Of a stretch of 64,000 nucleotides of DNA, positions 1 to 64,000 are shown in pieces. Location: NCBI GenBank assembly GCA_944389495.1, contig CALXMN010000001.1:78012-142011 (forward strand). Reading direction: 5' to 3'. This DNA comes from an uncultured Alphaproteobacteria bacterium. Lineage in GTDB: Bacteria; Pseudomonadota; Alphaproteobacteria; Rs-D84. Both the position numbers and the translations under genes were made by a program. Each line of letters begins with the position of its first letter. The stretch's first letter is position 1. A model generated the notes under the pieces. It searched no databases and was not told where the DNA came from. It saw nothing but the letters and a program-made list of their open reading frames with translations.

Positions 1-3000
1 ACTGCGCGTATTATACCGGAACACGGGTCTTGGATTGATTTTGAAGAATCCAAGGGTGTAATTTATGTTCGTATTGATCGTCGTCGTAAAATACCGGCCA
101 CGGTTTTATTGCGTTGTCTTCCGGCCGCGGCGGATGAAAAGAAATGGCAATCTGATCCGCGCAAACCGACAATTCGCGGTATGGACGATGCGGAAATTTT
201 GGGCGTTTTTTATAAGCGTATCCCGTTAAAATTTGATGGTAATATGTGGGTTGGTCAAACAAACACATTCGAAGGTCTGGATAAATACCGTTTAAATTAT
301 GATTTATTAAATCCGCGTGATAAAAAGCCATTGGCGTCCAAGGGTGACCGTATGAACGCCAAGCGTTTAAAACGTGTTATGGATGCATCCAAAGAATTTG
401 GTATTATGCCGGAATCTTTGATTGGCGAATATTTGTTTGATCCAATTTTGGATGCCGAAGGTAACGTTGTTTATCGTGCCGGCACAGAAATCACACCGGA
501 TGTTTTGTCTGATTTGGAAAAGATGAATGTCAAAGAAATATCTTTGATTTCCATTGATAATACGACGATTACTGCACATATGCGTAACACATTGATTGCG
601 GATAAAACGGTTAATCGTGAAGAGGCATTAATTGAAATCTATAACATCATCCGTCCGGGTGAACGTCCCACGCTCGAGGCGGCCATTAACCTCTTTATGC
701 GTCAAGGCTTTGATGCTGCATATTATGATTTATCGGCGGTTGGTCGGTTTAAGATGAACAAGCGTTTAAAAATTGATTCTGGTAAAAAGCCCGAAGACGA
801 ACGTCTGTTATCAAAGTCCGATTTCTTGGCGGTGTTAAAAACGTTGGCAAATATTATTGATCACAAGGATACGGTTGATGATATTGATAATTTGTCGAAC
901 CGTCGTGTTCGCACGGTTGGCGAATTGTTGGAACAGAATTTCCGCACAGGTATGGTTCGTATTGAACGTCTGGTACGCGAAAGTTTGTCATCGCCAAACA
1001 TTGCGAATATGCAACCCCAAGATGTAATTAATGTAAAGCCATTAATGTCATTGGTTTCTGAATTTTTGGGCACGTCGCAATTGTCCCAGTTTATGGACGC
1101 GTATAATCCGCTGTCTGAATTGGAACACAAGCGTCGCATTTCTGCGCTGGGGCCGGGCGGATTAAACCGTGATCGTGCGGGTATCGATGTTCGTGACGTT
1201 CATCCGACGCATTATGGTCGTTTATGTCCGATTAATACACCCGAAGGTGCAAACATTGGTTTGATTAACCATTTGGCGACATACGCACGTGTAAATCCAT
1301 ATGGGTTTATTGAAACGCCGTACTATGTTGTTGAAAACAGTAAAATCACCGACAAGATGGTTTACCTGACTGCGGATGAAGAATTGGGGCACAAAATTGC
1401 CCAGGGTAACACCCCAACAACTGCGAACGGGGTTTTGGCCGAAGATACGGTTACTGCGCGTGTTGATGGTGAATTTACAATGGTTCCCAAAGAAGAAATC
1501 GACCTGATTGACGTGGAACCACGCCAGGTGGTATCAATCGCGACCGGATTGATTCCGTTCGTTGAAAACGACGACGCTAACCGTGCATTGATGGGTTCCA
1601 ATATGCAGCGCCAGGCAATTCCATTACTGCGTGTCCAGGCCCCATTGGTTGGTACCGGTATAGAGCGCGAGGTTGCGCGTGATTCACGTACCGGTGTTGC
1701 GGCCAAGCACAGCGGTGTTGTTGAATCTGTTGATGCAAATCGTATTGTGGTTAAATGTATGAACAGCCGCAATGTCGTGACGGGTGTGGATATTTACAAT
1801 TTGGAAAAATTCGAACGCAGCAACAGTGAAACATTGATTCATCAAAAACCATTGGTCAAGGTTGGTGATCGCATTTCTGCGGGTGACATCATTGCGGATG
1901 GTTCTTCTATGAACTATGGTGAATTGGCATTGGGGCGCAATGTGTTGGTTGCATTCGTTCCGTGGCGCGGATATAACTATGAAGATTCTATTGTTATTTC
2001 CGAACGTATTTCACGTGATGACGTATTTACATCTGTGAAAATAGTTGAAAAAGAATTCAAGGTTCGCGATACCCAATTGGGGCCGGAAAGTTTAACACGC
2101 GACATCCCAAATGTCAGTGAAGAGGCGTTAAAGAATCTGGACGAATCTGGTATTATTTACGTCGGTGCGCGTGTAAAACAGGGCGACATCTTGGTTGGTC
2201 GTGTTTCGCCGAAATCCGAAACATTATTAACCCCAGAAGAGGCGTTATTACGCAACATCTTTGGCGAAAAGGCATTAAATGTCAAAGATACGTCTTTGCG
2301 TGTTGGGCCGAACGAAGAGGGTACGGTTATTGGTGTGAATGTTTTGACACGTCACGGTGTTAAAAAAGATGAACGCACCCAGATGATCGAACTGCAAAAA
2401 ATCGAAAAGATTAATCGCGATCGTGAAGAAGAAACGTCTATTATGGAACGCGGCTTTGCGGACCAGATTTTCCAATTGGCCGAAGGTCAGGTTATTGATG
2501 CCGGCACAGGCAGTTTAAAGCCGTTTGTCGGCAAAAAACTGACGCAAGAGGTTTTTGAAGGTATCAAACCAACAGATGTGAAAAAACTGGTTGTGCGTAA
2601 CAAAGAAATCCAGACCAAGATTGACGAACTGCGTGAACAACACGTGGCCAAGTTAAAGGCACTGAATGACAAGGCCGATGCCGAGGTCGCCAAAGCAACC
2701 GAAACGAATTCGTTGGGTGCGGGCGTATTAAAAGAGGTCAAGGTCTATATCGCACACAAAATGAAACTTCAGCCGGGTGATAAAATGGCCGGTCGTCACG
2801 GTAACAAGGGTATTGTATCCAAGGTTGTTCCAATCGAAGATATGCCGTATATGGAGGATGGAACCCCGGTTGATTTGGTGTTAAATCCATTGGGCGTGCC
2901 GTCGCGTATGAACCTGGGCCAGATTTTGGAAACGCACCTGGGGATGGCGGCGCGTACATTGGGGCAACAGATTGGTGCCGTCCTGGAAGAGGTTAAGCAA

Positions 3001-3621
3001 AAACGTGCGGTTACCGATGATTTACGCACCATTATGGGCAAGGTTTATGGCAAAGATGTTTCCGAAAAATTGGAAAAAATGACCGATACCGATGTCCGGG
3101 CCGAGGCCGCATTACTGCGTGATGGTGTTCCGATGGCGACACCGACATTTGACGGTGCAACGTCCGAGGACATCAGACGGATGTTAAAGTTGGCAAAATT
3201 GCCGGAAACGGGACAATTCACGTTATATGATGGTATGACGGGCGAAAAGTTTGCGCGTCCGGTAACGGTTGGCGTGATGTATATGTTGAAACTGCATCAT
3301 TTGGTTGATGAAAAGATTCACGCACGTTCAATTGGAAACTATTCTTTGGTCACGCAACAGCCATTGTCGGGCAAGGCCCATATGGGTGGCCAGCGTTTGG
3401 GTGAAATGGAGGTTTGGGCACTTGAGGCACACGGTGCCGCCCACCTGCTGCGCGAAATGCTGACCGTCAAATCAGATGACATTGTTGGCCGTACCAAAAT
3501 GTACGAAGCGATTATATCCGGCAGCAATGATTTCCAAACCGGCACGCCCGAGGCATTTAATGTGTTTGTGCGTGAATTGCGCGGATTGGGATTGGCATTG
3601 ACACCAAAGAAAATAGACTAA
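1..3621 (+). CDS. rpoB: DNA-directed RNA polymerase beta subunit (5' partial; the reading frame is open from nt 1 and the listed ORF start at 109 is internal)
   Basis: 1170-aa ORF with clear RpoB motifs (NMQRQA, GDKMAGRHGNKG, C-terminal LTPKKID). The frame stays open upstream to the window edge. Confidence 0.95.
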   Translation, partial: TARIIPEHGSWIDFEESKGVIYVRIDRRRKIPATVLLRCLPAAADEKKWQSDPRKPTIRGMDDAEILGVFYKRIPLKFDGNMWVGQTNTFEGLDKYRLNYDLLNPRDKKPLASKGDRMNAKRLKRVMDASKEFGIMPESLIGEYLFDPILDAEGNVVYRAGTEITPDVLSDLEKMNVKEISLISIDNTTITAHMRNTLIADKTVNREEALIEIYNIIRPGERPTLEAAINLFMRQGFDAAYYDLSAVGRFKMNKRLKIDSGKKPEDERLLSKSDFLAVLKTLANIIDHKDTVDDIDNLSNRRVRTVGELLEQNFRTGMVRIERLVRESLSSPNIANMQPQDVINVKPLMSLVSEFLGTSQLSQFMDAYNPLSELEHKRRISALGPGGLNRDRAGIDVRDVHPTHYGRLCPINTPEGANIGLINHLATYARVNPYGFIETPYYVVENSKITDKMVYLTADEELGHKIAQGNTPTTANGVLAEDTVTARVDGEFTMVPKEEIDLIDVEPRQVVSIATGLIPFVENDDANRALMGSNMQRQAIPLLRVQAPLVGTGIEREVARDSRTGVAAKHSGVVESVDANRIVVKCMNSRNVVTGVDIYNLEKFERSNSETLIHQKPLVKVGDRISAGDIIADGSSMNYGELALGRNVLVAFVPWRGYNYEDSIVISERISRDDVFTSVKIVEKEFKVRDTQLGPESLTRDIPNVSEEALKNLDESGIIYVGARVKQGDILVGRVSPKSETLLTPEEALLRNIFGEKALNVKDTSLRVGPNEEGTVIGVNVLTRHGVKKDERTQMIELQKIEKINRDREEETSIMERGFADQIFQLAEGQVIDAGTGSLKPFVGKKLTQEVFEGIKPTDVKKLVVRNKEIQTKIDELREQHVAKLKALNDKADAEVAKATETNSLGAGVLKEVKVYIAHKMKLQPGDKMAGRHGNKGIVSKVVPIEDMPYMEDGTPVDLVLNPLGVPSRMNLGQILETHLGMAARTLGQQIGAVLEEVKQKRAVTDDLRTIMGKVYGKDVSEKLEKMTDTDVRAEAALLRDGVPMATPTFDGATSEDIRRMLKLAKLPETGQFTLYDGMTGEKFARPVTVGVMYMLKLHHLVDEKIHARSIGNYSLVTQQPLSGKAHMGGQRLGEMEVWALEAHGAAHLLREMLTVKSDDIVGRTKMYEAIISGSNDFQTGTPEAFNVFVRELRGLGLALTPKKID

Positions 3622-3699
3622 AAAAACTCGTACGTATCGGCATTAAACCAAGATGTCGATGCGTACAAACCCTTAAGCGACTGAAAGGAGCAAAATATA

Positions 3700-6600
3700 A
3701 TGACCAATATGTTGCAGAAGATATTTGGACAAATCGAAACCAAGGAACAGTTTGACGCACTGCGCATCACCATCGCGTCACCCGAAGAAATACTGTCTTG
3801 GTCCCACGGCGAGGTTAAAAAACCAGAAACGATTAATTATCACTCGCTTAAACCAGAGCCCGAGGGATTGTTTTGTCAACAGATTTTTGGCCCGGTCAAG
3901 GATTATGAATGCGCCTGTGGCAAATATAAAAGAATTAAATTCCGTGGCGTTGTTTGCGAACGTTGCGGGGTCGAGGTTGGATCTTCGACCGTTCGTCGTG
4001 AACGTATGGGGCATATTAAGTTGGCAATGCCGGTTGCGCATACCTGGTTTTTACGCGAAGGAAAAATTGCCACGCTGTTAAATAACTTGCCCCAGAAAAA
4101 GTTGGAACAGGTTATTTCGTACGATGCATATATTGTTATTGAACCGGGGTTAACAAGTTTAAAGCAATATGATGTTATCAGCGAAGATGAATATCAAAAG
4201 GCCGTCGAAGAATTTGGCGCGGATGCGTTTCACGTTGGAATTGGTGCCGAAGGTATTCGCAGCATTATTGCCAATCTTGATATGGGCGATGAACGTACCC
4301 GTCTGCGCGCAGAATTGGCGGAAACAAAATCTGATGCCAAGCGCAAAGGTTTAATCAAGCAATTAAAACTGGTCGAAGCATTTTTGGATTCCAAGACAGA
4401 TCCGGCCTGGATGTTACCAGATGTTATCCCGGTTATTCCACCGGATATGCGTCCGCTGGTTACATTGGATGCGGGACACGTTGCGGCATCTGACCTGAAT
4501 GATTTGTATCGTCGTGTCATTATTCGTAATAATCGTTTAAAAAGATTTATCGAAATGCACGCGCCGGAAATCATTGTTCGCAATGAAAAGCGTATGTTAC
4601 AAGAGGCGGTCGATTCTTTGTTCGATAACGGGCACAAGGCACGTCCGATGGTTTCACAAAATCGTCGCCCGTTGAAGTCTTTGTCTGATTCCCTGCGTGG
4701 TAAATCGGGCCGTTTCCGTATGAATATGTTGGGCAAGCGTGTGGATTATTCGGGCCGCAGTGTTATTGTGTCTGGACCATCGCTGAAATTGCACCAGGTT
4801 GGTTTGCCAAAAACAATGGCATTGGAATTATTCAAGCCATTCGTTTATGCGCGTTTAATGGCGGGTGATTATGCAAACACGTTAAAGACCGCGCGTAAAA
4901 TGGTTGAAAACGGCGAAGATGTTGTATGGGAAATTTTGGAAAAGGTTATTCACCAACATCCGGTTCTGTTAAACCGTCAACCGACTTTGCACCGTTTGTC
5001 AATGTTGGCATTTGAACCGGTGTTAATAGAAGGCAAGGCAATCCGTCTGCATCCGTTGGTGTGCAAGGGATTCAATGCTGACTTTGATGGTGACCAGATG
5101 GCCGTGCACGTTCCAATTTCATTAGAGGCACAACTAGAGGCACGCACATTAATGTTGTCGTCCAATAACATTTTATCACCGGCCAATGGCGAACCTATGA
5201 TTGTGCCGTCCCAAGATATGGTTTTGGGTGTGTACTATATTTCGCTGATTAACGGCGAACACACGGATAAATCACCGCGCTTTGCCAATATGGACGAAGT
5301 AAAAATGGCGTTGGAAAACAAATCCATCACGTTGCACACACCAATTGTTGCGCGTATCAATGGCAATATTTATAAAACAACGGCCGGACGTATGATTCTG
5401 GGCCAGTTGTTGCCAAAATCTGACAATATGCCATTCGATTTGGTAAACAAGGTTATGCCCGTAGGTGAAATCAAATCATTATTGGCAACGACGTATGAAC
5501 GTTGCGGGGACAAGGCAACAATTCTGTTGGCCGACGCGTTAAAAGACACCGGGTTTGAACAGGCCGCACGCAGTGGTATTTCCATCGGCTATGATGATAT
5601 TGTTATCCCAGAAGAAAAGAAAACAATTATCGAAGAAACTGAACGTGCCGCCGAAGAAATCAATGAACAATATCAAAATGGTTTATTATCTGGTGGCGAA
5701 AAGCATAATAAACTGATTGACCTGTGGCAGAATACAACCGATAAGATCGGTGATTTGGCGTATGCTGCGCTGGGTAAAACGACGGGCGATCATTGGAATT
5801 CTGTTTTGATGATGGCGTTGTCCGGGGCCCGCGGTTCCAAGCGCCAGATTCAACAGGTTGCTGGTATGCGTGGTATGATGCAAAAGCCCGACGGGTCTAT
5901 TATAGAAGTTCCAATTATTTCGAACTTTAAAGAGGGCCTGACAATGGCGGAATACTTTACGTCCACCCACGGTGCGCGCAAAGGTATGTCCGACACGGCG
6001 TTAAAAACGGCTGACGCGGGTTACCTGACACGTCGTTTGGTTGAATTGGCGCAAAATACGGTTATTACCGAACACGACTGTGGTACAACTGAATATATCA
6101 CGGCCAAGCCTGTATACCAGGGCAGCACATTATCCGTGCCATTGGGTGATGTTGTTCTGGGGCGTACCGCCGCGCACGATATTGTGCACCCGATTACCAA
6201 GGAAGTAATTGTTCCGGCCGGTGAATTGGTGACCAAGGTTGCCGCGCGCAAAATTAATGAATCAGGATTACCGTCTGTTGATGTTCGCAGCGTTTTGACC
6301 TGTTGCAGTGACGGATTGTGTGCGAAATGTTATGGTATGGATTTGTCCCGCCAGGCATTGGTTCACGTTGGCGAGGCCGTTGGTGTTATTGCCGGCCAGT
6401 CCATTGGTGAACCAGGTACTCAGTTAACATTGCGTACGTTCCACATTGGTGGTGTTGCGTCCGGCGGTGCAGAAAGCCATTACATAGAGGTTCCTGTTGC
6501 CGGTACCGTAAAATTATCTGGGGTTAACACAATCAAGAATTCTGCGGGCCGCATTGTGGTTCTGTCACGAAACGGCGAATTATCCGTTGTTGATGCCAAG

Positions 6601-7809
6601 GGTGAAAGCCTGTTCACAACGAAATTACCGTATGCCGCAATGATGATTGTCAGTGACGGTGACACCGTTGAAAAGGGCGCCAAAGTTGCAGAATGGGATC
6701 CATACGCAAATACAATCATCGCGGAAAAAGACGGTATCGTTCAATTCCAGGATTTGATTGAAAACGTATCGTATCAAGAAGAGGTTGATTCTACAACTGG
6801 TATTGTTTCGCGCAAGGTTATTAACTGGAAGGCAAATACCAAGAAAGCGTTAAATCCTGCAATTACATTGGTTGATGACAAGGGCCAGGTTATTTCTTTG
6901 GGCGGTAAAAAAATCGCAGAATACCTGTTGCCGATGTATTCAATTTTGAATGTATCAAATGGCGCGACTGTTTCTGCGGGTGATGTGTTGGCGCGTATCC
7001 CGGTTCAGACCAAACGTACGGGCGATATTACCGGTGGTCTGCCACGTGTTAACGAATTGCTTGAGGTTCGTCGTCCATCCAACCCAGCATTATTGGCCGA
7101 GGTTGACGGTATCATTGAATTGGAGGATGCGAAATCAAAAATCATCATTCGCATTATGCCAGATGATGGTACGGCGCCCGTTGAATATGCGGTGCCCAAG
7201 GGTACAAACCTGTTGGTGCGCAGTGGTGACATTGTTAAAAAGGCCGATAAATTGGTTGACGGCGATCCGGTTCCACAGGATATTTTGCGTATCTTGGGCC
7301 AGAAAGCATTGGCAACATTTATGGTCGAACAGATTCAACAGGTTTATCGTCTGCAGGGTGTGTCAATCAACGACAAACATATTGAAATTCTGATACGCGA
7401 AATGACACGTCGTGTGGAAATCACAAATCCGGGCGATACAGGATTCTTGATGGGCCAGGTTGTTGATCGTGTTGATTTCGAAGAAGAAAATGCACGTGTT
7501 GTGCACGATGGCGGTCGTCCGGCCGAAGCGTCCCAGGTTCTGGTTGGATTGACACGGGCGTCATTGACATCACGTTCATTTATATCGAATGCATCGTTCC
7601 AACAGACAACCAAGGTTTTGGTTGATGCGGCAATTGGCGGCGCAACCGATAAATTGGTTGGAATCAATGAAAACTTGATTGTTGGGCGTCTGATACCGGT
7701 TGGAACGGGGGCCTATGTCCGTCGTGTTCGCGAAATTGCGCGTGAAGAAGAACGTGCCGAAAAACTGGCGCGTGACGGTAATGCGCAACAGCAGTTGTTG
7801 GACATCTGA
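3700..7809 (+). CDS. rpoC: DNA-directed RNA polymerase beta' subunit
   Basis: 1369-aa ORF with the zinc-finger CX2C...CX2C motif and the NADFDGD catalytic motif. A GGAG ribosome-binding site precedes it, and it lies directly downstream of rpoB. Confidence 0.95.
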   Translation: MTNMLQKIFGQIETKEQFDALRITIASPEEILSWSHGEVKKPETINYHSLKPEPEGLFCQQIFGPVKDYECACGKYKRIKFRGVVCERCGVEVGSSTVRRERMGHIKLAMPVAHTWFLREGKIATLLNNLPQKKLEQVISYDAYIVIEPGLTSLKQYDVISEDEYQKAVEEFGADAFHVGIGAEGIRSIIANLDMGDERTRLRAELAETKSDAKRKGLIKQLKLVEAFLDSKTDPAWMLPDVIPVIPPDMRPLVTLDAGHVAASDLNDLYRRVIIRNNRLKRFIEMHAPEIIVRNEKRMLQEAVDSLFDNGHKARPMVSQNRRPLKSLSDSLRGKSGRFRMNMLGKRVDYSGRSVIVSGPSLKLHQVGLPKTMALELFKPFVYARLMAGDYANTLKTARKMVENGEDVVWEILEKVIHQHPVLLNRQPTLHRLSMLAFEPVLIEGKAIRLHPLVCKGFNADFDGDQMAVHVPISLEAQLEARTLMLSSNNILSPANGEPMIVPSQDMVLGVYYISLINGEHTDKSPRFANMDEVKMALENKSITLHTPIVARINGNIYKTTAGRMILGQLLPKSDNMPFDLVNKVMPVGEIKSLLATTYERCGDKATILLADALKDTGFEQAARSGISIGYDDIVIPEEKKTIIEETERAAEEINEQYQNGLLSGGEKHNKLIDLWQNTTDKIGDLAYAALGKTTGDHWNSVLMMALSGARGSKRQIQQVAGMRGMMQKPDGSIIEVPIISNFKEGLTMAEYFTSTHGARKGMSDTALKTADAGYLTRRLVELAQNTVITEHDCGTTEYITAKPVYQGSTLSVPLGDVVLGRTAAHDIVHPITKEVIVPAGELVTKVAARKINESGLPSVDVRSVLTCCSDGLCAKCYGMDLSRQALVHVGEAVGVIAGQSIGEPGTQLTLRTFHIGGVASGGAESHYIEVPVAGTVKLSGVNTIKNSAGRIVVLSRNGELSVVDAKGESLFTTKLPYAAMMIVSDGDTVEKGAKVAEWDPYANTIIAEKDGIVQFQDLIENVSYQEEVDSTTGIVSRKVINWKANTKKALNPAITLVDDKGQVISLGGKKIAEYLLPMYSILNVSNGATVSAGDVLARIPVQTKRTGDITGGLPRVNELLEVRRPSNPALLAEVDGIIELEDAKSKIIIRIMPDDGTAPVEYAVPKGTNLLVRSGDIVKKADKLVDGDPVPQDILRILGQKALATFMVEQIQQVYRLQGVSINDKHIEILIREMTRRVEITNPGDTGFLMGQVVDRVDFEEENARVVHDGGRPAEASQVLVGLTRASLTSRSFISNASFQQTTKVLVDAAIGGATDKLVGINENLIVGRLIPVGTGAYVRRVREIAREEERAEKLARDGNAQQQLLDI

Positions 7810-7892
7810 TGTGACGGGCTGTATTTTTCATTCGGAACCCGGCGACAAATATGTTACCGGGGACCGGATTATGCCGGGATATAAACTTTTCC

Positions 7893-7920
7893 TTGCAAAT
7901 GCCCCAGATTTTAATAAAAT
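7893..7920 (+). promoter_or_regulatory. Candidate sigma70 promoter (TTGCAA-16-TAAAAT) for rpmF-plsX
   Basis: Hexamers were read directly. An AAAGGA ribosome-binding site follows before the rpmF start at 7949. Confidence 0.35.
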
Positions 7921-7948
7921 ACCTAACTGTAAATAAAAGGATAATAAA

Positions 7949-8098
7949 ATGGCAACGCCAAAAAGTAAAACAAGCAAAGCACGTTCGGCCCAGCGTCGTT
8001 CACACGATGGTTTGTCTGTAATGCCGTGCACGGTATGCAAGACCTGTGGCGAAAAGAAACGGCCGCATCACGTATGCCCGGCGTGTGGCGCAAAATAA
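7949..8098 (+). CDS. rpmF: 50S ribosomal protein L32
   Basis: 49-aa ORF MATPKSKTSKARSAQRRSHDGLS...CPACGAK, translated by hand because it is below the ORF-track cutoff. It has the typical L32 Cys cluster and sits immediately upstream of plsX, as is widely conserved. Confidence 0.8.
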   Translation: MATPKSKTSKARSAQRRSHDGLSVMPCTVCKTCGEKKRPHHVCPACGAK

Positions 8099-8172
8099 TA
8101 AATAAGAAATAAAAAAATGGCAGAATTTGGCGCGTATGTAATATTGTGCCATTCTGCTTTTTTAATGTTATT

Positions 8173-9237
8173 ATGTCAACAGAAAAAAAGATCATAGCAA
8201 TTGATGCGATGGGCGGGGATAAAGGCCCGAATGCTGTATTGGGGGGAATGAATCAATTTCTGTACCAAAATGGCGAAACGGGTGTGTTCTTTCGTCTGTT
8301 TGGGCCAAAGAAACAATTAACTGCGTTGTTGGCCAAATATCCGCGCGTCGCCCGCAATTGCGAGGTTATTGATGCACCCGGTGTGGTCAAGGGAACGGAC
8401 AAAGTGCGTGATGTTATTCGGCACGCCCAGGATACGTCAATGTATATGGCCATTCGTGATGTTCGTGAAGGTAACGCATCTGCGATTATCAGTGCGGGTA
8501 ACACGGGAATTTTAATGTCTTTATCAAAGTTGGCGTTAAAGACCGTTGACGGTATTTCTCGTCCGGCGATAACGACTATGTTGCCATCGGGGGGCGGTGA
8601 TTCACGTGTGGTTGTATTGGATTTGGGTGCAAACGTTCATTGTGACGAGCGGGATTTGTTCGATTTTTCCATCCTGGGCAGCGTTTATGCCGAAGTTATC
8701 GGTAAAATGCCGCGGCCCAAGGTTGGGGTCTTGAATATTGGATCCGAAGAAACCAAAGGTAACGAGGTTTTACAAAAACTGAATAAAATCTTGATGGAAA
8801 ATAAAGATAAATTGCCATATGAATATATCGGTTTTGTCGAAGGAAATGATATTGGCGGTGGTAATGTCCAGGTGGTTGTGACCGATGGTTTTACCGGTAA
8901 TATCGTTTTGAAAACTGTTGAAGGTACCGCCAAGTTGATCAAGCGCGTGTTGGTTGACAATCTGAAAAAATCAGTGTTGGCAATTATTGGTGCGTTTTTC
9001 TTGGTGCACGTTTTTAAACGTTTAAAGAATAAAATTGACCCACGTTCTTATGCGGGCGCAACGTTTTTGGGACTGCGTGGTTTTGCGGTAAAAACCCACG
9101 GTAACAGCGATGCGTTGGCATTTGCAAATTCTATTAAATATGCATCGGATTTAACGGCGGCGAACTTGAATGACGTGATTGCGTCGCGTGCGGCATCTGT
9201 GTCCAAGATTCGTGATGAAATCACAAACCAAGAATAA
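8173..9237 (+). CDS. plsX: Phosphate acyltransferase PlsX
   Basis: The N-terminus at an ATG reads MSTEKKIIAIDAMGGD, the PlsX signature. The ORF-track start at 8146 is a GTG that lies inside a hairpin with a T-run. Typical rpmF-plsX linkage. Confidence 0.85.
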   Translation: MSTEKKIIAIDAMGGDKGPNAVLGGMNQFLYQNGETGVFFRLFGPKKQLTALLAKYPRVARNCEVIDAPGVVKGTDKVRDVIRHAQDTSMYMAIRDVREGNASAIISAGNTGILMSLSKLALKTVDGISRPAITTMLPSGGGDSRVVVLDLGANVHCDERDLFDFSILGSVYAEVIGKMPRPKVGVLNIGSEETKGNEVLQKLNKILMENKDKLPYEYIGFVEGNDIGGGNVQVVVTDGFTGNIVLKTVEGTAKLIKRVLVDNLKKSVLAIIGAFFLVHVFKRLKNKIDPRSYAGATFLGLRGFAVKTHGNSDALAFANSIKYASDLTAANLNDVIASRAASVSKIRDEITNQE

Positions 9238-9258
9238 TATATTTTCGTGTTTTTTTTG

Positions 9259-9282
9259 CATCCCGCATTGCGGGATTTTTTA
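9259..9282 (+). terminator. Rho-independent terminator after plsX
   Basis: TCCCGCATTGCGGGA hairpin followed by TTTTTT. Confidence 0.6.
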
Positions 9283-9355
9283 TTGGGAATATGTACGTAT
9301 TGATATTGGTAATGTTTTTTTAGACCCTGGGGATATAAAAATGGGGGGAAATAAA

Positions 9356-12070
9356 ATGCGACCAAGAACATCAATACTGACAATTATTCTTTTATATGCT
9401 GTATCACCGGTATTTGCAGCCGATGCGCCAGACTTTAATACATTTTATACATTGTATAAAATGGCGATGGCACAAAACGATATAACAATCACTGCAGATA
9501 TGGTATCAACACGTCTTATCAGTGTACCCGGGGCCGCGCAAACCGTTATAAATGGTGGCGGTTTTGGATTTGATGGTGGTGCGCAAAATGGTTTTACTGT
9601 TTCGAACGGATATACATTTAATATTGAAAACGGTGGGGATTTTGATGCTTCGTCCCGGCCCGCAATAATCAGTAAATCGTATAACAATTTTATCAGTCCC
9701 CAGGGCGCAGTTATTGCCAACCTTGGTGGCCAGGTTACGGTAAATAATGTTGCGTTTTCAGAAAATTCATCCACATATGGTGGCGGTGTATTATATCAGA
9801 ATAATTCTGGCACAATAAACGTTTCTGATTCTGTTTTTGATTCAAATAATACCACGCGTGGTGATGGCGGGGTTTTGTATAACGAGTATGAAACAATCGC
9901 CACATTTAATAATGTTGTATTCCAGAATAATTCCGCACGTGATTATGGTGGTGTAATATTTAATGATGGCACATTAAATATTTCGGACAGTGTGTTCTTG
10001 GATAACACCGCGTCCAGTGGGGCAGGGCTTTATAATTCTAATGAAATGATTTTAAATAATGTCAGTTTCACAGACAACAAAGGTACATCTGATGCGGGGG
10101 CAATTTATACGACCGGTGCGATGAATTTGAACAACGGTGTATTTGAAAATAATTCTGGCGCGACGGGCGGTGCGATTGGTAATTATGGGATAACAGGTGA
10201 CACACTTTATTCGACGGTTGCAAATTCAACCTTTATAAATAACAGTGCCGAATATGGCGGTGCAATTTATAATTGGGATGATATTTATGTTATCGACAGT
10301 GTATTTGAAAATAATAGTGCCACAGATGGGGGCGGTGCAGTTTTTAATCTTGGGGAATTGTATTTAATTGCGCGTGATAAAGACTTATTGTTTTCTGGTA
10401 ATACCGCATCAGGCATATCAAACGCAATTCACTCAACGGGCGTTATTGGTATAAATGCCGCCGCGGGTCGAACCGTTAACTTTCAAGATTCTATTACAGG
10501 CAATGGTGAAATATTAATAAACAGATTCTATATTTACGACGCACAAAATGTTCCGACCGGCGGTAATATATTACTGGGGGCGGATATGTTTGGGTTTAAA
10601 GGGAATGTCACGATGTATGATGGTACACTAAGCATTGGCGAAGGGGGACGATTTTTTAATTCTGAAAATTTACAGATTTTGGGCGGTACCCTGAACTTGG
10701 GAACAAATATAATAACGGCCCAAACGGTTACGTTTGGTGCGGATTCGACATTGCGTCTTGATATAAATGATAAAGATGCCTATGGTGCAATCGTTGCAGA
10801 TGCGTTTAATATATCATCTGGGGCGCAATTGGATGCAATATTGGCGCCTTCTGCGATGGGTAATCAAGATACATTACGTGTGCATTTGTTGCGCGGAAAC
10901 GCGCCTATAAATGATGCGTTTATTCCGACAATAAATAATAACATATATATGTTTACTCAATTGGGCAACGGTTGGTACGAAATTGCACAACTAAGTAATT
11001 ATGCCGATGTTATTGACGGTGCGGGTGGAACCCAGAATAATATGAATACCGCCACCGCGTGGCAAAATACGCCGGACGAATCAAATCTTATTGGGCGTGC
11101 CGTATATAATCGAATGTATGAATTGTTACAGACAGATGCGTATGAATACATCCACGCGTTAAGTGCATTGGCGCCTTCGCCGGCACCGTTGTTACAGATG
11201 TTGGCAACGTCATATACATCGCGTTTGGGAACGCTGTTAATGGATACGGACGATGCGACCGCATATTCTGTTGGACGTGGAAAAATTTGGGCATCTGGTA
11301 TTGGTGGTGGTGGCCATCTTGGGGGGAATGCGCATTATGCAGATTTTGATCGCTATGGCTTTGGTGGCGCGGTCGGTACAGAATATTCGTATGCTGATTT
11401 TACATTGGGGGCATCGTATATGTATCAATACGATCGTTTAAAAAGTTGGTCACGAACGCTTCACACGCCCACGCACGGTGGTGGAATTTATATTCGGTAT
11501 GATACGCCATATAATCTTGTTTTGCGTGGAACGGGAATGATGTTTTATACTGATGTGCACGAAACCAAAAATGCGGCCGGCTTTGGCATAGATAATAATT
11601 CAGATGTGTACACATACAGTGGACTTGCCGATATAGGGTATCGTATTTCGGAACTGGATTGGAATTTTACACCACGTATTGGTGCACAATACACAATTGT
11701 ACATCGTGATAATTCAATCGATTCAGTCGGTCAAGAAATTGCGTCGCGCGATTTACACTTTTTAACGGCGTACACTGGTTTAACGGTTGCGCGTTATAAT
11801 TTTATGATGGGCGGAATTACCATTAATCCAGAATTCATAATTGGTGCGTCGTATGATTTACGCAGTGATGCGGATATGTATAACGTATCTGTGAATGATA
11901 TATCATACATTATATCTGGTCGTGTGTTACCGCGTTGGGCATTAAATTCTGAATTAAAATTGCGTGCAGAATTTAATCCTGTATCTGAATTAGAATTTGG
12001 GCTGGGGGTTGATTTGCGCCAAGATTACATAAATTATATGGCGCATTTACGTGGTACTTTGCGTTTTTAA
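9356..12070 (+). CDS. Autotransporter with polymorphic-membrane-protein (PMP) type repeats and a C-terminal beta-barrel translocator
   Basis: The signal peptide is MRPRTSILTIILLYAVSPVFAADAP and a GGGGG ribosome-binding site precedes it. At least eight tandem units pair FxxN with GG(A/V)(I/L/V)(Y/F)N (FSEN..GGVLYQN, FDSN..GGVLYNE, FQNN..GGVIFND, FENN..GGAIGNY, FINN..GGAIYNW, FENN..GGAVFNL). The C-terminal roughly 300 aa is rich in alternating aromatic beta-strands and ends in ...GTLRF. Confidence 0.7.
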   Translation: MRPRTSILTIILLYAVSPVFAADAPDFNTFYTLYKMAMAQNDITITADMVSTRLISVPGAAQTVINGGGFGFDGGAQNGFTVSNGYTFNIENGGDFDASSRPAIISKSYNNFISPQGAVIANLGGQVTVNNVAFSENSSTYGGGVLYQNNSGTINVSDSVFDSNNTTRGDGGVLYNEYETIATFNNVVFQNNSARDYGGVIFNDGTLNISDSVFLDNTASSGAGLYNSNEMILNNVSFTDNKGTSDAGAIYTTGAMNLNNGVFENNSGATGGAIGNYGITGDTLYSTVANSTFINNSAEYGGAIYNWDDIYVIDSVFENNSATDGGGAVFNLGELYLIARDKDLLFSGNTASGISNAIHSTGVIGINAAAGRTVNFQDSITGNGEILINRFYIYDAQNVPTGGNILLGADMFGFKGNVTMYDGTLSIGEGGRFFNSENLQILGGTLNLGTNIITAQTVTFGADSTLRLDINDKDAYGAIVADAFNISSGAQLDAILAPSAMGNQDTLRVHLLRGNAPINDAFIPTINNNIYMFTQLGNGWYEIAQLSNYADVIDGAGGTQNNMNTATAWQNTPDESNLIGRAVYNRMYELLQTDAYEYIHALSALAPSPAPLLQMLATSYTSRLGTLLMDTDDATAYSVGRGKIWASGIGGGGHLGGNAHYADFDRYGFGGAVGTEYSYADFTLGASYMYQYDRLKSWSRTLHTPTHGGGIYIRYDTPYNLVLRGTGMMFYTDVHETKNAAGFGIDNNSDVYTYSGLADIGYRISELDWNFTPRIGAQYTIVHRDNSIDSVGQEIASRDLHFLTAYTGLTVARYNFMMGGITINPEFIIGASYDLRSDADMYNVSVNDISYIISGRVLPRWALNSELKLRAEFNPVSELEFGLGVDLRQDYINYMAHLRGTLRF

Positions 12071-12100
12071 TTATTTACAAAGACGGCAAATAAAATAAAT

Positions 12101-12122
12101 CACCGGCAATTGCTTGCCGGTG
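12101..12122 (-). terminator. Hairpin CACCGGCAATTGCTTGCCGGTG; terminator for the minus-strand gene 12193-12528
   Basis: Perfect 9-bp stem followed by a T-rich run on the minus strand. Confidence 0.45.
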
Positions 12123-12192
12123 ATTTCTCCCCTCCTTCTGGTTTCCCAGAAACTGTATATTGCCCGATGGACCGCACGCCCGGGCGGCGTAA

Positions 12193-12528
12193 TTATGCGG
12201 CGCGCGCAACGGGTGTTGTTTGTGTGCCATCGGCGGTGTCCATAATTTTTTTCGCCTCGGCAAAGACCATTTCTTTGACGCGCAGTGCCAATGTTTTTGT
12301 TTCCAATGTTTCTGCGGCAACATCAAAGTTATCGGTCCGGATTTGCAGTGATACGTATGCACCAACCAGTGATGGGCGCGGCAAATCTTCAATAGAGCGT
12401 GGTGCATTATTATGGCCAATTTGCAATTCGTCGGCCAAAGATATAATTTGTCTGTCCTCGTTAACCCAAACAGTTGTTGTTAAAACTTGGTTCAGGGCAA
12501 TCATAATTTCTTTAATAGACTTTGACAT
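12193..12528 (-). CDS. Hypothetical protein (111 aa)
   Basis: ORF with a GGAGG ribosome-binding site (the plus strand reads CCTCCT at 12538-12543). No family recognised. Preferred over the overlapping plus-strand ORF 12110-12610, which has low-complexity composition. Confidence 0.4.
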   Translation of the reverse strand: MSKSIKEIMIALNQVLTTTVWVNEDRQIISLADELQIGHNNAPRSIEDLPRPSLVGAYVSLQIRTDNFDVAAETLETKTLALRVKEMVFAEAKKIMDTADGTQTTPVARAA

Positions 12529-12787
12529 TGTGCGGTCCCTCCTTTCGGGTTTTTGTGAAAAATCAAATATTTTTGTATGTACAACGTGTATTTACAAAAA
12601 TCAGATTTGAATTTTCGGTTAAACTTTTGTTTTTGCCGGAAATCCGGATTTTTCGCGGAAATCTGGGGCTTTTAAATCTTTTCTCCTTGTCTATACAAAC
12701 ATCTTAGAACAAAAACGAATCGCAGGTCAAGTACAAAATATAAATATTTTAATATTATTCAAATTTAATATGAAATTACTTATAAAA

Positions 12788-12840
12788 CCATAAAATCCCA
12801 TAAAATAATTATAAAATGTCATTGACAACCATAAATGGGC
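12788..12840. promoter_or_regulatory. Direct repeats (C)CATAAA(A)T at roughly 10-bp periodicity; candidate MraZ operator
   Basis: Copies at 12788, 12797, 12808 and 12828. The bottom strand reads ATTTTATGGGATTTTATGG, which gives TGGGA/TGGTT units 10 bp apart. Confidence 0.4.
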
Positions 12841-12850
12841 GTGCTAAATT
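12822..12850 (+). promoter_or_regulatory. Near-consensus sigma70 promoter TTGACA-17-TAAATT upstream of mraZ
   Basis: Hexamers and the 17-nt spacer were read directly. Confidence 0.55.
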
Positions 12851-12905
12851 TTTTACGAAGTCACGGAAAGGGGGCCGGGCGGATGCCCAAAACAAGGACC
12901 GAAAA

Positions 12906-13352
12906 ATGTCATTGTTTCTCTCATCTTATGAAAATCGTTTGGATACCAAGGGGCGAATATCTGTGCCGGCCGCCTTTCGGGCTTCGGTTGCGTCTGAAAA
13001 ATTTCCCGGTGTTGTTTTATATCGTTCGTTTACCCATAATTGCATCGAAGGTTTGTCTATGTCCCGTATGGAGCAGATGGCATCCGCCACGGACAAAATG
13101 GGTGTTTTTGACAGTGAACTTGACGATTTGTCTGCGATGTTGTTTGCGGATGCACGTCCATTGGCGTTTGATGTAACGGGGCGAATTGTTATTCCGGCGG
13201 ATTTACTACGTCACGCGGGCATAACGGATACGGCGATTTTTGTTGGCCGCGGTAACAGTTTTCAGATATGGAATCCGGATGCTTTTCGTGCGGCCCAGGA
13301 ACGTTCTTTGAATAATTTGCGGGCGGCGCGTCCGAATCTGATTTTATCATAA
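12906..13352 (+). CDS. mraZ: Transcriptional regulator MraZ
   Basis: The duplicated MraZ motif is present (LDTKGRISVPAAFR and DVTGRIVIPADLLRHAG). A start at the internal Met gives about 148 aa. No rsmH/ftsL/ftsI follow. Confidence 0.7.
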   Translation: MSLFLSSYENRLDTKGRISVPAAFRASVASEKFPGVVLYRSFTHNCIEGLSMSRMEQMASATDKMGVFDSELDDLSAMLFADARPLAFDVTGRIVIPADLLRHAGITDTAIFVGRGNSFQIWNPDAFRAAQERSLNNLRAARPNLILS

Positions 13353-13434
13353 TTTGTTACATTTTTCTTACGATTACAATCCGATTTATACCGTTTGTTC
13401 TGCGTGATATAGTTTATATACGGGGGCGTTTATT

Positions 13435-13737
13435 ATGGCGGATGATAAAATCACATACGATATATTTCCGGATGGTTTGGGTTTCTGGGCAAACTGCGAC
13501 GGCAATCACGTCGGTGAAATAACATTTGTTCGCGTCGGTGGGGACAAGATGATAATAGATTATACCGCGGTTGCCGAAAAATACAGAAATGGTTCTGTTG
13601 GATTAAATCTTGTTCGTTGTGTGGCGGCATTGGCCCGTACCCAGCATCGCAAAGTAATAACATTATGTCCGTTTGCAACCGCGATGTTCAGTCGTTATCC
13701 TGAATTTGATGATGTTCGTTTATTGCATACGCGATAA
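13435..13737 (+). CDS. GNAT-like small N-acetyltransferase-domain protein (YjdJ/Acetyltransf_CG type)
   Basis: 100 aa. Pattern ...ITFVRVGGDKMIIDYTAV...GLNLVRCVAALARTQHRKVITLCPFATAMFSRYPEF. Confidence 0.5.
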   Translation: MADDKITYDIFPDGLGFWANCDGNHVGEITFVRVGGDKMIIDYTAVAEKYRNGSVGLNLVRCVAALARTQHRKVITLCPFATAMFSRYPEFDDVRLLHTR

Positions 13738-13808
13738 AATATTTTCACGCTTGAACAAGGTGTTATTTTTTACTAGCATTTGCGACAAAGGAAAAAGGGG
13801 ATTGTTTT

Positions 13809-15200
13809 ATGTCGCGTAAGTTACGTATATGGTTAATATTTTTAATCTTTTTAAATGGATATGTCAGTTTGTCGTTTGAATTGGTCGTTCTGCGTCAATT
13901 GGGATTCTGGGTCGGGTCCAGTGCCGTAATTACAAGTATTATTATGGGTACTTTTTTGGGCTTTATGTCATTGGGATATTTTCTTGGCTCGTCTGGGCGT
14001 ATTGCGCATCACCGTATTCGCACGATTTTATCAATCAGTTTCATTGTGATTGCATTATTTGCGTGCCTCGCGTCAAGTTTTCCGTTGGTAACAGAATACT
14101 TTGTTCATTTGTATCGTTGGGGTATCACGTCCAGTGTTGTTCAAACATTTATTTTTTCATTTTTATTATTATCCATTGGACCGTTTTTGTTTGGGTTTAA
14201 CACAACGTTGTTGTCACGTTGTCTGCATCGGTATAACACGAATTATACCGGTAATATTATGGCGTGGGACACGATTGGGTCTGTGTTGGGGTCTTTGTTA
14301 ACGACATTGATATTGATGCCGTTTGTTGGGGTAAATCATACGGTTATATTGATAATTGCATTGGCGGCATTTGCGGCGATTGTGACGCGACCAAAGTGGT
14401 GGACGATATTGTTGTGTGTTGCGATATTGGTTCCGTCCATTTGGATTAACAGCAATTATGTCCAGCATAAAAATTTTGGTATTTTGGTAAACAATGCAAA
14501 TTCGACAATTTCTGTGTCCCAGTTTTCTGACGGAATGCGTATTTTATATATGAATGGTTTGCCAATGTCTTTGTATAATCCGCGCACGGGCCAGAATGCA
14601 GAATACATAGATTACTTGAACAAGCATTTTATATATAACATTCCCCGTGATCATCGTCGTAATATTTTGGTTTTGGGTGCGGGCGGATTTACGGCGGGTC
14701 TGAATGATACGTATAATGATTATACGTTTGTGGACATAGAATACACATTGCGTGACATATCAGAAAAATATTTCTTGGGGCGCAGTTTACCGGGGAACAA
14801 GCGCTTCATCGTCCAGGATGCCAGCCAGTATTTAAAAAATACCAAAGAAAAATATGATTTGATATTATTGGATGTATACTCTAATTCATTTCAAATTCCC
14901 GAAGGTTTTATAACTGCGGAATTTATGGCACGCGTAAAATCCCGTGTTGCCCCCGATGGAATATTGATTATGAATATAGTATCCAGTCAATCATTCCGTG
15001 ACAAATATTCCCAGGTATTTGATAATACATTCCATACCGTATTTCCCCAAAATACCCAACGTCAAGTCATAGGTTTTGCCAATCCGTATGCGGATAATGA
15101 TGTGGCGAATATTTTGTATATATGGTATAACCGTGAATCCGACGACAGAATCTATACGATTAATAAAACGCCCGTCGTTTACGACAGATATGTAAAGTAA
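13809..15200 (+). CDS. Membrane protein with a C-terminal spermidine-synthase-like (polyamine aminopropyltransferase fold) domain
   Basis: About seven N-terminal TM helices. The C-terminal domain has ILVLGAGGFTAGL ... LILLDVYS and resembles the spermidine synthase fold. Confidence 0.6.
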   Translation: MSRKLRIWLIFLIFLNGYVSLSFELVVLRQLGFWVGSSAVITSIIMGTFLGFMSLGYFLGSSGRIAHHRIRTILSISFIVIALFACLASSFPLVTEYFVHLYRWGITSSVVQTFIFSFLLLSIGPFLFGFNTTLLSRCLHRYNTNYTGNIMAWDTIGSVLGSLLTTLILMPFVGVNHTVILIIALAAFAAIVTRPKWWTILLCVAILVPSIWINSNYVQHKNFGILVNNANSTISVSQFSDGMRILYMNGLPMSLYNPRTGQNAEYIDYLNKHFIYNIPRDHRRNILVLGAGGFTAGLNDTYNDYTFVDIEYTLRDISEKYFLGRSLPGNKRFIVQDASQYLKNTKEKYDLILLDVYSNSFQIPEGFITAEFMARVKSRVAPDGILIMNIVSSQSFRDKYSQVFDNTFHTVFPQNTQRQVIGFANPYADNDVANILYIWYNRESDDRIYTINKTPVVYDRYVK

Positions 15201-15205
15201 AAAAC

Positions 15206-15231
15206 AGGGGGCGCATACCCCCGATTTTTTT
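15206..15231. terminator. Bidirectional hairpin terminator (GGGGGCGCATACCCCC plus T-run)
   Basis: Read directly; lies between convergent genes. Confidence 0.6.
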
Positions 15232-15484
15232 ATTTGTCTGTATTGTGTTCAATATAACTTAGTAACAATAACAGGTTATAAATTGTAATTTCACTTACCC
15301 CGTCTTCGTATCTGCGCAACTCGTCGGGCGTTATGCCAATATCATTGTGTATTTGCTGGGGGGTAACGCCTTGTTGAATACGCATTTCGTGCAATATCCG
15401 TCCCAATCGTTGATAATAAATATCTTCGGGTGGAATATCTGTGGTTTTTGCTGTAAAAATATCATAAAGTTCTTGGTTTTTCAT
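15230..15484 (-). CDS. XRE-family helix-turn-helix transcriptional regulator (84 aa)
   Basis: LGRILHEMRIQQGVTPQQIHNDIGITPDELRRYEDG is a typical HTH_3 pattern. Confidence 0.55.
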   Translation of the reverse strand: MKNQELYDIFTAKTTDIPPEDIYYQRLGRILHEMRIQQGVTPQQIHNDIGITPDELRRYEDGVSEITIYNLLLLLSYIEHNTDK

Positions 15485-15580
15485 ACGCCTTCCATTACAT
15501 ATTACACAACCATTATATATTATATGTTATGAAATTTCCACAGGATTAAATAACACAAAAAGGCCCCCATTTTTTGTGGG

Positions 15581-16168
15581 TTATTTTTGTATGTTTTCCT
15601 TTACAAAGTCCCAATTAACCATATTGTTTAAAAAAGCGTCGATAAAATCCGCCCGTCGATTTTGGTAATCAAGATAGTATGCGTGCTCCCACACGTCCAG
15701 TGCCAAAATTGGTGTCATACCGTGCGCAATGGGGGTGTCTGCATTTGCGGTTGTGGTAATTTTAAACGTACCTTTATCATATATTACCCAGGTCCAACCA
15801 CTGCCGAACAGGCCGATGGCCGCGGATTTAAATTCTGATTTAAAATTATCGGCGCCGTCAAAGGCGTTTGCAATTTCGGCAATTGGTGCGCCACCGCCAC
15901 GCGGGGCCAGACATCTGAAAAAGAAATCGTGATTAAAAACCTGGGCGGCATTATTGAAAATCTTTTTGGCTGAATCGTCATTTGCAGATTTTTTTATAAT
16001 TTCTATCAGTGGCATATCTGCATATTTCGTGGCTGTAATCAGGTCATTCAGATTTTTGATATAGGTCGCCAGGTGTCGTCCGTGATGACATTTCAATGTC
16101 TGTTCGGACATATATGGCACCAGTTCGTTTTCTGCAAATTGTAAAGGAAATTGATTCAGTGAAAACAT
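15581..16168 (-). CDS. sodB: Fe/Mn superoxide dismutase
   Basis: HHGRHLATY, FGSGWTWV and DVWEHAYYLDYQNRR metal-ligand motifs. Start chosen at MFSLNQ. Confidence 0.85.
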   Translation of the reverse strand: MFSLNQFPLQFAENELVPYMSEQTLKCHHGRHLATYIKNLNDLITATKYADMPLIEIIKKSANDDSAKKIFNNAAQVFNHDFFFRCLAPRGGGAPIAEIANAFDGADNFKSEFKSAAIGLFGSGWTWVIYDKGTFKITTTANADTPIAHGMTPILALDVWEHAYYLDYQNRRADFIDAFLNNMVNWDFVKENIQK

Positions 16169-16262
16169 ATTAAAATTCTCCTTTGGGTAATTGTACAAAT
16201 TTTGCCTTGGGGGCGGCAAAAAAACAACAGAAATATTTTCCGCGAATATTGTTAAAAATGGC

Positions 16263-16291
16263 TTGCACCTGTGGCATATGGTTTTTATAAT
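16263..16291 (+). promoter_or_regulatory. Sigma70 promoter TTGCAC-17-TATAAT
   Basis: Hexamers read directly upstream of 16316. Confidence 0.5.
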
Positions 16292-16315
16292 CCAATCTAA
16301 GACAAAGGAGATGTT

Positions 16316-16903
16316 ATGAAAAAACTGAAAAAAATATCATTGTTATCCGCCGTATTTGGCATTTTGTTTATTGGTGCGGCATCTGCGGCCGATATAAAGT
16401 TGTATTATTCACCGTCGTGCCCGCATTGTCATCACGCGCGCGAATTTTTTGTAAATCGTATGGTGTACGAATATCCGAATTTGCGCATTGTCCAAATTAA
16501 CGTTATGGACCAGGCAAATTTACCTGCGTTCCAAGATACATTGGCCAAATGTAATTATGATAATGGTGGCGTACCTGTTATTGTTGTCGGTGACAAATGT
16601 TTCCAGGGATATGCCGACTTTATGCAACAGGAATTGCGTGATGCCATAGAGGTTGACCTGTCTGATGCGGATAAAAAACAGGCGGCCGAAAATAAAAAGG
16701 CGTTGGACGAAAATCCAGATGATTTCAAACGTAAACACGCAGATCGCCAGGGTGCGATAACGGAATATAATGCCGCCCAAGAAAACGCTGATGCGGAAAA
16801 AAAAAGTGACGCGGCATCACCTGTATATTTCTATGTTTTGTTGATTGTTTTGGTTGCGGCATTGGCATTTGTTCTTGTTCGCAAAGACAAAAAGAAAAAA
16901 TAA
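16316..16903 (+). CDS. Secreted or anchored glutaredoxin/thioredoxin-fold protein with a CPHC active site
   Basis: Signal peptide, then YYSPSCPHCHHAREF and GGVPVIVVGDKCFQGY (Grx-like). A K/A/E-rich linker follows, and the protein ends with a C-terminal TM helix plus KKKK. Confidence 0.5.
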   Translation: MKKLKKISLLSAVFGILFIGAASAADIKLYYSPSCPHCHHAREFFVNRMVYEYPNLRIVQINVMDQANLPAFQDTLAKCNYDNGGVPVIVVGDKCFQGYADFMQQELRDAIEVDLSDADKKQAAENKKALDENPDDFKRKHADRQGAITEYNAAQENADAEKKSDAASPVYFYVLLIVLVAALAFVLVRKDKKKK

Positions 16904-16944
16904 AATTCTTTAAAACGATTGCAACATAATATTGGGATTTTTCA

Positions 16945-17799
16945 ATGTTTGATTTAACGACTTTGGATTATATATATGTGGGCGTCTTGGTGGCGTCCAC
17001 AATCTGGGCCAGTATTCGTGGCGGTATATTTGAATTGGTCGCAACACTGTCGTGGGTAATTGCGGCATTTGCGGCCCGTTTCATATCACCGTGGCTGGAC
17101 AAGTTGTTACAGGGTTGGTTTGATTTGTCTGCATCAACAATTGGGACACTGGTCGCGTCGTACTTTATTGTATTTTTTGTGATATTGATGCTGGTCGGTT
17201 TCTTTAACCAGCGTTTACGCGAAAAAATTCAAAACAGTATAATGAAGGTAACCGATCGAACATTGGGGATAATATTTGGTCTTATTCGTGGAATTGTGAT
17301 AATGGGTGTGGTGTATTGGTGCACATTGTGGTACTATTCCGATGCGCCGCGTTTGGCACCGTGGGTTGAAAATGCGCGCACGCGCCCAATTATGCAGTTA
17401 ACGGCATTAAAATTGGACGAATGGTTTTTCCCCGGCCCCGGCAGCAAATTGCTCGCACGTGATATGACGGGCGCCCAGGCAAACCGTGAAATTTTTGAAA
17501 ATTTAATAGATCCGGCTGTGTCAGATACTGTGAAAACGTCCGATGAAAACCAAGAAACAGGATATACTTCGGATCAACGCAGTGCGGTTGAAAAACAGTT
17601 GCTGCAAATTGAAAATGTCGCGCGTGCTGAAGAGGAACGTGCCGCCGCGGCGGAATCTGTGGCGACGGACGATGTTGCGATTGCAACCGATGCAGATGCC
17701 GCGGCAACCGCCGCGATGGAAAATGCGGCTGATGATATTGATGCCGCCGATTCTTCGCCCCAGTATGGCAGTGCGGATGCACCCGTTACGTCGGATTAA
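16945..17799 (+). CDS. cvpA: CvpA-family membrane protein with an acidic Ala/Asp-rich tail
   Basis: The N-terminal four-TM region matches the CvpA pattern (IYVGVLVASTIWASIRGGIFELVATLSWVIAAFAARF). Confidence 0.65.
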   Translation: MFDLTTLDYIYVGVLVASTIWASIRGGIFELVATLSWVIAAFAARFISPWLDKLLQGWFDLSASTIGTLVASYFIVFFVILMLVGFFNQRLREKIQNSIMKVTDRTLGIIFGLIRGIVIMGVVYWCTLWYYSDAPRLAPWVENARTRPIMQLTALKLDEWFFPGPGSKLLARDMTGAQANREIFENLIDPAVSDTVKTSDENQETGYTSDQRSAVEKQLLQIENVARAEEERAAAAESVATDDVAIATDADAAATAAMENAADDIDAADSSPQYGSADAPVTSD

Positions 17800-17826
17800 G
17801 ATTTTATTGTGTGATGTATTTTAAAA

Positions 17827-17850
17827 CCCGTCGCATTGCGACGGGTTTTT
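17827..17850 (+). terminator. Rho-independent terminator
   Basis: CCCGTCGCATTGCGACGGG plus TTTTT. Confidence 0.65.
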
Positions 17851-17908
17851 GTTCCTGATGATTTTTTTATTCCCTATTGGCACAATATTATAAAAAGGGG
17901 GAATTTTA

Positions 17909-18649
17909 ATGCGACGATATATTTTTTTGTTATTTGTGTTTATGTTAATGTCGCCGAATGTCTTTGCGGCCGATACAGATGCGGCGCGCGGTGTTAATCC
18001 GGCGGATAATTTAACAAAAATAGAATTCTTGCCCCAGTTGCGCGCATTTGGGGATTCTTCGATTACGTCGCTGACGTTAAAATACGATCACGCGATTAAA
18101 CGGGTTTTCGGTATAAACGCAGAATTACCATTATTACGATACAGTGGCCACGGAACATCTGATAACGGAATTGGTGATTTAACGGTTCGTGGTCGTGCAC
18201 AACATACCTGGGGACGGCATACATTAATTGGTGCCACAGAATTTTTATTGCCGACCGCAACCGAGGATACACTTGGTGCGCAACAATATACGTTTGATCC
18301 TATATTGGGATATGTATATTCGTTTGGGCATAATATTTTTGGTGCCTTGGTTGCCAAACAGTTTATATCGTTGCATAACACCGACCCAGACATTTCGCCC
18401 GATATAAACCAGGGTCAATACAGAATTTTAATGGGTTACGCATCAAACCAAGGATGGTGGGCACTGTTAGACCCCCAGGTATGGGTAAACTTTGAAACCG
18501 GTCATCAAGAATTTTCCGCAGAATTTGAATTGGGAACGATGCTTAACAAGACCACAGGTGCCTGGATACGTGCAGGTCATCGTCTGGGTGGAAATTGGCG
18601 TCGCAATGATTGGATGATAATGATGGGAATCCGATTTATGCGATTTTAA
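17909..18649 (+). CDS. Putative outer-membrane beta-barrel protein
   Basis: Signal peptide MRRYIFLLFVFMLMSPNVFAAD, alternating aromatic strands, and a C-terminal ...IRFMRF. Confidence 0.45.
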   Translation: MRRYIFLLFVFMLMSPNVFAADTDAARGVNPADNLTKIEFLPQLRAFGDSSITSLTLKYDHAIKRVFGINAELPLLRYSGHGTSDNGIGDLTVRGRAQHTWGRHTLIGATEFLLPTATEDTLGAQQYTFDPILGYVYSFGHNIFGALVAKQFISLHNTDPDISPDINQGQYRILMGYASNQGWWALLDPQVWVNFETGHQEFSAEFELGTMLNKTTGAWIRAGHRLGGNWRRNDWMIMMGIRFMRF

Positions 18650-18686
18650 TCAACATAATAAAAAAACAAAAAAAAGGAGAGAGAAA

Positions 18687-19232
18687 ATGTTCTTAAAAAC
18701 AAAAATAGGTTTAACGGTTTTTGCTTTATATGAAATATTGGCCGTGTTATTGTTGCATTGTCCGAATACGTGTAATTGGATGTTTGGGTTGTCGTTTTGT
18801 GCGGATTCTGTATTAAAGTACTTTATATGGTGTATTGCGGTTCCGTTGGTTGTATTTTTAATTGTGATGTGGATAATGGAAATAATTCGTCGAATCCGTC
18901 GCCGTCGTTCATTGTTGTACAAGGCGCGACACGCGGTTCGTAATATGGCGTCAAACATACGTGATCGTGTATCTGAATCAATATCTTCGGGCGATATGGA
19001 AAAATTAATATCGGTGGCATTGGTTGCAGGGCTCAAGAAATATTCGGCCAAGAATCCGCGTGCGCATCGCCTTTTGAACGAGATAATGTCCGGTACCCCA
19101 GACAACATAGATGTGGAATACAGTGAATATGAAGACGATGATGATGATTATGATATGTATGAAGAAGAATACGCTTCACCATCCAGGTCTACATCCAAAC
19201 CGCAAAAGAAATCAAAAACAAAAAAACAGTAA
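18687..19232 (+). CDS. Hypothetical membrane protein with an acidic Glu/Asp/Tyr-rich tail
   Basis: Two TM helices, an RRIRRRR stop-transfer segment, and a DDDDDYDMYEEEY tail. A GGAGAG ribosome-binding site precedes it. Confidence 0.4.
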   Translation: MFLKTKIGLTVFALYEILAVLLLHCPNTCNWMFGLSFCADSVLKYFIWCIAVPLVVFLIVMWIMEIIRRIRRRRSLLYKARHAVRNMASNIRDRVSESISSGDMEKLISVALVAGLKKYSAKNPRAHRLLNEIMSGTPDNIDVEYSEYEDDDDDYDMYEEEYASPSRSTSKPQKKSKTKKQ

Positions 19233-19245
19233 ACCCAAAAAACAG

Positions 19246-19271
19246 CCGCCCGAATGGGCGGTTGGTTTTTT
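19246..19271 (+). terminator. Rho-independent terminator
   Basis: CCGCCCGAATGGGCGG plus TTGGTTTTTT. Confidence 0.55.
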
Positions 19272-19450
19272 GTGGCAACGCTTTGTGTGGGTATAATATT
19301 TTATAAATATGATTACGGGTTGAGTGTTTTTTATTCTGGTTTTATCAAATCTGTAAAACAAATCGCGAATACTTATACTTTTTATATTGTTAATCCCGGT
19401 CTATTTGCGGGGCGGCGTTCAAAACAGTTTATATATTTTATAATAAAAAA

Positions 19451-19470
19451 TCCCCAATATAGGGGACATA
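19451..19470 (-). terminator. Terminator hairpin downstream of tRNA-Thr
   Basis: TCCCCAATATAGGGGA followed by a T-run on the minus strand. Confidence 0.5.
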
Positions 19471-19473
19471 TTC

Positions 19474-19549
19474 TGGTGCCGGATGTCGGACTTGAACCAA
19501 CGACCTACTGATTACAAATCAGCCGCTCTACCAACTGAGCTAATCCGGC
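19474..19549 (-). tRNA. tRNA-Thr (anticodon TGT)
   Basis: Hand-folded. The reverse complement reads GCCGGATTAGCTCAGTTGGTAGAGC...CTGATTTGTAATCAG...GGTTCAAGTCCGACATCCGGCACCA. It has a 7-nt anticodon loop TTTGTAA, a T-loop, and an encoded CCA. Confidence 0.85.
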
Positions 19550-19559
19550 AACGTGCTTT

Positions 19560-19588
19560 ACTATACATTGTGGGCACGCGAATTTCAA
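19560..19588 (-). promoter_or_regulatory. Promoter TTGAAA-17-TATAGT for tRNA-Thr
   Basis: Read on the minus strand, ending 10 nt upstream of the mature tRNA 5' end. Confidence 0.5.
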
Positions 19589-19646
19589 GTCAAAAAATTC
19601 ATAATTTACTTGCAAAGTGCAATTTTGTGCGGAAAATATAATTACT

Positions 19647-20891
19647 ATGATTAAATTACCTGAATTATTGGCTCCGGCGGGTACGCTGGATGCGTTTAAG
19701 ACGGCCATTTTATATGGTGCGGATGCAATTTATGCGGGGCTGCCGGGGTTTTCTATGCGTGCGCGTGCAAAAATCACTGCGCAAGAGGTGCGTGCCGGCA
19801 TAGATTTGGCACACGCGGCGGGGCGTAAAGTATATTTGGCGTTTAATTTGTTTGCGCACGAACGCGATTTTGCAAATATGGATCGCGTCGCCGAAACTAT
19901 ACGTTACCTGTGCCCCGATGCGTTAATCGTATCGGACCCGGGTGTGATGATGTGGGTTCGTGATAATTTCCCAGATATGCCGATACATATTTCAACCCAG
20001 GCAAATATTTGTTCGGCGCAATCGGTTAAGTTTTGGCAACGTGCGGGTGCACGTCTGTGTGTGCTTGCGCGTGAAGTGTCGCATAACGAGTTCAAGATAA
20101 TCCGCGAAAAGTGTCCAGATATAGGATTGGAAATATTTGTTCACGGTGCGATGTGTATGAGTTATTCGGGGCGTTGCCTGTTATCTAATTTTATAACGGG
20201 GCGCCCCGCCAATCGTGGTGCCTGTGCCCAGTTATGTCGATGGAAATATGATGTTATTTTACGTGAATGTGCCACCGGTACAGAAATGCCAATCGAAGAA
20301 GATTCGCGTGGCGCATACATTATGAATGCACGTGATTTATGCCTGATGCCGCGGTTGCGTGATGTAATTGAATCGCGACCGGATTCTTTAAAGATAGAGG
20401 GCCGCAATCGCAGTGAATATTATGTTGGCGCCGTTGTGCACGCATACCGTTGTGCGTTGGATGCATATGCGCGTGATCCGGCGGGATTTAATCCTGGGCC
20501 ATATATGGCTGAGTTGGAACGATTGGAAACGCGCGGATATACAACGGCATTTTTTGATGGGTCGGTTGGTCCCGATGCCCAGAATTATGAAACCGCGCGT
20601 TCGTCATCTGAATGGCACGCGGCGGGCGTTATTACATCGCGCAATTCCGATGCGATTGTATTCGAGTTGCGTAATGCGATTTGCGCCGGTTCCAAGATAC
20701 ATTTTATTATCCCCGGCCAAGATACGTCTGTGTCCGTTGATTTACCGCAAATCATAAATGCCAAGACGGGTGATATTGTTCCGAAACTGTCTGCGGGTCA
20801 ACATAACAGTTTAATTATTCCGCGTAATTGGATTGATGCGTCGGCATACGAAAAATTGGTTCCGTATGTTTTGGCGTACGCACATAAATAA
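19647..20891 (+). CDS. Peptidase U32 family protein
   Basis: MIKLPELLAPAGTLDAFKTAILYGADAIYAGLPGFSMRARA is the canonical U32 N-terminus. The C-terminal region is Cys-containing. Confidence 0.8.
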   Translation: MIKLPELLAPAGTLDAFKTAILYGADAIYAGLPGFSMRARAKITAQEVRAGIDLAHAAGRKVYLAFNLFAHERDFANMDRVAETIRYLCPDALIVSDPGVMMWVRDNFPDMPIHISTQANICSAQSVKFWQRAGARLCVLAREVSHNEFKIIREKCPDIGLEIFVHGAMCMSYSGRCLLSNFITGRPANRGACAQLCRWKYDVILRECATGTEMPIEEDSRGAYIMNARDLCLMPRLRDVIESRPDSLKIEGRNRSEYYVGAVVHAYRCALDAYARDPAGFNPGPYMAELERLETRGYTTAFFDGSVGPDAQNYETARSSSEWHAAGVITSRNSDAIVFELRNAICAGSKIHFIIPGQDTSVSVDLPQIINAKTGDIVPKLSAGQHNSLIIPRNWIDASAYEKLVPYVLAYAHK

Positions 20892-20892
20892 G

Positions 20893-20926
20893 AATCCCGT
20901 GGTTTTAACCCACGGGATTTTTTTTA
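20893..20926. terminator. Bidirectional terminator between convergent genes
   Basis: ATCCCGTGG-TTTTAAC-CCACGGGAT plus T8. Confidence 0.65.
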
Positions 20927-22918
20927 CCACAGTTTTACACGTTGGTCTGGTTCGATATACATTTTATCATCTGGCGTGATATTAAACGCTTCGTACCAGG
21001 CATTGATATGCGGTAATATTCCGTTAACGCGCCATTGTCCCAAAGAGTGTTCGTCTGTTTTCGTTTGTTGTAATGCGGCCGCATCGCGAATATTTTGTGC
21101 CCACACCCCGGCATATGCGATAAAGAATCTTTGGTCGGGGGTTAATTCTGCAACCGTATTGCTTGGTCGGCCAAAGTTTTTATATGCGGTATAAGATACT
21201 GTAATTCCGCCATAGTCGGCCAAATTTTCGCCCAGTGTAAATTCGCCATTTGCGTTTACCCCCGGTGCAATTTCTATTTTATCAAAGAAATCCCGCATAA
21301 CGTTTGCGCGTGTGGTAAATCCGTCTGCGTCCGCGGCGGTCCACCAATCGCGCAGATTTCCATTCGCATCAAATTGGCGGCCGGAATCGTCATATCCGTG
21401 TGTCATTTCGTGTCCTATGACGCTGCCGATTGCGCCATAGTTAAACGCATCATCGGCCGACATATCAAAGAACGGATATTGCAAAATTCCCGCGGGAAAA
21501 CATATTTCGTTTGTTGATGGGTCATAGTATGCATTAACCTCGTGTGCATTCATATACCAAATGGACGGATCTTTTTTCTGGCCGATTTTTTCGATCCAAA
21601 ATGCGTCTTCAAATTCTGCAACACGTACAATATTTTCCCACAAAGATACATCGGCACTGATGTTCAGTTTTGAATAGTCGCGCCATTTGTCTGGGTACCC
21701 AATTTTTGCGTGAAACGTGTCCAGTTTTTCCAATGCGCGTTTTTTTGTTTCATCAGACATCCATTCCAGGCCTTTGATTCGCATTCCTAATGCGCGTTGA
21801 AGATTTTTAACCAATTGTTGCATACGTTCCTTGGCGTCATTTGGAAAATATTTGTTAACATACAGGTGCCCAATTTCTTCGCCCAAGGTTCCGTCCAGTA
21901 ATGCAACCGCGCGTTTCCAACGTGGTTTTTGTTCCATCTGGCCTGCCATAGTACGGTTATAGAAATCAAAAGATATTTCATACGTTTCGTCATCCAGCAA
22001 AGAATCCGCCGCACTGATTATACGATATTTCAGATAGTCGCGAATTAATTCCAAATCTGTATCATTAATAATGGCAATCGATTCGGTAATTGCCTCGGGC
22101 TGGTTTATATTAATTTCTGTTGCGGCGGTGGCACCACGTGCGTCCAGGTACACGTCCCAATCAAAATTTGGAAACTGTTTTTTTACATCCGCCACGGTCA
22201 TTTTGTGATAGTTTGCGTTTGGGTTACGTAATTTTTCTTTGGGATAAAACGATCGTGCCATACGTTCTTCCAGTTCGTATATTTTATTTGCGTCCGCATT
22301 AATTCCAAAATTTTTTAATTGCTTTGCAATAAATTCGTGGTATTTTTTGCGAATTTCGATTGATTTTTCATCTTTGTCAAAAAAGTAATCACGCGACAGA
22401 CCAATTCCACCCTGGCCAATATTATACAGATAGTATTCGCTGTTTTTTTCATCCAGTGCCACGCCATCGCCCCAGAATGCAGATGAAAATCTGTGCATTT
22501 TCCCAAGGTATTTTGGTAAATCATTTACCGATTTAATATTGTCTATTTCATTAAAATATGGTTTTACAGGTTGTGTTCCATCGGCGTTTAATTTATCTGC
22601 ATTCATTGCAATTGCATACAGCGTGCCAATTTTTCCGGTATCTGTTTCCGCGATTTCACGCACCCGCCCGATATTTGTGTCGTGCAAAATTTCAAATGCG
22701 CCATATCGTGTATAGTCGGCCGGAATCGGGTTTTCGCGTCGCCACCCCAGTGTTGCATAATCAAAGAAATTATCGCCCGGACGTACAGATGTGTCCATAT
22801 TTTCAACCCTGATACCGATGTTCATAACTTGCTCCTTTCCTTTTGTTATAATGTATGCCGCGACGATGGCAATTACAACGGCAATTATTCCGATAAAGTT
22901 TAAAATTTTATGTTGCAT
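20924..22918 (-). CDS. pepO: M13-family zinc metalloendopeptidase (PepO/neprilysin-like) with an N-terminal membrane anchor
   Basis: The HExxH motif reads VIGHEMTHGYDD, with ENIADxGG and NAYY motifs. There is an N-terminal TM helix. Confidence 0.8.
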   Translation of the reverse strand: MQHKILNFIGIIAVVIAIVAAYIITKGKEQVMNIGIRVENMDTSVRPGDNFFDYATLGWRRENPIPADYTRYGAFEILHDTNIGRVREIAETDTGKIGTLYAIAMNADKLNADGTQPVKPYFNEIDNIKSVNDLPKYLGKMHRFSSAFWGDGVALDEKNSEYYLYNIGQGGIGLSRDYFFDKDEKSIEIRKKYHEFIAKQLKNFGINADANKIYELEERMARSFYPKEKLRNPNANYHKMTVADVKKQFPNFDWDVYLDARGATAATEININQPEAITESIAIINDTDLELIRDYLKYRIISAADSLLDDETYEISFDFYNRTMAGQMEQKPRWKRAVALLDGTLGEEIGHLYVNKYFPNDAKERMQQLVKNLQRALGMRIKGLEWMSDETKKRALEKLDTFHAKIGYPDKWRDYSKLNISADVSLWENIVRVAEFEDAFWIEKIGQKKDPSIWYMNAHEVNAYYDPSTNEICFPAGILQYPFFDMSADDAFNYGAIGSVIGHEMTHGYDDSGRQFDANGNLRDWWTAADADGFTTRANVMRDFFDKIEIAPGVNANGEFTLGENLADYGGITVSYTAYKNFGRPSNTVAELTPDQRFFIAYAGVWAQNIRDAAALQQTKTDEHSLGQWRVNGILPHINAWYEAFNITPDDKMYIEPDQRVKLW

Positions 22919-23981
22919 TTTCTGTCCTTGTTATATTTAACACCACGTCATCCAGGACCAACATCCCGCGTTTTGTCGCGGCAATACGCCCGCTATCAGT
23001 GATGTGAACCAATTCTGGATTTTTGTATATGTAATCCATATTTATTATTTTTTTTACCATCGTGTCAAGATAAACCCCACGCACCGTACGCATACCTGTT
23101 ATAACACGTTCTGTGGCGCGTGTCGCATTACGCATTTTTTCAAATTGCACCCCATCCCCCAGTTGTTCGTACCATACATTATTAATCAGAACGCGTCCCG
23201 CCGCGCCGCGTCCAATACCGATATATGGTTCCCCATCCCATACATTAAGATTATGTTTGCATTCGCTGCCTGTGACGGCATAGTTTGAAACCTCGTACCG
23301 GGGCAGGTTTAATGTTTTTTCAATTGCCATATACATATCGGCCATTTTTTCGTTTGATGGCATATCAAGATTCTTTTTTGCAAATGGTGTGCCCGGTTCC
23401 AGGGTCAGTTCATACATCGAACAATGTTTAAGTGCGATATTATTTATTTCGTTGCATAATTTTATAATGTCCGAAACATCATCGCCCGGCAATCCGTATA
23501 TAAAGTCCGCGCTGTACCGAATTCCGCATCGTTCTGCTGCGGCCAGCAAGTTTATCGCATCGCGTGCACTGTGACGTCGCCCAAGGAATGACAATTTTTT
23601 ATCATCAAAAGATTGTACACCCACCGACAGACGATTTACCCCGGCGTTTGTAAAAGCGTTCAACTTATCGTTGTCGATTGTTCCCGGGTTTGATTCCAGT
23701 GTGATTTCACAATTTGTATCAACATTAAAATTTTGGCATAATTTTTGTATTATTTTTTCAAATACTTTGACCGGCATCAGCGAAGGCGTTCCACCGCCAA
23801 AAAATATTGTTGGCACATCAAAGCGTCCCAATATGTTTGTCCAGTGGTCTATTTCGTTTATCGTTTTATTTGCATATGCGTCCCAATCCGGGGCGGCACA
23901 GGCGCGTGAAAAAAAAGCACAGTAATTGCACTTGGAAATGCAATACGGCACGTGGATATAGATATTATGTGGAACCGTCAT
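22908..23981 (-). CDS. hemW: Radical-SAM HemW/HemN-like protein
   Basis: YIHVPYCISKCNYCAF (CxxxCxxC) and FFGGGTPS motifs. It overlaps the pepO start by 11 nt, so the two form an operon. Confidence 0.75.
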   Translation of the reverse strand: MTVPHNIYIHVPYCISKCNYCAFFSRACAAPDWDAYANKTINEIDHWTNILGRFDVPTIFFGGGTPSLMPVKVFEKIIQKLCQNFNVDTNCEITLESNPGTIDNDKLNAFTNAGVNRLSVGVQSFDDKKLSFLGRRHSARDAINLLAAAERCGIRYSADFIYGLPGDDVSDIIKLCNEINNIALKHCSMYELTLEPGTPFAKKNLDMPSNEKMADMYMAIEKTLNLPRYEVSNYAVTGSECKHNLNVWDGEPYIGIGRGAAGRVLINNVWYEQLGDGVQFEKMRNATRATERVITGMRTVRGVYLDTMVKKIINMDYIYKNPELVHITDSGRIAATKRGMLVLDDVVLNITRTENAT

Positions 23982-24093
23982 ACGGCGTATTTTATATTAA
24001 AAAACCTGGAAATCCAGTTTTTGATTGGTTATATAAAAAAAGTACTTTTCATACAAATATTTTTTATGCTAAAATATCCATAACAATGTAGGT

Positions 24094-25575
24094 ATGAATA
24101 CAGGAAAGTTTGCATTTTTATGCGGAATTTTAATTCCCGTCGTGGCCACTGCGTCGAACGAAGGGGTGCCGTCTTATTATCAAACAAACAATACCACAAC
24201 GGTTAATCGTGCGGCGTACGGTAAATACGCAGACCAGGGATATACCCAATACGTTGGCCAGTCTGGAAATAAACAGATTGTCGGTTCCCAGACCACAACG
24301 TACCAGGTGCCACGTCCAACCGCACCGTCAACAAATGTTATTGGCACGATGACGCCAAACGGCATTGCGATGCCGACCGAAGATCGAACAACACTGTATG
24401 CAACATATACGCGTCGTTTTGCGGATTTTGAATTCAAGACGGGTGTAAATTCTGTCTTGGAATGGGATGATATGGTTTTTAATGAAATTGGCGTCGGGAT
24501 TCAGCACAATTTCAGTATTCGTAATTTTGATATGTTTGCATATGGCGAATACAGTATGGGTTTTATGTCGCACGGCGGTATGTCAATGGATTATGATTTG
24601 GAACCGTACGATTCGTCTGATCCGTATAATGGCATATTTACGATTTCTGTGGGTGACCAGACGGGGCGTACCAATCATTTTCGTGTTGGCATTGGTGCGC
24701 ATCATATTTGGGATTTGGGCGGGTGGAAAATATCGCCTTCGTTTGGGTATGAAATATTTAATCATAACTTGGAAATGTCCGATCATTATTATCCGAATCC
24801 TGGCATATTCTTGCCATTAATGACGGCCAACGGTGATTATGTATACGGCGACCTGAACGGAACGTATTATTCTGTCCCAATTAATGTAGAGGCACCCGAG
24901 GATTGGTACCAAGTATGTATGTCGCCCGAAGACATTAAATTGGTCCAGACATCAAATTCTGGGGCAATATGGGAAATTGGAACATCGCTTGTTACGGGTG
25001 ATTATAATCCGGATATGGGGTATGTTCCGTGGGGTGTTGATGCGGGCGAGTGTGTGGTTATCGGTGGCGATGGCCCGGTAATAGTAGAAGGAACAACCCA
25101 TATATATAATACAACGTGGTCTGGTTTTTATATCGGTTTGGAAATTGAAAAACAAATGACCCTTGCGGACAAGTTGCGTTTTTATTTCCAGGTTGGTTTG
25201 CCGCACTATTCATCCGAAGGTACGTGGCCAAATCGTACGGATTGGCAACAAAACCCCAGTTTTATTGACGAAGGTAATAACGGATCCTATTCTTATGCGG
25301 CGGAAATGGAATATAATTATCGTATATCTGACCGTATGCAATTGGCGATCAAGGTTGACACCAATTTATTCCACGTTGGTGCGATTGGTGGCGAATTGTA
25401 TTTGGCGGAATACAGCCAATGGTTGGTTGATGAAAACGGATATTATATTTTGGATGATAATGGGCTGCCTATTTTGGAAACCGTCCCAGCCAGTACAGAG
25501 TATATAAGTGATCAACTGGATCACGCCACGTGGCAGTCGTTCGGTTTACATATTGGATTAAAGTATTCTTTCTGA
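24094..25575 (+). CDS. Putative outer-membrane beta-barrel protein (493 aa)
   Basis: Signal peptide, Tyr/Gly/Trp-rich sequence, and a C-terminal ...GLKYSF. Confidence 0.45.
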   Translation: MNTGKFAFLCGILIPVVATASNEGVPSYYQTNNTTTVNRAAYGKYADQGYTQYVGQSGNKQIVGSQTTTYQVPRPTAPSTNVIGTMTPNGIAMPTEDRTTLYATYTRRFADFEFKTGVNSVLEWDDMVFNEIGVGIQHNFSIRNFDMFAYGEYSMGFMSHGGMSMDYDLEPYDSSDPYNGIFTISVGDQTGRTNHFRVGIGAHHIWDLGGWKISPSFGYEIFNHNLEMSDHYYPNPGIFLPLMTANGDYVYGDLNGTYYSVPINVEAPEDWYQVCMSPEDIKLVQTSNSGAIWEIGTSLVTGDYNPDMGYVPWGVDAGECVVIGGDGPVIVEGTTHIYNTTWSGFYIGLEIEKQMTLADKLRFYFQVGLPHYSSEGTWPNRTDWQQNPSFIDEGNNGSYSYAAEMEYNYRISDRMQLAIKVDTNLFHVGAIGGELYLAEYSQWLVDENGYYILDDNGLPILETVPASTEYISDQLDHATWQSFGLHIGLKYSF

Positions 25576-25587
25576 TGGGGGTGCGCT

Positions 25588-26658
25588 ATGGCAAGACGCG
25601 ACTTAATCGCACGCCTGGTGGGCGCTGTGATGGTAATGTTGATACCGATGACGGCGACGGCCGAACGCGGTGTATTTGATGTTGAACGTTGGTATGAAAT
25701 TTTGGATACTGTGCGTACACGTGCCACGGCGAACGGTGTTTCTGATGATACGATTGATGCCACATTAAAATATCCGGTCTTTATCCCATCTATTGTAAAA
25801 AGCGATAGAAACCAGGCAGAATTTAAATTAACACTGGATGAATATCTGGCGCGTACGGTAAATTCGCGCCGTATTAAAAACGGTTTGGAAATGCGTGCGA
25901 CATATCCAACAATGCTGTCGCGGGTTGAACAAAAATACGGGGTCCAGCAACACGTTATTTTGGCGTTTTGGGGTCTGGAATCAAACTATGGTTCGTATCG
26001 TGCGGCGCATAAATTAACGGATGCATTTTTAACCTTGATGTACGAGGGGCGTCGTGAAACGTTCTTTGGGAACCAGTTATTGGCACTGATGAAAATTGCC
26101 GATGATAATAATCTGGACATAAATGATATTCGTGGCAGTTGGGCGGGTGCGATGGGGCATTTCCAGTTTATTCCGACAACATTGGCGCAATATGGTGCGG
26201 ATGGTAATGGTGACGGTCGGATTGATATAATACACAGTGTTGGCGACGCAATGTTCAGTGCGGGAAATTATTTGCACAAATTGGGATGGAATCCGAACGA
26301 GCGTATTGTTCGTCGGGTTGCTGTTCCTGCGGACTTTGATATTGGTTTGATGGATGGTAAAACTAAAATGTCGCTGTCAGATTGGGCGATGATGGGAATA
26401 ACAAATCCGGATGGAACGCCAATTCCGATTGCAGATATGACGGCGGGATTGGTTGCGGATATAAAATTAATCCAGGAACAGCGTGCGGCGTCTGGGGCGG
26501 GGGTAACGTCGGATCCGAACGCGATTGATACAGATGTCGCGCCCCAGCCGGTTATATACGCATACTTAACGTATCCTAATTTTTATCGCATTAAAAAGTG
26601 GAACAGTTCAAATTGGTATGCAATTGCGATTGCGACATTGGCCGATGAATTAAAGTAA
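25588..26658 (+). CDS. mltB: Lytic murein transglycosylase B family
   Basis: The MltB/GH103 pattern is present (AFWGLESNYGSY, GAMGHFQFIP, DGNGDGRID EF-hand-like). Confidence 0.7.
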   Translation: MARRDLIARLVGAVMVMLIPMTATAERGVFDVERWYEILDTVRTRATANGVSDDTIDATLKYPVFIPSIVKSDRNQAEFKLTLDEYLARTVNSRRIKNGLEMRATYPTMLSRVEQKYGVQQHVILAFWGLESNYGSYRAAHKLTDAFLTLMYEGRRETFFGNQLLALMKIADDNNLDINDIRGSWAGAMGHFQFIPTTLAQYGADGNGDGRIDIIHSVGDAMFSAGNYLHKLGWNPNERIVRRVAVPADFDIGLMDGKTKMSLSDWAMMGITNPDGTPIPIADMTAGLVADIKLIQEQRAASGAGVTSDPNAIDTDVAPQPVIYAYLTYPNFYRIKKWNSSNWYAIAIATLADELK

Positions 26659-26728
26659 TAAAATAATTGAAAATGGCGGTTTTCTTTGGTATTCTTGATG
26701 TCATAGGTTTATCAAAAGGATTCTTTTA

Positions 26729-27688
26729 ATGGCTATTAAGGTTCGTGATTACGAGGTTCGTTTAACCCGCAACAAAGAAGAACGTCGCCAGGTGCGCGCC
26801 CTGCGTTACGAAGTTTTCGTAGAGGAAGAGGGCGCATCCGCCACCGAAGAGCAAAAAAATCTGCGTGAAGAATATGATGCGTTTGATAGATATGCGGAAT
26901 ATTTGGCGGTATTTCATAACGGGAAAATTGTTGGTACATATCGTATCATTGATCGTAATGCGGCCGACAAAATGGACGGTTTTTATACAGAATCTGAATT
27001 TAATATTTCCAAGATAAAAAAGGTTGATGGCAATATTGCCGAAATGTCACGTGCCTGTGTCCAGCGTGAATATCGTGACAATGCGTTGGTTATGCGTATG
27101 TTGTGGGCGGGATTGGGTGAATACATTGTTCGGCGCAAGATTGCAATTTTATTTGGTGTTGCATCTTGGGTCGGGACCAAGCCGGTTGAATCGGCCCAGG
27201 CAATATCATACTTGTACTATAACCACTTAACACCATTGGGGTTGCGTGCAACGGTGTTAAGCGAAAATTTTGCAGATGGTGTAAATCCGAAATTGTCGCG
27301 GATGAATATTTTGCCGCGTGAATTTGTTGATGAAAATGATGCACGTCATCAAATGACGCCATTGATTAAGGGCTATTTGCGTTTGGGCGCCACCTTTGGC
27401 AAGGGTGTATTTATCGACAAGGCATTTAATTCGTATGATGTGTTTGTAATGGTTCAAACCAAAAACATAGATGCCGCATACCAGAAACATTTCTTGGGTC
27501 GTGAAAATGCCTTGGCGGATCTGGATGTGCGCGACAATGCATTTAAAACTGTGGGCAAGATAATGTTATTGCCGGTAACGGGGTCGTTTAAAATGTTGCG
27601 TGCATTTTTTGAATTTTTATTGCGCGAAGATGCGGTTGATGCGGAATATATCGATGATTCCAAAGAAGATGGTGGGGATAAAGAATAA
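26729..27688 (+). CDS. olsB: Ornithine-lipid N-acyltransferase OlsB (GNAT-like)
   Basis: The N-terminus RLTRNKEERRQVRALRYEVFVEE... typifies the OlsB/hemolysin-like acyltransferase family. A PlsC-type gene follows. Confidence 0.65.
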   Translation: MAIKVRDYEVRLTRNKEERRQVRALRYEVFVEEEGASATEEQKNLREEYDAFDRYAEYLAVFHNGKIVGTYRIIDRNAADKMDGFYTESEFNISKIKKVDGNIAEMSRACVQREYRDNALVMRMLWAGLGEYIVRRKIAILFGVASWVGTKPVESAQAISYLYYNHLTPLGLRATVLSENFADGVNPKLSRMNILPREFVDENDARHQMTPLIKGYLRLGATFGKGVFIDKAFNSYDVFVMVQTKNIDAAYQKHFLGRENALADLDVRDNAFKTVGKIMLLPVTGSFKMLRAFFEFLLREDAVDAEYIDDSKEDGGDKE

Positions 27689-28515
27689 TGGGCGGTGTTC
27701 GCAAACAGAATATTTTTAATACAACGGGCGCGGTAATTAAATTCACGCTGTTTTGGATATTGGTTATTATTCAATTGCCGATATTATTGTTTTTGCCACG
27801 TGGTGCGACATCTGTAAAATATATGCGTTTTTTTATGCGTATATTGTTGTACATATCTGGTGTCCGCATTCGGGTTCACGGTCGTCTGTCGACACATCGT
27901 CCATTATTGGTAATATCAAATCATATATCGATTTTTGAAATTGCGACGTTCCCTGTTGCCTTTGGGGGCAGTTTTATTGCAAAAAAAGAAATGGAATCTT
28001 GGCCATTGGTTGGATGGGTTTCGCGCAAGTTTGGTGTTGTATTCATTGATCGTCGTCCGTCGCACGCAATGGATGCATTGGCCCAGGTTCAACAAACGGT
28101 TGCATCTGTATCTTATCCTGTATTTTTATTTCCCGAAGGTACCACGACAAATGGCGCGTATGTAAAGCCATTTAAAAGTACGCTGTTTAACTTTGTTGAA
28201 AATTCAGATGTTGTTGTTCAGCCGATGGTTATGAATTATCGCTATCGTGATGGTGGTGTAATCAGCGATACAGATATGGCGGAACACTTTGCGTATTTTA
28301 ATAATTCAAACCAGGATACAGGTCCCACGTGTTCGCGTGAACGCAGTGCCTTTGGCCAGGTGTTTCACATAATGATGCTGGGCGGATTTTTTGTTGAGTT
28401 AACGGTTATGCCGCCACCGTCATTGGCGGGTATGGACAGAAAGCAGATTGCAGAAACATTGCACAAAACAGTTTCTGAAAAATATATGGAATTAAAAAAT
28501 AAAACCGCAAAATAG
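27688..28515 (+). CDS. olsA: Lyso-ornithine-lipid O-acyltransferase OlsA (PlsC family)
   Basis: N-terminal TM helix, NHISIFE (HX4D/E-type) and FPEGTTT motifs. Its start overlaps the olsB stop (TAATG). Confidence 0.6.
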   Translation: MGGVRKQNIFNTTGAVIKFTLFWILVIIQLPILLFLPRGATSVKYMRFFMRILLYISGVRIRVHGRLSTHRPLLVISNHISIFEIATFPVAFGGSFIAKKEMESWPLVGWVSRKFGVVFIDRRPSHAMDALAQVQQTVASVSYPVFLFPEGTTTNGAYVKPFKSTLFNFVENSDVVVQPMVMNYRYRDGGVISDTDMAEHFAYFNNSNQDTGPTCSRERSAFGQVFHIMMLGGFFVELTVMPPPSLAGMDRKQIAETLHKTVSEKYMELKNKTAK

Positions 28516-28556
28516 ATTTATATACGGTTGAAAAATAAAAGGATTAATATTAATAT

Positions 28557-28586
28557 AAAAAAGTCCCACATTATGCGGGGCTTTTT
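28557..28586. terminator. Bidirectional hairpin with flanking T-runs
   Basis: AAAGTCCC-ACATTATGC-GGGGCTTT. Confidence 0.5.
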
Positions 28587-28599
28587 ATGTTTAATAAAT

Positions 28600-28935
28600 T
28601 CAATGATGTGCAATTAAATGTAAAATAACACTGGCAATAAATATCAGTGTAATAATTGCAACAATAATTTTTTGTATATGATGGCTGTGCCCGCTTTTAT
28701 CGTGACAATGGCTGCATTCACATTTACAGTCGTGTATAACCAAATACCACGACAGGCATAACATCAGGCCTGAAAATACGAACAGCCACGGTTCGACCCA
28801 ATGTGGTACAATTTCAGAATGCGCAAATTCGGGTGCAAACAAACTGACCACTGATAAAACAATGGGCAAAACACAACAAAACAGGTGCGGCAATAAACTG
28901 GCAATAATTCCAATTTTTATGGCTTTGTTTTTCAT
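28600..28935 (-). CDS. MerT-like three-TM metal-transport protein (orphan)
   Basis: Three TM helices. The first carries a vicinal CC (HLFCCVLPI). The loop after TM2 carries a Cys/His cluster (HDCKCECSHCHDKSGHSHH). The topology mirrors MerT. Confidence 0.35.
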   Translation of the reverse strand: MKNKAIKIGIIASLLPHLFCCVLPIVLSVVSLFAPEFAHSEIVPHWVEPWLFVFSGLMLCLSWYLVIHDCKCECSHCHDKSGHSHHIQKIIVAIITLIFIASVILHLIAHH

Positions 28936-28950
28936 TTATAAAATCTCCGT

Positions 28951-29026
28951 TGGTATCCCCAACAGGACTTGAACCTGTATCAAGGGTTTAGGAAACCCTC
29001 GTTCTATCCAGTTGAACTATGGGGAC
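28951..29026 (-). tRNA. tRNA-Arg (anticodon CCT)
   Basis: Hand-folded. GTCCCCATAGTTCAACTGGATAGAACGAGGGTTTCCTAAACCC...GGTTCAAGTCCTGTTGGGGATACCA. Confidence 0.85.
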
Positions 29027-29118
29027 AACGAACTATATTTTATTCCCAGATTTTAATATTGCAAGTTGTAATCGCGACTTGTATAATAGCCCGGATAAAA
29101 AAAGGAAAGGTTTAAAAT

Positions 29119-30057
29119 ATGGGAAGCAGATTAATAGGATATGGTTCTTACCTGCCCGAACGGATTGTAACAAATTTTGATTTGGAAAAAATGGTTGACA
29201 CGTCCGACGAATGGATTGTTCAGCGTACGGGTATGCGTGAACGGCATTTTGCGCGTGATGACGAAACGGTTGTTGATATGGCAGCGGCGGCAGCATCGCG
29301 TGCGTTGGAAAATGCGGGCATTACGATAAACGACATAGATATGGTAATTGTTGCAACAACATCTGCGGAATTGGATTTTCCATCCGTCGGGGTCCAGGTT
29401 TTGGGGCGTTTGGGTGCAACGAACAATGCGCCGGCATTTGATGTGCGTGGCGCGTGTACGGGGTATATTTATGCGTTGCACTGTGCGCGTGCGTTTTTTT
29501 CGGCGGGCATTCACAAGCGCATAATGGTTATCGGTGCGGAAAAAATGTCGCGTTTCATAGATTGGTCTGATCGCAGTACCGCCGTGTTGTTTGGCGATGG
29601 GGCGGGCGCATTGATATTTGAACACTCCACGTCCAGTTATTCGGGTATTATTGATACGGTTGTGATGTCTGATGGAACGGAAATGGGGATGTTATACGGC
29701 ACGCCTGATCATCATATTATAATGAATGGGCCGGAAACATATAAAAAGGCTGTAACATTGATGCCTGCAGCGGCCAGTTATATTATGGAACACGCGGGAA
29801 TCACGGCGGATAATGTTGATTGGATTGTCCCGCACCAGGCGAATTTGCGCATTATTCAAAGTGGGGCACAACGTTTGGGATTCCCGCTTGAAAAAATATT
29901 GGTTACGGTTGACAAGCACGCGAATACCAGTGGTGCGTCCGGCGTACTTGCATTATCGTATGCATTTGATAATAATATTATAAAACGTGGTCAACTTGTT
30001 CTGTATCCTGCGTTTGGCAGTGGCCTGACCTGGGGTGCGGCATTAATCAGGGTGTAA
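29119..30057 (+). CDS. fabH: 3-oxoacyl-ACP synthase III
   Basis: Full-length FabH with active-site Cys (ACTGYIYAL), His (VPHQANLRI) and Asn (ANTSGAS). Confidence 0.9.
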   Translation: MGSRLIGYGSYLPERIVTNFDLEKMVDTSDEWIVQRTGMRERHFARDDETVVDMAAAAASRALENAGITINDIDMVIVATTSAELDFPSVGVQVLGRLGATNNAPAFDVRGACTGYIYALHCARAFFSAGIHKRIMVIGAEKMSRFIDWSDRSTAVLFGDGAGALIFEHSTSSYSGIIDTVVMSDGTEMGMLYGTPDHHIIMNGPETYKKAVTLMPAAASYIMEHAGITADNVDWIVPHQANLRIIQSGAQRLGFPLEKILVTVDKHANTSGASGVLALSYAFDNNIIKRGQLVLYPAFGSGLTWGAALIRV

Positions 30058-30060
30058 AAA

Positions 30061-30348
30061 ATGGCAACAATAACCAGAAGTGATTTTGCAAATCGTTTAC
30101 GTGAACGTTTCGGTTTAACAACCGCGGATGCGTTCAAGTTGGTTGATATAGTATTCGAAGAAATTCGTGAATCTCTTATTCACGGGGAAGAGGTTAAGTT
30201 TGCCGGCTTTGGCAGTTTTAAGATTCTTACCAAATCCCAGCGTATGGGGCGTAATCCGAAAACCGGGGCGCCGGCGATAATATCGGCCCGTCGTGTCGCG
30301 TCTTTTCGCCCCAGCAGCGAATTCAGAAAGCGGGTTGCAAAAAAGTAA
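30061..30348 (+). CDS. ihfA: Integration host factor alpha subunit (IHF/HU family)
   Basis: 95-aa HU/IHF fold with GFGSF and RNPKTG motifs. It follows fabH, as in alphaproteobacteria. Confidence 0.75.
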   Translation: MATITRSDFANRLRERFGLTTADAFKLVDIVFEEIRESLIHGEEVKFAGFGSFKILTKSQRMGRNPKTGAPAIISARRVASFRPSSEFRKRVAKK

Positions 30349-30352
30349 AAAA

Positions 30353-30376
30353 CACCGGCAATTGCCGGTGTTTTTT
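30353..30376. terminator. Bidirectional terminator CACCGGCA-AT-TGCCGGTG plus T6
   Basis: Perfect 8-bp stem with an A-run upstream and a T-run downstream. Confidence 0.7.
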
Positions 30377-30400
30377 ATTTGTGGCGTTGTGGCCATTTAC

Positions 30401-30961
30401 TTATGCACCAATGCCGCCGTTTTGTTTTTGTTGCAATTGCATTATAATCAATGTTTGCAATTTTTTTGTCGCGTTTTTTAACACATCCGGCGTCATATTT
30501 CCGGGATTTGTTGTGCTTTGGTTCTTTGTTTGGTGTGTATTATATTGCGCAACAATATTTTTTAGGGTATCCAGTGCAAAAGTCGTATTTTTTGCCGCCC
30601 GTTCGCGCCATTGTTGTTTTTTTGTATCGTCTGCATTAATTACGTCTTCGCGATGTTGGTTGGTCATCATTACCCGACCCCAGCGCACACTGTGTGCGGA
30701 AAAAATTTGTTTTAAATACAAAGATGCAGAATTTCGTTCATCGCGTGCCATAATAAATTGCTTGGTTTGTGCCAATGCTGTATACCACGCGCGCCCAAGA
30801 TTTCCGCCGCGCAGCCAATTTGTATATGTAAGATTATAAAACAGTTTAAAATATGCATCGGCCAATTTTTTCTTGTCTATGTTGCTGATTGATTTATGGG
30901 AATCTTGTGCAACACCTGCGCCTGAAATTATCGCGATATTTTTATCAAATTCATCTGTCAT
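30401..30961 (-). CDS. Hypothetical protein (186 aa)
   Basis: ORF with no recognised family; Lys/Gln/Thr-rich C-terminus. Confidence 0.4.
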   Translation of the reverse strand: MTDEFDKNIAIISGAGVAQDSHKSISNIDKKKLADAYFKLFYNLTYTNWLRGGNLGRAWYTALAQTKQFIMARDERNSASLYLKQIFSAHSVRWGRVMMTNQHREDVINADDTKKQQWRERAAKNTTFALDTLKNIVAQYNTHQTKNQSTTNPGNMTPDVLKNATKKLQTLIIMQLQQKQNGGIGA

Positions 30962-31199
30962 ATCTGCACCTCTTCATACCTGTTCATATTATTATAGGTA
31001 TATATTGATGCATTACAAGATTTTGTCACGTTGGAAATTTGCCTTTGACTTTATTCACATAATATAGCATCCTGAGTAACGGTTATGTCACAAAAACGCA
31101 CTGTTGCCAATAATGGGCGGGGCGGATATAGCCCGCGGTCTTGCCAATAATGGGGGCTGTGAAAATTCATTTCATCGCAAAAACGTAAGGAGTTAAAAG

Positions 31200-32216
31200 A
31201 TGAAAAAAAGTTTAAAATTGGCGGCTGTTGCATCTGTTTTGGCGACACCTGCTATGGCGGCTAATTTGGAAAATCCGTTGTATATGCCGACGGGGGGCGA
31301 GTTTTATTCCAAGACCGCCGCGGGCCTGATGTTAAAGGTCGCAGACAGTTCTGAGGCGCATATTCAAAAGGGGCACGATGGTGCAACCGAATTTCCGATT
31401 TGGCGTATCCAAGAAGATTTGGGTATTGGTATCACAGATCGTATTGCATTGCGTGGTGCGTTCCAGTATACACACGATGCCGACATTGATCGCAAGGGTA
31501 TAAATCACGGTCGTTTGGGACTGATTTGGCGTGCGGTTGAAACATCTGATGATATTGTATTGGATATATATGCCGATGCTCATTTGGGTGGTATTAATAA
31601 GATGCGCGGTGCGTATACATTGGCGCGCGATTTCCAATATGATAATTATTCCAACGGTCGCTGGGGGGTTGATGCCGGTGTTCGTTTTGGTAAAACGTGG
31701 AGCAAGTTAACCACAAGCGCATTTGTTGAAGTTCTGAAAACATTCGGCAGCAGTAACAATGTTATTGATGTTGCGGGTTTGAACACAGAAATGGGCGGAG
31801 TGTTGGCTTTGGCGGGCGTTCCGGATGAAATTTCCGTTGACCTGAAATCTACAACAGAGGTTAATTTTGGTCTGAACGCGTTTTATCAGTTTAACGATCG
31901 TTGGTCTATGGGTGCAGGCTTTAAATATAACCATCACGCAGACAATGGTGTAAAAAGTTTGGCGACCGATGTCGAATGGGCGCCGGTTGTCGGTGGTATG
32001 GTAAAACCAAGCATAGATGCGTTGATTGCTGATCTGTCTGATATGAACGATGGTTTTGATGAATACATTGTTACATTATCTGTTGCAAACCAGTTAACAG
32101 ATAATGTTCAGGTTGCGTTGTACGGCGAATATACATTCGATGATGCGCACGCAAATTCCCAAAACGGCACAGATGTCAAGGCCGAGATTGGGGTTCGTCT
32201 GAATCTGGCGTTCTAA
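31200..32216 (+). CDS. Putative outer-membrane beta-barrel protein
   Basis: Signal peptide MKKSLKLAAVASVLATPAMAANL, a GGAG ribosome-binding site, and a C-terminal ...RLNLAF. Confidence 0.45.
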   Translation: MKKSLKLAAVASVLATPAMAANLENPLYMPTGGEFYSKTAAGLMLKVADSSEAHIQKGHDGATEFPIWRIQEDLGIGITDRIALRGAFQYTHDADIDRKGINHGRLGLIWRAVETSDDIVLDIYADAHLGGINKMRGAYTLARDFQYDNYSNGRWGVDAGVRFGKTWSKLTTSAFVEVLKTFGSSNNVIDVAGLNTEMGGVLALAGVPDEISVDLKSTTEVNFGLNAFYQFNDRWSMGAGFKYNHHADNGVKSLATDVEWAPVVGGMVKPSIDALIADLSDMNDGFDEYIVTLSVANQLTDNVQVALYGEYTFDDAHANSQNGTDVKAEIGVRLNLAF

Positions 32217-32257
32217 GATTAATAAAATCAGTAAAAATATAACATATATTGGACAAA

Positions 32258-32287
32258 CGCCCCGCATTTACGCGGGGTGTTTTTGTG
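32258..32287 (+). terminator. Rho-independent terminator
   Basis: GCCCCGC-ATTTA-GCGGGG plus TGTTTTTGTG. Confidence 0.6.
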
Positions 32288-32312
32288 TTATGACAAGATA
32301 TTGTGAAAACGC

Positions 32313-32341
32313 TTTTATCAACAAGATTTTTGTGATATAAT
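32313..32341 (+). promoter_or_regulatory. Extended -10 promoter (TGaTATAAT) with a weak -35
   Basis: TATAAT at 32336-32341 is preceded by TG. Confidence 0.4.
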
Positions 32342-32366
32342 ATGCTAAAAGGAAAATGGAAAGGTA

Positions 32367-33446
32367 ATGAAAAAAGTCGGCTTTCTTGCGGCATTGACGG
32401 GCATTTTGTTTGGTGCATCGGGTGGGGCGGATGCCGCCACATACCCGGTTTATTCCGGGTACCAGGGTACTAATGCCGCGGGCCAGGTTGTAATGTTACC
32501 TACGACCGGTGGCACCGTCGTTCAAACGAATAATCAAAATGTGGCCAATCCAACCCGTGTAACGGGTACTTTGCCGCGTGTCGGTTCAAATTCAACAACG
32601 ACCGCCGGACGCCAGTATTATCAACCGGCGGACTTTGACCGTTTGGCAGACAGTGGACTGTATGTTGGGTTATCTGTTGGTTATTCGGCCAGTATCAGTG
32701 GTTCGGTTTTGTCCGAATATATGAACGAAGAATACGGCCAATTTGTTCCCGGCGCGTTTCAAGAGGCGGACTTTGATACCGATACGGTAATTCCATTACA
32801 GTTATCTGTTGGTGCATCGATTAATAACGATTTGCGTGTTGATTTTGGCTATTTGCGTTATTCTGGGATGGCGTACCCCAGTGTTGTTCAATCGGCCGAC
32901 GGCGTTGGCGGGTATGTAGAGGCAACCGTTGACGGCGGTGCGATTACGGCAAATGCCACAATGTTAAATTTGTATTATAATATTGATTCTTATACCGGAT
33001 ATTTGGCGGGGGGAATGCTGCGTCCGTATGTTGGCGTTGGTGTTGGTATTTCTTTGAATACAATTGCAGACTATGTCGTATATGATAATACGTTCTATTC
33101 GGAAATGGAGCCCAGTGTCGCGGGCCCCGGTGATTTAACCGGTATTTCGGATGTATACGCATATCATAATGGTGGCACATCGGAACAGTTGGCATTTATG
33201 TTCGAAGGTGGATTAACAACTGAAATGGACGGCGGCATAAAAATCGATTTCTTTGTCAGATACACCAACCTGGGCAAGGTCAGAACATCAGGCAGTATCA
33301 TTGTGTCCCAGACAGAATGGTTGGGTGACGGTGCGGGTGGCGAATATCCTGCACCATACGACAGTGTTTATCATTACACAAATTGGTACGAAGGTGGACG
33401 CCTCAGCACAATTGATTTGGGATTGCGGTTAAGATTACAGTTCTGA
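32367..33446 (+). CDS. Putative outer-membrane beta-barrel protein (porin/opacity-like)
   Basis: Signal peptide, Gly/Tyr-rich strands, and a C-terminal ...LRLRLQF. Confidence 0.45.
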   Translation: MKKVGFLAALTGILFGASGGADAATYPVYSGYQGTNAAGQVVMLPTTGGTVVQTNNQNVANPTRVTGTLPRVGSNSTTTAGRQYYQPADFDRLADSGLYVGLSVGYSASISGSVLSEYMNEEYGQFVPGAFQEADFDTDTVIPLQLSVGASINNDLRVDFGYLRYSGMAYPSVVQSADGVGGYVEATVDGGAITANATMLNLYYNIDSYTGYLAGGMLRPYVGVGVGISLNTIADYVVYDNTFYSEMEPSVAGPGDLTGISDVYAYHNGGTSEQLAFMFEGGLTTEMDGGIKIDFFVRYTNLGKVRTSGSIIVSQTEWLGDGAGGEYPAPYDSVYHYTNWYEGGRLSTIDLGLRLRLQF

Positions 33447-33517
33447 TAATTATTGCGCGGGCGTGGTTTGATTTGTCGCATCGTGGCGACATCACACAAC
33501 GGGCGGGATTAAAATTA

Positions 33518-35257
33518 ATGAAATCAAATCGTGCAATTATTCACTATACATTATTTGCGGCGTTGATTGGTATTGTATCCTTTGATGCGAATGCCGCGTT
33601 GCGTGTTGGAAACCATTCGCGCAGTTATGCCGAGGCATATCAACAGGTTAATTCTATGCGTAACCAAAATGCCGCCACCGTACCCCAGGCGCAAATGCAG
33701 CCGGCGGCCCCGGTTGTGGTAACACCATCAACCGATACAGAAAATAATTTGCCTGTGCACGTATCAGACGCGGACTTGGCGAATCAGATTGCCACCGGCG
33801 ATCGTAACAGTGCCGCGTTCAATCAATTAACACAATGTGCAATGATTTACCCCAACGGTGAATTTGCGTGGGATAATCCAACCTTGGGCAGGGGGGCCGG
33901 TGGTGCCGATACGTGCGTTGCGGTTGTTGAATTACGCGGGTACCAGGCTGCCCCCGATGGTTCCGATGTTGTTCTTGCGCGGGCGACATTGGCCGCCGGG
34001 GACACTGTGCGCTGTAACATATCAGAATTTCCCGAGGCGTCAATGGTGCCATCTGCGGTTGAAAATTTTGTTTTTCCGGCCGATGCCGAACCCACAATGG
34101 ACGACGTTATCGCGCAAATGAATCAAGAGCAGAAACAAAACGCCGGATTAAAAATCGCGGCGGGTGCGTTAATTGGCGGCCTGGGCGGGAATTTAACCGG
34201 TGCGAATGACCGTGGTAACGACAATTTATTGGGAACAGACCGTGGCAAGATGCAAAATACATTAATTGGTGCGGTGATTGGTTCTGCGGTGATGGCGGGC
34301 AATACCTATGCGGGCAAGGTTGCAGGTGACACAATTTTATCAACGGGTGTAAACGCCGCCGCGGGCAGTGTGATTGGTAATATGTCCGGTACGGGTGATT
34401 CCGTATTGCGTATTGAAAAATGTTCTATTACTGAAAATAACGTGGAACGCGAAACATCGTGTTTGTGGGGTGCTTTGGTTACCAGTACCAGTTTGGCGGC
34501 CGATGAAATTGCGTTTTATAACATAGATACTGATGAAACATATGTTTGTGATTCTGGATTCAAGAATTGCAAATCAGAAAATTTGGTTTCTATTTTTCTT
34601 GATGCATATCCAGATACGGACATAGATGATGTTGATCGTGCAGAAATGTTAAATCTGATACGTTCCGACGCAAATCAGCAATATTATATGGCGATAAATA
34701 ATGGCATAACAAGCTTTGTTCCTGCGTCTGATGTTACGTCTGTATCCGGCGTGGATACCAGTCGCGGTATATTTACAAAAATTAAATCAGCGGGTCGTAT
34801 TGATCGTCAAATTCCTGCATTAATCGAAATGCGTGATCGTGCATTTGGAATGAAACAATCCGATTGGCGTGAATGGCGCCGTGATAATGGTGGCGTTGTC
34901 AAGATTTATGGCCGTTCGTCGGATGGTAATGGTTATGTATTACCGGCGACATCAAATGCCAAGATACAAAATTTCTATCCGATGATGGTTGATGCCGCCG
35001 ACGGCAGTTTGATTGATTTCAGAAACAAAGCGCGTTTAAAAAGTACATTGATTGGCGCCGGTGTTGGCGGTGCACTGGGCGGATTTGCGGGGTACCAAGG
35101 TGCACAACTGGATGTTCAAAATCGTTGGGTTGCCGCGGTTCGTGAATACGAAGATTCTTTGACCAAGGTATATTGTGCCACGGGGAACAGATACCTTAGT
35201 GCATATAATGACACAGTGTTTATACCAAATATGACAACCACGTCTACATCGGAATAA
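33518..35257 (+). CDS. Secreted protein with three glycine-zipper segments
   Basis: Signal peptide MKSNRAIIHYTLFAALIGIVSFDANAA. Glycine-zipper segments are GxxxGxxxG-type (LIGGLGGNLTG, IGAVIGSAVMAG, LIGAGVGGALGGFAG). Confidence 0.4.
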   Translation: MKSNRAIIHYTLFAALIGIVSFDANAALRVGNHSRSYAEAYQQVNSMRNQNAATVPQAQMQPAAPVVVTPSTDTENNLPVHVSDADLANQIATGDRNSAAFNQLTQCAMIYPNGEFAWDNPTLGRGAGGADTCVAVVELRGYQAAPDGSDVVLARATLAAGDTVRCNISEFPEASMVPSAVENFVFPADAEPTMDDVIAQMNQEQKQNAGLKIAAGALIGGLGGNLTGANDRGNDNLLGTDRGKMQNTLIGAVIGSAVMAGNTYAGKVAGDTILSTGVNAAAGSVIGNMSGTGDSVLRIEKCSITENNVERETSCLWGALVTSTSLAADEIAFYNIDTDETYVCDSGFKNCKSENLVSIFLDAYPDTDIDDVDRAEMLNLIRSDANQQYYMAINNGITSFVPASDVTSVSGVDTSRGIFTKIKSAGRIDRQIPALIEMRDRAFGMKQSDWREWRRDNGGVVKIYGRSSDGNGYVLPATSNAKIQNFYPMMVDAADGSLIDFRNKARLKSTLIGAGVGGALGGFAGYQGAQLDVQNRWVAAVREYEDSLTKVYCATGNRYLSAYNDTVFIPNMTTTSTSE

Positions 35258-35258
35258 A

Positions 35259-35285
35259 AATCCCGCCATTGGCGGGAGATTTTTA
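35259..35285. terminator. Bidirectional terminator TCCCGCCATTGGCGGGA plus T-run
   Basis: Lies between convergent genes. Confidence 0.65.
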
Positions 35286-35292
35286 TTGTATA

Positions 35293-36654
35293 TCAAGAAT
35301 TTACTATTTCCATAACACGGCGTGGAACGTCATCAATTGCCACACGTTCCTGTTGCATAGAATCACGATGTCGCAGGGTTACGGTGTTGTCTTCTATTGT
35401 TTGGTGATCAACGGTTATGCAAACCGGTGTACCAATTTCGTCGTGCCGGCGATAGTTTTTACCAATATTTCCCGAATTTTCCAATTCTATGCGACCTATA
35501 TTTAATCGGCGCAGGTCGTTTTCAATATTATTTGCGATTGTCACAAGTTCTGGAACATTGCGCGCCAAAGGTATAACCGCAGCCTTGACCGGGGCCAATG
35601 CAGGCTTTAGTTTTAATACAATGCGTTTTTTCCCATCGCCCAGATCTTCTTCGGTATACGCGTCCAGCATAACGGCGAACATTGCGCGATTTACCCCCAT
35701 TGCGGTTTCAATTACAAAAGGGATAAAATTTTCACCGGTTTGTGGGTCGCTGTATGCCAATTTAACGGTACTGTCTTTATTTTCCATAACCTTGGCCTGG
35801 ATATTAAATTCGTTTTGCGATTTGGTATGTGAACCCAAATCAAAATCTTGGCGATTATGAACACCTTCGACTTCGTCAAAACCATCGGGAAATTCGTATT
35901 CAATATCACCCGCGGCCTTGGCATAGTGGGCCAATTTTTCGTGCGGTGTAAATCGCAATTTTTCCGCCGGAATTCCCAAAACGTCCGTCCACCAGGCCAT
36001 ACGAATTTTCTTCCACATTTCAAAGTATTTTTCGTCATCGGCCGGGTTTACAAAGTATTGCATTTCGGCCTGTTCGAATTCGCGCATACGGAACACAAAG
36101 CCGCGTGGTGAAATTTCGTTACGGAACGCCTTGCCGATTTGTGCGATACCAAACGGTAACTTGTGCGGACAGGCATCCAACACGTTTTTAAAGTTCACGT
36201 ATGTTGTGGTTGCCGTTTCTGGACGCAGATACGCATTTATTTCACCGTCTGCGGTTGCGCCGATGGACAATCCCATCATTAATTGATATGCGCGTGGCGG
36301 GGTTAAATCCGTACTGCCACAGTTATCGCATTTTGTTTGGTCACGCATTTTATCTTGGCGCATACGTGCACCGCATTTTTTGCATTCAACCAAAGGGTCG
36401 GAAAAACTGCCTTCGTGACCAGAATATTTCCACATTAATCGATTACTGATTAAGGCAGCATCCAAACCTTCTATGTCGTTACGAGAATACACCATAGCGT
36501 TCCACCAGGCGGCGCGTATATTTTTCATTAATTCAACCCCATATGGGCCATAATCGTATGCACCGCCCAGACCGCCATAAATTTCAGAACCTGTGAAAAT
36601 AAAACCGCGTCGTTTGCATAATGCGACAATATCATTAACTGTTTTTGCTGGCAT
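35293..36654 (-). CDS. glyQS: Glycine--tRNA ligase, alpha2 (dimeric) type
   Basis: 453 aa. MPAKTVNDIVALCKRRGFIFTGSEIYGGLGGAYDYGPYGVELMKNI... has class II motifs and a C-terminal anticodon-binding domain. This is not the glyQ/glyS tetrameric form. Confidence 0.85.
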   Translation of the reverse strand: MPAKTVNDIVALCKRRGFIFTGSEIYGGLGGAYDYGPYGVELMKNIRAAWWNAMVYSRNDIEGLDAALISNRLMWKYSGHEGSFSDPLVECKKCGARMRQDKMRDQTKCDNCGSTDLTPPRAYQLMMGLSIGATADGEINAYLRPETATTTYVNFKNVLDACPHKLPFGIAQIGKAFRNEISPRGFVFRMREFEQAEMQYFVNPADDEKYFEMWKKIRMAWWTDVLGIPAEKLRFTPHEKLAHYAKAAGDIEYEFPDGFDEVEGVHNRQDFDLGSHTKSQNEFNIQAKVMENKDSTVKLAYSDPQTGENFIPFVIETAMGVNRAMFAVMLDAYTEEDLGDGKKRIVLKLKPALAPVKAAVIPLARNVPELVTIANNIENDLRRLNIGRIELENSGNIGKNYRRHDEIGTPVCITVDHQTIEDNTVTLRHRDSMQQERVAIDDVPRRVMEIVNS

Positions 36655-36729
36655 TTTTAACCCCTAGATTTTACCGGATTATTGTTATACAGAATTTATT
36701 TATTTGCAACTGTTTATTGCAATAAAAAT

Positions 36730-36753
36730 GGGGCCTGGGGGCCCCGTTTTTTT
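36730..36753 (-). terminator. Terminator hairpin GGGGCC-TGGG-GGCCCC with flanking T/A runs
   Basis: Downstream of the ferredoxin gene on the minus strand. Confidence 0.55.
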
Positions 36754-36764
36754 GTGGGTTTGTA

Positions 36765-36947
36765 TTACTTGGCATCTGGGGCAATTGCCGCAACCGGGCA
36801 TACCGCCGCACAGGTCCCACACGAAATACACTTCGCCGGATCAATAACACATTTGCTGTCTGGACCGGTGGTAATTGCCGCAACCGGACAGGCACCCATA
36901 CAGGTATGACATCCAATACATTTTTCCGGATCGATTTTATAAGCCAT
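36765..36947 (-). CDS. 2x[4Fe-4S] ferredoxin (60 aa)
   Basis: Two CxxCxxCxxxCP motifs. Confidence 0.75.
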   Translation of the reverse strand: MAYKIDPEKCIGCHTCMGACPVAAITTGPDSKCVIDPAKCISCGTCAAVCPVAAIAPDAK

Positions 36948-36975
36948 TTTTTATTACTCCATTTTTTTGTTTTTA

Positions 36976-37716
36976 TTAATTTCTGTTCAGTAAACTTAAC
37001 AGATATTGGAACATTGCAACAAAGGATATGTACAGGTGTAATGCACCCAACACAGCCAACTGATTTTTTTGTGTCCCGTCACCCAATACGGCGTATGCGC
37101 GTTTTAAATTCTGCATATCATACGCGGTAAACAGCGCGAACACCAAAATACCGATAAAGCATACAATCGTACCGAATGTACCGCCAACAATTGCCGGCCA
37201 TATAAATGATGCCAATCCAACAAGGATTAACCCGATCATTCCCATAAACAGAAATATCCCCAAAAACGATAAATCTTTGACCGTCTTGTATCCGAACAAC
37301 GCCATACAGGCAAACATCACGGCCGCGATTCCAAACGCCGACAGAATGGTTAATGGATTATTTGTTACCGCAACCAACAACAACGGGGTTAATACCACGC
37401 CCGTTAAAATCGCGTACAGAAACAACATTAATGCACCGGTTGACGGCTTGAAACTGAATGCGCGCACCTGGGCCCAGATTGATAAAGCCAATCCACCGAA
37501 CAACAATATGTAATATACCGCCGATAAGCCGGTTTGCGTAAACAATACGGTCCACAATGGCGTTGCCACGGTAACATATGACGCCAGTGCCGTTACCGCC
37601 ACCGCCCCGAACATTAACGCAAAGATTCTTTTTAAATATGTTTCTATGCCACCGCCCGCCTGGACACGTGGTGCGGCGTTTGGCTTTGTCTTAATTGCAA
37701 CATTTTTGATTGCCAT
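36976..37716 (-). CDS. BAX-inhibitor-1/YccA-family membrane protein
   Basis: Seven TM helices with the characteristic C-terminal ...YDMQNLKRAY-type region. Confidence 0.65.
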   Translation of the reverse strand: MAIKNVAIKTKPNAAPRVQAGGGIETYLKRIFALMFGAVAVTALASYVTVATPLWTVLFTQTGLSAVYYILLFGGLALSIWAQVRAFSFKPSTGALMLFLYAILTGVVLTPLLLVAVTNNPLTILSAFGIAAVMFACMALFGYKTVKDLSFLGIFLFMGMIGLILVGLASFIWPAIVGGTFGTIVCFIGILVFALFTAYDMQNLKRAYAVLGDGTQKNQLAVLGALHLYISFVAMFQYLLSLLNRN

Positions 37717-37798
37717 TTTTTTCTCCTTGTTAGTTAAGACATTATATAATACAATAACTGTAATAATTCAAGGTAAAACAAAAAAAGGGGGAAATTAA

Positions 37799-38026
37799 AT
37801 GCCATCTAAAATGGAACAGGCGCGTCGTGCAAGAACCAAAATGATTGGTCAAAAACCGGACTCTATTACTGTACCGACACATTCGGACACAATCGCACAT
37901 TTAAAATTAGAATTGCAAAATGCGCGTCAAAAATTAAAAGAAAAACAGGCCGCCAATGACGATGCCGGTGTTGCGCGTATGATGAAAATAATCGAAAATT
38001 TGCAACAAACAATTAACAGAAACTAG
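37799..38026 (+). CDS. Small coiled-coil hypothetical protein (75 aa)
   Basis: GGGGGA ribosome-binding site. Predicted helical (LKLELQNARQKLKEKQAAND). Confidence 0.35.
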   Translation: MPSKMEQARRARTKMIGQKPDSITVPTHSDTIAHLKLELQNARQKLKEKQAANDDAGVARMMKIIENLQQTINRN

Positions 38027-38044
38027 TTTGAAAATCTTGGTAAT

Positions 38045-38887
38045 ATGGCGATTGTAATAGAACCGATTTCACCGGTTGCGTTTTCTGTATTTGGTCTGGA
38101 CATACGTTGGTATGCGTTGGCATATGTTGCGGCATTTGTTGTTGGGTATTTTATGCTGCGCCACTTTGTCAGACGTTCGGACGCCGCAATTCAATTGGAC
38201 AAGAAACAATTGGATGATTTATTAACCGCAATTATATTGGGGGTAATAATCGGCGGTCGATTGGGGTATGTATTGCTGTATAACCTGCCGTTTTTTTTGG
38301 CACATCCGTTGGAAATCTTTGCTGTGTGGCACGGCGGGATGAGTTTTCACGGCGGCCTTATTGGGGTAATTGTTGCGGTATTTTTGTTTGCGCGCGCCCA
38401 AATACGGCGCAAACGTATTACCGATACAACATATAAAACCGCGTTCAGAATTTTGGATATATTGGCGGTCATTACACCGATTGGCCTGTTTTTTGGTCGG
38501 ATTGCAAATTTTATTAATATGGAGGTTATGGGCCGGCCATCTGATGTGCCCTGGGCGGTTGTTTTTACGGGGCAAACACCAATTCCGCGCCACCCCAGCC
38601 CATTGTACGAGGCCGCCACCGAAGGCGTCTTGTTATTCATAATAATGTATTGCCTTTATCGGTTTACGAATTTACGTAAATACCCTGGTGCGCTTGGCGG
38701 AATGTTGGGGATGATGTATGCGACATTTCGTATATTCTGCGAACAGTTTCGTGCCCCCGATGTCCAGATTGGATTTTTAACCAGTTGGGGTTTAACGATG
38801 GGGCAATTATTGTCTGCAATAATGTTTATCGCCGGGGCAACAATATTTATTGTTTCATTAAGATTTTTCACCGATAAAAAATCTTAA
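38045..38887 (+). CDS. lgt: Prolipoprotein diacylglyceryl transferase
   Basis: Lgt signature (GGRLGYVLLYN ... HGGMSFHGGLIGV). Confidence 0.8.
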   Translation: MAIVIEPISPVAFSVFGLDIRWYALAYVAAFVVGYFMLRHFVRRSDAAIQLDKKQLDDLLTAIILGVIIGGRLGYVLLYNLPFFLAHPLEIFAVWHGGMSFHGGLIGVIVAVFLFARAQIRRKRITDTTYKTAFRILDILAVITPIGLFFGRIANFINMEVMGRPSDVPWAVVFTGQTPIPRHPSPLYEAATEGVLLFIIMYCLYRFTNLRKYPGALGGMLGMMYATFRIFCEQFRAPDVQIGFLTSWGLTMGQLLSAIMFIAGATIFIVSLRFFTDKKS

Positions 38888-39063
38888 ATTTATATCCAGA
38901 TTATTTAACATTAAACATATCGCCCAAAATCAATAAAACAAAAACAACCCATAGGGACGTTTTTGGCCCCAGGTCGTGGAAAGAGTGATTTTGATTAGTT
39001 TTGTTTCTATTTTTCTTGCATAACATTATAATTGCTAATTTCATTAATATATTATTTTTTACG

Positions 39064-39092
39064 TTGAATTTTTCTGTATCGATACTTATAAT
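39064..39092 (+). promoter_or_regulatory. Sigma70 promoter TTGAAT-17-TATAAT
   Basis: Read directly about 80 nt upstream of proS. Confidence 0.5.
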
Positions 39093-39171
39093 CCCTAGAA
39101 AAAGGTTAAGGTAAAACACTTGACGAATATTTTTTGTACGGTATTTTGATTAAAAATAAAACGAGGATTCT

Positions 39172-40941
39172 ATGAAAATAAGCGAAATTTTGGGCAAACG
39201 CTATAAAGAAAAACCAAACGACGCAAAATTGAAAAGTCACGAATTGTTATTGCGTGGTGGTTATATTCGCCCCGTGGCCAGTGGAATATTTTCGGTTTTA
39301 TTACCTGGACGTAAAATCTTGCAAAAAATAGAAAACATTGTTCGACAAGAAATAAATAATGTCGGTGGACAAGAGGTAGAGATGCCACTTGTTCAACCAA
39401 AAGAACTTTGGCAAGAATCCGGCCGTTTCGAAGCGATTAATGAAGAACTGGTTCGTTTAAAAGATCGTAATGAACACGATATGGTCTTGGCAATGACGCA
39501 CGAAGAGGCGGCCGTTGCATTGGCGCGCACAGAGGCGACAAGTTACAAAGACTATCCATTTTCAATATATCAATTTGCAAAAAAATTTCGTGACGAGGCA
39601 CGGCCCCGCGGTGGATTAATACGTGTTCGTGAATTTACTATGAAAGATGCGTATTCTTTTCATAGAGATCAGAAAAGTTTAAACGAAACCTATGCGGATT
39701 ATGCAAAAGCATATGCGCGTATATTTGCTCGCGTTGGTATTCCAGAGGTAATATCGGTAAAATCTGACAGTGGGATGATGGGCGGAAATGTTTCTCACGA
39801 ATATATGCTATTAACCCCGTCCGGAGAAGATACTATAATAACTTGTTCTAATTGTTCTTACCGCGCAAACAAAGAGGTTGCCAAGGCCGTAATAGAACAC
39901 AAAAATACAGATGTTGATATATTACCACTGGAAAAGGTTCATACGCCCGGGACAAAAACAATAGAAGAAGTTGCAAAATTCCTTGATGTGGATGCAAGCA
40001 AAATCATAAAAACTGTGGTTTACAAACCGACTGCGCACGACGATCGTACGATTATCGTTATGTTACGTGGCGATAGAGAGGTTAACGAAAATAAACTGGC
40101 CAAGGTAATATTATCGACGCCTGAATTTGCAGATGATTCCGTTTTCGAGGCCAGCAATATAATTCCGGGTTTTGCTTCTGGATATAAAGCACGTAAAGCC
40201 CGCATCATTGCAGACGAGTCTTTAAATAATGAAAGAAATTTAATTGCGGGTGCAAACGAACAAGATTATCATTTTAAAAATTTTAACATTTCTCGGGATA
40301 TACCTGATGCAGAATTTTTTGATGTATCGATTGTTCAAGATGGTGACAGATGTCCGGAATGTGGGGCACCGATAAAAATAAATCGTGGTATAGAGGTTGG
40401 AAATATTTTCCAACTTGGTGACAAGTACACAAAAACAATGGGGATGACTTATACCAACGAAAATGGTGCTTTGCAGATTCCTATAATGGGTTGTTATGGT
40501 ATTGGCATCGGAAGATTGATGGCCAGTGTGGCAGAGGTAAAAAATGACGCCCGCGGTCCTATTTGGCCAATTTCTATTGCCCCGTGGGAGGTTTCTTTAA
40601 CGGCATTATCGCCAAAGGCCACTGATGACGCGACGGCAAAATCTGCCCAAAAAATATATGATGAAATGCAGCGGGCGGGGATTGATGTTTTATTAGACGA
40701 CAGAAATACCAGTGCCGGCGAAAAATTTGCTGATATTGATTTATTGGGGATACCGTTACAATTCGTAATCAGTCAAAGAACATTGGAACAGGGCAAAGCG
40801 GAATGGAAGGTTCGGGCCACGGGTGAAAAGGGGCTCATAGAACTAGATAAAGTCACATCTATGGCGCAAGAATGGATTCTGAAAGAAAAACAGAAAATTT
40901 CTCGGGATGCCGATATTGTTCAAAATGAAAGCGTTGAATAA
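39172..40941 (+). CDS. proS: Proline--tRNA ligase (long bacterial type with an insertion/editing domain)
   Basis: 589 aa. The N-terminus MKISEILGKRYKEKPNDAKLKSHELLLRGGYIRPVASGIF... carries class II motifs. Confidence 0.85.
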   Translation: MKISEILGKRYKEKPNDAKLKSHELLLRGGYIRPVASGIFSVLLPGRKILQKIENIVRQEINNVGGQEVEMPLVQPKELWQESGRFEAINEELVRLKDRNEHDMVLAMTHEEAAVALARTEATSYKDYPFSIYQFAKKFRDEARPRGGLIRVREFTMKDAYSFHRDQKSLNETYADYAKAYARIFARVGIPEVISVKSDSGMMGGNVSHEYMLLTPSGEDTIITCSNCSYRANKEVAKAVIEHKNTDVDILPLEKVHTPGTKTIEEVAKFLDVDASKIIKTVVYKPTAHDDRTIIVMLRGDREVNENKLAKVILSTPEFADDSVFEASNIIPGFASGYKARKARIIADESLNNERNLIAGANEQDYHFKNFNISRDIPDAEFFDVSIVQDGDRCPECGAPIKINRGIEVGNIFQLGDKYTKTMGMTYTNENGALQIPIMGCYGIGIGRLMASVAEVKNDARGPIWPISIAPWEVSLTALSPKATDDATAKSAQKIYDEMQRAGIDVLLDDRNTSAGEKFADIDLLGIPLQFVISQRTLEQGKAEWKVRATGEKGLIELDKVTSMAQEWILKEKQKISRDADIVQNESVE

Positions 40942-41238
40942 AGGGGCGCGAATTTATTATAAAAAGAAAATGCGTATTTTTTTCGTGTTGCTTACAATAT
41001 GGTATGATGTTTTAAAAAATACGGAACCCAACCAAAAATTTATGATGGTAATGTAATTTGTTTGCATACAAATTGCATCAGGAAAAATGGTTGGGTTCCT
41101 GTACCTACGCTTTGCAAAACTGCGTGTTGTCGAACCCGGGGCCTTATTATCCGCCCCACCGTCACATACTAAATACAGGAATTATCAGGTAATTTATTTT
41201 GTGTTTTGATAAATCGGCATAATATGCCAATTTTTAAC

Positions 41239-41769
41239 TTAATATCTGTTTGTCCTGGCTGCCCAGCCACGGCCATATCTTTCCCAACCCGCAAGACGTT
41301 TTAAATATTCAATGCGGTTTTTTATTAAAACTTCCATAAATCTATCAACTTGATTTTCAGGGATATTGTTCAGTGCTTGTATCGTTCGTGCGCCAATATT
41401 GCCATCCACGGCTAAATTTGTTCCCTGTGTTTCATTAATTGTGTTCTGTACCGTTCTGCCAACATTTGAATAATTACTCATAACCCCCATATCAAATATA
41501 GCGTGCGCTATGCGCGGATTGTCTATATCTCCAATATTCCTGTTATTATAGTACAGTTCCGTATAAATTTGTTCGGCGTGCCGTCCTGTCAGTTCTCTTA
41601 CATTTTCAGGGAATCCTGCTTTTGGGTGTCTTTGATTATATGTATTTAATGTTGGCTGGGTTATGCCATAATTTGTTGGCTGATCTATGCGATTTGGATT
41701 ATCTATATATCCGCCTTCTTCTGCCATCGTTTTACGTACAGATTCTTTACGAATTTTTTCTGCTGACAT
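41239..41769 (-). CDS. GH108-family lysozyme with a C-terminal PG_binding_3 domain (phage endolysin-like)
   Basis: N-terminal ...TMAEEGGYIDNPNRIDQPTNYGIT (catalytic EGGY...YGIT). C-terminal NLAVDGNIGARTIQALNNI. Confidence 0.6.
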   Translation of the reverse strand: MSAEKIRKESVRKTMAEEGGYIDNPNRIDQPTNYGITQPTLNTYNQRHPKAGFPENVRELTGRHAEQIYTELYYNNRNIGDIDNPRIAHAIFDMGVMSNYSNVGRTVQNTINETQGTNLAVDGNIGARTIQALNNIPENQVDRFMEVLIKNRIEYLKRLAGWERYGRGWAARTNRY

Positions 41770-42155
41770 ATTATTTGTTTCCTGTGTATTTTGATTATTT
41801 TCATCTGGTCAAGCATTTTTGTCTTCTGATTCTATTAACCTTGTAAGAGGGCCGGCATAGGCATCATTTTTATTCTCTTTTTATTTCTATAAACAAAGAG
41901 CCCCATAAACTGCCCATAAAATTTAATAATTTTGCGGGCCCTGGTAACGTTGGATAAAAAAACGGCGACAAATAATGTCGCCCTTACTCTTACTTTTTAT
42001 TATACCATAAATAAACATAAAAATCAACCCTAAACCGGCATCGGGAATTTGGGCAAGGTATATAAAGTGCGGAGATTTTGGAAAATTTGGCATAACCGGC
42101 GATATACGCTGGTAATATCGTGCAATAAAACCGCCGGAAACGGGGCAAAAAAGAA

Positions 42156-42180
42156 CATCCCGTGGAATTACCACGGGATG
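42156..42180 (-). terminator. Terminator downstream of tRNA-Ser
   Basis: CATCCCGTGG-AATTA-CCACGGGATG followed by TTCTTTTTT on the minus strand. Confidence 0.55.
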
Positions 42181-42191
42181 TCTAATTTTAG

Positions 42192-42281
42192 TGGCGGATG
42201 GGGAGGGATTCGAACCCCCGGTGGAGTTGCCCCCACAACGGTTTTCAAGACCGTCGCAATCGACCGCTCTGCCACCCATCC
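42192..42281 (-). tRNA. tRNA-Ser (anticodon TGA), long variable arm
   Basis: Hand-folded. GGATGGGTGGCAGAGCGGTCGATTGCGACGGTCTTGAAAACCGT...GGGGGTTCGAATCCCTCCCCATCCGCCA. Confidence 0.85.
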
Positions 42282-42493
42282 TAAACGTTTCCCCCGTAAA
42301 TTGGGGTGTCATTGTGTTATGATGTTCAAGCAATGCATCCTATTTTACATAAAAAAAAATTAAATGCAACGGCGAAAATAAAAAGGTTTGTTTTTTTACA
42401 AAATTGCCAAACCGCGTTTTATTTCATATTCTGCAAAGCCTGTTGAATAATATGCCGATCCTTGCGTTTGATTTTCCAGTTATCCAACGCATT

Positions 42494-42733
42494 TTAATAC
42501 AGTTCTCGTTTAGATTTCTCGAACTCGACCGGCATCAAATCACTTTTAATTGTGTTACAGATTTTATGTGCCGGCAATAAATTTGCGGCGGTATCACTGC
42601 CACCATAGTGCAGGGGAATATAGTGATCCAATGATATTTGTTGATTTGGCAAAATCGGCAGGCCACAAATGCTGCAAAACAAAGGTTGGATACATAATTC
42701 TATTTTCAGTTTAATCGTATATTTACGGTTCAT
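42494..42733 (-). CDS. HNH endonuclease (about 80 aa; a longer 136-aa form from 42904 is possible)
   Basis: HNH motif CSICGLPI...SLDHYIPLHYGGSDTAANLLPAHKICNTIK. Confidence 0.55.
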   Translation of the reverse strand: MNRKYTIKLKIELCIQPLFCSICGLPILPNQQISLDHYIPLHYGGSDTAANLLPAHKICNTIKSDLMPVEFEKSKRELY

Positions 42734-42893
42734 TACAGCCGTCACCTTTTTATATATACCCCCAAGGATATAGAAATTAATTTGCCCGTTCAATAAAAAT
42801 ATGGTTACAGCATATTTCTTTTTAAGAAAAAGCGTCTTGCAAAGAAACGCATAATTTGTTTTAATATAACCTTGTCGCAAGATGTTTTTATTA

Positions 42894-42921
42894 AAACGCC
42901 CCATTAATTTATGGGGCGTTT
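42894..42921 (-). terminator. Terminator after the OMP gene (minus strand)
   Basis: AAACGCCCCA-TTAATTT-TGGGGCGTTT. Confidence 0.5.
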
Positions 42922-42945
42922 CATTATTATGCGCTTGCCGTATGT

Positions 42946-43773
42946 TCAGAATGAATAACGTGCGCCAATTTTAATTTCGTGCGCATATACAAATTCATCG
43001 GCAACGGTCGAAGAATTAAAGCGGTATCCGATATCTAATGCCCAATCTTCATTAAAATTATATACCGCGCCCAATCCAACTTGCCATTCAAAGCGATACA
43101 GGGTATCGTTTGCAACCTCCATTTCGACTTCGTACCGGGCCAATTCTTGTGGAATCTGTGCGGCGGCACCCTGCATTATCATATCGCCCATTGCGCCCAT
43201 ATTTCCGGCAATTTCCGCCAGGCCAAGCATCAACGCATCTTCGTCAAAATCAAATTCTACGGTTGTCTTTTGATGGTATACACCAAAACCAACACCGGCG
43301 CCGATATACGGGGTCCAATTTGAATTTGCCAATTCGAAATCATAGTATACGTTTGCCAAATAAGAATTATGACGCACAGACGTCGATGTTTCAATTTCGG
43401 TTGGAATGTTCAATGCACCGATCATCGGCACACCCGTTTTCGGCAGATTCCCATCATAGATTTCATAGTCGTCTTCGGATGCGCTGCGAATTGCAACCTC
43501 AAGTTCTGCGCGAACATTATCGATTTTCACACCGGCGGTAATTTCGCCCGCGAACGCCATATCAAAGCCCATATCATCACCGGCGTTTGGTTTAAATGCG
43601 GCGTAAATATTTTCTATGTCTGACACCTTGGTCGCATCGAACGCAACACGCTTGGCGGATGTTCCGGCCTTGTCCACAACAATACCCAAACCAACATATG
43701 GTGTAATTTCCGCCGCAATTGCCGCGGGTGTGAACAAAACTGCCGCCAAAAATAAAGCGATTTTCTTTTTCAT
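42946..43773 (-). CDS. Outer-membrane beta-barrel protein (OmpA/opacity-like barrel)
   Basis: Signal peptide MKKKIALFLAAVLFTPAAIAAE and a C-terminal ...IGARYSF. Confidence 0.5.
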   Translation of the reverse strand: MKKKIALFLAAVLFTPAAIAAEITPYVGLGIVVDKAGTSAKRVAFDATKVSDIENIYAAFKPNAGDDMGFDMAFAGEITAGVKIDNVRAELEVAIRSASEDDYEIYDGNLPKTGVPMIGALNIPTEIETSTSVRHNSYLANVYYDFELANSNWTPYIGAGVGFGVYHQKTTVEFDFDEDALMLGLAEIAGNMGAMGDMIMQGAAAQIPQELARYEVEMEVANDTLYRFEWQVGLGAVYNFNEDWALDIGYRFNSSTVADEFVYAHEIKIGARYSF

Positions 43774-43970
43774 TGTTTCTCCTTAAAATTCTGTCAACAG
43801 GTAAAAATACCTATTGCAAACTATCCCATATAAAAAAATAAGTCAAATAAAAAATGATTTTTTCTTTTGGTGCGGCGCCTTTTTTGTGGACGACAAAGAT
43901 TTTTTATATAATTGATGCGTATAAATTTACCGCCGACTGTTCGCCATAATCATAATGCGTTTGGGGCGTT

Positions 43971-45560
43971 TTACACAAACTTTTCCGGAACCAAATTAGT
44001 TATAATTTTCAGCGCCCGTCTGAATATCGATGTGTTTGGGCTGTGGTGATACACCCGTGGTTTTTTATCGCCGGGGCGACTGCCGGTCCAGACGGGTTCG
44101 CCGTCCGCATCCAGTGTTACCCGCCACGATGTTTTTGTATCACGTATAATCATCTCGCGCAGTTTATCGGCGAATTCACGACTTTCAAATATTGCGACAT
44201 TTTCTGTGTTGTAATACGCGCTGCGCGGGTCCAGATTAAAACTGCCTATCCAGGAAATATCATCATCAAACACAATTGTTTTGCTGTGCAGAACGGAAAA
44301 ACTGGATTGTTTGCGTTCGCGGTCGTGTTGTTGACCACGCAGATTTTCCGCCGACAACATAAATTCATACACATCCGCCCCAGATTCTATTAATTGTTTT
44401 CTGTATTTTTCCCATTTTGCATATACCGTTGGTGCGTTTGTCGACGCCAGCGAGTTTGTCACAATCGTCATATGAACGCCGGCATTTTCTTCGCGCAGCA
44501 TATGATCCAATCCTCCCTGGCCGGGGACAAAGTACGCCGCGGACATATATACGGAATCGCGTGTTTCGTCCCACAATTTTTGTAATGCCTGGACTATGTC
44601 GCCCCGATATTGTTCTTTTTCCGCCATAGACATTTCGACCTTGGACGGTGGGTCGGCCAAGAATTTACCGTGCCCCCAGCTGAAATCGAATTTTTTATTT
44701 TTATATTCACGCTGGGCCAGGGAAATAATTTTGTTGTATTCACGAATGGCGTCTGCGCTGGTTTGTTCGATTTCTTCGAATTTCTGTTCCAGTTTGCGCA
44801 TTGCGCGTTTTGACTTTGCCTTGGGGAAAACGGCGGCGGGTATTGACAAGTGGTAATCCCAGTATTCGTCAAAACTGGCGGTGGCATATCGTGTCATATC
44901 GCCAATGAACAAAACGTCCGTATCTGAAAAATTAGATGCCGTTTCCGGATAAAAATAGTTGCTGCCTACGTTACGGCCGCCGGTTATATATGCAACATTG
45001 TCTACAATAAATAACTTGTTATGCATACGCGAGTTCAGTCGGTTAAAGTCCAACAAAAACTGGGGATAATATAACAGACGTGAACGATTTGCGACGGGGT
45101 TAAAAACCTTGACTTCTATGTTTGGATGCTGGTTCAGCAGCATAACGTCAACAATATCAGATTTGGTTCCATAATCATCCAACAATATGCGAATTTTTAC
45201 CCCGCGGTCTGCGGCGCGTTTCAGTTCGCCGATTAACACCTTGGATGAAAAATCGTTGCTGTAAATATATGTTTGCAGATCAATTGTTTTTGTTGCCATA
45301 CGTGCAAATGCGGCCCGAATAACAAATGCAGATAATCCATCTTCGATAAGTGTTGCGCCACTGATTTTCGTATCGCGCCCCAGTTCCTGGGCATAGCATT
45401 GTGCAATCGGCGTTTTCATTGGGTCGAAATCAAAGTCCGTGGGCGTAATCTTGGGGGTATAGTTGGCCAACCGTTCATCATTTGTTGTTGTTGGTACGGT
45501 TGTACATCCCAAAAAGGGCAGGGTAAAGATAAACAAAGAAACCTTTTTTAACAAAGACAA
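43971..45560 (-). CDS. Phospholipase D-family lipoprotein with two HKD motifs (cardiolipin synthase-like)
   Basis: Lipobox LPFLGC. HKD motif 1 is MHNKLFIVDN and HKD motif 2 is LHSKTIVFDD. Confidence 0.7.
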   Translation of the reverse strand: MSLLKKVSLFIFTLPFLGCTTVPTTTNDERLANYTPKITPTDFDFDPMKTPIAQCYAQELGRDTKISGATLIEDGLSAFVIRAAFARMATKTIDLQTYIYSNDFSSKVLIGELKRAADRGVKIRILLDDYGTKSDIVDVMLLNQHPNIEVKVFNPVANRSRLLYYPQFLLDFNRLNSRMHNKLFIVDNVAYITGGRNVGSNYFYPETASNFSDTDVLFIGDMTRYATASFDEYWDYHLSIPAAVFPKAKSKRAMRKLEQKFEEIEQTSADAIREYNKIISLAQREYKNKKFDFSWGHGKFLADPPSKVEMSMAEKEQYRGDIVQALQKLWDETRDSVYMSAAYFVPGQGGLDHMLREENAGVHMTIVTNSLASTNAPTVYAKWEKYRKQLIESGADVYEFMLSAENLRGQQHDRERKQSSFSVLHSKTIVFDDDISWIGSFNLDPRSAYYNTENVAIFESREFADKLREMIIRDTKTSWRVTLDADGEPVWTGSRPGDKKPRVYHHSPNTSIFRRALKIITNLVPEKFV

Positions 45561-45755
45561 TTTATAAAAACCTCTTGGTCGGGATTATAATATATACCAC
45601 AATAATATCGCAAGTCAAATTCATTAAAAAGTTTAATAATCCGAAAAAGTTCCTTGAAAACGCGGATAAAAAAACAGAAAGACGCTTGTTTTTTTTTGTT
45701 TGCGCAATTTTTGGTAATGTGATAAAATCTAGTGTAATAGAAGGGAAGATTTTAA

Positions 45756-47954
45756 ATGAAAAGATTAATCGCCGTATTAAGTGGATTGCTGGTTCTGCCC
45801 GCATTTGCAGAGATTGCGCCCGCGTATTACTACGAAGAATTAATGGCGCAATATGCGGATGAAATGCCGAATGCGGAATTCGTTGATGACGTTGTTGTCG
45901 ACGATGACGTGGACACGACTGATACGGAAACGGAAAAGCCGGTTACCCCGGTTACCCCCACCGTGGCCAGTCCGCGTAACACAAACGGCCGTGCGGCGGC
46001 ATCGCGTGCGATTACATCTGCAACGAATGCAACTGGTCGCAATGTTGCGGCACGTAATGTAACGAATGCGACAACTGCGCGTACAGTATCGGCGCGTCCA
46101 ACAACCGTGGTAACGAAAACGAACACCGCATCACGTACGGCCACAACGGCGGCATCGCGTGCATCTGTGTCGCGTGCGGGCACATCTCGTGCGACGGCAA
46201 CAAATACGGTCGCCAATCGCCCCAGTGTAACGGTGCGTTCAACGGGTGCGGCCGCCACGGCCAAGGCGACGCCGGGTGTTACAACGCGTAACACGGTCAA
46301 GAATACCGGAAACACTGCGCGTGCATCGATTGTCCAAACGGATACGGTTAATACCCCGTTATATATCAGCAGTCGCGTTGGTGTAACCAATCCGTCAAAT
46401 GTTACGACCCGTGTTCCAACAATTCGTGTTGGTTCGGCAACCACGGTTGGCACAACAAGTTCGTCGACAACGACCGAGTCTGCTACTGCTACATCCAGTA
46501 CGTCTATTGACGAGTTGGCGCAATTAACGGATTATTGCAAGGCGCAATATGTTGCCTGTATGGATAATTTCTGTAATGTTTTGGACGATAACCAGGGACG
46601 TTGCAGTTGCAGTGCAAACCTTGACAATTATGCCGAGACCGAGGCTGCATTAAAGCAGGCCACCGAAGATTTACAGGATGTTGCATTGCAAATTCAATAC
46701 ATCGGCCTTTCCGCGGACGAGGTTGAAACCTTGTTCACCCAGACCGAGGCCGAACTTGAAATGCAAACATCGACCGATAACAGCCAGTTAAAGAATGACC
46801 TGGATAAAATCAAAAATATGATTATCGATGTTAAATCGGGTACGCCGTCGACATCTTCGGGAATGAGTTTTGATTTGTCCGGCTTATTGGACTTTACAAT
46901 TGACAGCACAGGATTTAATTTAAGCACTCTGTTGGGCAGTATGAGTGGTAATAACGACAGCATCAGTAACCAGCGTGGCGAACAGTTGTACGATACGGCA
47001 ACGGCGCGGTGCAAGGCGGCGGTTCTGAACAGTTGCTCGGCCCAGGGTGTTGATACCACAATCATTACCAATTCATATGATTTGGAAATTGACAAGGCGT
47101 GTATCCAATATGAACGTGCATTAACGGATTCCAATGAACAGATGTCGTCCACCGTTCGTAACGCAAAAAGCGTTCTCCAGCGTGCGCGTCTGTTGGTGGC
47201 CCAGCAAAAGAATCAATATGACCTGCGTGGCTGTGTAAATGCGTTGGATACCTGTATGCAGGATGATTTCGTATGCGGCGATGATTACGAAAACTGTTTG
47301 GATCCAACCGGCAAGTTTATCGTCAGTGGCGAGGTTGTCGTCGGCAGTAAGCCCGGTGCCCCCGGTTATGAAGAGGCCGAAATATACAAAACTTGGACCT
47401 ATGAATCCACCGATGGTGGCGGTACTTCGCTGAATGCGTGGGGACTGGGGACGGACGGTAATTTAAGTGATTATATTGCCAAGACGGTTGCCGGCAAGTT
47501 ACCCGAAGCAACGTCGACCAATATGTCTGCATTCCTTCAGAACAAGATTGGTTATCACGACGATGATGATGGCAAAGATTACGGTATGTGTATGTCGGTC
47601 TTGAACAGATGTCAAGATGTTACATATACCGGCAGCGGTCAAAATTCTAAATATAATCCACAGAATAATGTGATTAAAGAATTTTTGAATCGCACAATGG
47701 TTCAAATCAAATCGTCCCAGGATACAATTCTGGCGGATTATGCGGAAAATTGCATAACAGATGTTGCATCCTGTTTGGCCCAGAACAATTATGATGCCGA
47801 TGAAACGGTTTCTGCATCCAAAGGAAACCAGTTGGCAATCAAGGCCTGTAATCCGATTATCACAACGTGTATGAGTGTGAATGATGTCAAGGGCGAGGCA
47901 ACAACCGCCGGCCTGACCGCGGACGAGTGGATAGAACAGATTATGAATAACTAA
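45756..47954 (+). CDS. Secreted protein with a long Thr/Ala/Arg/Asn-rich low-complexity region and a C-terminal Cys-rich domain
   Basis: Signal peptide MKRLIAVLSGLLVLPAFA. It has about 250 aa of imperfect T/A/R/S/N repeats and a C-terminal domain with about 20 Cys (DYCKAQYVACMDNFCN...). Confidence 0.45.
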   Translation: MKRLIAVLSGLLVLPAFAEIAPAYYYEELMAQYADEMPNAEFVDDVVVDDDVDTTDTETEKPVTPVTPTVASPRNTNGRAAASRAITSATNATGRNVAARNVTNATTARTVSARPTTVVTKTNTASRTATTAASRASVSRAGTSRATATNTVANRPSVTVRSTGAAATAKATPGVTTRNTVKNTGNTARASIVQTDTVNTPLYISSRVGVTNPSNVTTRVPTIRVGSATTVGTTSSSTTTESATATSSTSIDELAQLTDYCKAQYVACMDNFCNVLDDNQGRCSCSANLDNYAETEAALKQATEDLQDVALQIQYIGLSADEVETLFTQTEAELEMQTSTDNSQLKNDLDKIKNMIIDVKSGTPSTSSGMSFDLSGLLDFTIDSTGFNLSTLLGSMSGNNDSISNQRGEQLYDTATARCKAAVLNSCSAQGVDTTIITNSYDLEIDKACIQYERALTDSNEQMSSTVRNAKSVLQRARLLVAQQKNQYDLRGCVNALDTCMQDDFVCGDDYENCLDPTGKFIVSGEVVVGSKPGAPGYEEAEIYKTWTYESTDGGGTSLNAWGLGTDGNLSDYIAKTVAGKLPEATSTNMSAFLQNKIGYHDDDDGKDYGMCMSVLNRCQDVTYTGSGQNSKYNPQNNVIKEFLNRTMVQIKSSQDTILADYAENCITDVASCLAQNNYDADETVSASKGNQLAIKACNPIITTCMSVNDVKGEATTAGLTADEWIEQIMNN

Positions 47955-47957
47955 ACC

Positions 47958-47982
47958 AACGGGGCAAACGCCCCGTTTTTTA
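47958..47982 (+). terminator. Rho-independent terminator
   Basis: AACGGGGC-AAA-GCCCCGTT plus T6. Confidence 0.7.
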
Positions 47983-47989
47983 TTGAATC

Positions 47990-48018
47990 TTGACGCGTTT
48001 GATACAATTTTATAATAT
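47990..48018 (+). promoter_or_regulatory. Sigma70 promoter TTGACG with TATAAT/TAATAT
   Basis: Read directly upstream of ogt. Confidence 0.45.
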
Positions 48019-48024
48019 TTTTGT

Positions 48025-48543
48025 ATGTTAAAATCACAAATTTTTATTGATACATACTTGTCACCGGTTGGAAAGTTGGTATTGGCGACACGTGATGCAT
48101 TTTCTTTGACGGGATTATGGATTGACGGGCAAAAATACTTCTGTGCGGGGTTGGATATGGGAAACAGGGTATGTCAAGACAATATACCCGTTTTTAATGC
48201 AACGAAACGATGGCTGGATGCATATTTTGCGGGGCACCCGGGTAACATATATGATTTAAATTTATCGCCAACGGGCGGCGAATTTCGTCAATCTGTGTGG
48301 CGGGCATTGTGTGACATCCCATACGGCACAACGGCAACATATGGCGATATTGCGCAAATGGTTTCTGTGTGCACGGGGCGTGCAACATCGCCGCGTGCGG
48401 TTGGTGGTGCGATTGGTCATAATCCAATATCAATAATAATTCCGTGTCATCGTGTTGTTGGCGCAAACGGTAACTTGGTCGGTTATGCGGGCGGATTGGA
48501 TATAAAGAAAAAACTTCTTATGGCCGAAGGGGTAAATTTATGA
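48025..48543 (+). CDS. ogt: Methylated-DNA--protein-cysteine methyltransferase
   Basis: IPCHRVV active-site motif. Confidence 0.8.
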   Translation: MLKSQIFIDTYLSPVGKLVLATRDAFSLTGLWIDGQKYFCAGLDMGNRVCQDNIPVFNATKRWLDAYFAGHPGNIYDLNLSPTGGEFRQSVWRALCDIPYGTTATYGDIAQMVSVCTGRATSPRAVGGAIGHNPISIIIPCHRVVGANGNLVGYAGGLDIKKKLLMAEGVNL

Positions 48544-49112
48544 GCGCATCCAATAATATATGGCCGGATGGCCTTGTTCGTTGTCACTGGGCCAATCCTA
48601 AAAATGAAAAATACATTCTCTATCACGACACAGAATGGGGCGTGCCGACATATGACGATGCGAAATTGTTTGAAATGCTGGTGCTGGAAACGTTCCAGGC
48701 GGGGCTAAGTTGGGAATGTATTTTAAATCGTCGCGATGAATTTCGTCGTGCGTTTGATAACTTTGATATTGCGCGTGTATGTAATTATGATGCGGCAAAA
48801 TTGGCACAGTTACAGAATGACGTGGGTATAATTCGCAATGCGCGCAAAATTGCGGCAACGGTTAATAATGCCCGGGTGTTTGCATCCATTGTGCACGAAT
48901 ACGGCACTTTTTCAAAATATTTGTGGCATTGGACGCGTGGTCACATAATACACCAGGTTGGTCAAACACGTTCCGCTTTATCGGACAAAATCGCCGCGGA
49001 TTTACGTCGTCGTGGTATGCGTTTTATTGGTACAACGACCTTTTATGCATATCTTCAATCGGCGGGTGTTATTAATTCGCACGAAGACAAATGTTTTTTA
49101 TTCCACAAATAA
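48540..49112 (+). CDS. tag: DNA-3-methyladenine glycosylase I
   Basis: HDTEWGVP and LETFQAGLSW motifs. Overlaps ogt (ATGA). Confidence 0.8.
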   Translation: MSASNNIWPDGLVRCHWANPKNEKYILYHDTEWGVPTYDDAKLFEMLVLETFQAGLSWECILNRRDEFRRAFDNFDIARVCNYDAAKLAQLQNDVGIIRNARKIAATVNNARVFASIVHEYGTFSKYLWHWTRGHIIHQVGQTRSALSDKIAADLRRRGMRFIGTTTFYAYLQSAGVINSHEDKCFLFHK

Positions 49113-49170
49113 ACATTAATATTTTTTTATGATATAATAATAATATCAGTTCGGGGGGATTAAGTATAAT

Positions 49171-50103
49171 ATGAAGATTGCAATAATTGGTGTTGGCACG
49201 GTTGGATCTGCGGTTGCGACGGCGGTAAAGAATACCGGCTTTGTTCACGAAATAGTTTTATTTGATCGTGATGCGGTTCGTGCGCGTGCGGCGGCCGAAG
49301 ATTTGGGGCACGCGGCCAGTTTCGGGTTCGACGTAAAAATCACTGCGGCCGGTAATTATCGTGCCATCCGCGGCAGCGAGATTGTTATTATTGCGGCCGG
49401 TGCGAACCAGCGGCCCGGTGAAACCCGAATGGATTTATTGAACAAGAACGCGATGGTTATTGCGGATGTTGTTCCGCGTATAATGGCAAATGTTGATGCC
49501 AAACACGTCAAGATAATTGTTTTAACCAATCCGTTGGACGTTATGGTTATGTTGGCCCAGAAAATATCCAAGTTACCACCTGCGCGTGTTTTGGGTACGG
49601 GTACAATGTTGGATTCTGCGCGATTACGCACAATATTATCACACCACTTGGGTGTATCAACCCAATCGATAAATGCGTACGTTATTGGCGAACACGGCGA
49701 CAGCAGTGTTGTTGATTGGACATCCGCCACAGTTGGGGCGTTATCATTGGATGATTTTTGTCGTCAAATGAAAATATCATTACCGATGTCAACGCGTAAT
49801 ACGATTTCACATCGTGTGCGCAATGCGGCGTATGAAATAATTCGCGGGCGTGGTGCCACGTGGGACGGTATTGGTGCGGCGGCGTCGGATTTATTGCGCT
49901 GTATTATAAACGATGAACAAAGAATATTAACGGTCAGTACGGTATCGGGTGTTTCATCTAATGCGGTTGCCGTATCATTACCGCGCATTGTAGGGGCCAA
50001 TGGTGTTGTTGCGACATTGCGGCCACGTCTGTCAACCGCGGAATCGGCGGCATTGCGACGCAGTGAAAAAATTATTCGTAAAAATTACGATTTAATTGCG
50101 TGA
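49171..50103 (+). CDS. ldh: L-lactate dehydrogenase (LDH/MDH family)
   Basis: GVGTVG Rossmann motif, AAGANQRPGETR (Gln at the substrate-specificity position favours LDH), and GEHGDS. Confidence 0.65.
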   Translation: MKIAIIGVGTVGSAVATAVKNTGFVHEIVLFDRDAVRARAAAEDLGHAASFGFDVKITAAGNYRAIRGSEIVIIAAGANQRPGETRMDLLNKNAMVIADVVPRIMANVDAKHVKIIVLTNPLDVMVMLAQKISKLPPARVLGTGTMLDSARLRTILSHHLGVSTQSINAYVIGEHGDSSVVDWTSATVGALSLDDFCRQMKISLPMSTRNTISHRVRNAAYEIIRGRGATWDGIGAAASDLLRCIINDEQRILTVSTVSGVSSNAVAVSLPRIVGANGVVATLRPRLSTAESAALRRSEKIIRKNYDLIA

Positions 50104-50110
50104 TAAAAAA

Positions 50111-50812
50111 TTACTCGCGCCACGTAACAGAATCAAACAACGCGTTGATGGTATTGCGCAAATTATCGTCATCAAAGAATTGATTTCGTTGACTTTCCGT
50201 GGTGACATTTGTGCCTTCTTCAAAATGCGGAATATATTTTTGAATTGCAAAATTTTTTACCCCATGCAGGTGTAAATCCTGGGCAATTTCCATTAAATCC
50301 ATTTTTGTAACAAAACGCGGATCACAGGTAATACGAACCTCATAGTTTTTGCCGGTTGATTGCCAAACGTCCAAACTGCGCATCATATTATCGTGTGCAA
50401 TATTTTGCCCAACCAGCGTCCCATACTTGTCACGAATTGTCTTGTAATCAAGCCCTATCCAGTCAACCACATCGGCGGCGCGCGCCAATGTTTCCGGATA
50501 AAAACCATTTGTATGCAGTCCGATTGCAAAGCCCAATTCGCGCACGCGACGCATATATTCAATTACTGCATCGCCCTGCATCAATGCCTCGCCCCCGGAA
50601 AAAACGACGGCCTCTAACTTTCCCACACGTGATTTCAACCAATCAAACACCTTGTCTGGGTCATATTCACCGTCGTGTAATGGTATCAGATGGGGATTGG
50701 AACAATACGCACACCGCAACGGACATCCCACCAAAAACAGCACCGCGGCCAATTTCCCGGGATAATCGATTGTTGTGAATGAAACCAATCCACCGATCTG
50801 AATCTCTCTCAT
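50111..50812 (-). CDS. nrdG: Anaerobic ribonucleoside-triphosphate reductase activating protein (radical SAM)
   Basis: GCPLRCAYCSNPHL (CxxxCxxC). Confidence 0.8.
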   Translation of the reverse strand: MREIQIGGLVSFTTIDYPGKLAAVLFLVGCPLRCAYCSNPHLIPLHDGEYDPDKVFDWLKSRVGKLEAVVFSGGEALMQGDAVIEYMRRVRELGFAIGLHTNGFYPETLARAADVVDWIGLDYKTIRDKYGTLVGQNIAHDNMMRSLDVWQSTGKNYEVRITCDPRFVTKMDLMEIAQDLHLHGVKNFAIQKYIPHFEEGTNVTTESQRNQFFDDDNLRNTINALFDSVTWRE

Positions 50813-50815
50813 AAC

Positions 50816-51004
50816 TTATGCAGCTTTTTTCATTAATTCACTGTGGCGTTGACCAGTGGTTAAACTGTTCGCCTCGGTAAAAGTTTTTCTTTCGCAAAAT
50901 TCAGAATATTTTCCAATGTTAAAGTTGGAAACCGGTCTGATGAACCCCATAGAACGTGAAAAAATTTCACACGGTGTTCTTTGCGTATTTTCTGTTGCTT
51001 GCAT
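50816..51004 (-). CDS. Stand-alone glycyl-radical domain of class III ribonucleotide reductase (62 aa)
   Basis: Contains FSRSMGFIRPVSNFNIGKYSEFCERKTF, matching the NrdD C-terminal RVCGY...NxGKxxExxxR glycyl-radical signature. ATG at 51004 is preceded by GGGAGG-N8. It is out of frame with nrdD, whose stop is at 51055. Confidence 0.5.
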   Translation of the reverse strand: MQATENTQRTPCEIFSRSMGFIRPVSNFNIGKYSEFCERKTFTEANSLTTGQRHSELMKKAA

Positions 51005-51054
51005 AATGTTTTCCTCCCTTTCTGTTTGTTGTGTTGTTTTTTTGTGAAACTGGA

Positions 51055-53094
51055 CTATTCCGTTTTTGCTGCGTTTTGATTTGCGGCAATTTCCGCATCG
51101 CATTTTGGACAAAACTCGTACCGACCGGGTAAATATCCGTGTTTTGGACAAATCGAGAATGTCGGCGTAAGTGTCATATACGGAATCTTATAGTTTTCAA
51201 AAATTGTACGAACGATTTTTTCTGCGGCTTCGCCACTGGAAACAGGTTCGCCCATATACAGATGCAACATTGTCCCGCCTGTATATTTACGTTGTAATTC
51301 TTCTTGGTGTTCCAGTGCGACGAACGGGTCGTCTGTATAGTTTACCGGCAACTGGGTCGAGTTTGTATAGTATGGCGCATCGTGCGTACCGGCGGTTATA
51401 ATATCCGGGAAATTTTTGACGTCTGTTTTTGCAAACCGGTACGAGCAGCCTTCCGCAGGTGTGGCCTCAAGATTATACAGATTCCCGGTTTGTTCCTGGA
51501 ACGTGGCCAGATTTTCGCGTATAAAGTCCATTAAATCCAGCACCAATTTTTTCCCCATCGGTGTCGCGATGTTTTCGCGATCGTTTGTAAAATTGCGAAC
51601 CATTTCGTTTGCCCCATTTACACCAATGGTTGAAAAATGATGATCCCAGTTACCAAGATAACGGCGTGTAAATGGATACAACCCACGTTCCATATTTTTG
51701 GATATTATACGACGTTTGATTTCCAATGCATCACGCCCCAAATCCAACAGTCGTTTTAACTCGCGGAAAAGACCTTCTCGGTCACCCTTGTGTGTATACC
51801 CCAACCGCGCCAGGTTAATTGTTACAACGCCAATAGAACCCGTTTTTTCCGCCGAACCAAACAATCCGCCACCACGCTTTAACAATTCGCGCACATCCAA
51901 ACGCAATCTGCAACACATAGAACGCACATCTGTCGGATTCAAATCAGAATTTAAAAAGTTCTGGAAGTTTGGAATACCATACTTTGCCGCCAAATCGAAC
52001 AACGGTTTTACATTTGGATGATTCCACGGAAAATCATTCGTTATATTATACGTTGGTATCGGGAATGTAAATGGCCGCCCCATTGCATCACCTTCGGTCA
52101 TAACCTCAAGAAATGCTTTATTTATCATATCCATTTCGGCCTGCAAATCACCGTATGTAAAATCCATCTGCTTTTTACCAACGAACGGATGTTGCTTTTT
52201 CAAATCTTCTGGACAGGTCCAATCAAATGTAAAGTTAATAAATGGTGTTTGTGTTCCCCATCTGCACGGCACGGCACAGTTAAAGACCAACGTCTGCATT
52301 GCGTTTTTAACGTCTGCATATGACATCTTGTCAATTCTGACATATGGCGCCAAATATGTATCAACCGAAGAAAACGCCTGGGCGCCAGCAAATTCGTTCT
52401 GTAACGTGCCCAAAAAGTTTACCATATGTGAAATTGCGGTTGCCATATGCTTGGCCGGTTCGCATTGCAGATAACCGGGAACGCCATTAAAACCTTCGTA
52501 CAACAGTTCGCGCAACGACCAACCCGCGCAATATCCCGTAAGCCATCCCAAATCGTGAATATGAATTGCGGCGTTTTTGTGCGCCTCGGCAACTTCACGT
52601 GGATACAGATTTAACCAATATTCTGCCGTTACACGTTCGGATGTGCGCAAAATCAGGCCACCAATTGAATATCCAATATTTGCATTTTCCTTGATACGCC
52701 AATTAGAACCGCCAACATAACCCTCGATTACTTCGACGGCATCAACGTATGATTCGCGAATTTCGGTGCGCTTTTGACGATATATAATATATGATTCTGC
52801 GGTCTTATATGCACGCGCATCCATCAGTGCTTCGATAACCGCCTCTTGCACATTTTCGACGGTTGGATTTTTATCCGTGAACTTTATTTCAAGTTTTCTA
52901 AGGGCATTTTGCGTTATATTGACAATTTGTTCATCAGAAATTTCGTGTGTTACGGCAACCGCCTTTTTAATTGCATCAAAAATCTTTTTTGCGTCAAAAG
53001 GAACCGATTCCCCGGAACGCTTTTGCACGATATTCAGACGTGTTGTAAGTGTCGGAATAATCTGTATTTTATTATCATTTTCAGCCGTTGACAT
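51055..53094 (-). CDS. nrdD: Anaerobic ribonucleoside-triphosphate reductase large subunit, lacking the glycyl-radical tail
   Basis: N-terminal ATP-cone (VQKRSGESVPFDAKKI) and C-terminal Zn-ribbon-like ICPKHGY...FCPKCD, after which the ORF stops. Adjacent to nrdG. Confidence 0.75.
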   Translation of the reverse strand: MSTAENDNKIQIIPTLTTRLNIVQKRSGESVPFDAKKIFDAIKKAVAVTHEISDEQIVNITQNALRKLEIKFTDKNPTVENVQEAVIEALMDARAYKTAESYIIYRQKRTEIRESYVDAVEVIEGYVGGSNWRIKENANIGYSIGGLILRTSERVTAEYWLNLYPREVAEAHKNAAIHIHDLGWLTGYCAGWSLRELLYEGFNGVPGYLQCEPAKHMATAISHMVNFLGTLQNEFAGAQAFSSVDTYLAPYVRIDKMSYADVKNAMQTLVFNCAVPCRWGTQTPFINFTFDWTCPEDLKKQHPFVGKKQMDFTYGDLQAEMDMINKAFLEVMTEGDAMGRPFTFPIPTYNITNDFPWNHPNVKPLFDLAAKYGIPNFQNFLNSDLNPTDVRSMCCRLRLDVRELLKRGGGLFGSAEKTGSIGVVTINLARLGYTHKGDREGLFRELKRLLDLGRDALEIKRRIISKNMERGLYPFTRRYLGNWDHHFSTIGVNGANEMVRNFTNDRENIATPMGKKLVLDLMDFIRENLATFQEQTGNLYNLEATPAEGCSYRFAKTDVKNFPDIITAGTHDAPYYTNSTQLPVNYTDDPFVALEHQEELQRKYTGGTMLHLYMGEPVSSGEAAEKIVRTIFENYKIPYMTLTPTFSICPKHGYLPGRYEFCPKCDAEIAANQNAAKTE

Positions 53095-53119
53095 TTTAAT
53101 ACTCCGAATATTCTAAAAA

Positions 53120-53168
53120 ATTCAATATATAGTGGTTGTTTTTACTATTTGATAACAATATATAGTAT
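53120..53168. promoter_or_regulatory. Two NrdR-box-like sites sharing CAATATATAGT, 33 bp apart, 26-75 nt upstream of nrdD
   Basis: ttCAATATATAGTGg at 53121-53135 and aaCAATATATAGTAt at 53154-53168 both fit the NrdR-box core CwAtATaTwG. Confidence 0.4.
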
Positions 53169-53447
53169 AGATGTCGTGCAGGCAATATATAAAAATGAAA
53201 AATTTTTTTATTTTTTGCTTTACTTTTAAAAAGGCGGGTTTTCCGGGTAATTGGTTACGATACGATTCGCCATATTTGCACACAAAATGTTTTTTTGTGC
53301 CAATAAAATAGAAATATATTGCTGGGAAATGATTCGGATTTTTTAAAAAAACACAAAATATAGATAAAAAATACGAATCAACAACTATATATTGACAAAA
53401 TAAAATAAAGAATTATTGTAATCGGAAATGTTTAACGCGGAAAAAAG

Positions 53448-53475
53448 TTGTCATTTTTGTATCAAAGCATATATA
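53448..53475 (+). promoter_or_regulatory. Candidate promoter TTGTCA-16-TATATA
   Basis: Read directly upstream of the acyl-CoA ligase gene. Confidence 0.35.
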
Positions 53476-53484
53476 GTATATATA

Positions 53485-53500
53485 TGTGAAATAATTCACA
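53485..53500. promoter_or_regulatory. Perfect CRP-family palindrome TGTGA-AATAAT-TCACA
   Basis: Read directly between the candidate -10 and the 53523 start codon. Confidence 0.45.
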
Positions 53501-53522
53501 TACAACAACAAGAGAAAATTTA

Positions 53523-55115
53523 ATGATAAAAAATATATATGATATGCTGCACCAGGTTTGTTCTCAAAACAAAGATCGTATTTTCTTTGTTCGTCAAAAT
53601 GAAACCTATGCAGATTTATTACGTCGTGTTAAACAACGTGCGGTATTACTGTCCAAGAAGTTTGGAATTCGTCGTGGTGACACGGTTGCGATACTGTCGG
53701 GAAATACACCCGATTTTATTCGGTCTTATTTTGCCGTCACGTCCCAGGGTGCACGTGTGTTAATGCTGGATACTGGTCTGAACAAGACCGAGCACATAAA
53801 TATGATGCGTCGTACGAATTGTAAATTGGTTCTGGCCCAGCGGGAATATTTTATTTCGGGTCGCGGCGTGCCAAAAATGTTCGACATAGAATCGATTGAT
53901 GAAACAGACGCGCGTGAATTTGTCGCGGCGCCTGCATCGCGTACAGATATTGCAATGTTGTCATTTACGTCGGGGTCGACCGGTAATCCCAAGGTTGTTG
54001 GCCTGACGCACGACAATATAATTTCACTTGGCGAAGGGGCATTATTTTATACGCCGGTAATTCATCCGGGGTATACATTTTATGGATTTCTGCCGCTGTA
54101 TCATATATATGGCGTTGTTATAAATATCATTGCGCCATTGGTGCTGCGCGGCAAGTTATTGCTTCAACCGGTATTAAACCCGCGTGAATTTTTGGCGGAT
54201 TTTAAAAAGTACAAGCCAGAGGTTATCCCCGCCGTTCCGCGTATATGGGAAACATTTTATAAAAAGATTATTGACACGGCGCGTGAAAAGCACGCATATA
54301 CATTAATGCGTATCGTGTTATCTATGCGACATATATTGCGTTCGATTGGGTTGGGTTCATTGGTTAATCGTGTAACGCGCCCAATACACGACTTGTTTGG
54401 TGGCCGGACCAAGGTTCTGGTTTCTGCGGGTGCGACATTAAAGCCGTCTATTCGCAAATTTTATGAACGTTTGGGTTTTGTTGTTGGCGATTGCTATGGG
54501 TTGACAGAAACAACGGGTCCTGCGAATTTTAATTTTGCATTTCGTTTACCGGATGGTTCGATGCATTATGCGGGGCCGCTGCCCGGGAACGAGATAGAAA
54601 TTCACAATCCCGACAAACACGGTATTGGCGAAATCTGGGTTCGCGGAAAATTGGTTATGCCCGGATATATTGATAACCAAGACGCAAATGCGGCGGCATT
54701 CCAGGATGGTTGGTTTAAAACCGGTGATTTGGGAAAGTTCGACAGACGGGGGCGTCTTGTGGTCAAGGGCCGCAAGAAACAGGTCATAGTATTGGATTCT
54801 GGGAAAAATGTTTATCCAGACGAACTAGAGGATTTATATATGCAAAATCCCGAGATTTTGGCCGCGGCGGTATTCGAATATTCCATTCGTGGAAAAACGG
54901 TTCCGTTTGCGGTGTTCCAGGTTGCGCCCGGCACAACAAACGCTCGTGTTTCTGCCCTGGTCAAGGCGTCGAATCTGAAAATCGCGCCATATAAATGGGT
55001 GCGTCACTTTGCCATCACTGAACAAGAGTTACCGCAAACATCCGCCCGCAAGATAAAACATTTTGCGGTTCGCGAAATGCTGGATCGTGGCGATTTTACA
55101 ATCACGGCCCAGTAA
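53523..55115 (+). CDS. AMP-dependent synthetase/ligase (long-chain fatty-acid--CoA ligase-like)
   Basis: AMP-binding motif LSFTSGSTGNPKVV and C-terminal ...GKxxK-type residues. Confidence 0.75.
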   Translation: MIKNIYDMLHQVCSQNKDRIFFVRQNETYADLLRRVKQRAVLLSKKFGIRRGDTVAILSGNTPDFIRSYFAVTSQGARVLMLDTGLNKTEHINMMRRTNCKLVLAQREYFISGRGVPKMFDIESIDETDAREFVAAPASRTDIAMLSFTSGSTGNPKVVGLTHDNIISLGEGALFYTPVIHPGYTFYGFLPLYHIYGVVINIIAPLVLRGKLLLQPVLNPREFLADFKKYKPEVIPAVPRIWETFYKKIIDTAREKHAYTLMRIVLSMRHILRSIGLGSLVNRVTRPIHDLFGGRTKVLVSAGATLKPSIRKFYERLGFVVGDCYGLTETTGPANFNFAFRLPDGSMHYAGPLPGNEIEIHNPDKHGIGEIWVRGKLVMPGYIDNQDANAAAFQDGWFKTGDLGKFDRRGRLVVKGRKKQVIVLDSGKNVYPDELEDLYMQNPEILAAAVFEYSIRGKTVPFAVFQVAPGTTNARVSALVKASNLKIAPYKWVRHFAITEQELPQTSARKIKHFAVREMLDRGDFTITAQ

Positions 55116-55123
55116 AAATGTAA

Positions 55124-55156
55124 AAATGGGGGATATGCCCCCCATTTGTTTTTTTA
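55124..55156 (+). terminator. Rho-independent terminator
   Basis: AAATGGGGG-ATAT-GCCCCCCATTT plus T7. Confidence 0.65.
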
Positions 55157-55165
55157 TAATACAAC

Positions 55166-55194
55166 TTGACAAAAAAAATAAATGTGCTACATAT
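55166..55194 (+). promoter_or_regulatory. Candidate promoter TTGACA-16/17-TACATAT (the ORF-track TTG 'start' at 55166 is this -35 box)
   Basis: Read directly. The real start is probably the ATG at 55226, which has a GGGGGG ribosome-binding site. Confidence 0.4.
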
Positions 55195-55225
55195 ATTGAG
55201 TGTAACCATCCATTGGGGGGCAAGT

Positions 55226-56065
55226 ATGCAATCGTTTGATGACAAGCAAATTTGTGCGATATTGGAATATAACATAAATCGGCCATATATGGGCGAGTTT
55301 CGTCCCTGTGATTTAACGGATGCCTATGGCCGCATAAAGGCCAGTCGCGATTGGGATAAACCGCTTTCTTGTGTTGATATAAAGGTTGGTAAAATTAATG
55401 GTGATATAATATGCGGTGCATTGTGGTATGAAATGTCTTATAATCCCGTTCGATTTGGTACCACGTCGCCGTTTTACTTTAATGACAGAAACAGCATTTA
55501 TCGTTTTTGTGAAAAGTCGTATAAAAAGGACCCCGTGGATAAACTTTCCCAGATTTTGGTGGATATTCGTTATCATTTAATAGAATATTTAAATTTGAAC
55601 GCATTGCCGAATGGTGCGTGGCACGATGCAATTAATACCAGGTTTGGCCGTGTATCAATTGGCCTGCGGTCGGACGGGCATTCAAACAGTATGTATAAAC
55701 GCTTGGCGCATTTACGCGAAACCATAAAATTAATTGCACGTCAAAACGTTTATGATTTCAAGAAAAAACGCGGACCATACCGTGCCGAAATAATGCGTAT
55801 GGTTGCCGAACGTCATCCGGATGGCGAACGGATTCCGATTCTTGCGCCACGTGTTACCCAGCGGCAACAATTGAAAAATGTTTCATCGTATTCATCATCA
55901 GAAATGAATATGGAATTCGATGCCCAGGATCGTATAGATAATATGTTGGACAGTGCCCAAATAACAATTGATAACCAGGCCTATGTATCTGCGGATACGT
56001 ATGCCCAGGCATTATATGATATTGAAAATATAAAACGCGATTTGGTAAATGATCACCAGAAATAA
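55226..56065 (+). CDS. Hypothetical protein (280 aa)
   Basis: ORF with a ribosome-binding site; no recognised family. Confidence 0.4.
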   Translation: MQSFDDKQICAILEYNINRPYMGEFRPCDLTDAYGRIKASRDWDKPLSCVDIKVGKINGDIICGALWYEMSYNPVRFGTTSPFYFNDRNSIYRFCEKSYKKDPVDKLSQILVDIRYHLIEYLNLNALPNGAWHDAINTRFGRVSIGLRSDGHSNSMYKRLAHLRETIKLIARQNVYDFKKKRGPYRAEIMRMVAERHPDGERIPILAPRVTQRQQLKNVSSYSSSEMNMEFDAQDRIDNMLDSAQITIDNQAYVSADTYAQALYDIENIKRDLVNDHQK

Positions 56066-56067
56066 AA

Positions 56068-56090
56068 ACGCGCCCAACGGCGCGTTTTTA
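56068..56090. terminator. Bidirectional terminator ACGCGCC-CAAC-GGCGCGT plus T-run
   Basis: Lies between convergent genes. Confidence 0.65.
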
Positions 56091-57326
56091 TTTACAAATT
56101 GTAATATATGGCGGCACAGATCGTTCCGAATCAATTTCGCCATCGCCACAATCCATACAGTTAAATTTACGATTTTGTGAATGATGCGCATCCAGTGGTA
56201 TGGAATAATTTTGTATTTCCGGTATATTGCTTGCATACGAATATGTTGGAAATCCAAAATAGAATCCACGGTTTGGCCCACTGCATTCATTTGCATCCCT
56301 CGGATAGCACGCCGGGTTATTTATTTGTGATGGATCCGGGATACAAAATGTTTCACACGTATCATAATCTGTTATCATTTTTTCACAGTCTGTACACGAA
56401 GACGCAGGTGCCCGCAGTGTTGTTCCCACCGCGCCGACAATTGCGCCCTGGCTCAGATTCTCGCATTTTTTTGTTGCACCGCCACCGGCGGGATTGGCAA
56501 CGCATTCCCATTCCAGTGTTGTATAGTTTAATCGTGCGGTCATTTCATCGGGACAAACCTTTTCTGGAAACGGATTTACGCATTCCCAAACGCTGTCGAC
56601 CAAGACGGCGGTTTGTTGTTCTGCACACAATGGCTTTTTTGATTCGTCTGCGACACATTCCATTAAATCAGAATCCCAGATTGTATCCCCACCACAGTCT
56701 GTTTTTGTATTATATCCGATGCATTGCCATCGTCCAAATCGATATGTTTTTATTGTCCCAATTGGGCAAATTACATCTGTTTGCACGGGTGCGGTAAATA
56801 CAGTATCTTCGGTTGGGATTTCATATTGGGTCATATATACCAGTTGGCCATTTTGTAATTCCATTTCTTCTGTGATTGCATCCGGCACAATTCGTGCACC
56901 GGTTGCGCCGCCAATCATAATTTTTCCGTCAATAAATATTCCAAATGTACCCACGTCCGGAAAATATTCTTCTAGTATTTCCAACATATTGTTATAGTTG
57001 TCTGCATCCACCGCCCCCGTTGCAGTAATGATGTATGTATAATCAGGCTTTTTATTTCGAACAATTTCGCAACTGGTAATACGCATTCCGGCCGTCAGAC
57101 AAACAAATTGACTGCGAATATTGTTTTGTTCGACACAAACATCTTGAAAGGCGGTTCCACGAATTTGTGCATTATGTTTTGCGGCGGCGCATTCTGCGAT
57201 TGACCGCAGGTCAGATTTATTTATTGCATATTCGGTTTCTTGTTCTGTGACGCGTTGACTGGGGCTGCTTATCATATAAAAACCAAGCATAAACACCGCA
57301 ACTAAAATCATCATAAAAATATTCAT
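56088..57326 (-). CDS. Secreted Cys-rich hypothetical protein (412 aa) with an internal WECV(A)NP duplication
   Basis: N-terminal hydrophobic segment and about 24 Cys. The duplicated unit reads ...SVWECVNPFPEKVCPDE... / ...LEWECVANPAGGG... Confidence 0.4.
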   Translation of the reverse strand: MNIFMMILVAVFMLGFYMISSPSQRVTEQETEYAINKSDLRSIAECAAAKHNAQIRGTAFQDVCVEQNNIRSQFVCLTAGMRITSCEIVRNKKPDYTYIITATGAVDADNYNNMLEILEEYFPDVGTFGIFIDGKIMIGGATGARIVPDAITEEMELQNGQLVYMTQYEIPTEDTVFTAPVQTDVICPIGTIKTYRFGRWQCIGYNTKTDCGGDTIWDSDLMECVADESKKPLCAEQQTAVLVDSVWECVNPFPEKVCPDEMTARLNYTTLEWECVANPAGGGATKKCENLSQGAIVGAVGTTLRAPASSCTDCEKMITDYDTCETFCIPDPSQINNPACYPRDANECSGPNRGFYFGFPTYSYASNIPEIQNYSIPLDAHHSQNRKFNCMDCGDGEIDSERSVPPYITICK

Positions 57327-57407
57327 CTTTCTCCCTTGCGATTTATTAAAACTCTAGGTAATATAAGGATAAAATGCAATAGGAAAAACAAATTACGCGA
57401 TAAAGAG

Positions 57408-57920
57408 ATGAAAAAATATATATTGCTTTTATTATTAACGTCTTGCGGCTTTCGTCCGATGTACACCGCCCAGGACACAGATATATACGTTGCGCCAATT
57501 GCGGGCATCAATGGCATAGATTTACGAAATAGTCTGAACGCAAAGTTTGGCGGTGCCCGTGATGCAAATGCCACATATACATTAACGGTAACATTGAAAA
57601 ATCCGGTCACACGGTACAAGGCGCGTGAAACAACCGGCAACGCCACGTGGCAGGAAATTGTTCTTGGGGCGAATTATACATTAAGCGCCGATGGCAAGCA
57701 GATTGCCCGTGGTTCGGAAAGTGCATCGGAATCATATACGTTTGTGCGCTATTTGGTTGCGGCGAATGCGTCATATAATAACGCGGTTCAAAATACTATC
57801 CAGGTTTTGGCCGATAAAATCAGTGCACGTGTAATTGCGGAAACCTATCGCTATGACCAGGGGGATATTACGGACGCGACGGATGTTTCCAAGAATAACG
57901 ATGATGCGGCCCGTGAATAA
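57408..57920 (+). CDS. lptE: LPS-assembly lipoprotein LptE
   Basis: Lipobox LLLTSCGFRPMY, the typical LptE start, directly upstream of holA. Confidence 0.6.
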   Translation: MKKYILLLLLTSCGFRPMYTAQDTDIYVAPIAGINGIDLRNSLNAKFGGARDANATYTLTVTLKNPVTRYKARETTGNATWQEIVLGANYTLSADGKQIARGSESASESYTFVRYLVAANASYNNAVQNTIQVLADKISARVIAETYRYDQGDITDATDVSKNNDDAARE

Positions 57921-57935
57921 AGTAACGTCTGAATA

Positions 57936-58925
57936 ATGAAGTGGAAGGAAACGGATTTTAACGCCGGAATTGAAAAAATACGTGCGGTTTTAATTTATGG
58001 CCCCGACGCAGGTCAGGTTGACGAACTGTGCGATCGGGCCGTCCAGAAATTAGAAATAGAACGTGATAATTTATTTTCATTGGATTCCGACGAATTACGT
58101 GAAAAACAGGATGCATTATTTGCCGAAGCGTGCAGCCCGTCTATGTTTGGCGGTCGCAAGATGGTAATAATATCCAACGCCGGGGACAGTGATGCATCAT
58201 TAATCACAGATTTGGTAACGCACTCTGGGTTGTGCGCATCGGTTGTGATTACGGCGGGTGACTTGCGCGCCGGTGGTGGCCTGCGCAGTTTTTTTGAATC
58301 CGGTGATAATGTTGCGGCATTGGCGTGTTATACGGATGATGCGCGTGCGCTGGCGACATTGATACGTCGTGAACTGTCTGCGGATGCGGGCATAGAACAA
58401 ATTACCCCCGATGCGATGGCGTATATGACATCTCACCTTGGGGGCGATCGTGGTATAACGCGCGGTTTTTTGGCCAAGATAGCGTTATATGTAAATGATA
58501 AAAAAATTGTTGAATTGGACGATGTTGAACGCTGTTTACCGGATACAGGTGCGGCGAATACGGATGACTATTTGTATTCGTTAACGGCGGGCCACATCCC
58601 CCAGACAATGACCGCATTGGATAGATTGTTGTACGATAACGTTGATGCAAATATGTTGGTCCGTATGCTGAATATACATTTCAAGCGTCTGTTAACGGCC
58701 GTCGTTGATGGCCAGTTACCCCGCCTGTTTTGGAAGGTTGCAGAAAAATTCAACCAGGCTGTAAAAATTTGGCCCCAAGAAGAAATTGTTGCCGTCTTAC
58801 AGCGTTTAAACGAACTGGAACAACAGATGCGCACAACCGGTATGCCGGCGGAAATATTGTTACGTGATTTTTCATTAAAACTGGCGATGCGCGCGACAAA
58901 ATTGGCCATAAAACGAAGGAAGTAA
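57936..58925 (+). CDS. holA: DNA polymerase III delta subunit
   Basis: About 330 aa with N-terminal ...AVLIYGPDAGQVDEL, the delta-subunit pattern, in the conserved lptE-holA position. Confidence 0.65.
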   Translation: MKWKETDFNAGIEKIRAVLIYGPDAGQVDELCDRAVQKLEIERDNLFSLDSDELREKQDALFAEACSPSMFGGRKMVIISNAGDSDASLITDLVTHSGLCASVVITAGDLRAGGGLRSFFESGDNVAALACYTDDARALATLIRRELSADAGIEQITPDAMAYMTSHLGGDRGITRGFLAKIALYVNDKKIVELDDVERCLPDTGAANTDDYLYSLTAGHIPQTMTALDRLLYDNVDANMLVRMLNIHFKRLLTAVVDGQLPRLFWKVAEKFNQAVKIWPQEEIVAVLQRLNELEQQMRTTGMPAEILLRDFSLKLAMRATKLAIKRRK

Positions 58926-58929
58926 TAAA

Positions 58930-59691
58930 ATGTTATCATCTGTCTATGCACCTAAGGATTTCAAACGTTTACGTGTTGTTGGCGACTTGGTCGCGCGGTG
59001 TTTTGATTATATAACGCCACATATTCGTGCGGGCATTTCAACCGGTGAAATTGACAGAATGGTTGCAGAATTTTTGCGTGCAAATGGTGCGCGGTCATCT
59101 GATCTTGGGTACCAGGGCTATCCCAAAAGTATATGCACATCGGTTAATGACGTTATTGTTCACGGCATCCCCAGTGATGATGTTATATTAAAGGATGGCG
59201 ATATTGTAAATGTTGATTTAACTGCCGAGTACAAGGGTTTTCACGGTGACGCATCACGTATGTTTATGATTGGTAATGTTTCACCACGTGCGCGTGAATT
59301 GGTTCAAACGTGCCAAGATGCATTGAATGCGGCGATTTCTGTTTGTGGCCCGGGGGTGCCGCTGTCTGAAATTGGCAAAACCATAGAGGCCGTTGTCACC
59401 CCGCACGGTTTTTCGATTTCGCGTGACTTTGTTGGTCACGGCATAGGCAAGGTTATGCACGATGACCCCCAGATTTTTCATTTTTATGACAAGATGTGGG
59501 ATCGTGTAAAAATGGTTCCTGGTTTGGTATTTACCATAGAACCAATGATAAATACTGGGCGTCCTGAATGCAAAATTGATGCCGATGGTTGGACCGCGCG
59601 TACGGTTGATGGCGGATTATCGGCCCAGTGGGAACATACCCTTGGTATTACCGAGGATGGTGTCATAATCTTTACGGAAAAAATGGTATAA
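58930..59691 (+). CDS. map: Type I methionine aminopeptidase
   Basis: Metal-ligand pattern (ICTSVNDVIVHGIP, GDIVNVDLT, FHGDASRMF, FVGHGIG, IEPMIN). Confidence 0.85.
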   Translation: MLSSVYAPKDFKRLRVVGDLVARCFDYITPHIRAGISTGEIDRMVAEFLRANGARSSDLGYQGYPKSICTSVNDVIVHGIPSDDVILKDGDIVNVDLTAEYKGFHGDASRMFMIGNVSPRARELVQTCQDALNAAISVCGPGVPLSEIGKTIEAVVTPHGFSISRDFVGHGIGKVMHDDPQIFHFYDKMWDRVKMVPGLVFTIEPMINTGRPECKIDADGWTARTVDGGLSAQWEHTLGITEDGVIIFTEKMV

Positions 59692-59697
59692 CATCAC

Positions 59698-60411
59698 GTG
59701 AAACCAGACGACAAAGATTTAAATTTTCACAGCGGACATCGCGAACGTTTGCGCCAGAAGTTTCTTGATGATAAATTGGCGGACTATGAGTTATTGGAAT
59801 TGTTATTAAGTTATGTGATTCCACGTCGTGATGTTCGGCCGTTGGCGCGTGAATTAATGGGAAGATTTGGTGGTGTATATCCGGTTATAACCGCACCATT
59901 GGAAAAGTTAATGGAAATTCGTGGTCTGGGGCGTAATACGGCCATATTTATCAAGGCAATTCATAAAATTATGATTGCGGGATATAAATGCAATCTGGAC
60001 AAAGAAACAATATTTCACAATAACAAAATTTTGACGAATTATTGCCTGTTGATGATGGCGGGCAAGTCCAAGGAAGAAATGCATATACTTTACGTTGATG
60101 GCAATATGCGTTTGTTGGCGGACGATTTGCACAGTTTGGGTACGGTTGATTGGGCGGCCGTGTATCCGCGCGAAATATTAAAGCGCGCATTGGATTTAAA
60201 TGCGCGTTTTATAATAATGGTACATAATCATCCGACGCCAAATACTATGTTTTCGACCCAAGACATAGATTTAACCGACCGTGTCCAGGATTTGTTGGCA
60301 ACGGTCGGCATAGAGGTTATTGATCATTATGTTGTATCGGGTGGTGTTGTTTATTCTGCACGTAATATGTTTTTAATTAAACAGATCCCGCACGTCGCAA
60401 ATAACTTTTAA
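59698..60411 (+). CDS. radC: RadC-family JAB/MPN-domain protein
   Basis: N-terminal HhH-like ELLELLLSY. JAMM-like region ...FIIMVHNHPTPN... Confidence 0.7.
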   Translation: MKPDDKDLNFHSGHRERLRQKFLDDKLADYELLELLLSYVIPRRDVRPLARELMGRFGGVYPVITAPLEKLMEIRGLGRNTAIFIKAIHKIMIAGYKCNLDKETIFHNNKILTNYCLLMMAGKSKEEMHILYVDGNMRLLADDLHSLGTVDWAAVYPREILKRALDLNARFIIMVHNHPTPNTMFSTQDIDLTDRVQDLLATVGIEVIDHYVVSGGVVYSARNMFLIKQIPHVANNF

Positions 60412-61023
60412 ATCCCGCGGTGTTCCGGAGCGCAGTTGGCCGTTGTCGAAACTGTATTCGACACGTTGTGCCATCGTCGGTGTGTCCCACGATGTATCCC
60501 AGTTGCGCGAAATTTTTATAACGCGAAATTCCGGACGAAAAATAAATTGCAATTTTTTCAGTGCACATTCTGCACCTTCGGTTGTACGAAATCCATCTGG
60601 GGTTATATCAACGTATTCACCGTTTTTATTCAGTTCAATTTTATATTTATAGTAAAAGTGCGGTGTTCCATTTTCATTGCGTGTACGTGTAATTCTGTCA
60701 CGTTGGCCGTCGCCATCAATATCGCGGTCGAAAATATCGCGTTCAGAAATGCCTGCGCCAAATTCATCCAATGAATATTGCTCGGAAAAATCCGGATTGG
60801 TTAATCCATCAGAAAACTCGCCAGATTTTGATACAGAACCATTCTGGGCATTGTCCATCGATTGTGATATGTCGGGCGATTGTATGCCGCCCGTGCGTCC
60901 AATTTTGGGTACGGGACCACCCGCCAAAATATAAATCAGCACGGCGATTATTATGAACATAATAACCAGTAATACGTTAAATAACATATTTCCAGATTGT
61001 TGGTTTTGATTTATCTTATTCAT
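60373..61023 (-). CDS. Membrane-anchored hypothetical protein with a DxDxDG calcium-binding-like motif
   Basis: N-terminal TM helix and DRDIDGDGQRD. Last gene of a three-gene minus-strand operon. Its 3' end overlaps radC by 39 nt (convergent). Confidence 0.4.
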   Translation of the reverse strand: MNKINQNQQSGNMLFNVLLVIMFIIIAVLIYILAGGPVPKIGRTGGIQSPDISQSMDNAQNGSVSKSGEFSDGLTNPDFSEQYSLDEFGAGISERDIFDRDIDGDGQRDRITRTRNENGTPHFYYKYKIELNKNGEYVDITPDGFRTTEGAECALKKLQFIFRPEFRVIKISRNWDTSWDTPTMAQRVEYSFDNGQLRSGTPRDLKVICDVRDLFN

Positions 61024-61035
61024 TGTTCACCTGTC

Positions 61036-62103
61036 TTATTCGTTTACGACCCGTCCGACGCGCCAACCTTCGATTACGCGAATGGCATTTGCCATCCGGG
61101 CCAATTCCTCATCGCTTAAATCCCCCACTGTTCGATTAATGGACAGTCCGGTTAATTCCTGGATACGTCTGTGATATGCAGATGTGTTATTTTCAACCGG
61201 TGGTGCATAGCGGCTTATTGCGCCCGCGACGGTCAATCGGTTATAACTGTCACTGCGTAACAGTGCACTGATTGCGCGCATACCGGTTTCTTCGTCGGGG
61301 AAGACGGCAAATCCGCCGGCCTGGCCGATGGCGCCATTGCGGCGCGAAAATTCAGAATATCGTATATTCCCGGGGTTATTGTTGCGCCACGCGCGCGTGC
61401 CCCCGGTGTGACGATATTGCGTGCCATCTGCATTCGTATAAAGCACATCATTTGAACGTGCGCTTGCCTTGGTGGGGCGTTGTGTTGCCTGGGCGGGACG
61501 CCCGGGACGCCCGGGGCGTACGGACAAAACGGAACGGTTGTCGTTATTCATATTGTCGGGGCTTGTTGATGTGGTTGGCTGAAATGCGTTATTATTTCCT
61601 GTTACAGAAACGGTTTGCAAATCTGGTGGAACATCGGTTGCCGCCAAAGGCGCATCTGAATATGGTATCGCCCCAGAATCGTATATATCCAGATTTTCAT
61701 ACAATCGAAATTCTTCATATTTGGATAATTCCAGATTACGTGCATCCAAAATTTCATTCAGTTCTGTAATTGAAACCTTGATTGTTCTGCATCCGCGTGC
61801 AAACAAATCATCGCCCCAAATCATATTAACAATTGGCACCACGGCCCCCAGTGTGCCAAGTATTATAATCAGGTTACGCATATTTATAAAAATATCGTTT
61901 TTTGCCCCGCGAATTAATGATATTGCCCATCCGAACAAAAGCAGTCCAGTTATACATATAATCACAACCCAGGCGTATTCGATAAATGTTTCAAAACTGC
62001 GCAGGATACAGGACGGATCTTCCAGGTATAAAAACACACCATCGGTCCCCAGAATATGGAAACCGGAATTTTGCAATAATCTAGCGATTGCATCTGTGTT
62101 CAT
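61036..62103 (-). CDS. Hypothetical membrane protein with a conserved C-terminal domain (NNNPGNIR...GFAVFPDEETGMRA...AIRVIEGWRVGR)
   Basis: Two TM helices after a 40-aa N-terminus. A PGRPGRP linker follows. The C-terminal roughly 120-aa domain recurs at the window end. Confidence 0.45.
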   Translation of the reverse strand: MNTDAIARLLQNSGFHILGTDGVFLYLEDPSCILRSFETFIEYAWVVIICITGLLLFGWAISLIRGAKNDIFINMRNLIIILGTLGAVVPIVNMIWGDDLFARGCRTIKVSITELNEILDARNLELSKYEEFRLYENLDIYDSGAIPYSDAPLAATDVPPDLQTVSVTGNNNAFQPTTSTSPDNMNNDNRSVLSVRPGRPGRPAQATQRPTKASARSNDVLYTNADGTQYRHTGGTRAWRNNNPGNIRYSEFSRRNGAIGQAGGFAVFPDEETGMRAISALLRSDSYNRLTVAGAISRYAPPVENNTSAYHRRIQELTGLSINRTVGDLSDEELARMANAIRVIEGWRVGRVVNE

Positions 62104-62122
62104 TGGGGTTCATATTATCTGC

Positions 62123-63256
62123 CTATTTTTTAGACGCGGCGTTTGTAAAGAATCCCGGAATGGAAAAATCGTCATCATTTGCGGCGATGCCGGCCCATCC
62201 GAACAGGTCGCCCATTAATCCGGAATCATCACGCTTTGCTTTTTTAAATGGCAAAATGTTTTTCAGTTTTCCGATTTTGCTGTGTGGTTCGTTTTTACTG
62301 GGGGTGGGAATTTTATCTTGGTTTTCGGCAAATTCCGCGGCCAGTTGTTCCAACGTGGCATCTGTGTCGTCCATATCAATATTGACCGTATCGTCCATTG
62401 AAGAATTATCATTTGTTTCATTGACGACATCGACATCAGATGTGTTGGTTGTATCTTCGATTACATCTTCGCGCAAAGGTGTCATACTTTCTAACAATTG
62501 TTCCAACGTTTTTTCAACGGGCGCATCGGGCGCATCATCAGTAATCATATTTGCAATTGTATCGTGTGCATTTTGTTTTTCATCATCGATTGATATATCT
62601 GTTTCTGCGCGTATATCAATATCGTCAATAATCGAAACATCATCAACCACAGATGTATCTGTATTATTGGCCGGGGCTTCGTCAATTGCGGTGTCCGATT
62701 CCGTTGTATTTTCATCCGCATCAATATCGCCGGCGGGTGTCTCTTCCTGTTTTACGGCCAAGACAGATAAAATAGGAATAATTTTTTCGGTATTATCTGT
62801 TGCCTGGGGCTCGGGTATGTTTGTAGATGTTTTTTCATCTGTTTCTTTGGCTGCAACAGTTGCAACGTTTGTGGCGGCCGTACGTGTGCGTGTTTTGCGC
62901 GTTTTGGTTGTTTTTTTATCCACAGGCGTATCGTTAATTATATCTGTATTCGGGGTAACATCTGTTGCTTGTTCGTGAATATCAATAACGGGAATAATGT
63001 TTTCGGTATTTTCATCTGTGGGTGTATTATCTTGGGGCCGACAGATGTCCGATTGATTTTCTGTATTTGTTGTATCTGAAACGGTATCAAGATTCTGTAC
63101 CGTGTTTTCAAATGCGTCATCATTATCAACCGGTACCCCGAACATAATCGTATCGCGTCCCAGACCCAAAGTCCCGCGAACCTCTTCAAAAGCGGCACGA
63201 ATATCGGCCATATTAAAAACTTCATTACCCGAAATATAAATGATTTTAGTTTTCAT
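62123..63256 (-). CDS. Hypothetical acidic protein: a structured roughly 45-aa N-terminus, then a long Asp/Thr/Glu/Asn-rich disordered region
   Basis: MKTKIIYISGNEVFNMADIRAAFEEVRGTLG... is followed by about 280 aa of low-complexity acidic sequence. Confidence 0.45.
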   Translation of the reverse strand: MKTKIIYISGNEVFNMADIRAAFEEVRGTLGLGRDTIMFGVPVDNDDAFENTVQNLDTVSDTTNTENQSDICRPQDNTPTDENTENIIPVIDIHEQATDVTPNTDIINDTPVDKKTTKTRKTRTRTAATNVATVAAKETDEKTSTNIPEPQATDNTEKIIPILSVLAVKQEETPAGDIDADENTTESDTAIDEAPANNTDTSVVDDVSIIDDIDIRAETDISIDDEKQNAHDTIANMITDDAPDAPVEKTLEQLLESMTPLREDVIEDTTNTSDVDVVNETNDNSSMDDTVNIDMDDTDATLEQLAAEFAENQDKIPTPSKNEPHSKIGKLKNILPFKKAKRDDSGLMGDLFGWAGIAANDDDFSIPGFFTNAASKK

Positions 63257-63338
63257 TTAAGCACTTCCCCCACTTGATGGGGATATTATATCACATTTTG
63301 CTGTTGAACGCATCCAAAAAATATCTTACACTGAAAAT

Positions 63339-63548
63339 ATGTCCGATATAAAACAACAGATTTTTCAAGAATTGTCCGCGGTCGAAGATGCGGCGGCAAA
63401 ATTGCATTCGGTTGCGGAAAATGCGGGACGTCAAACGGATCTTGAGGTTGCAATTTTAACTGAACAGGTTCGTGTCCTGCGTGACAAAAATGCCCGTGCC
63501 ACAGATATAATTGATAAGACAATATCTATACTAAAGAATTTAAAATGA
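63339..63548 (+). CDS. Small coiled-coil protein; candidate ZauP-like ZapA partner
   Basis: 69 aa, helical. Stop/start overlap (ATGA) with the downstream zapA-like gene. Confidence 0.35.
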   Translation: MSDIKQQIFQELSAVEDAAAKLHSVAENAGRQTDLEVAILTEQVRVLRDKNARATDIIDKTISILKNLK

Positions 63549-63820
63549 GTGTTGTATCCATACCGATTGTAAACAAGAATTATCCGATGGGATGCGAAGA
63601 CGGCCAAGAATCCCGTCTGATAGAATTGGGAAAAATGGTTGATGCGCGTGCGCGCGAGATATTGGATAAAATTGGTCCATTGCCGGAAAATGCGTTATTG
63701 GCGACACTGTGCATCGTTCTCGCAGACGAGGTGCATAACCGCCCCGCGCCAACCGTTACGGACACAGACCTGCGCGAGATATTGGCACGTATTCGTGAAA
63801 TCAAGAACAAGTTGAATTAA
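63545..63820 (+). CDS. zapA: Cell division protein ZapA
   Basis: VSIPIVNKNYPMGCEDGQESRLIELGKMVDARAREI...LLATLCIVLADE fits the ZapA pattern (VxIxIxGRxYxxxC...Q..L..AA...L...LAALNIA). Confidence 0.55.
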   Translation: MSVVSIPIVNKNYPMGCEDGQESRLIELGKMVDARAREILDKIGPLPENALLATLCIVLADEVHNRPAPTVTDTDLREILARIREIKNKLN

Positions 63821-63822
63821 AC

Positions 63823-63849
63823 AAAAACGCGCATAATTGCGCGCTTTTT
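63823..63849. terminator. Bidirectional terminator AAAAACGCGC-ATAATT-GCGCGTTTTT
   Basis: Lies between zapA and the convergent partial gene. Confidence 0.6.
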
Positions 63850-64000
63850 ACAGTGTTTTTTGTACAGATTTTGATGTCAAATTTGCCCGTACATTGGCAT
63901 ACAGATTTACAGAATCTGATATTTCAGATTTTGGTGCCGCAATATGCGTTTCGCGCCCAGTGCGCCAACCTTCGACAACACGAATGGCGTTTACTACGCG
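63848..64000 (-). CDS. 3' end of a paralog carrying the same C-terminal domain as 61036-62103 (partial; continues beyond the window)
   Basis: The minus-strand translation ...VVNAIRVVEGWRTGRETHIAAPKSEI... parallels ...ANAIRVIEGWRVGRVVNE. The nucleotide stretch GCGCCAACCTTCGA(C/T)(A/T)ACgCGAATGGC(G/A)TTT is shared with 61062-61100. Confidence 0.4.
   Translation of the reverse strand, partial: RVVNAIRVVEGWRTGRETHIAAPKSEISDSVNLYANVRANLTSKSVQKTL

Follow-up and report, generated by a model that had tools for sequence, protein, structure and literature searches.

A class III ribonucleotide reductase locus with the glycyl-radical loop encoded as a separate small protein

In described class III ribonucleotide reductases (RNRs), the radical glycine is part of the catalytic chain (the RNRdb entry reads 'Gly580 (in alpha)', with structure alpha2). 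The window analyzed here, a 64,000-nt stretch of DNA from an uncultured alphaproteobacterium, contains an nrdD gene that stops before this glycine, followed by a short open reading frame (ORF) that supplies it in another frame. The locus therefore raises the question of whether a single-chain enzyme has been broken, or is rejoined during or after translation, or whether the cell makes its reductase from two proteins. We favor the last reading, with a probability of about 0.85: a class III RNR of two obligate subunits, in which the radical would reside on a small, separately translated, probably separately activated and replaceable one.

Three genes and a divided reductase

The large subunit gene, nrdD (53094..51055, minus strand; 679 aa), encodes an ATP-cone, the class III RNR barrel, a Cys-Cys finger loop (C394/C395) and a Zn ribbon (C649-P-K-H652...C662-P-K-C665), and its product ends as ...FCPKCDAEIAANQNAAKTE at a TAG stop codon (51057-51055) just past the ribbon. 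The large ORF, with its ten-stranded barrel, scores above the curated cut-off for NrdD: it spans positions 4-652 of the 684-position NCBIfam model NF006126 (1025 bits; cut-off 548) and positions 1-529 of the 562-position Pfam model NRDD, with Pfam scores of 570 bits for PF13597 and 72 bits for PF03477. Alignments to solved structures extend to residue 704 of 743 in PDB 8p23 and to residue 609 of 651 in PDB 4coi, and the predicted Zn site (C649-x2-H652...C662-x2-C665) aligns with the CxxC ribbons of both. The earlier note had predicted a break that separates the Zn ribbon from the Gly loop. Comparison with Prevotella copri NrdD bears this out, as the large ORF aligns up to its residue 704 and the radical glycine is residue 711.

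Across 19 divergent large subunits, C394, C395, C649, H652, C662 and C665 are all invariant, as is the finger-loop sequence S-M-C394-C395-R-L, which aligns with C-C-R-L of Thermotoga maritima NrdD. By homology, C394/C395 would be the site of the thiyl radical. The radical glycine loop itself is missing from the chain that carries the barrel, and it is likewise absent from all 120 of the best matches to the large-subunit profile, every one of which stops after the Zn ribbon.

Downstream of nrdD lies an A-rich intergenic spacer of 50 nt (51054-51005, minus strand), in which a GGGAGG Shine-Dalgarno (SD) sequence (51018-51013) is separated by 8 nt from the ATG (51004-51002) of a 62-aa ORF (51004..50816, minus strand; TAA at 50818-50816) in frame +2 relative to nrdD. 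The cognate radical-SAM activase gene, nrdG (50111..50812, minus strand; 233 aa), begins with an ATG at 50812, 3 nt past the small ORF's stop codon; its product matches PF04055 and TIGR02495 NrdG2 (180.5 bits; cut-off 131). The coordinates, the gap, the GGGAGG-N8-ATG signal and the 3-nt distance to nrdG given in the earlier note were all confirmed in the sequence. The three genes form one operon, in which the sole copy of the Gly loop, along with a C-terminal tail, is found on a 62-aa protein with its own translation start.

The small protein begins with eight variable residues, followed by the invariant loop R9-T-x-C12-E-x-F-S-R-x-M-G20 (Gly20 codon, 50947-50945), an N-F-N-x-G-K..E-F..R motif and a conserved C-terminal extension that ends in Ala-Ala. 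The loop had previously been given as RVCGY; the motif in the window is RSMGF, and that of the wider subfamily is R[VSA]MG[YF]. Taken alone, the ORF matches its profile weakly (E about 3e-4, under the curated cut-offs), and a phmmer search against PDB sequences returned nothing at E<=10, the ORF being very short and visible to family profiles only. A Pfam scan at E<=1 returned NRDD and a spurious lipoprotein family and no PF01228, while NCBIfam returned only NrdD models. The match is nevertheless beyond chance, because the ORF covers the part of each profile that the large ORF leaves uncovered (positions 649-682 of NF006126 and 532-562 of the 562 in NRDD) and because it is conserved in more than 80 species.

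Upstream of nrdD, two 16-mers resembling NrdR boxes (53120-53135 and 53153-53168) lie 33 bp apart and 26-74 nt from the nrdD start, each with 3 mismatches to ACACWATATATWGTGT. Counting such boxes across the window gives no significant excess (23 of 100 shuffles reach 3); it is only their tandem placement that counts, and it is suggestive of a possible operator for the operon.

Conservation of the split and the single-chain alternatives

In a single genome, two neighboring halves that run in one direction but occupy different reading frames have the look of a frameshift, and the earlier note had named a recent frameshift or pseudogene as the alternative to a real two-polypeptide NrdD. It had also proposed a search of related genomes for the same split. 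We found the split in all 80 related Candidatus Enterousia-like species, in addition to the window; 79 of these species loci and the window make up the 80 parsed loci described below, and one locus (L037) was read by hand. The spacer in the parsed loci is 24-59 nt long (median 42) and 59% A, the small ORF lies in relative frame 0, 1 or 2 with respect to nrdD in 34, 22 and 24 loci, and nrdG begins 1-19 nt downstream. In all 80, GGAG precedes the ATG by 3-10 nt. Since both the gap lengths and the relative frames vary, correcting one base could not turn the two ORFs into a single gene.

The substitution pattern also distinguishes the small ORF from a decaying fragment. The Gly loop is invariant in 74 distinct small-protein sequences (invariant columns were taken from 81 sequences), and the pN/pS ratio is 0.14 in the loop, 0.23 in the extension and 0.89 at the N-terminus; by this measure, the loop and tail are under purifying selection, while the first 10 residues evolve nearly neutrally. 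In the window itself, the 50-nt gap has no NrdD homology and carries a strong SD sequence and ATG. These observations, made across independent species assemblies and joined by finished genomes of cultured bacteria with the same arrangement, refute the frameshift and pseudogene alternative, and we give a sequencing or assembly indel in an ordinary single-chain nrdD practically no weight. The earlier claim of a real two-polypeptide NrdD is upheld by the same data.

The split extends well beyond this clade, to distant lineages. About 49 divergent metagenome operons have it, with NrdD proteins 47-63% identical to the window's and halves separated by -4 to 175 nt, and so does a lineage that reads TGA as Trp. 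Plasmid pHG1 of Cupriavidus necator H16 carries a 676-aa CDS (H16_RS32680), a 66-aa CDS annotated nrdD (H16_RS32675), and nrdG (H16_RS32670); cultured Ralstonia solanacearum and Paracoccus denitrificans have the same architecture. In operonic loci, the small ORF always lies between nrdD and nrdG. Its 260 homologues are all 58-92 aa long, and a profile search gave 2441 cluster representatives, of which the best 150 are all 47-118 aa; these counts refer to sequence clusters and top-ranked loci rather than to a census of genomes.

A single chain could still be made if the ribosome recoded the junction, by stop read-through, by programmed frameshifting or by bypassing as in T4 gene 60, where ribosomes skip 50 nt. 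The window's gap happens to have that same length, and 34 of the 80 parsed loci have both ORFs in one frame. Against this, the gap and the frame vary within the clade and still more across the family, where all three frames occur; the last nrdD codon is variable (Q, A, E, K, N, L or H in the parsed loci), leaving no conserved take-off and landing pair; and what stays constant is the SD sequence and ATG ahead of every parsed small ORF. The near-neutral first 10 residues are as expected of a free N-terminus, and we take the orphan phage copies described below as a sign of the small gene's own expression. We therefore rejected bypassing, frameshifting and read-through, and consider a recoded fusion very unlikely.

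A ligation reaction, such as that of a split intein, could instead link the two products once they have been translated, as inteins sometimes rejoin split RNR subunit genes in phages and cyanobacteria. The tails at the junction are too short for this mechanism: 14 residues follow the final cysteine of the Zn ribbon, and about 8 lead up to the conserved motif. These tails vary in sequence, with almost neutral evolution, and neither Pfam nor NCBIfam detected an intein domain. A split intein was rejected on these grounds, and joining by any ligation is exceedingly improbable.

Fused relatives, docking and phage-borne copies

Fused relatives locate the break. In a true fused form (L122), in P0227 and in 92 fused fragments, a linker of about 11 residues joins the Zn ribbon to a conserved xCE[VI][WF]xRxMG motif, and on alignment the break in the two-piece NrdD falls within this linker. 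These sequences show that the two parts belong together. Another candidate fused form (L143) was rejected after re-analysis showed it to be split, a long open alternative frame in its high-GC contig having been misleading. In a neighbor-joining tree of 126 tips, built on a 125-aa segment, fused and split forms are intermixed and at least 13 changes are needed; a single origin of the split is not supported by this short segment.

We modeled the two parts with AF2 as one chain, using the window's concatenation together with large-subunit, fused-fragment and small-protein rows as input. In the model, Gly20 forms the tip of a beta-hairpin that is followed by two helices; a concatenated chain biases such a prediction toward canonical docking. 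Confidence in the model is moderate (mean pLDDT 77.7, with 69-91 over the small part and <50 in the finger loop), and it resembles solved class III RNRs with TM scores of 0.6-0.74.

The small gene also occurs alone. In IMG/VR, 364 stretches contain it, and 76 of the 79 loci examined have neither nrdD nor nrdG nearby. Sequence identity between the orphan copies and operonic small subunits is 55-88%, and the orphans adjoin holin, endolysin, spanin, terminase and other phage genes in prophages and viral contigs. One query of INPHARED, which holds GenBank phage genomes, found no orphan small gene, and two further queries matched nothing beyond the C-terminal ends of full-length NrdDs from phages and a single faecal phage without annotation; to date, prophages and metagenomic viral contigs are the only places where orphan copies have turned up. 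In PHROGs, the phage family (phrog_4132) is entered as of unknown function.

Such solitary copies would fit a small protein that is an accessory, either a spare or a regulator, while the large protein is active by itself, for example with its radical delivered in another way. GrcA/YfiD of Escherichia coli, which serves pyruvate formate-lyase (PFL), is a precedent for an autonomous glycyl-radical protein. Yet large subunits, both here and among the 120 best family matches, have no Gly loop, leaving nothing to spare, and the loop residues of the small protein are invariant, as is its position in operonic loci. We know of no other radical site in class III RNRs. An accessory role is therefore very unlikely. 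The small protein is instead an obligate subunit, because it carries the only copy of the Gly loop in the window's genome.

A radical subunit that may be exchanged

The two-piece reductase shares its components with the single-chain NrdD and NrdG of phage T4, E. coli, T. maritima and P. copri: the barrel, ATP-cone, Cys finger loop, Zn ribbon, Gly-loop motif and adjacent activase are the same. The glycyl-radical domain of P. copri NrdD (residues 676-739) includes both the Zn site and Gly711, whereas here these two elements are parted: the Zn site stays on the large chain, and the Gly loop, which would bear the radical, lies on the 62-aa protein.

The analogy with GrcA/YfiD, drawn in the earlier note, holds in part. 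GrcA/YfiD and Y06I of phage T4, the spare parts of PFL, are likewise small, stand-alone Gly-loop proteins that dock into another chain's barrel, and a phage-encoded version exists in both systems. The small ORF is not a family-level homologue of these proteins, as it matches NrdD profiles and not PF01228. The analogy also fails where it implies a spare: the enzyme that GrcA supports already contains a Gly domain, whereas the NrdD partner here has no Gly loop of its own, making the small protein obligatory. A June 2026 review of glycyl-radical enzymes describes spare parts as known only for formate lyases and leaves the other enzymes open; it also considers a replaceable radical module attractive under oxygen exposure.

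Gene fission has parallels in other RNR classes. In the class II enzyme NrdJa/NrdJb of Pseudomonas aeruginosa, a C-terminal module is also carried on a separate polypeptide from a neighboring gene, and the present locus shares with it two adjacent genes that have their own starts and are conserved across species. NrdJa/NrdJb differs in being B12-dependent, and its detached part has IscU-like and Zn-finger domains for re-reduction rather than the radical site; NrdJb is also a sizeable folded protein, compared with a loop of roughly 60 aa here. The two-piece NrdD thus resembles NrdJab by analogy and is not a member of its family. The split catalytic subunit of the phage Aeh1 class I RNR still works as two chains. 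Its nrdA was interrupted by an inserted homing endonuclease gene, whereas the gap in the Enterousia-like loci holds only an SD sequence. A two-piece class III RNR was not described in the literature that we searched; the small ORF may have been noticed earlier, in the 1999 work on C. necator nrdDG.

Several steps would allow the two proteins to act as one enzyme. NrdG, with S-adenosylmethionine, would abstract a hydrogen from Gly20, and the simplest substrate for this would be the small protein in its free state. Its Gly hairpin would then insert into the barrel beside C394/C395, where the conserved C-terminal helix of the small protein may clamp it at the barrel surface, and, as in single-chain NrdD, the radical would move from Gly to Cys and on to the substrate. 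Because oxygen cleaves glycyl-radical chains at the glycine, the loss would be limited to the 62-residue piece, which could be cheaply re-made while the 679-aa body is reused. Phages may use the same modularity by carrying the small gene alone. We put forward cheap repair and separate activation as hypotheses, and the split could be neutral.

A stronger version of this mechanism, to which we give somewhat less than an even chance, makes the protein of about 60 residues a freely exchangeable radical cofactor. NrdG would activate it away from NrdD, an NrdD body lacking the radical would take it up, and once damaged by oxygen or quenched it would be thrown out in favor of a fresh copy; phage orphans would plug into the host's NrdD and sustain dNTP synthesis during infection. 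If so, it would extend spare-part or exchangeable radical systems for the first time to a glycyl-radical enzyme other than PFL, and the phage orphan would be a very small auxiliary metabolic gene.

In a large natural family, NrdD has its radical loop on a small protein of its own, whose gene some phages carry by itself as a new candidate auxiliary gene. In annotations, these small ORFs are often uncalled, labeled 'hypothetical' or tagged as a 60-aa 'nrdD'. C. necator H16, P. denitrificans and R. solanacearum are genetically tractable hosts of the split NrdD. The two-piece enzyme is also a natural system for studying how an activase reaches a buried glycine, as a free 7-kDa substrate requires no domain flip-out. 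The arrangement may also represent a cheap-repair strategy for oxygen-sensitive radical enzymes, for example in the gut or in denitrifying cultures.

Two reading frames for one NrdD

On the minus strand of the window, nrdD (53094-51055; 679 aa) ends in FCPKCDAEIAANQNAAKTE at a TAG stop, and 50 nt later a small ORF of 62 aa begins in a different frame (ATG at 51004-51002, TAA at 50818-50816), preceded by the Shine-Dalgarno sequence GGGAGG (51018-51013, minus strand) with an 8-nt spacer. The nrdG gene (233 aa) starts 3 nt after the small ORF, at 50812 on the same strand, and its product is a NrdG2 activase (TIGR02495, 180 bits; cut-off 131). Rechecked on the window, the coordinates and sequences of the earlier note were exact. 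Directly upstream of nrdD, two NrdR-box-like palindromes (53120-53135 and 53153-53168, three mismatches each) lie 33 bp apart, a separation typical of NrdR operators; the count of such matches in the window is by itself not significant.

The large ORF covers positions 4-652 of NCBIfam NF006126 (684 positions; 1025 bits) and the small ORF positions 649-682, while Pfam NRDD (562 positions) is divided into 1-529 on the large ORF and 532-562 on the small one. These matches show the two ORFs as complementary pieces of one protein family. Alone, the small ORF scores weakly on profiles (E ~3e-4), and the observation therefore rests on profile complementarity and conservation.

The large ORF aligns to the P. 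copri NrdD (8p23) through residue 704 of 743 and to the T. maritima NrdD (4coi) through residue 609 of 651. The published glycyl-radical domain of the P. copri enzyme (residues 676-739) comprises a structural Zn site, the buried Gly711 loop and then a tail across the protein surface. Consequently, the cut lies inside the glycyl-radical domain, between Zn ribbon and Gly loop, where the earlier note had placed it. The large chain keeps the ribbon, whose C649, H652, C662 and C665 do not vary among 19 divergent large subunits, and the small protein consists of the Gly loop and tail.

One metagenome locus, L122, is truly fused, with the linker CEKC-ATTHPDRAPQE-CEVWTRVMGY. The distance from ribbon to xCE[VI]W motif is ~11 residues in L122 and in the fused protein P0227, which defines the cut linker. 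The tail of L122 (TEAAAGRHGELV) is similar to the extension in Enterousia (TEANSLTTGQRHSELMKKAA), so the extension is ancestral to the subfamily and not a post-split addition.

Many large-subunit tails have Cys/His-rich ends (...NDCQCKCGDHE, ...RQQACAC, ...CADCHNE; loci L051, L063, L070, L079, L080, L094, L130 and L142), and Cys-rich ends also occur on many small subunits, phage ones especially (...KKCCCRK, ...KCGCSK, ...SCTCRGK; small ORFs of L112, L147 and L187); both of the window's own tails are free of such strings. Class I and II RNRs use terminal cysteine pairs to relay reducing equivalents, and by analogy these strings might serve as a redox site or a metal site.

Conservation in Enterousia-like species

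The window's source organism belongs to Candidatus Enterousia, described as gut Alphaproteobacteria of the order Rs-D84 whose genomes stay below ~1 Mb and whose metabolism is purely fermentative. We compared the best 80 loci from GTDB contigs, one genome per species, whose NrdDs are 82-96% identical to the window's. The same split was present in all 80. Across 80 automatically parsed loci (79 species loci and the window; L037, with an upstream in-frame ATG, was parsed by hand), the spacer between nrdD and the small ORF ranges from 24 to 59 nt (median 42; 59% A) and the small ORF occupies relative frames 0, 1 and 2 in 34, 22 and 24 cases. A GGAG lies 3-10 nt upstream of the small-ORF ATG in 80/80, the small ORF encodes 58-63 aa, and nrdG starts 1-19 nt downstream.

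Because spacers, frames and the last nrdD codons vary while Shine-Dalgarno site and ATG are constant, a frameshift error is excluded, as are programmed frameshifting, read-through and gene-60-like bypassing. A split intein was rejected because the tails at the junction lack the length and the conservation for one.

The 81 small proteins (74 distinct sequences) share the invariant columns R9, T10, C12, E13, F15, S16, R17, M19, G20 (the radical glycine), R23, N27-F-N29, G31 and K32 in the first half and E35, F36, R39, F42, E44, N46, G51, R53, H54, L57 and A62 in the second. From pairwise substitution counts, pN/pS is 0.14 in the Gly-loop part, 0.23 in the C-terminal extension and 0.89 in the first ten residues; judged from substitutions, such values are those of a translated protein whose N-terminus is free and under no constraint. 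The small ORF has 260 homologues among 5.8 billion proteins searched (79-95% identity), all of 58-92 aa. The earlier note had proposed a real two-polypeptide NrdD, and the split's recurrence in every related species locus, the constant Shine-Dalgarno site and ATG and the low pN/pS support it; its alternative of a pseudogene is refuted by the variable gaps and frames, the constant initiation signals and the purifying pN/pS pattern. We estimate a probability of roughly 0.85 that the small protein is real, separately translated and an obligate radical-bearing subunit, its function being predicted.

The small protein ends in Ala-Ala in 78/81 Enterousia-like sequences and in Val-Ala in 3/81 (window 50816-50824). 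AA and AAE ends recur in distant operonic small proteins (13 and 5 distinct sequences) and are rare in phage orphans. The ssrA degradation tag likewise ends in a C-terminal Ala-Ala, and by this likeness the end could mean programmed turnover, or a docking contact.

Split operons and orphan subunits in other lineages

A small-protein profile matched 2441 of 1.84 billion cluster representatives at E<=1e-3, which is no census, since short proteins diverge faster and form more 50% clusters than long ones. The best 150 of the 2441 are all 47-118 aa, nearly all Met-initiated, and share the motif ER[TQ]xCE[VI][WYF][TS]R[VSA]MG[YF]xRPVxxFNxGKxxE. A metagenome motif scan, from which 80 loci were kept, contains ~49 nrdD-small ORF-nrdG operons, in which the gap ranges from -4 to 175 nt and every relative frame occurs; their NrdDs are 47-63% identical to the window's and always end after the Zn ribbon. 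One split lineage reads TGA as a sense codon: loci L123, L125, L126 and L127 have in-frame TGA in the split nrdD (29 in one gene), which implies a Mollicutes-like TGA=Trp. In this lineage the small ORF follows a ~170-nt spacer, and the locus contains no nrdG. In one homologue, P0077 (ENA contig, 8350 nt), Cys replaces the radical glycine (FARSMCFIRPV); as it is known from one contig, the change could reflect either an error in sequencing or a variant without the glycine.

Cultured bacteria carry the same layout. The C. necator H16 megaplasmid pHG1 encodes a 676-aa 'ribonucleoside triphosphate reductase', a 66-aa CDS labelled nrdD (MIHHDQ...ERQPCEVWTRVMGYHRPV...; L162, NC_005241.1 253274-253474) and then nrdG; Paracoccus denitrificans (L163) is split likewise, Ralstonia solanacearum has a 58-aa 'hypothetical protein' at the small-ORF position, and further matches lie in Bradyrhizobium, C. 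metallidurans, Allochromatium and Cereibacter replicons. For C. metallidurans CH34, NrdD and NrdG have been published as Rmet_5137 and Rmet_5139, a numbering that leaves one gene between them. With a split-large-subunit profile, the Gly motif is absent from all of the 120 best matches (671-713 aa; Magnetospirillum, Rhodomicrobium and Burkholderiales among them), and each stops after the ribbon. Annotation of the small ORF is inconsistent ('nrdD' in RefSeq C. necator, 'hypothetical protein' in R. solanacearum). Several Paracoccus, Cupriavidus metallidurans and Ralstonia records show no feature under the match (the PLSDB gene table is incomplete), and in high-GC genomes long spurious open frames overlap it.

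Fused NrdDs, too, are common, with 92 C-terminal fragments from Actinobacteria, Geobacteraceae, Legionellales and other groups. In a neighbour-joining tree of a 125-aa segment, fused and split forms are intermixed, and the 126 tips require at least 13 changes; the tree, at low resolution, argues against a single fission.

In ~28 of the 80 metagenome loci, the small ORF has neither nrdD nor nrdG within 3.5 kb, and its neighbours match PHROG families (holin, endolysin, Rz-like spanin, terminase large subunit, reverse transcriptase, SSB and DNA methyltransferase). IMG/VR holds 364 stretches encoding a relative, which is an orphan in 76 of 79 loci examined; counting both sets (L091-L159 and L166-L244), nrdD and nrdG are absent within 3.5-4 kb of the orphans. 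No loop residue is lost in the viral proteins, which are 55-88% (median 78%) identical to the small subunits of operons and match phrog_4132, annotated 'unknown function'. Orphans of 48-125 aa in prophage or viral contigs often lie just after a holin-endolysin-spanin cassette (e.g. L112:1566-3700). GenBank phage genomes yielded no orphan, only weak matches to full-length phage NrdDs. The phage orphan copies offer independent evidence that the small protein can function in trans. A viral-classed contig, L165 (IMGVR_UViG_3300029906_000277), carries a complete Enterousia-like nrdD-small ORF-nrdG operon (small ORF 94% identical); either the contig is bacterial and wrongly classed, or a phage carries the split operon in full.

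Proposed working and relation to known systems

The locus provides two separately initiated genes, a body lacking the radical site, a small protein with the sole Gly loop, under strong constraint in loop and tail, and an adjacent activase. By the mechanism established for class III RNRs and for PFL/GrcA, NrdG would generate the radical on Gly20, the small protein's hairpin would insert beside C394/C395 with its C-terminal helix as anchor, and catalysis would then proceed as in single-chain NrdD. An AF2 model of the concatenated chain (mean pLDDT 77.7, pTM 0.73; pLDDT 69-91 over most of the small part) is compatible with this docking: it predicts a beta-hairpin (692-697/700-703) with Gly699 (Gly20) at its tip and helices at 709-717 and 723-740. 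The solved structures that it matches best are class III RNRs; prediction of the finger loop is poor, and by alignment this Cys-Cys loop resembles the T. maritima type. A free 7-kDa substrate would plausibly spare the activase a domain swing-out from the barrel, and oxygen cleavage at the radical would plausibly cost 62 residues only. That the small protein serves exchange, repair and phage complementation together is a tentative proposal, at slightly less than even odds.

The enzyme shares all tested features of class III RNRs except the defining one, a radical glycine on the catalytic chain; in the RNRdb scheme, class III is alpha2 and Gly580 lies in alpha. The earlier note's analogy with GrcA/YfiD holds for the way of working, but the small ORF has no PF01228 match and is obligate, whereas GrcA/YfiD is a spare. 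The split class II NrdJa/NrdJb is a parallel, but there a different module is detached. Full-text literature searches, with subscription journals mostly outside coverage and prior notice possible, returned no description of a split NrdD, and RefSeq already labels some small CDSs 'nrdD'.

The finding is larger than the earlier note's single locus: split NrdD is a two-subunit form of class III RNR that is widespread and is accompanied by phage-borne orphan radical subunits. A June 2026 GRE review names formate lyases as the only enzymes with known spare-part proteins and asks whether other GREs have them; that question becomes testable in cultured bacteria.
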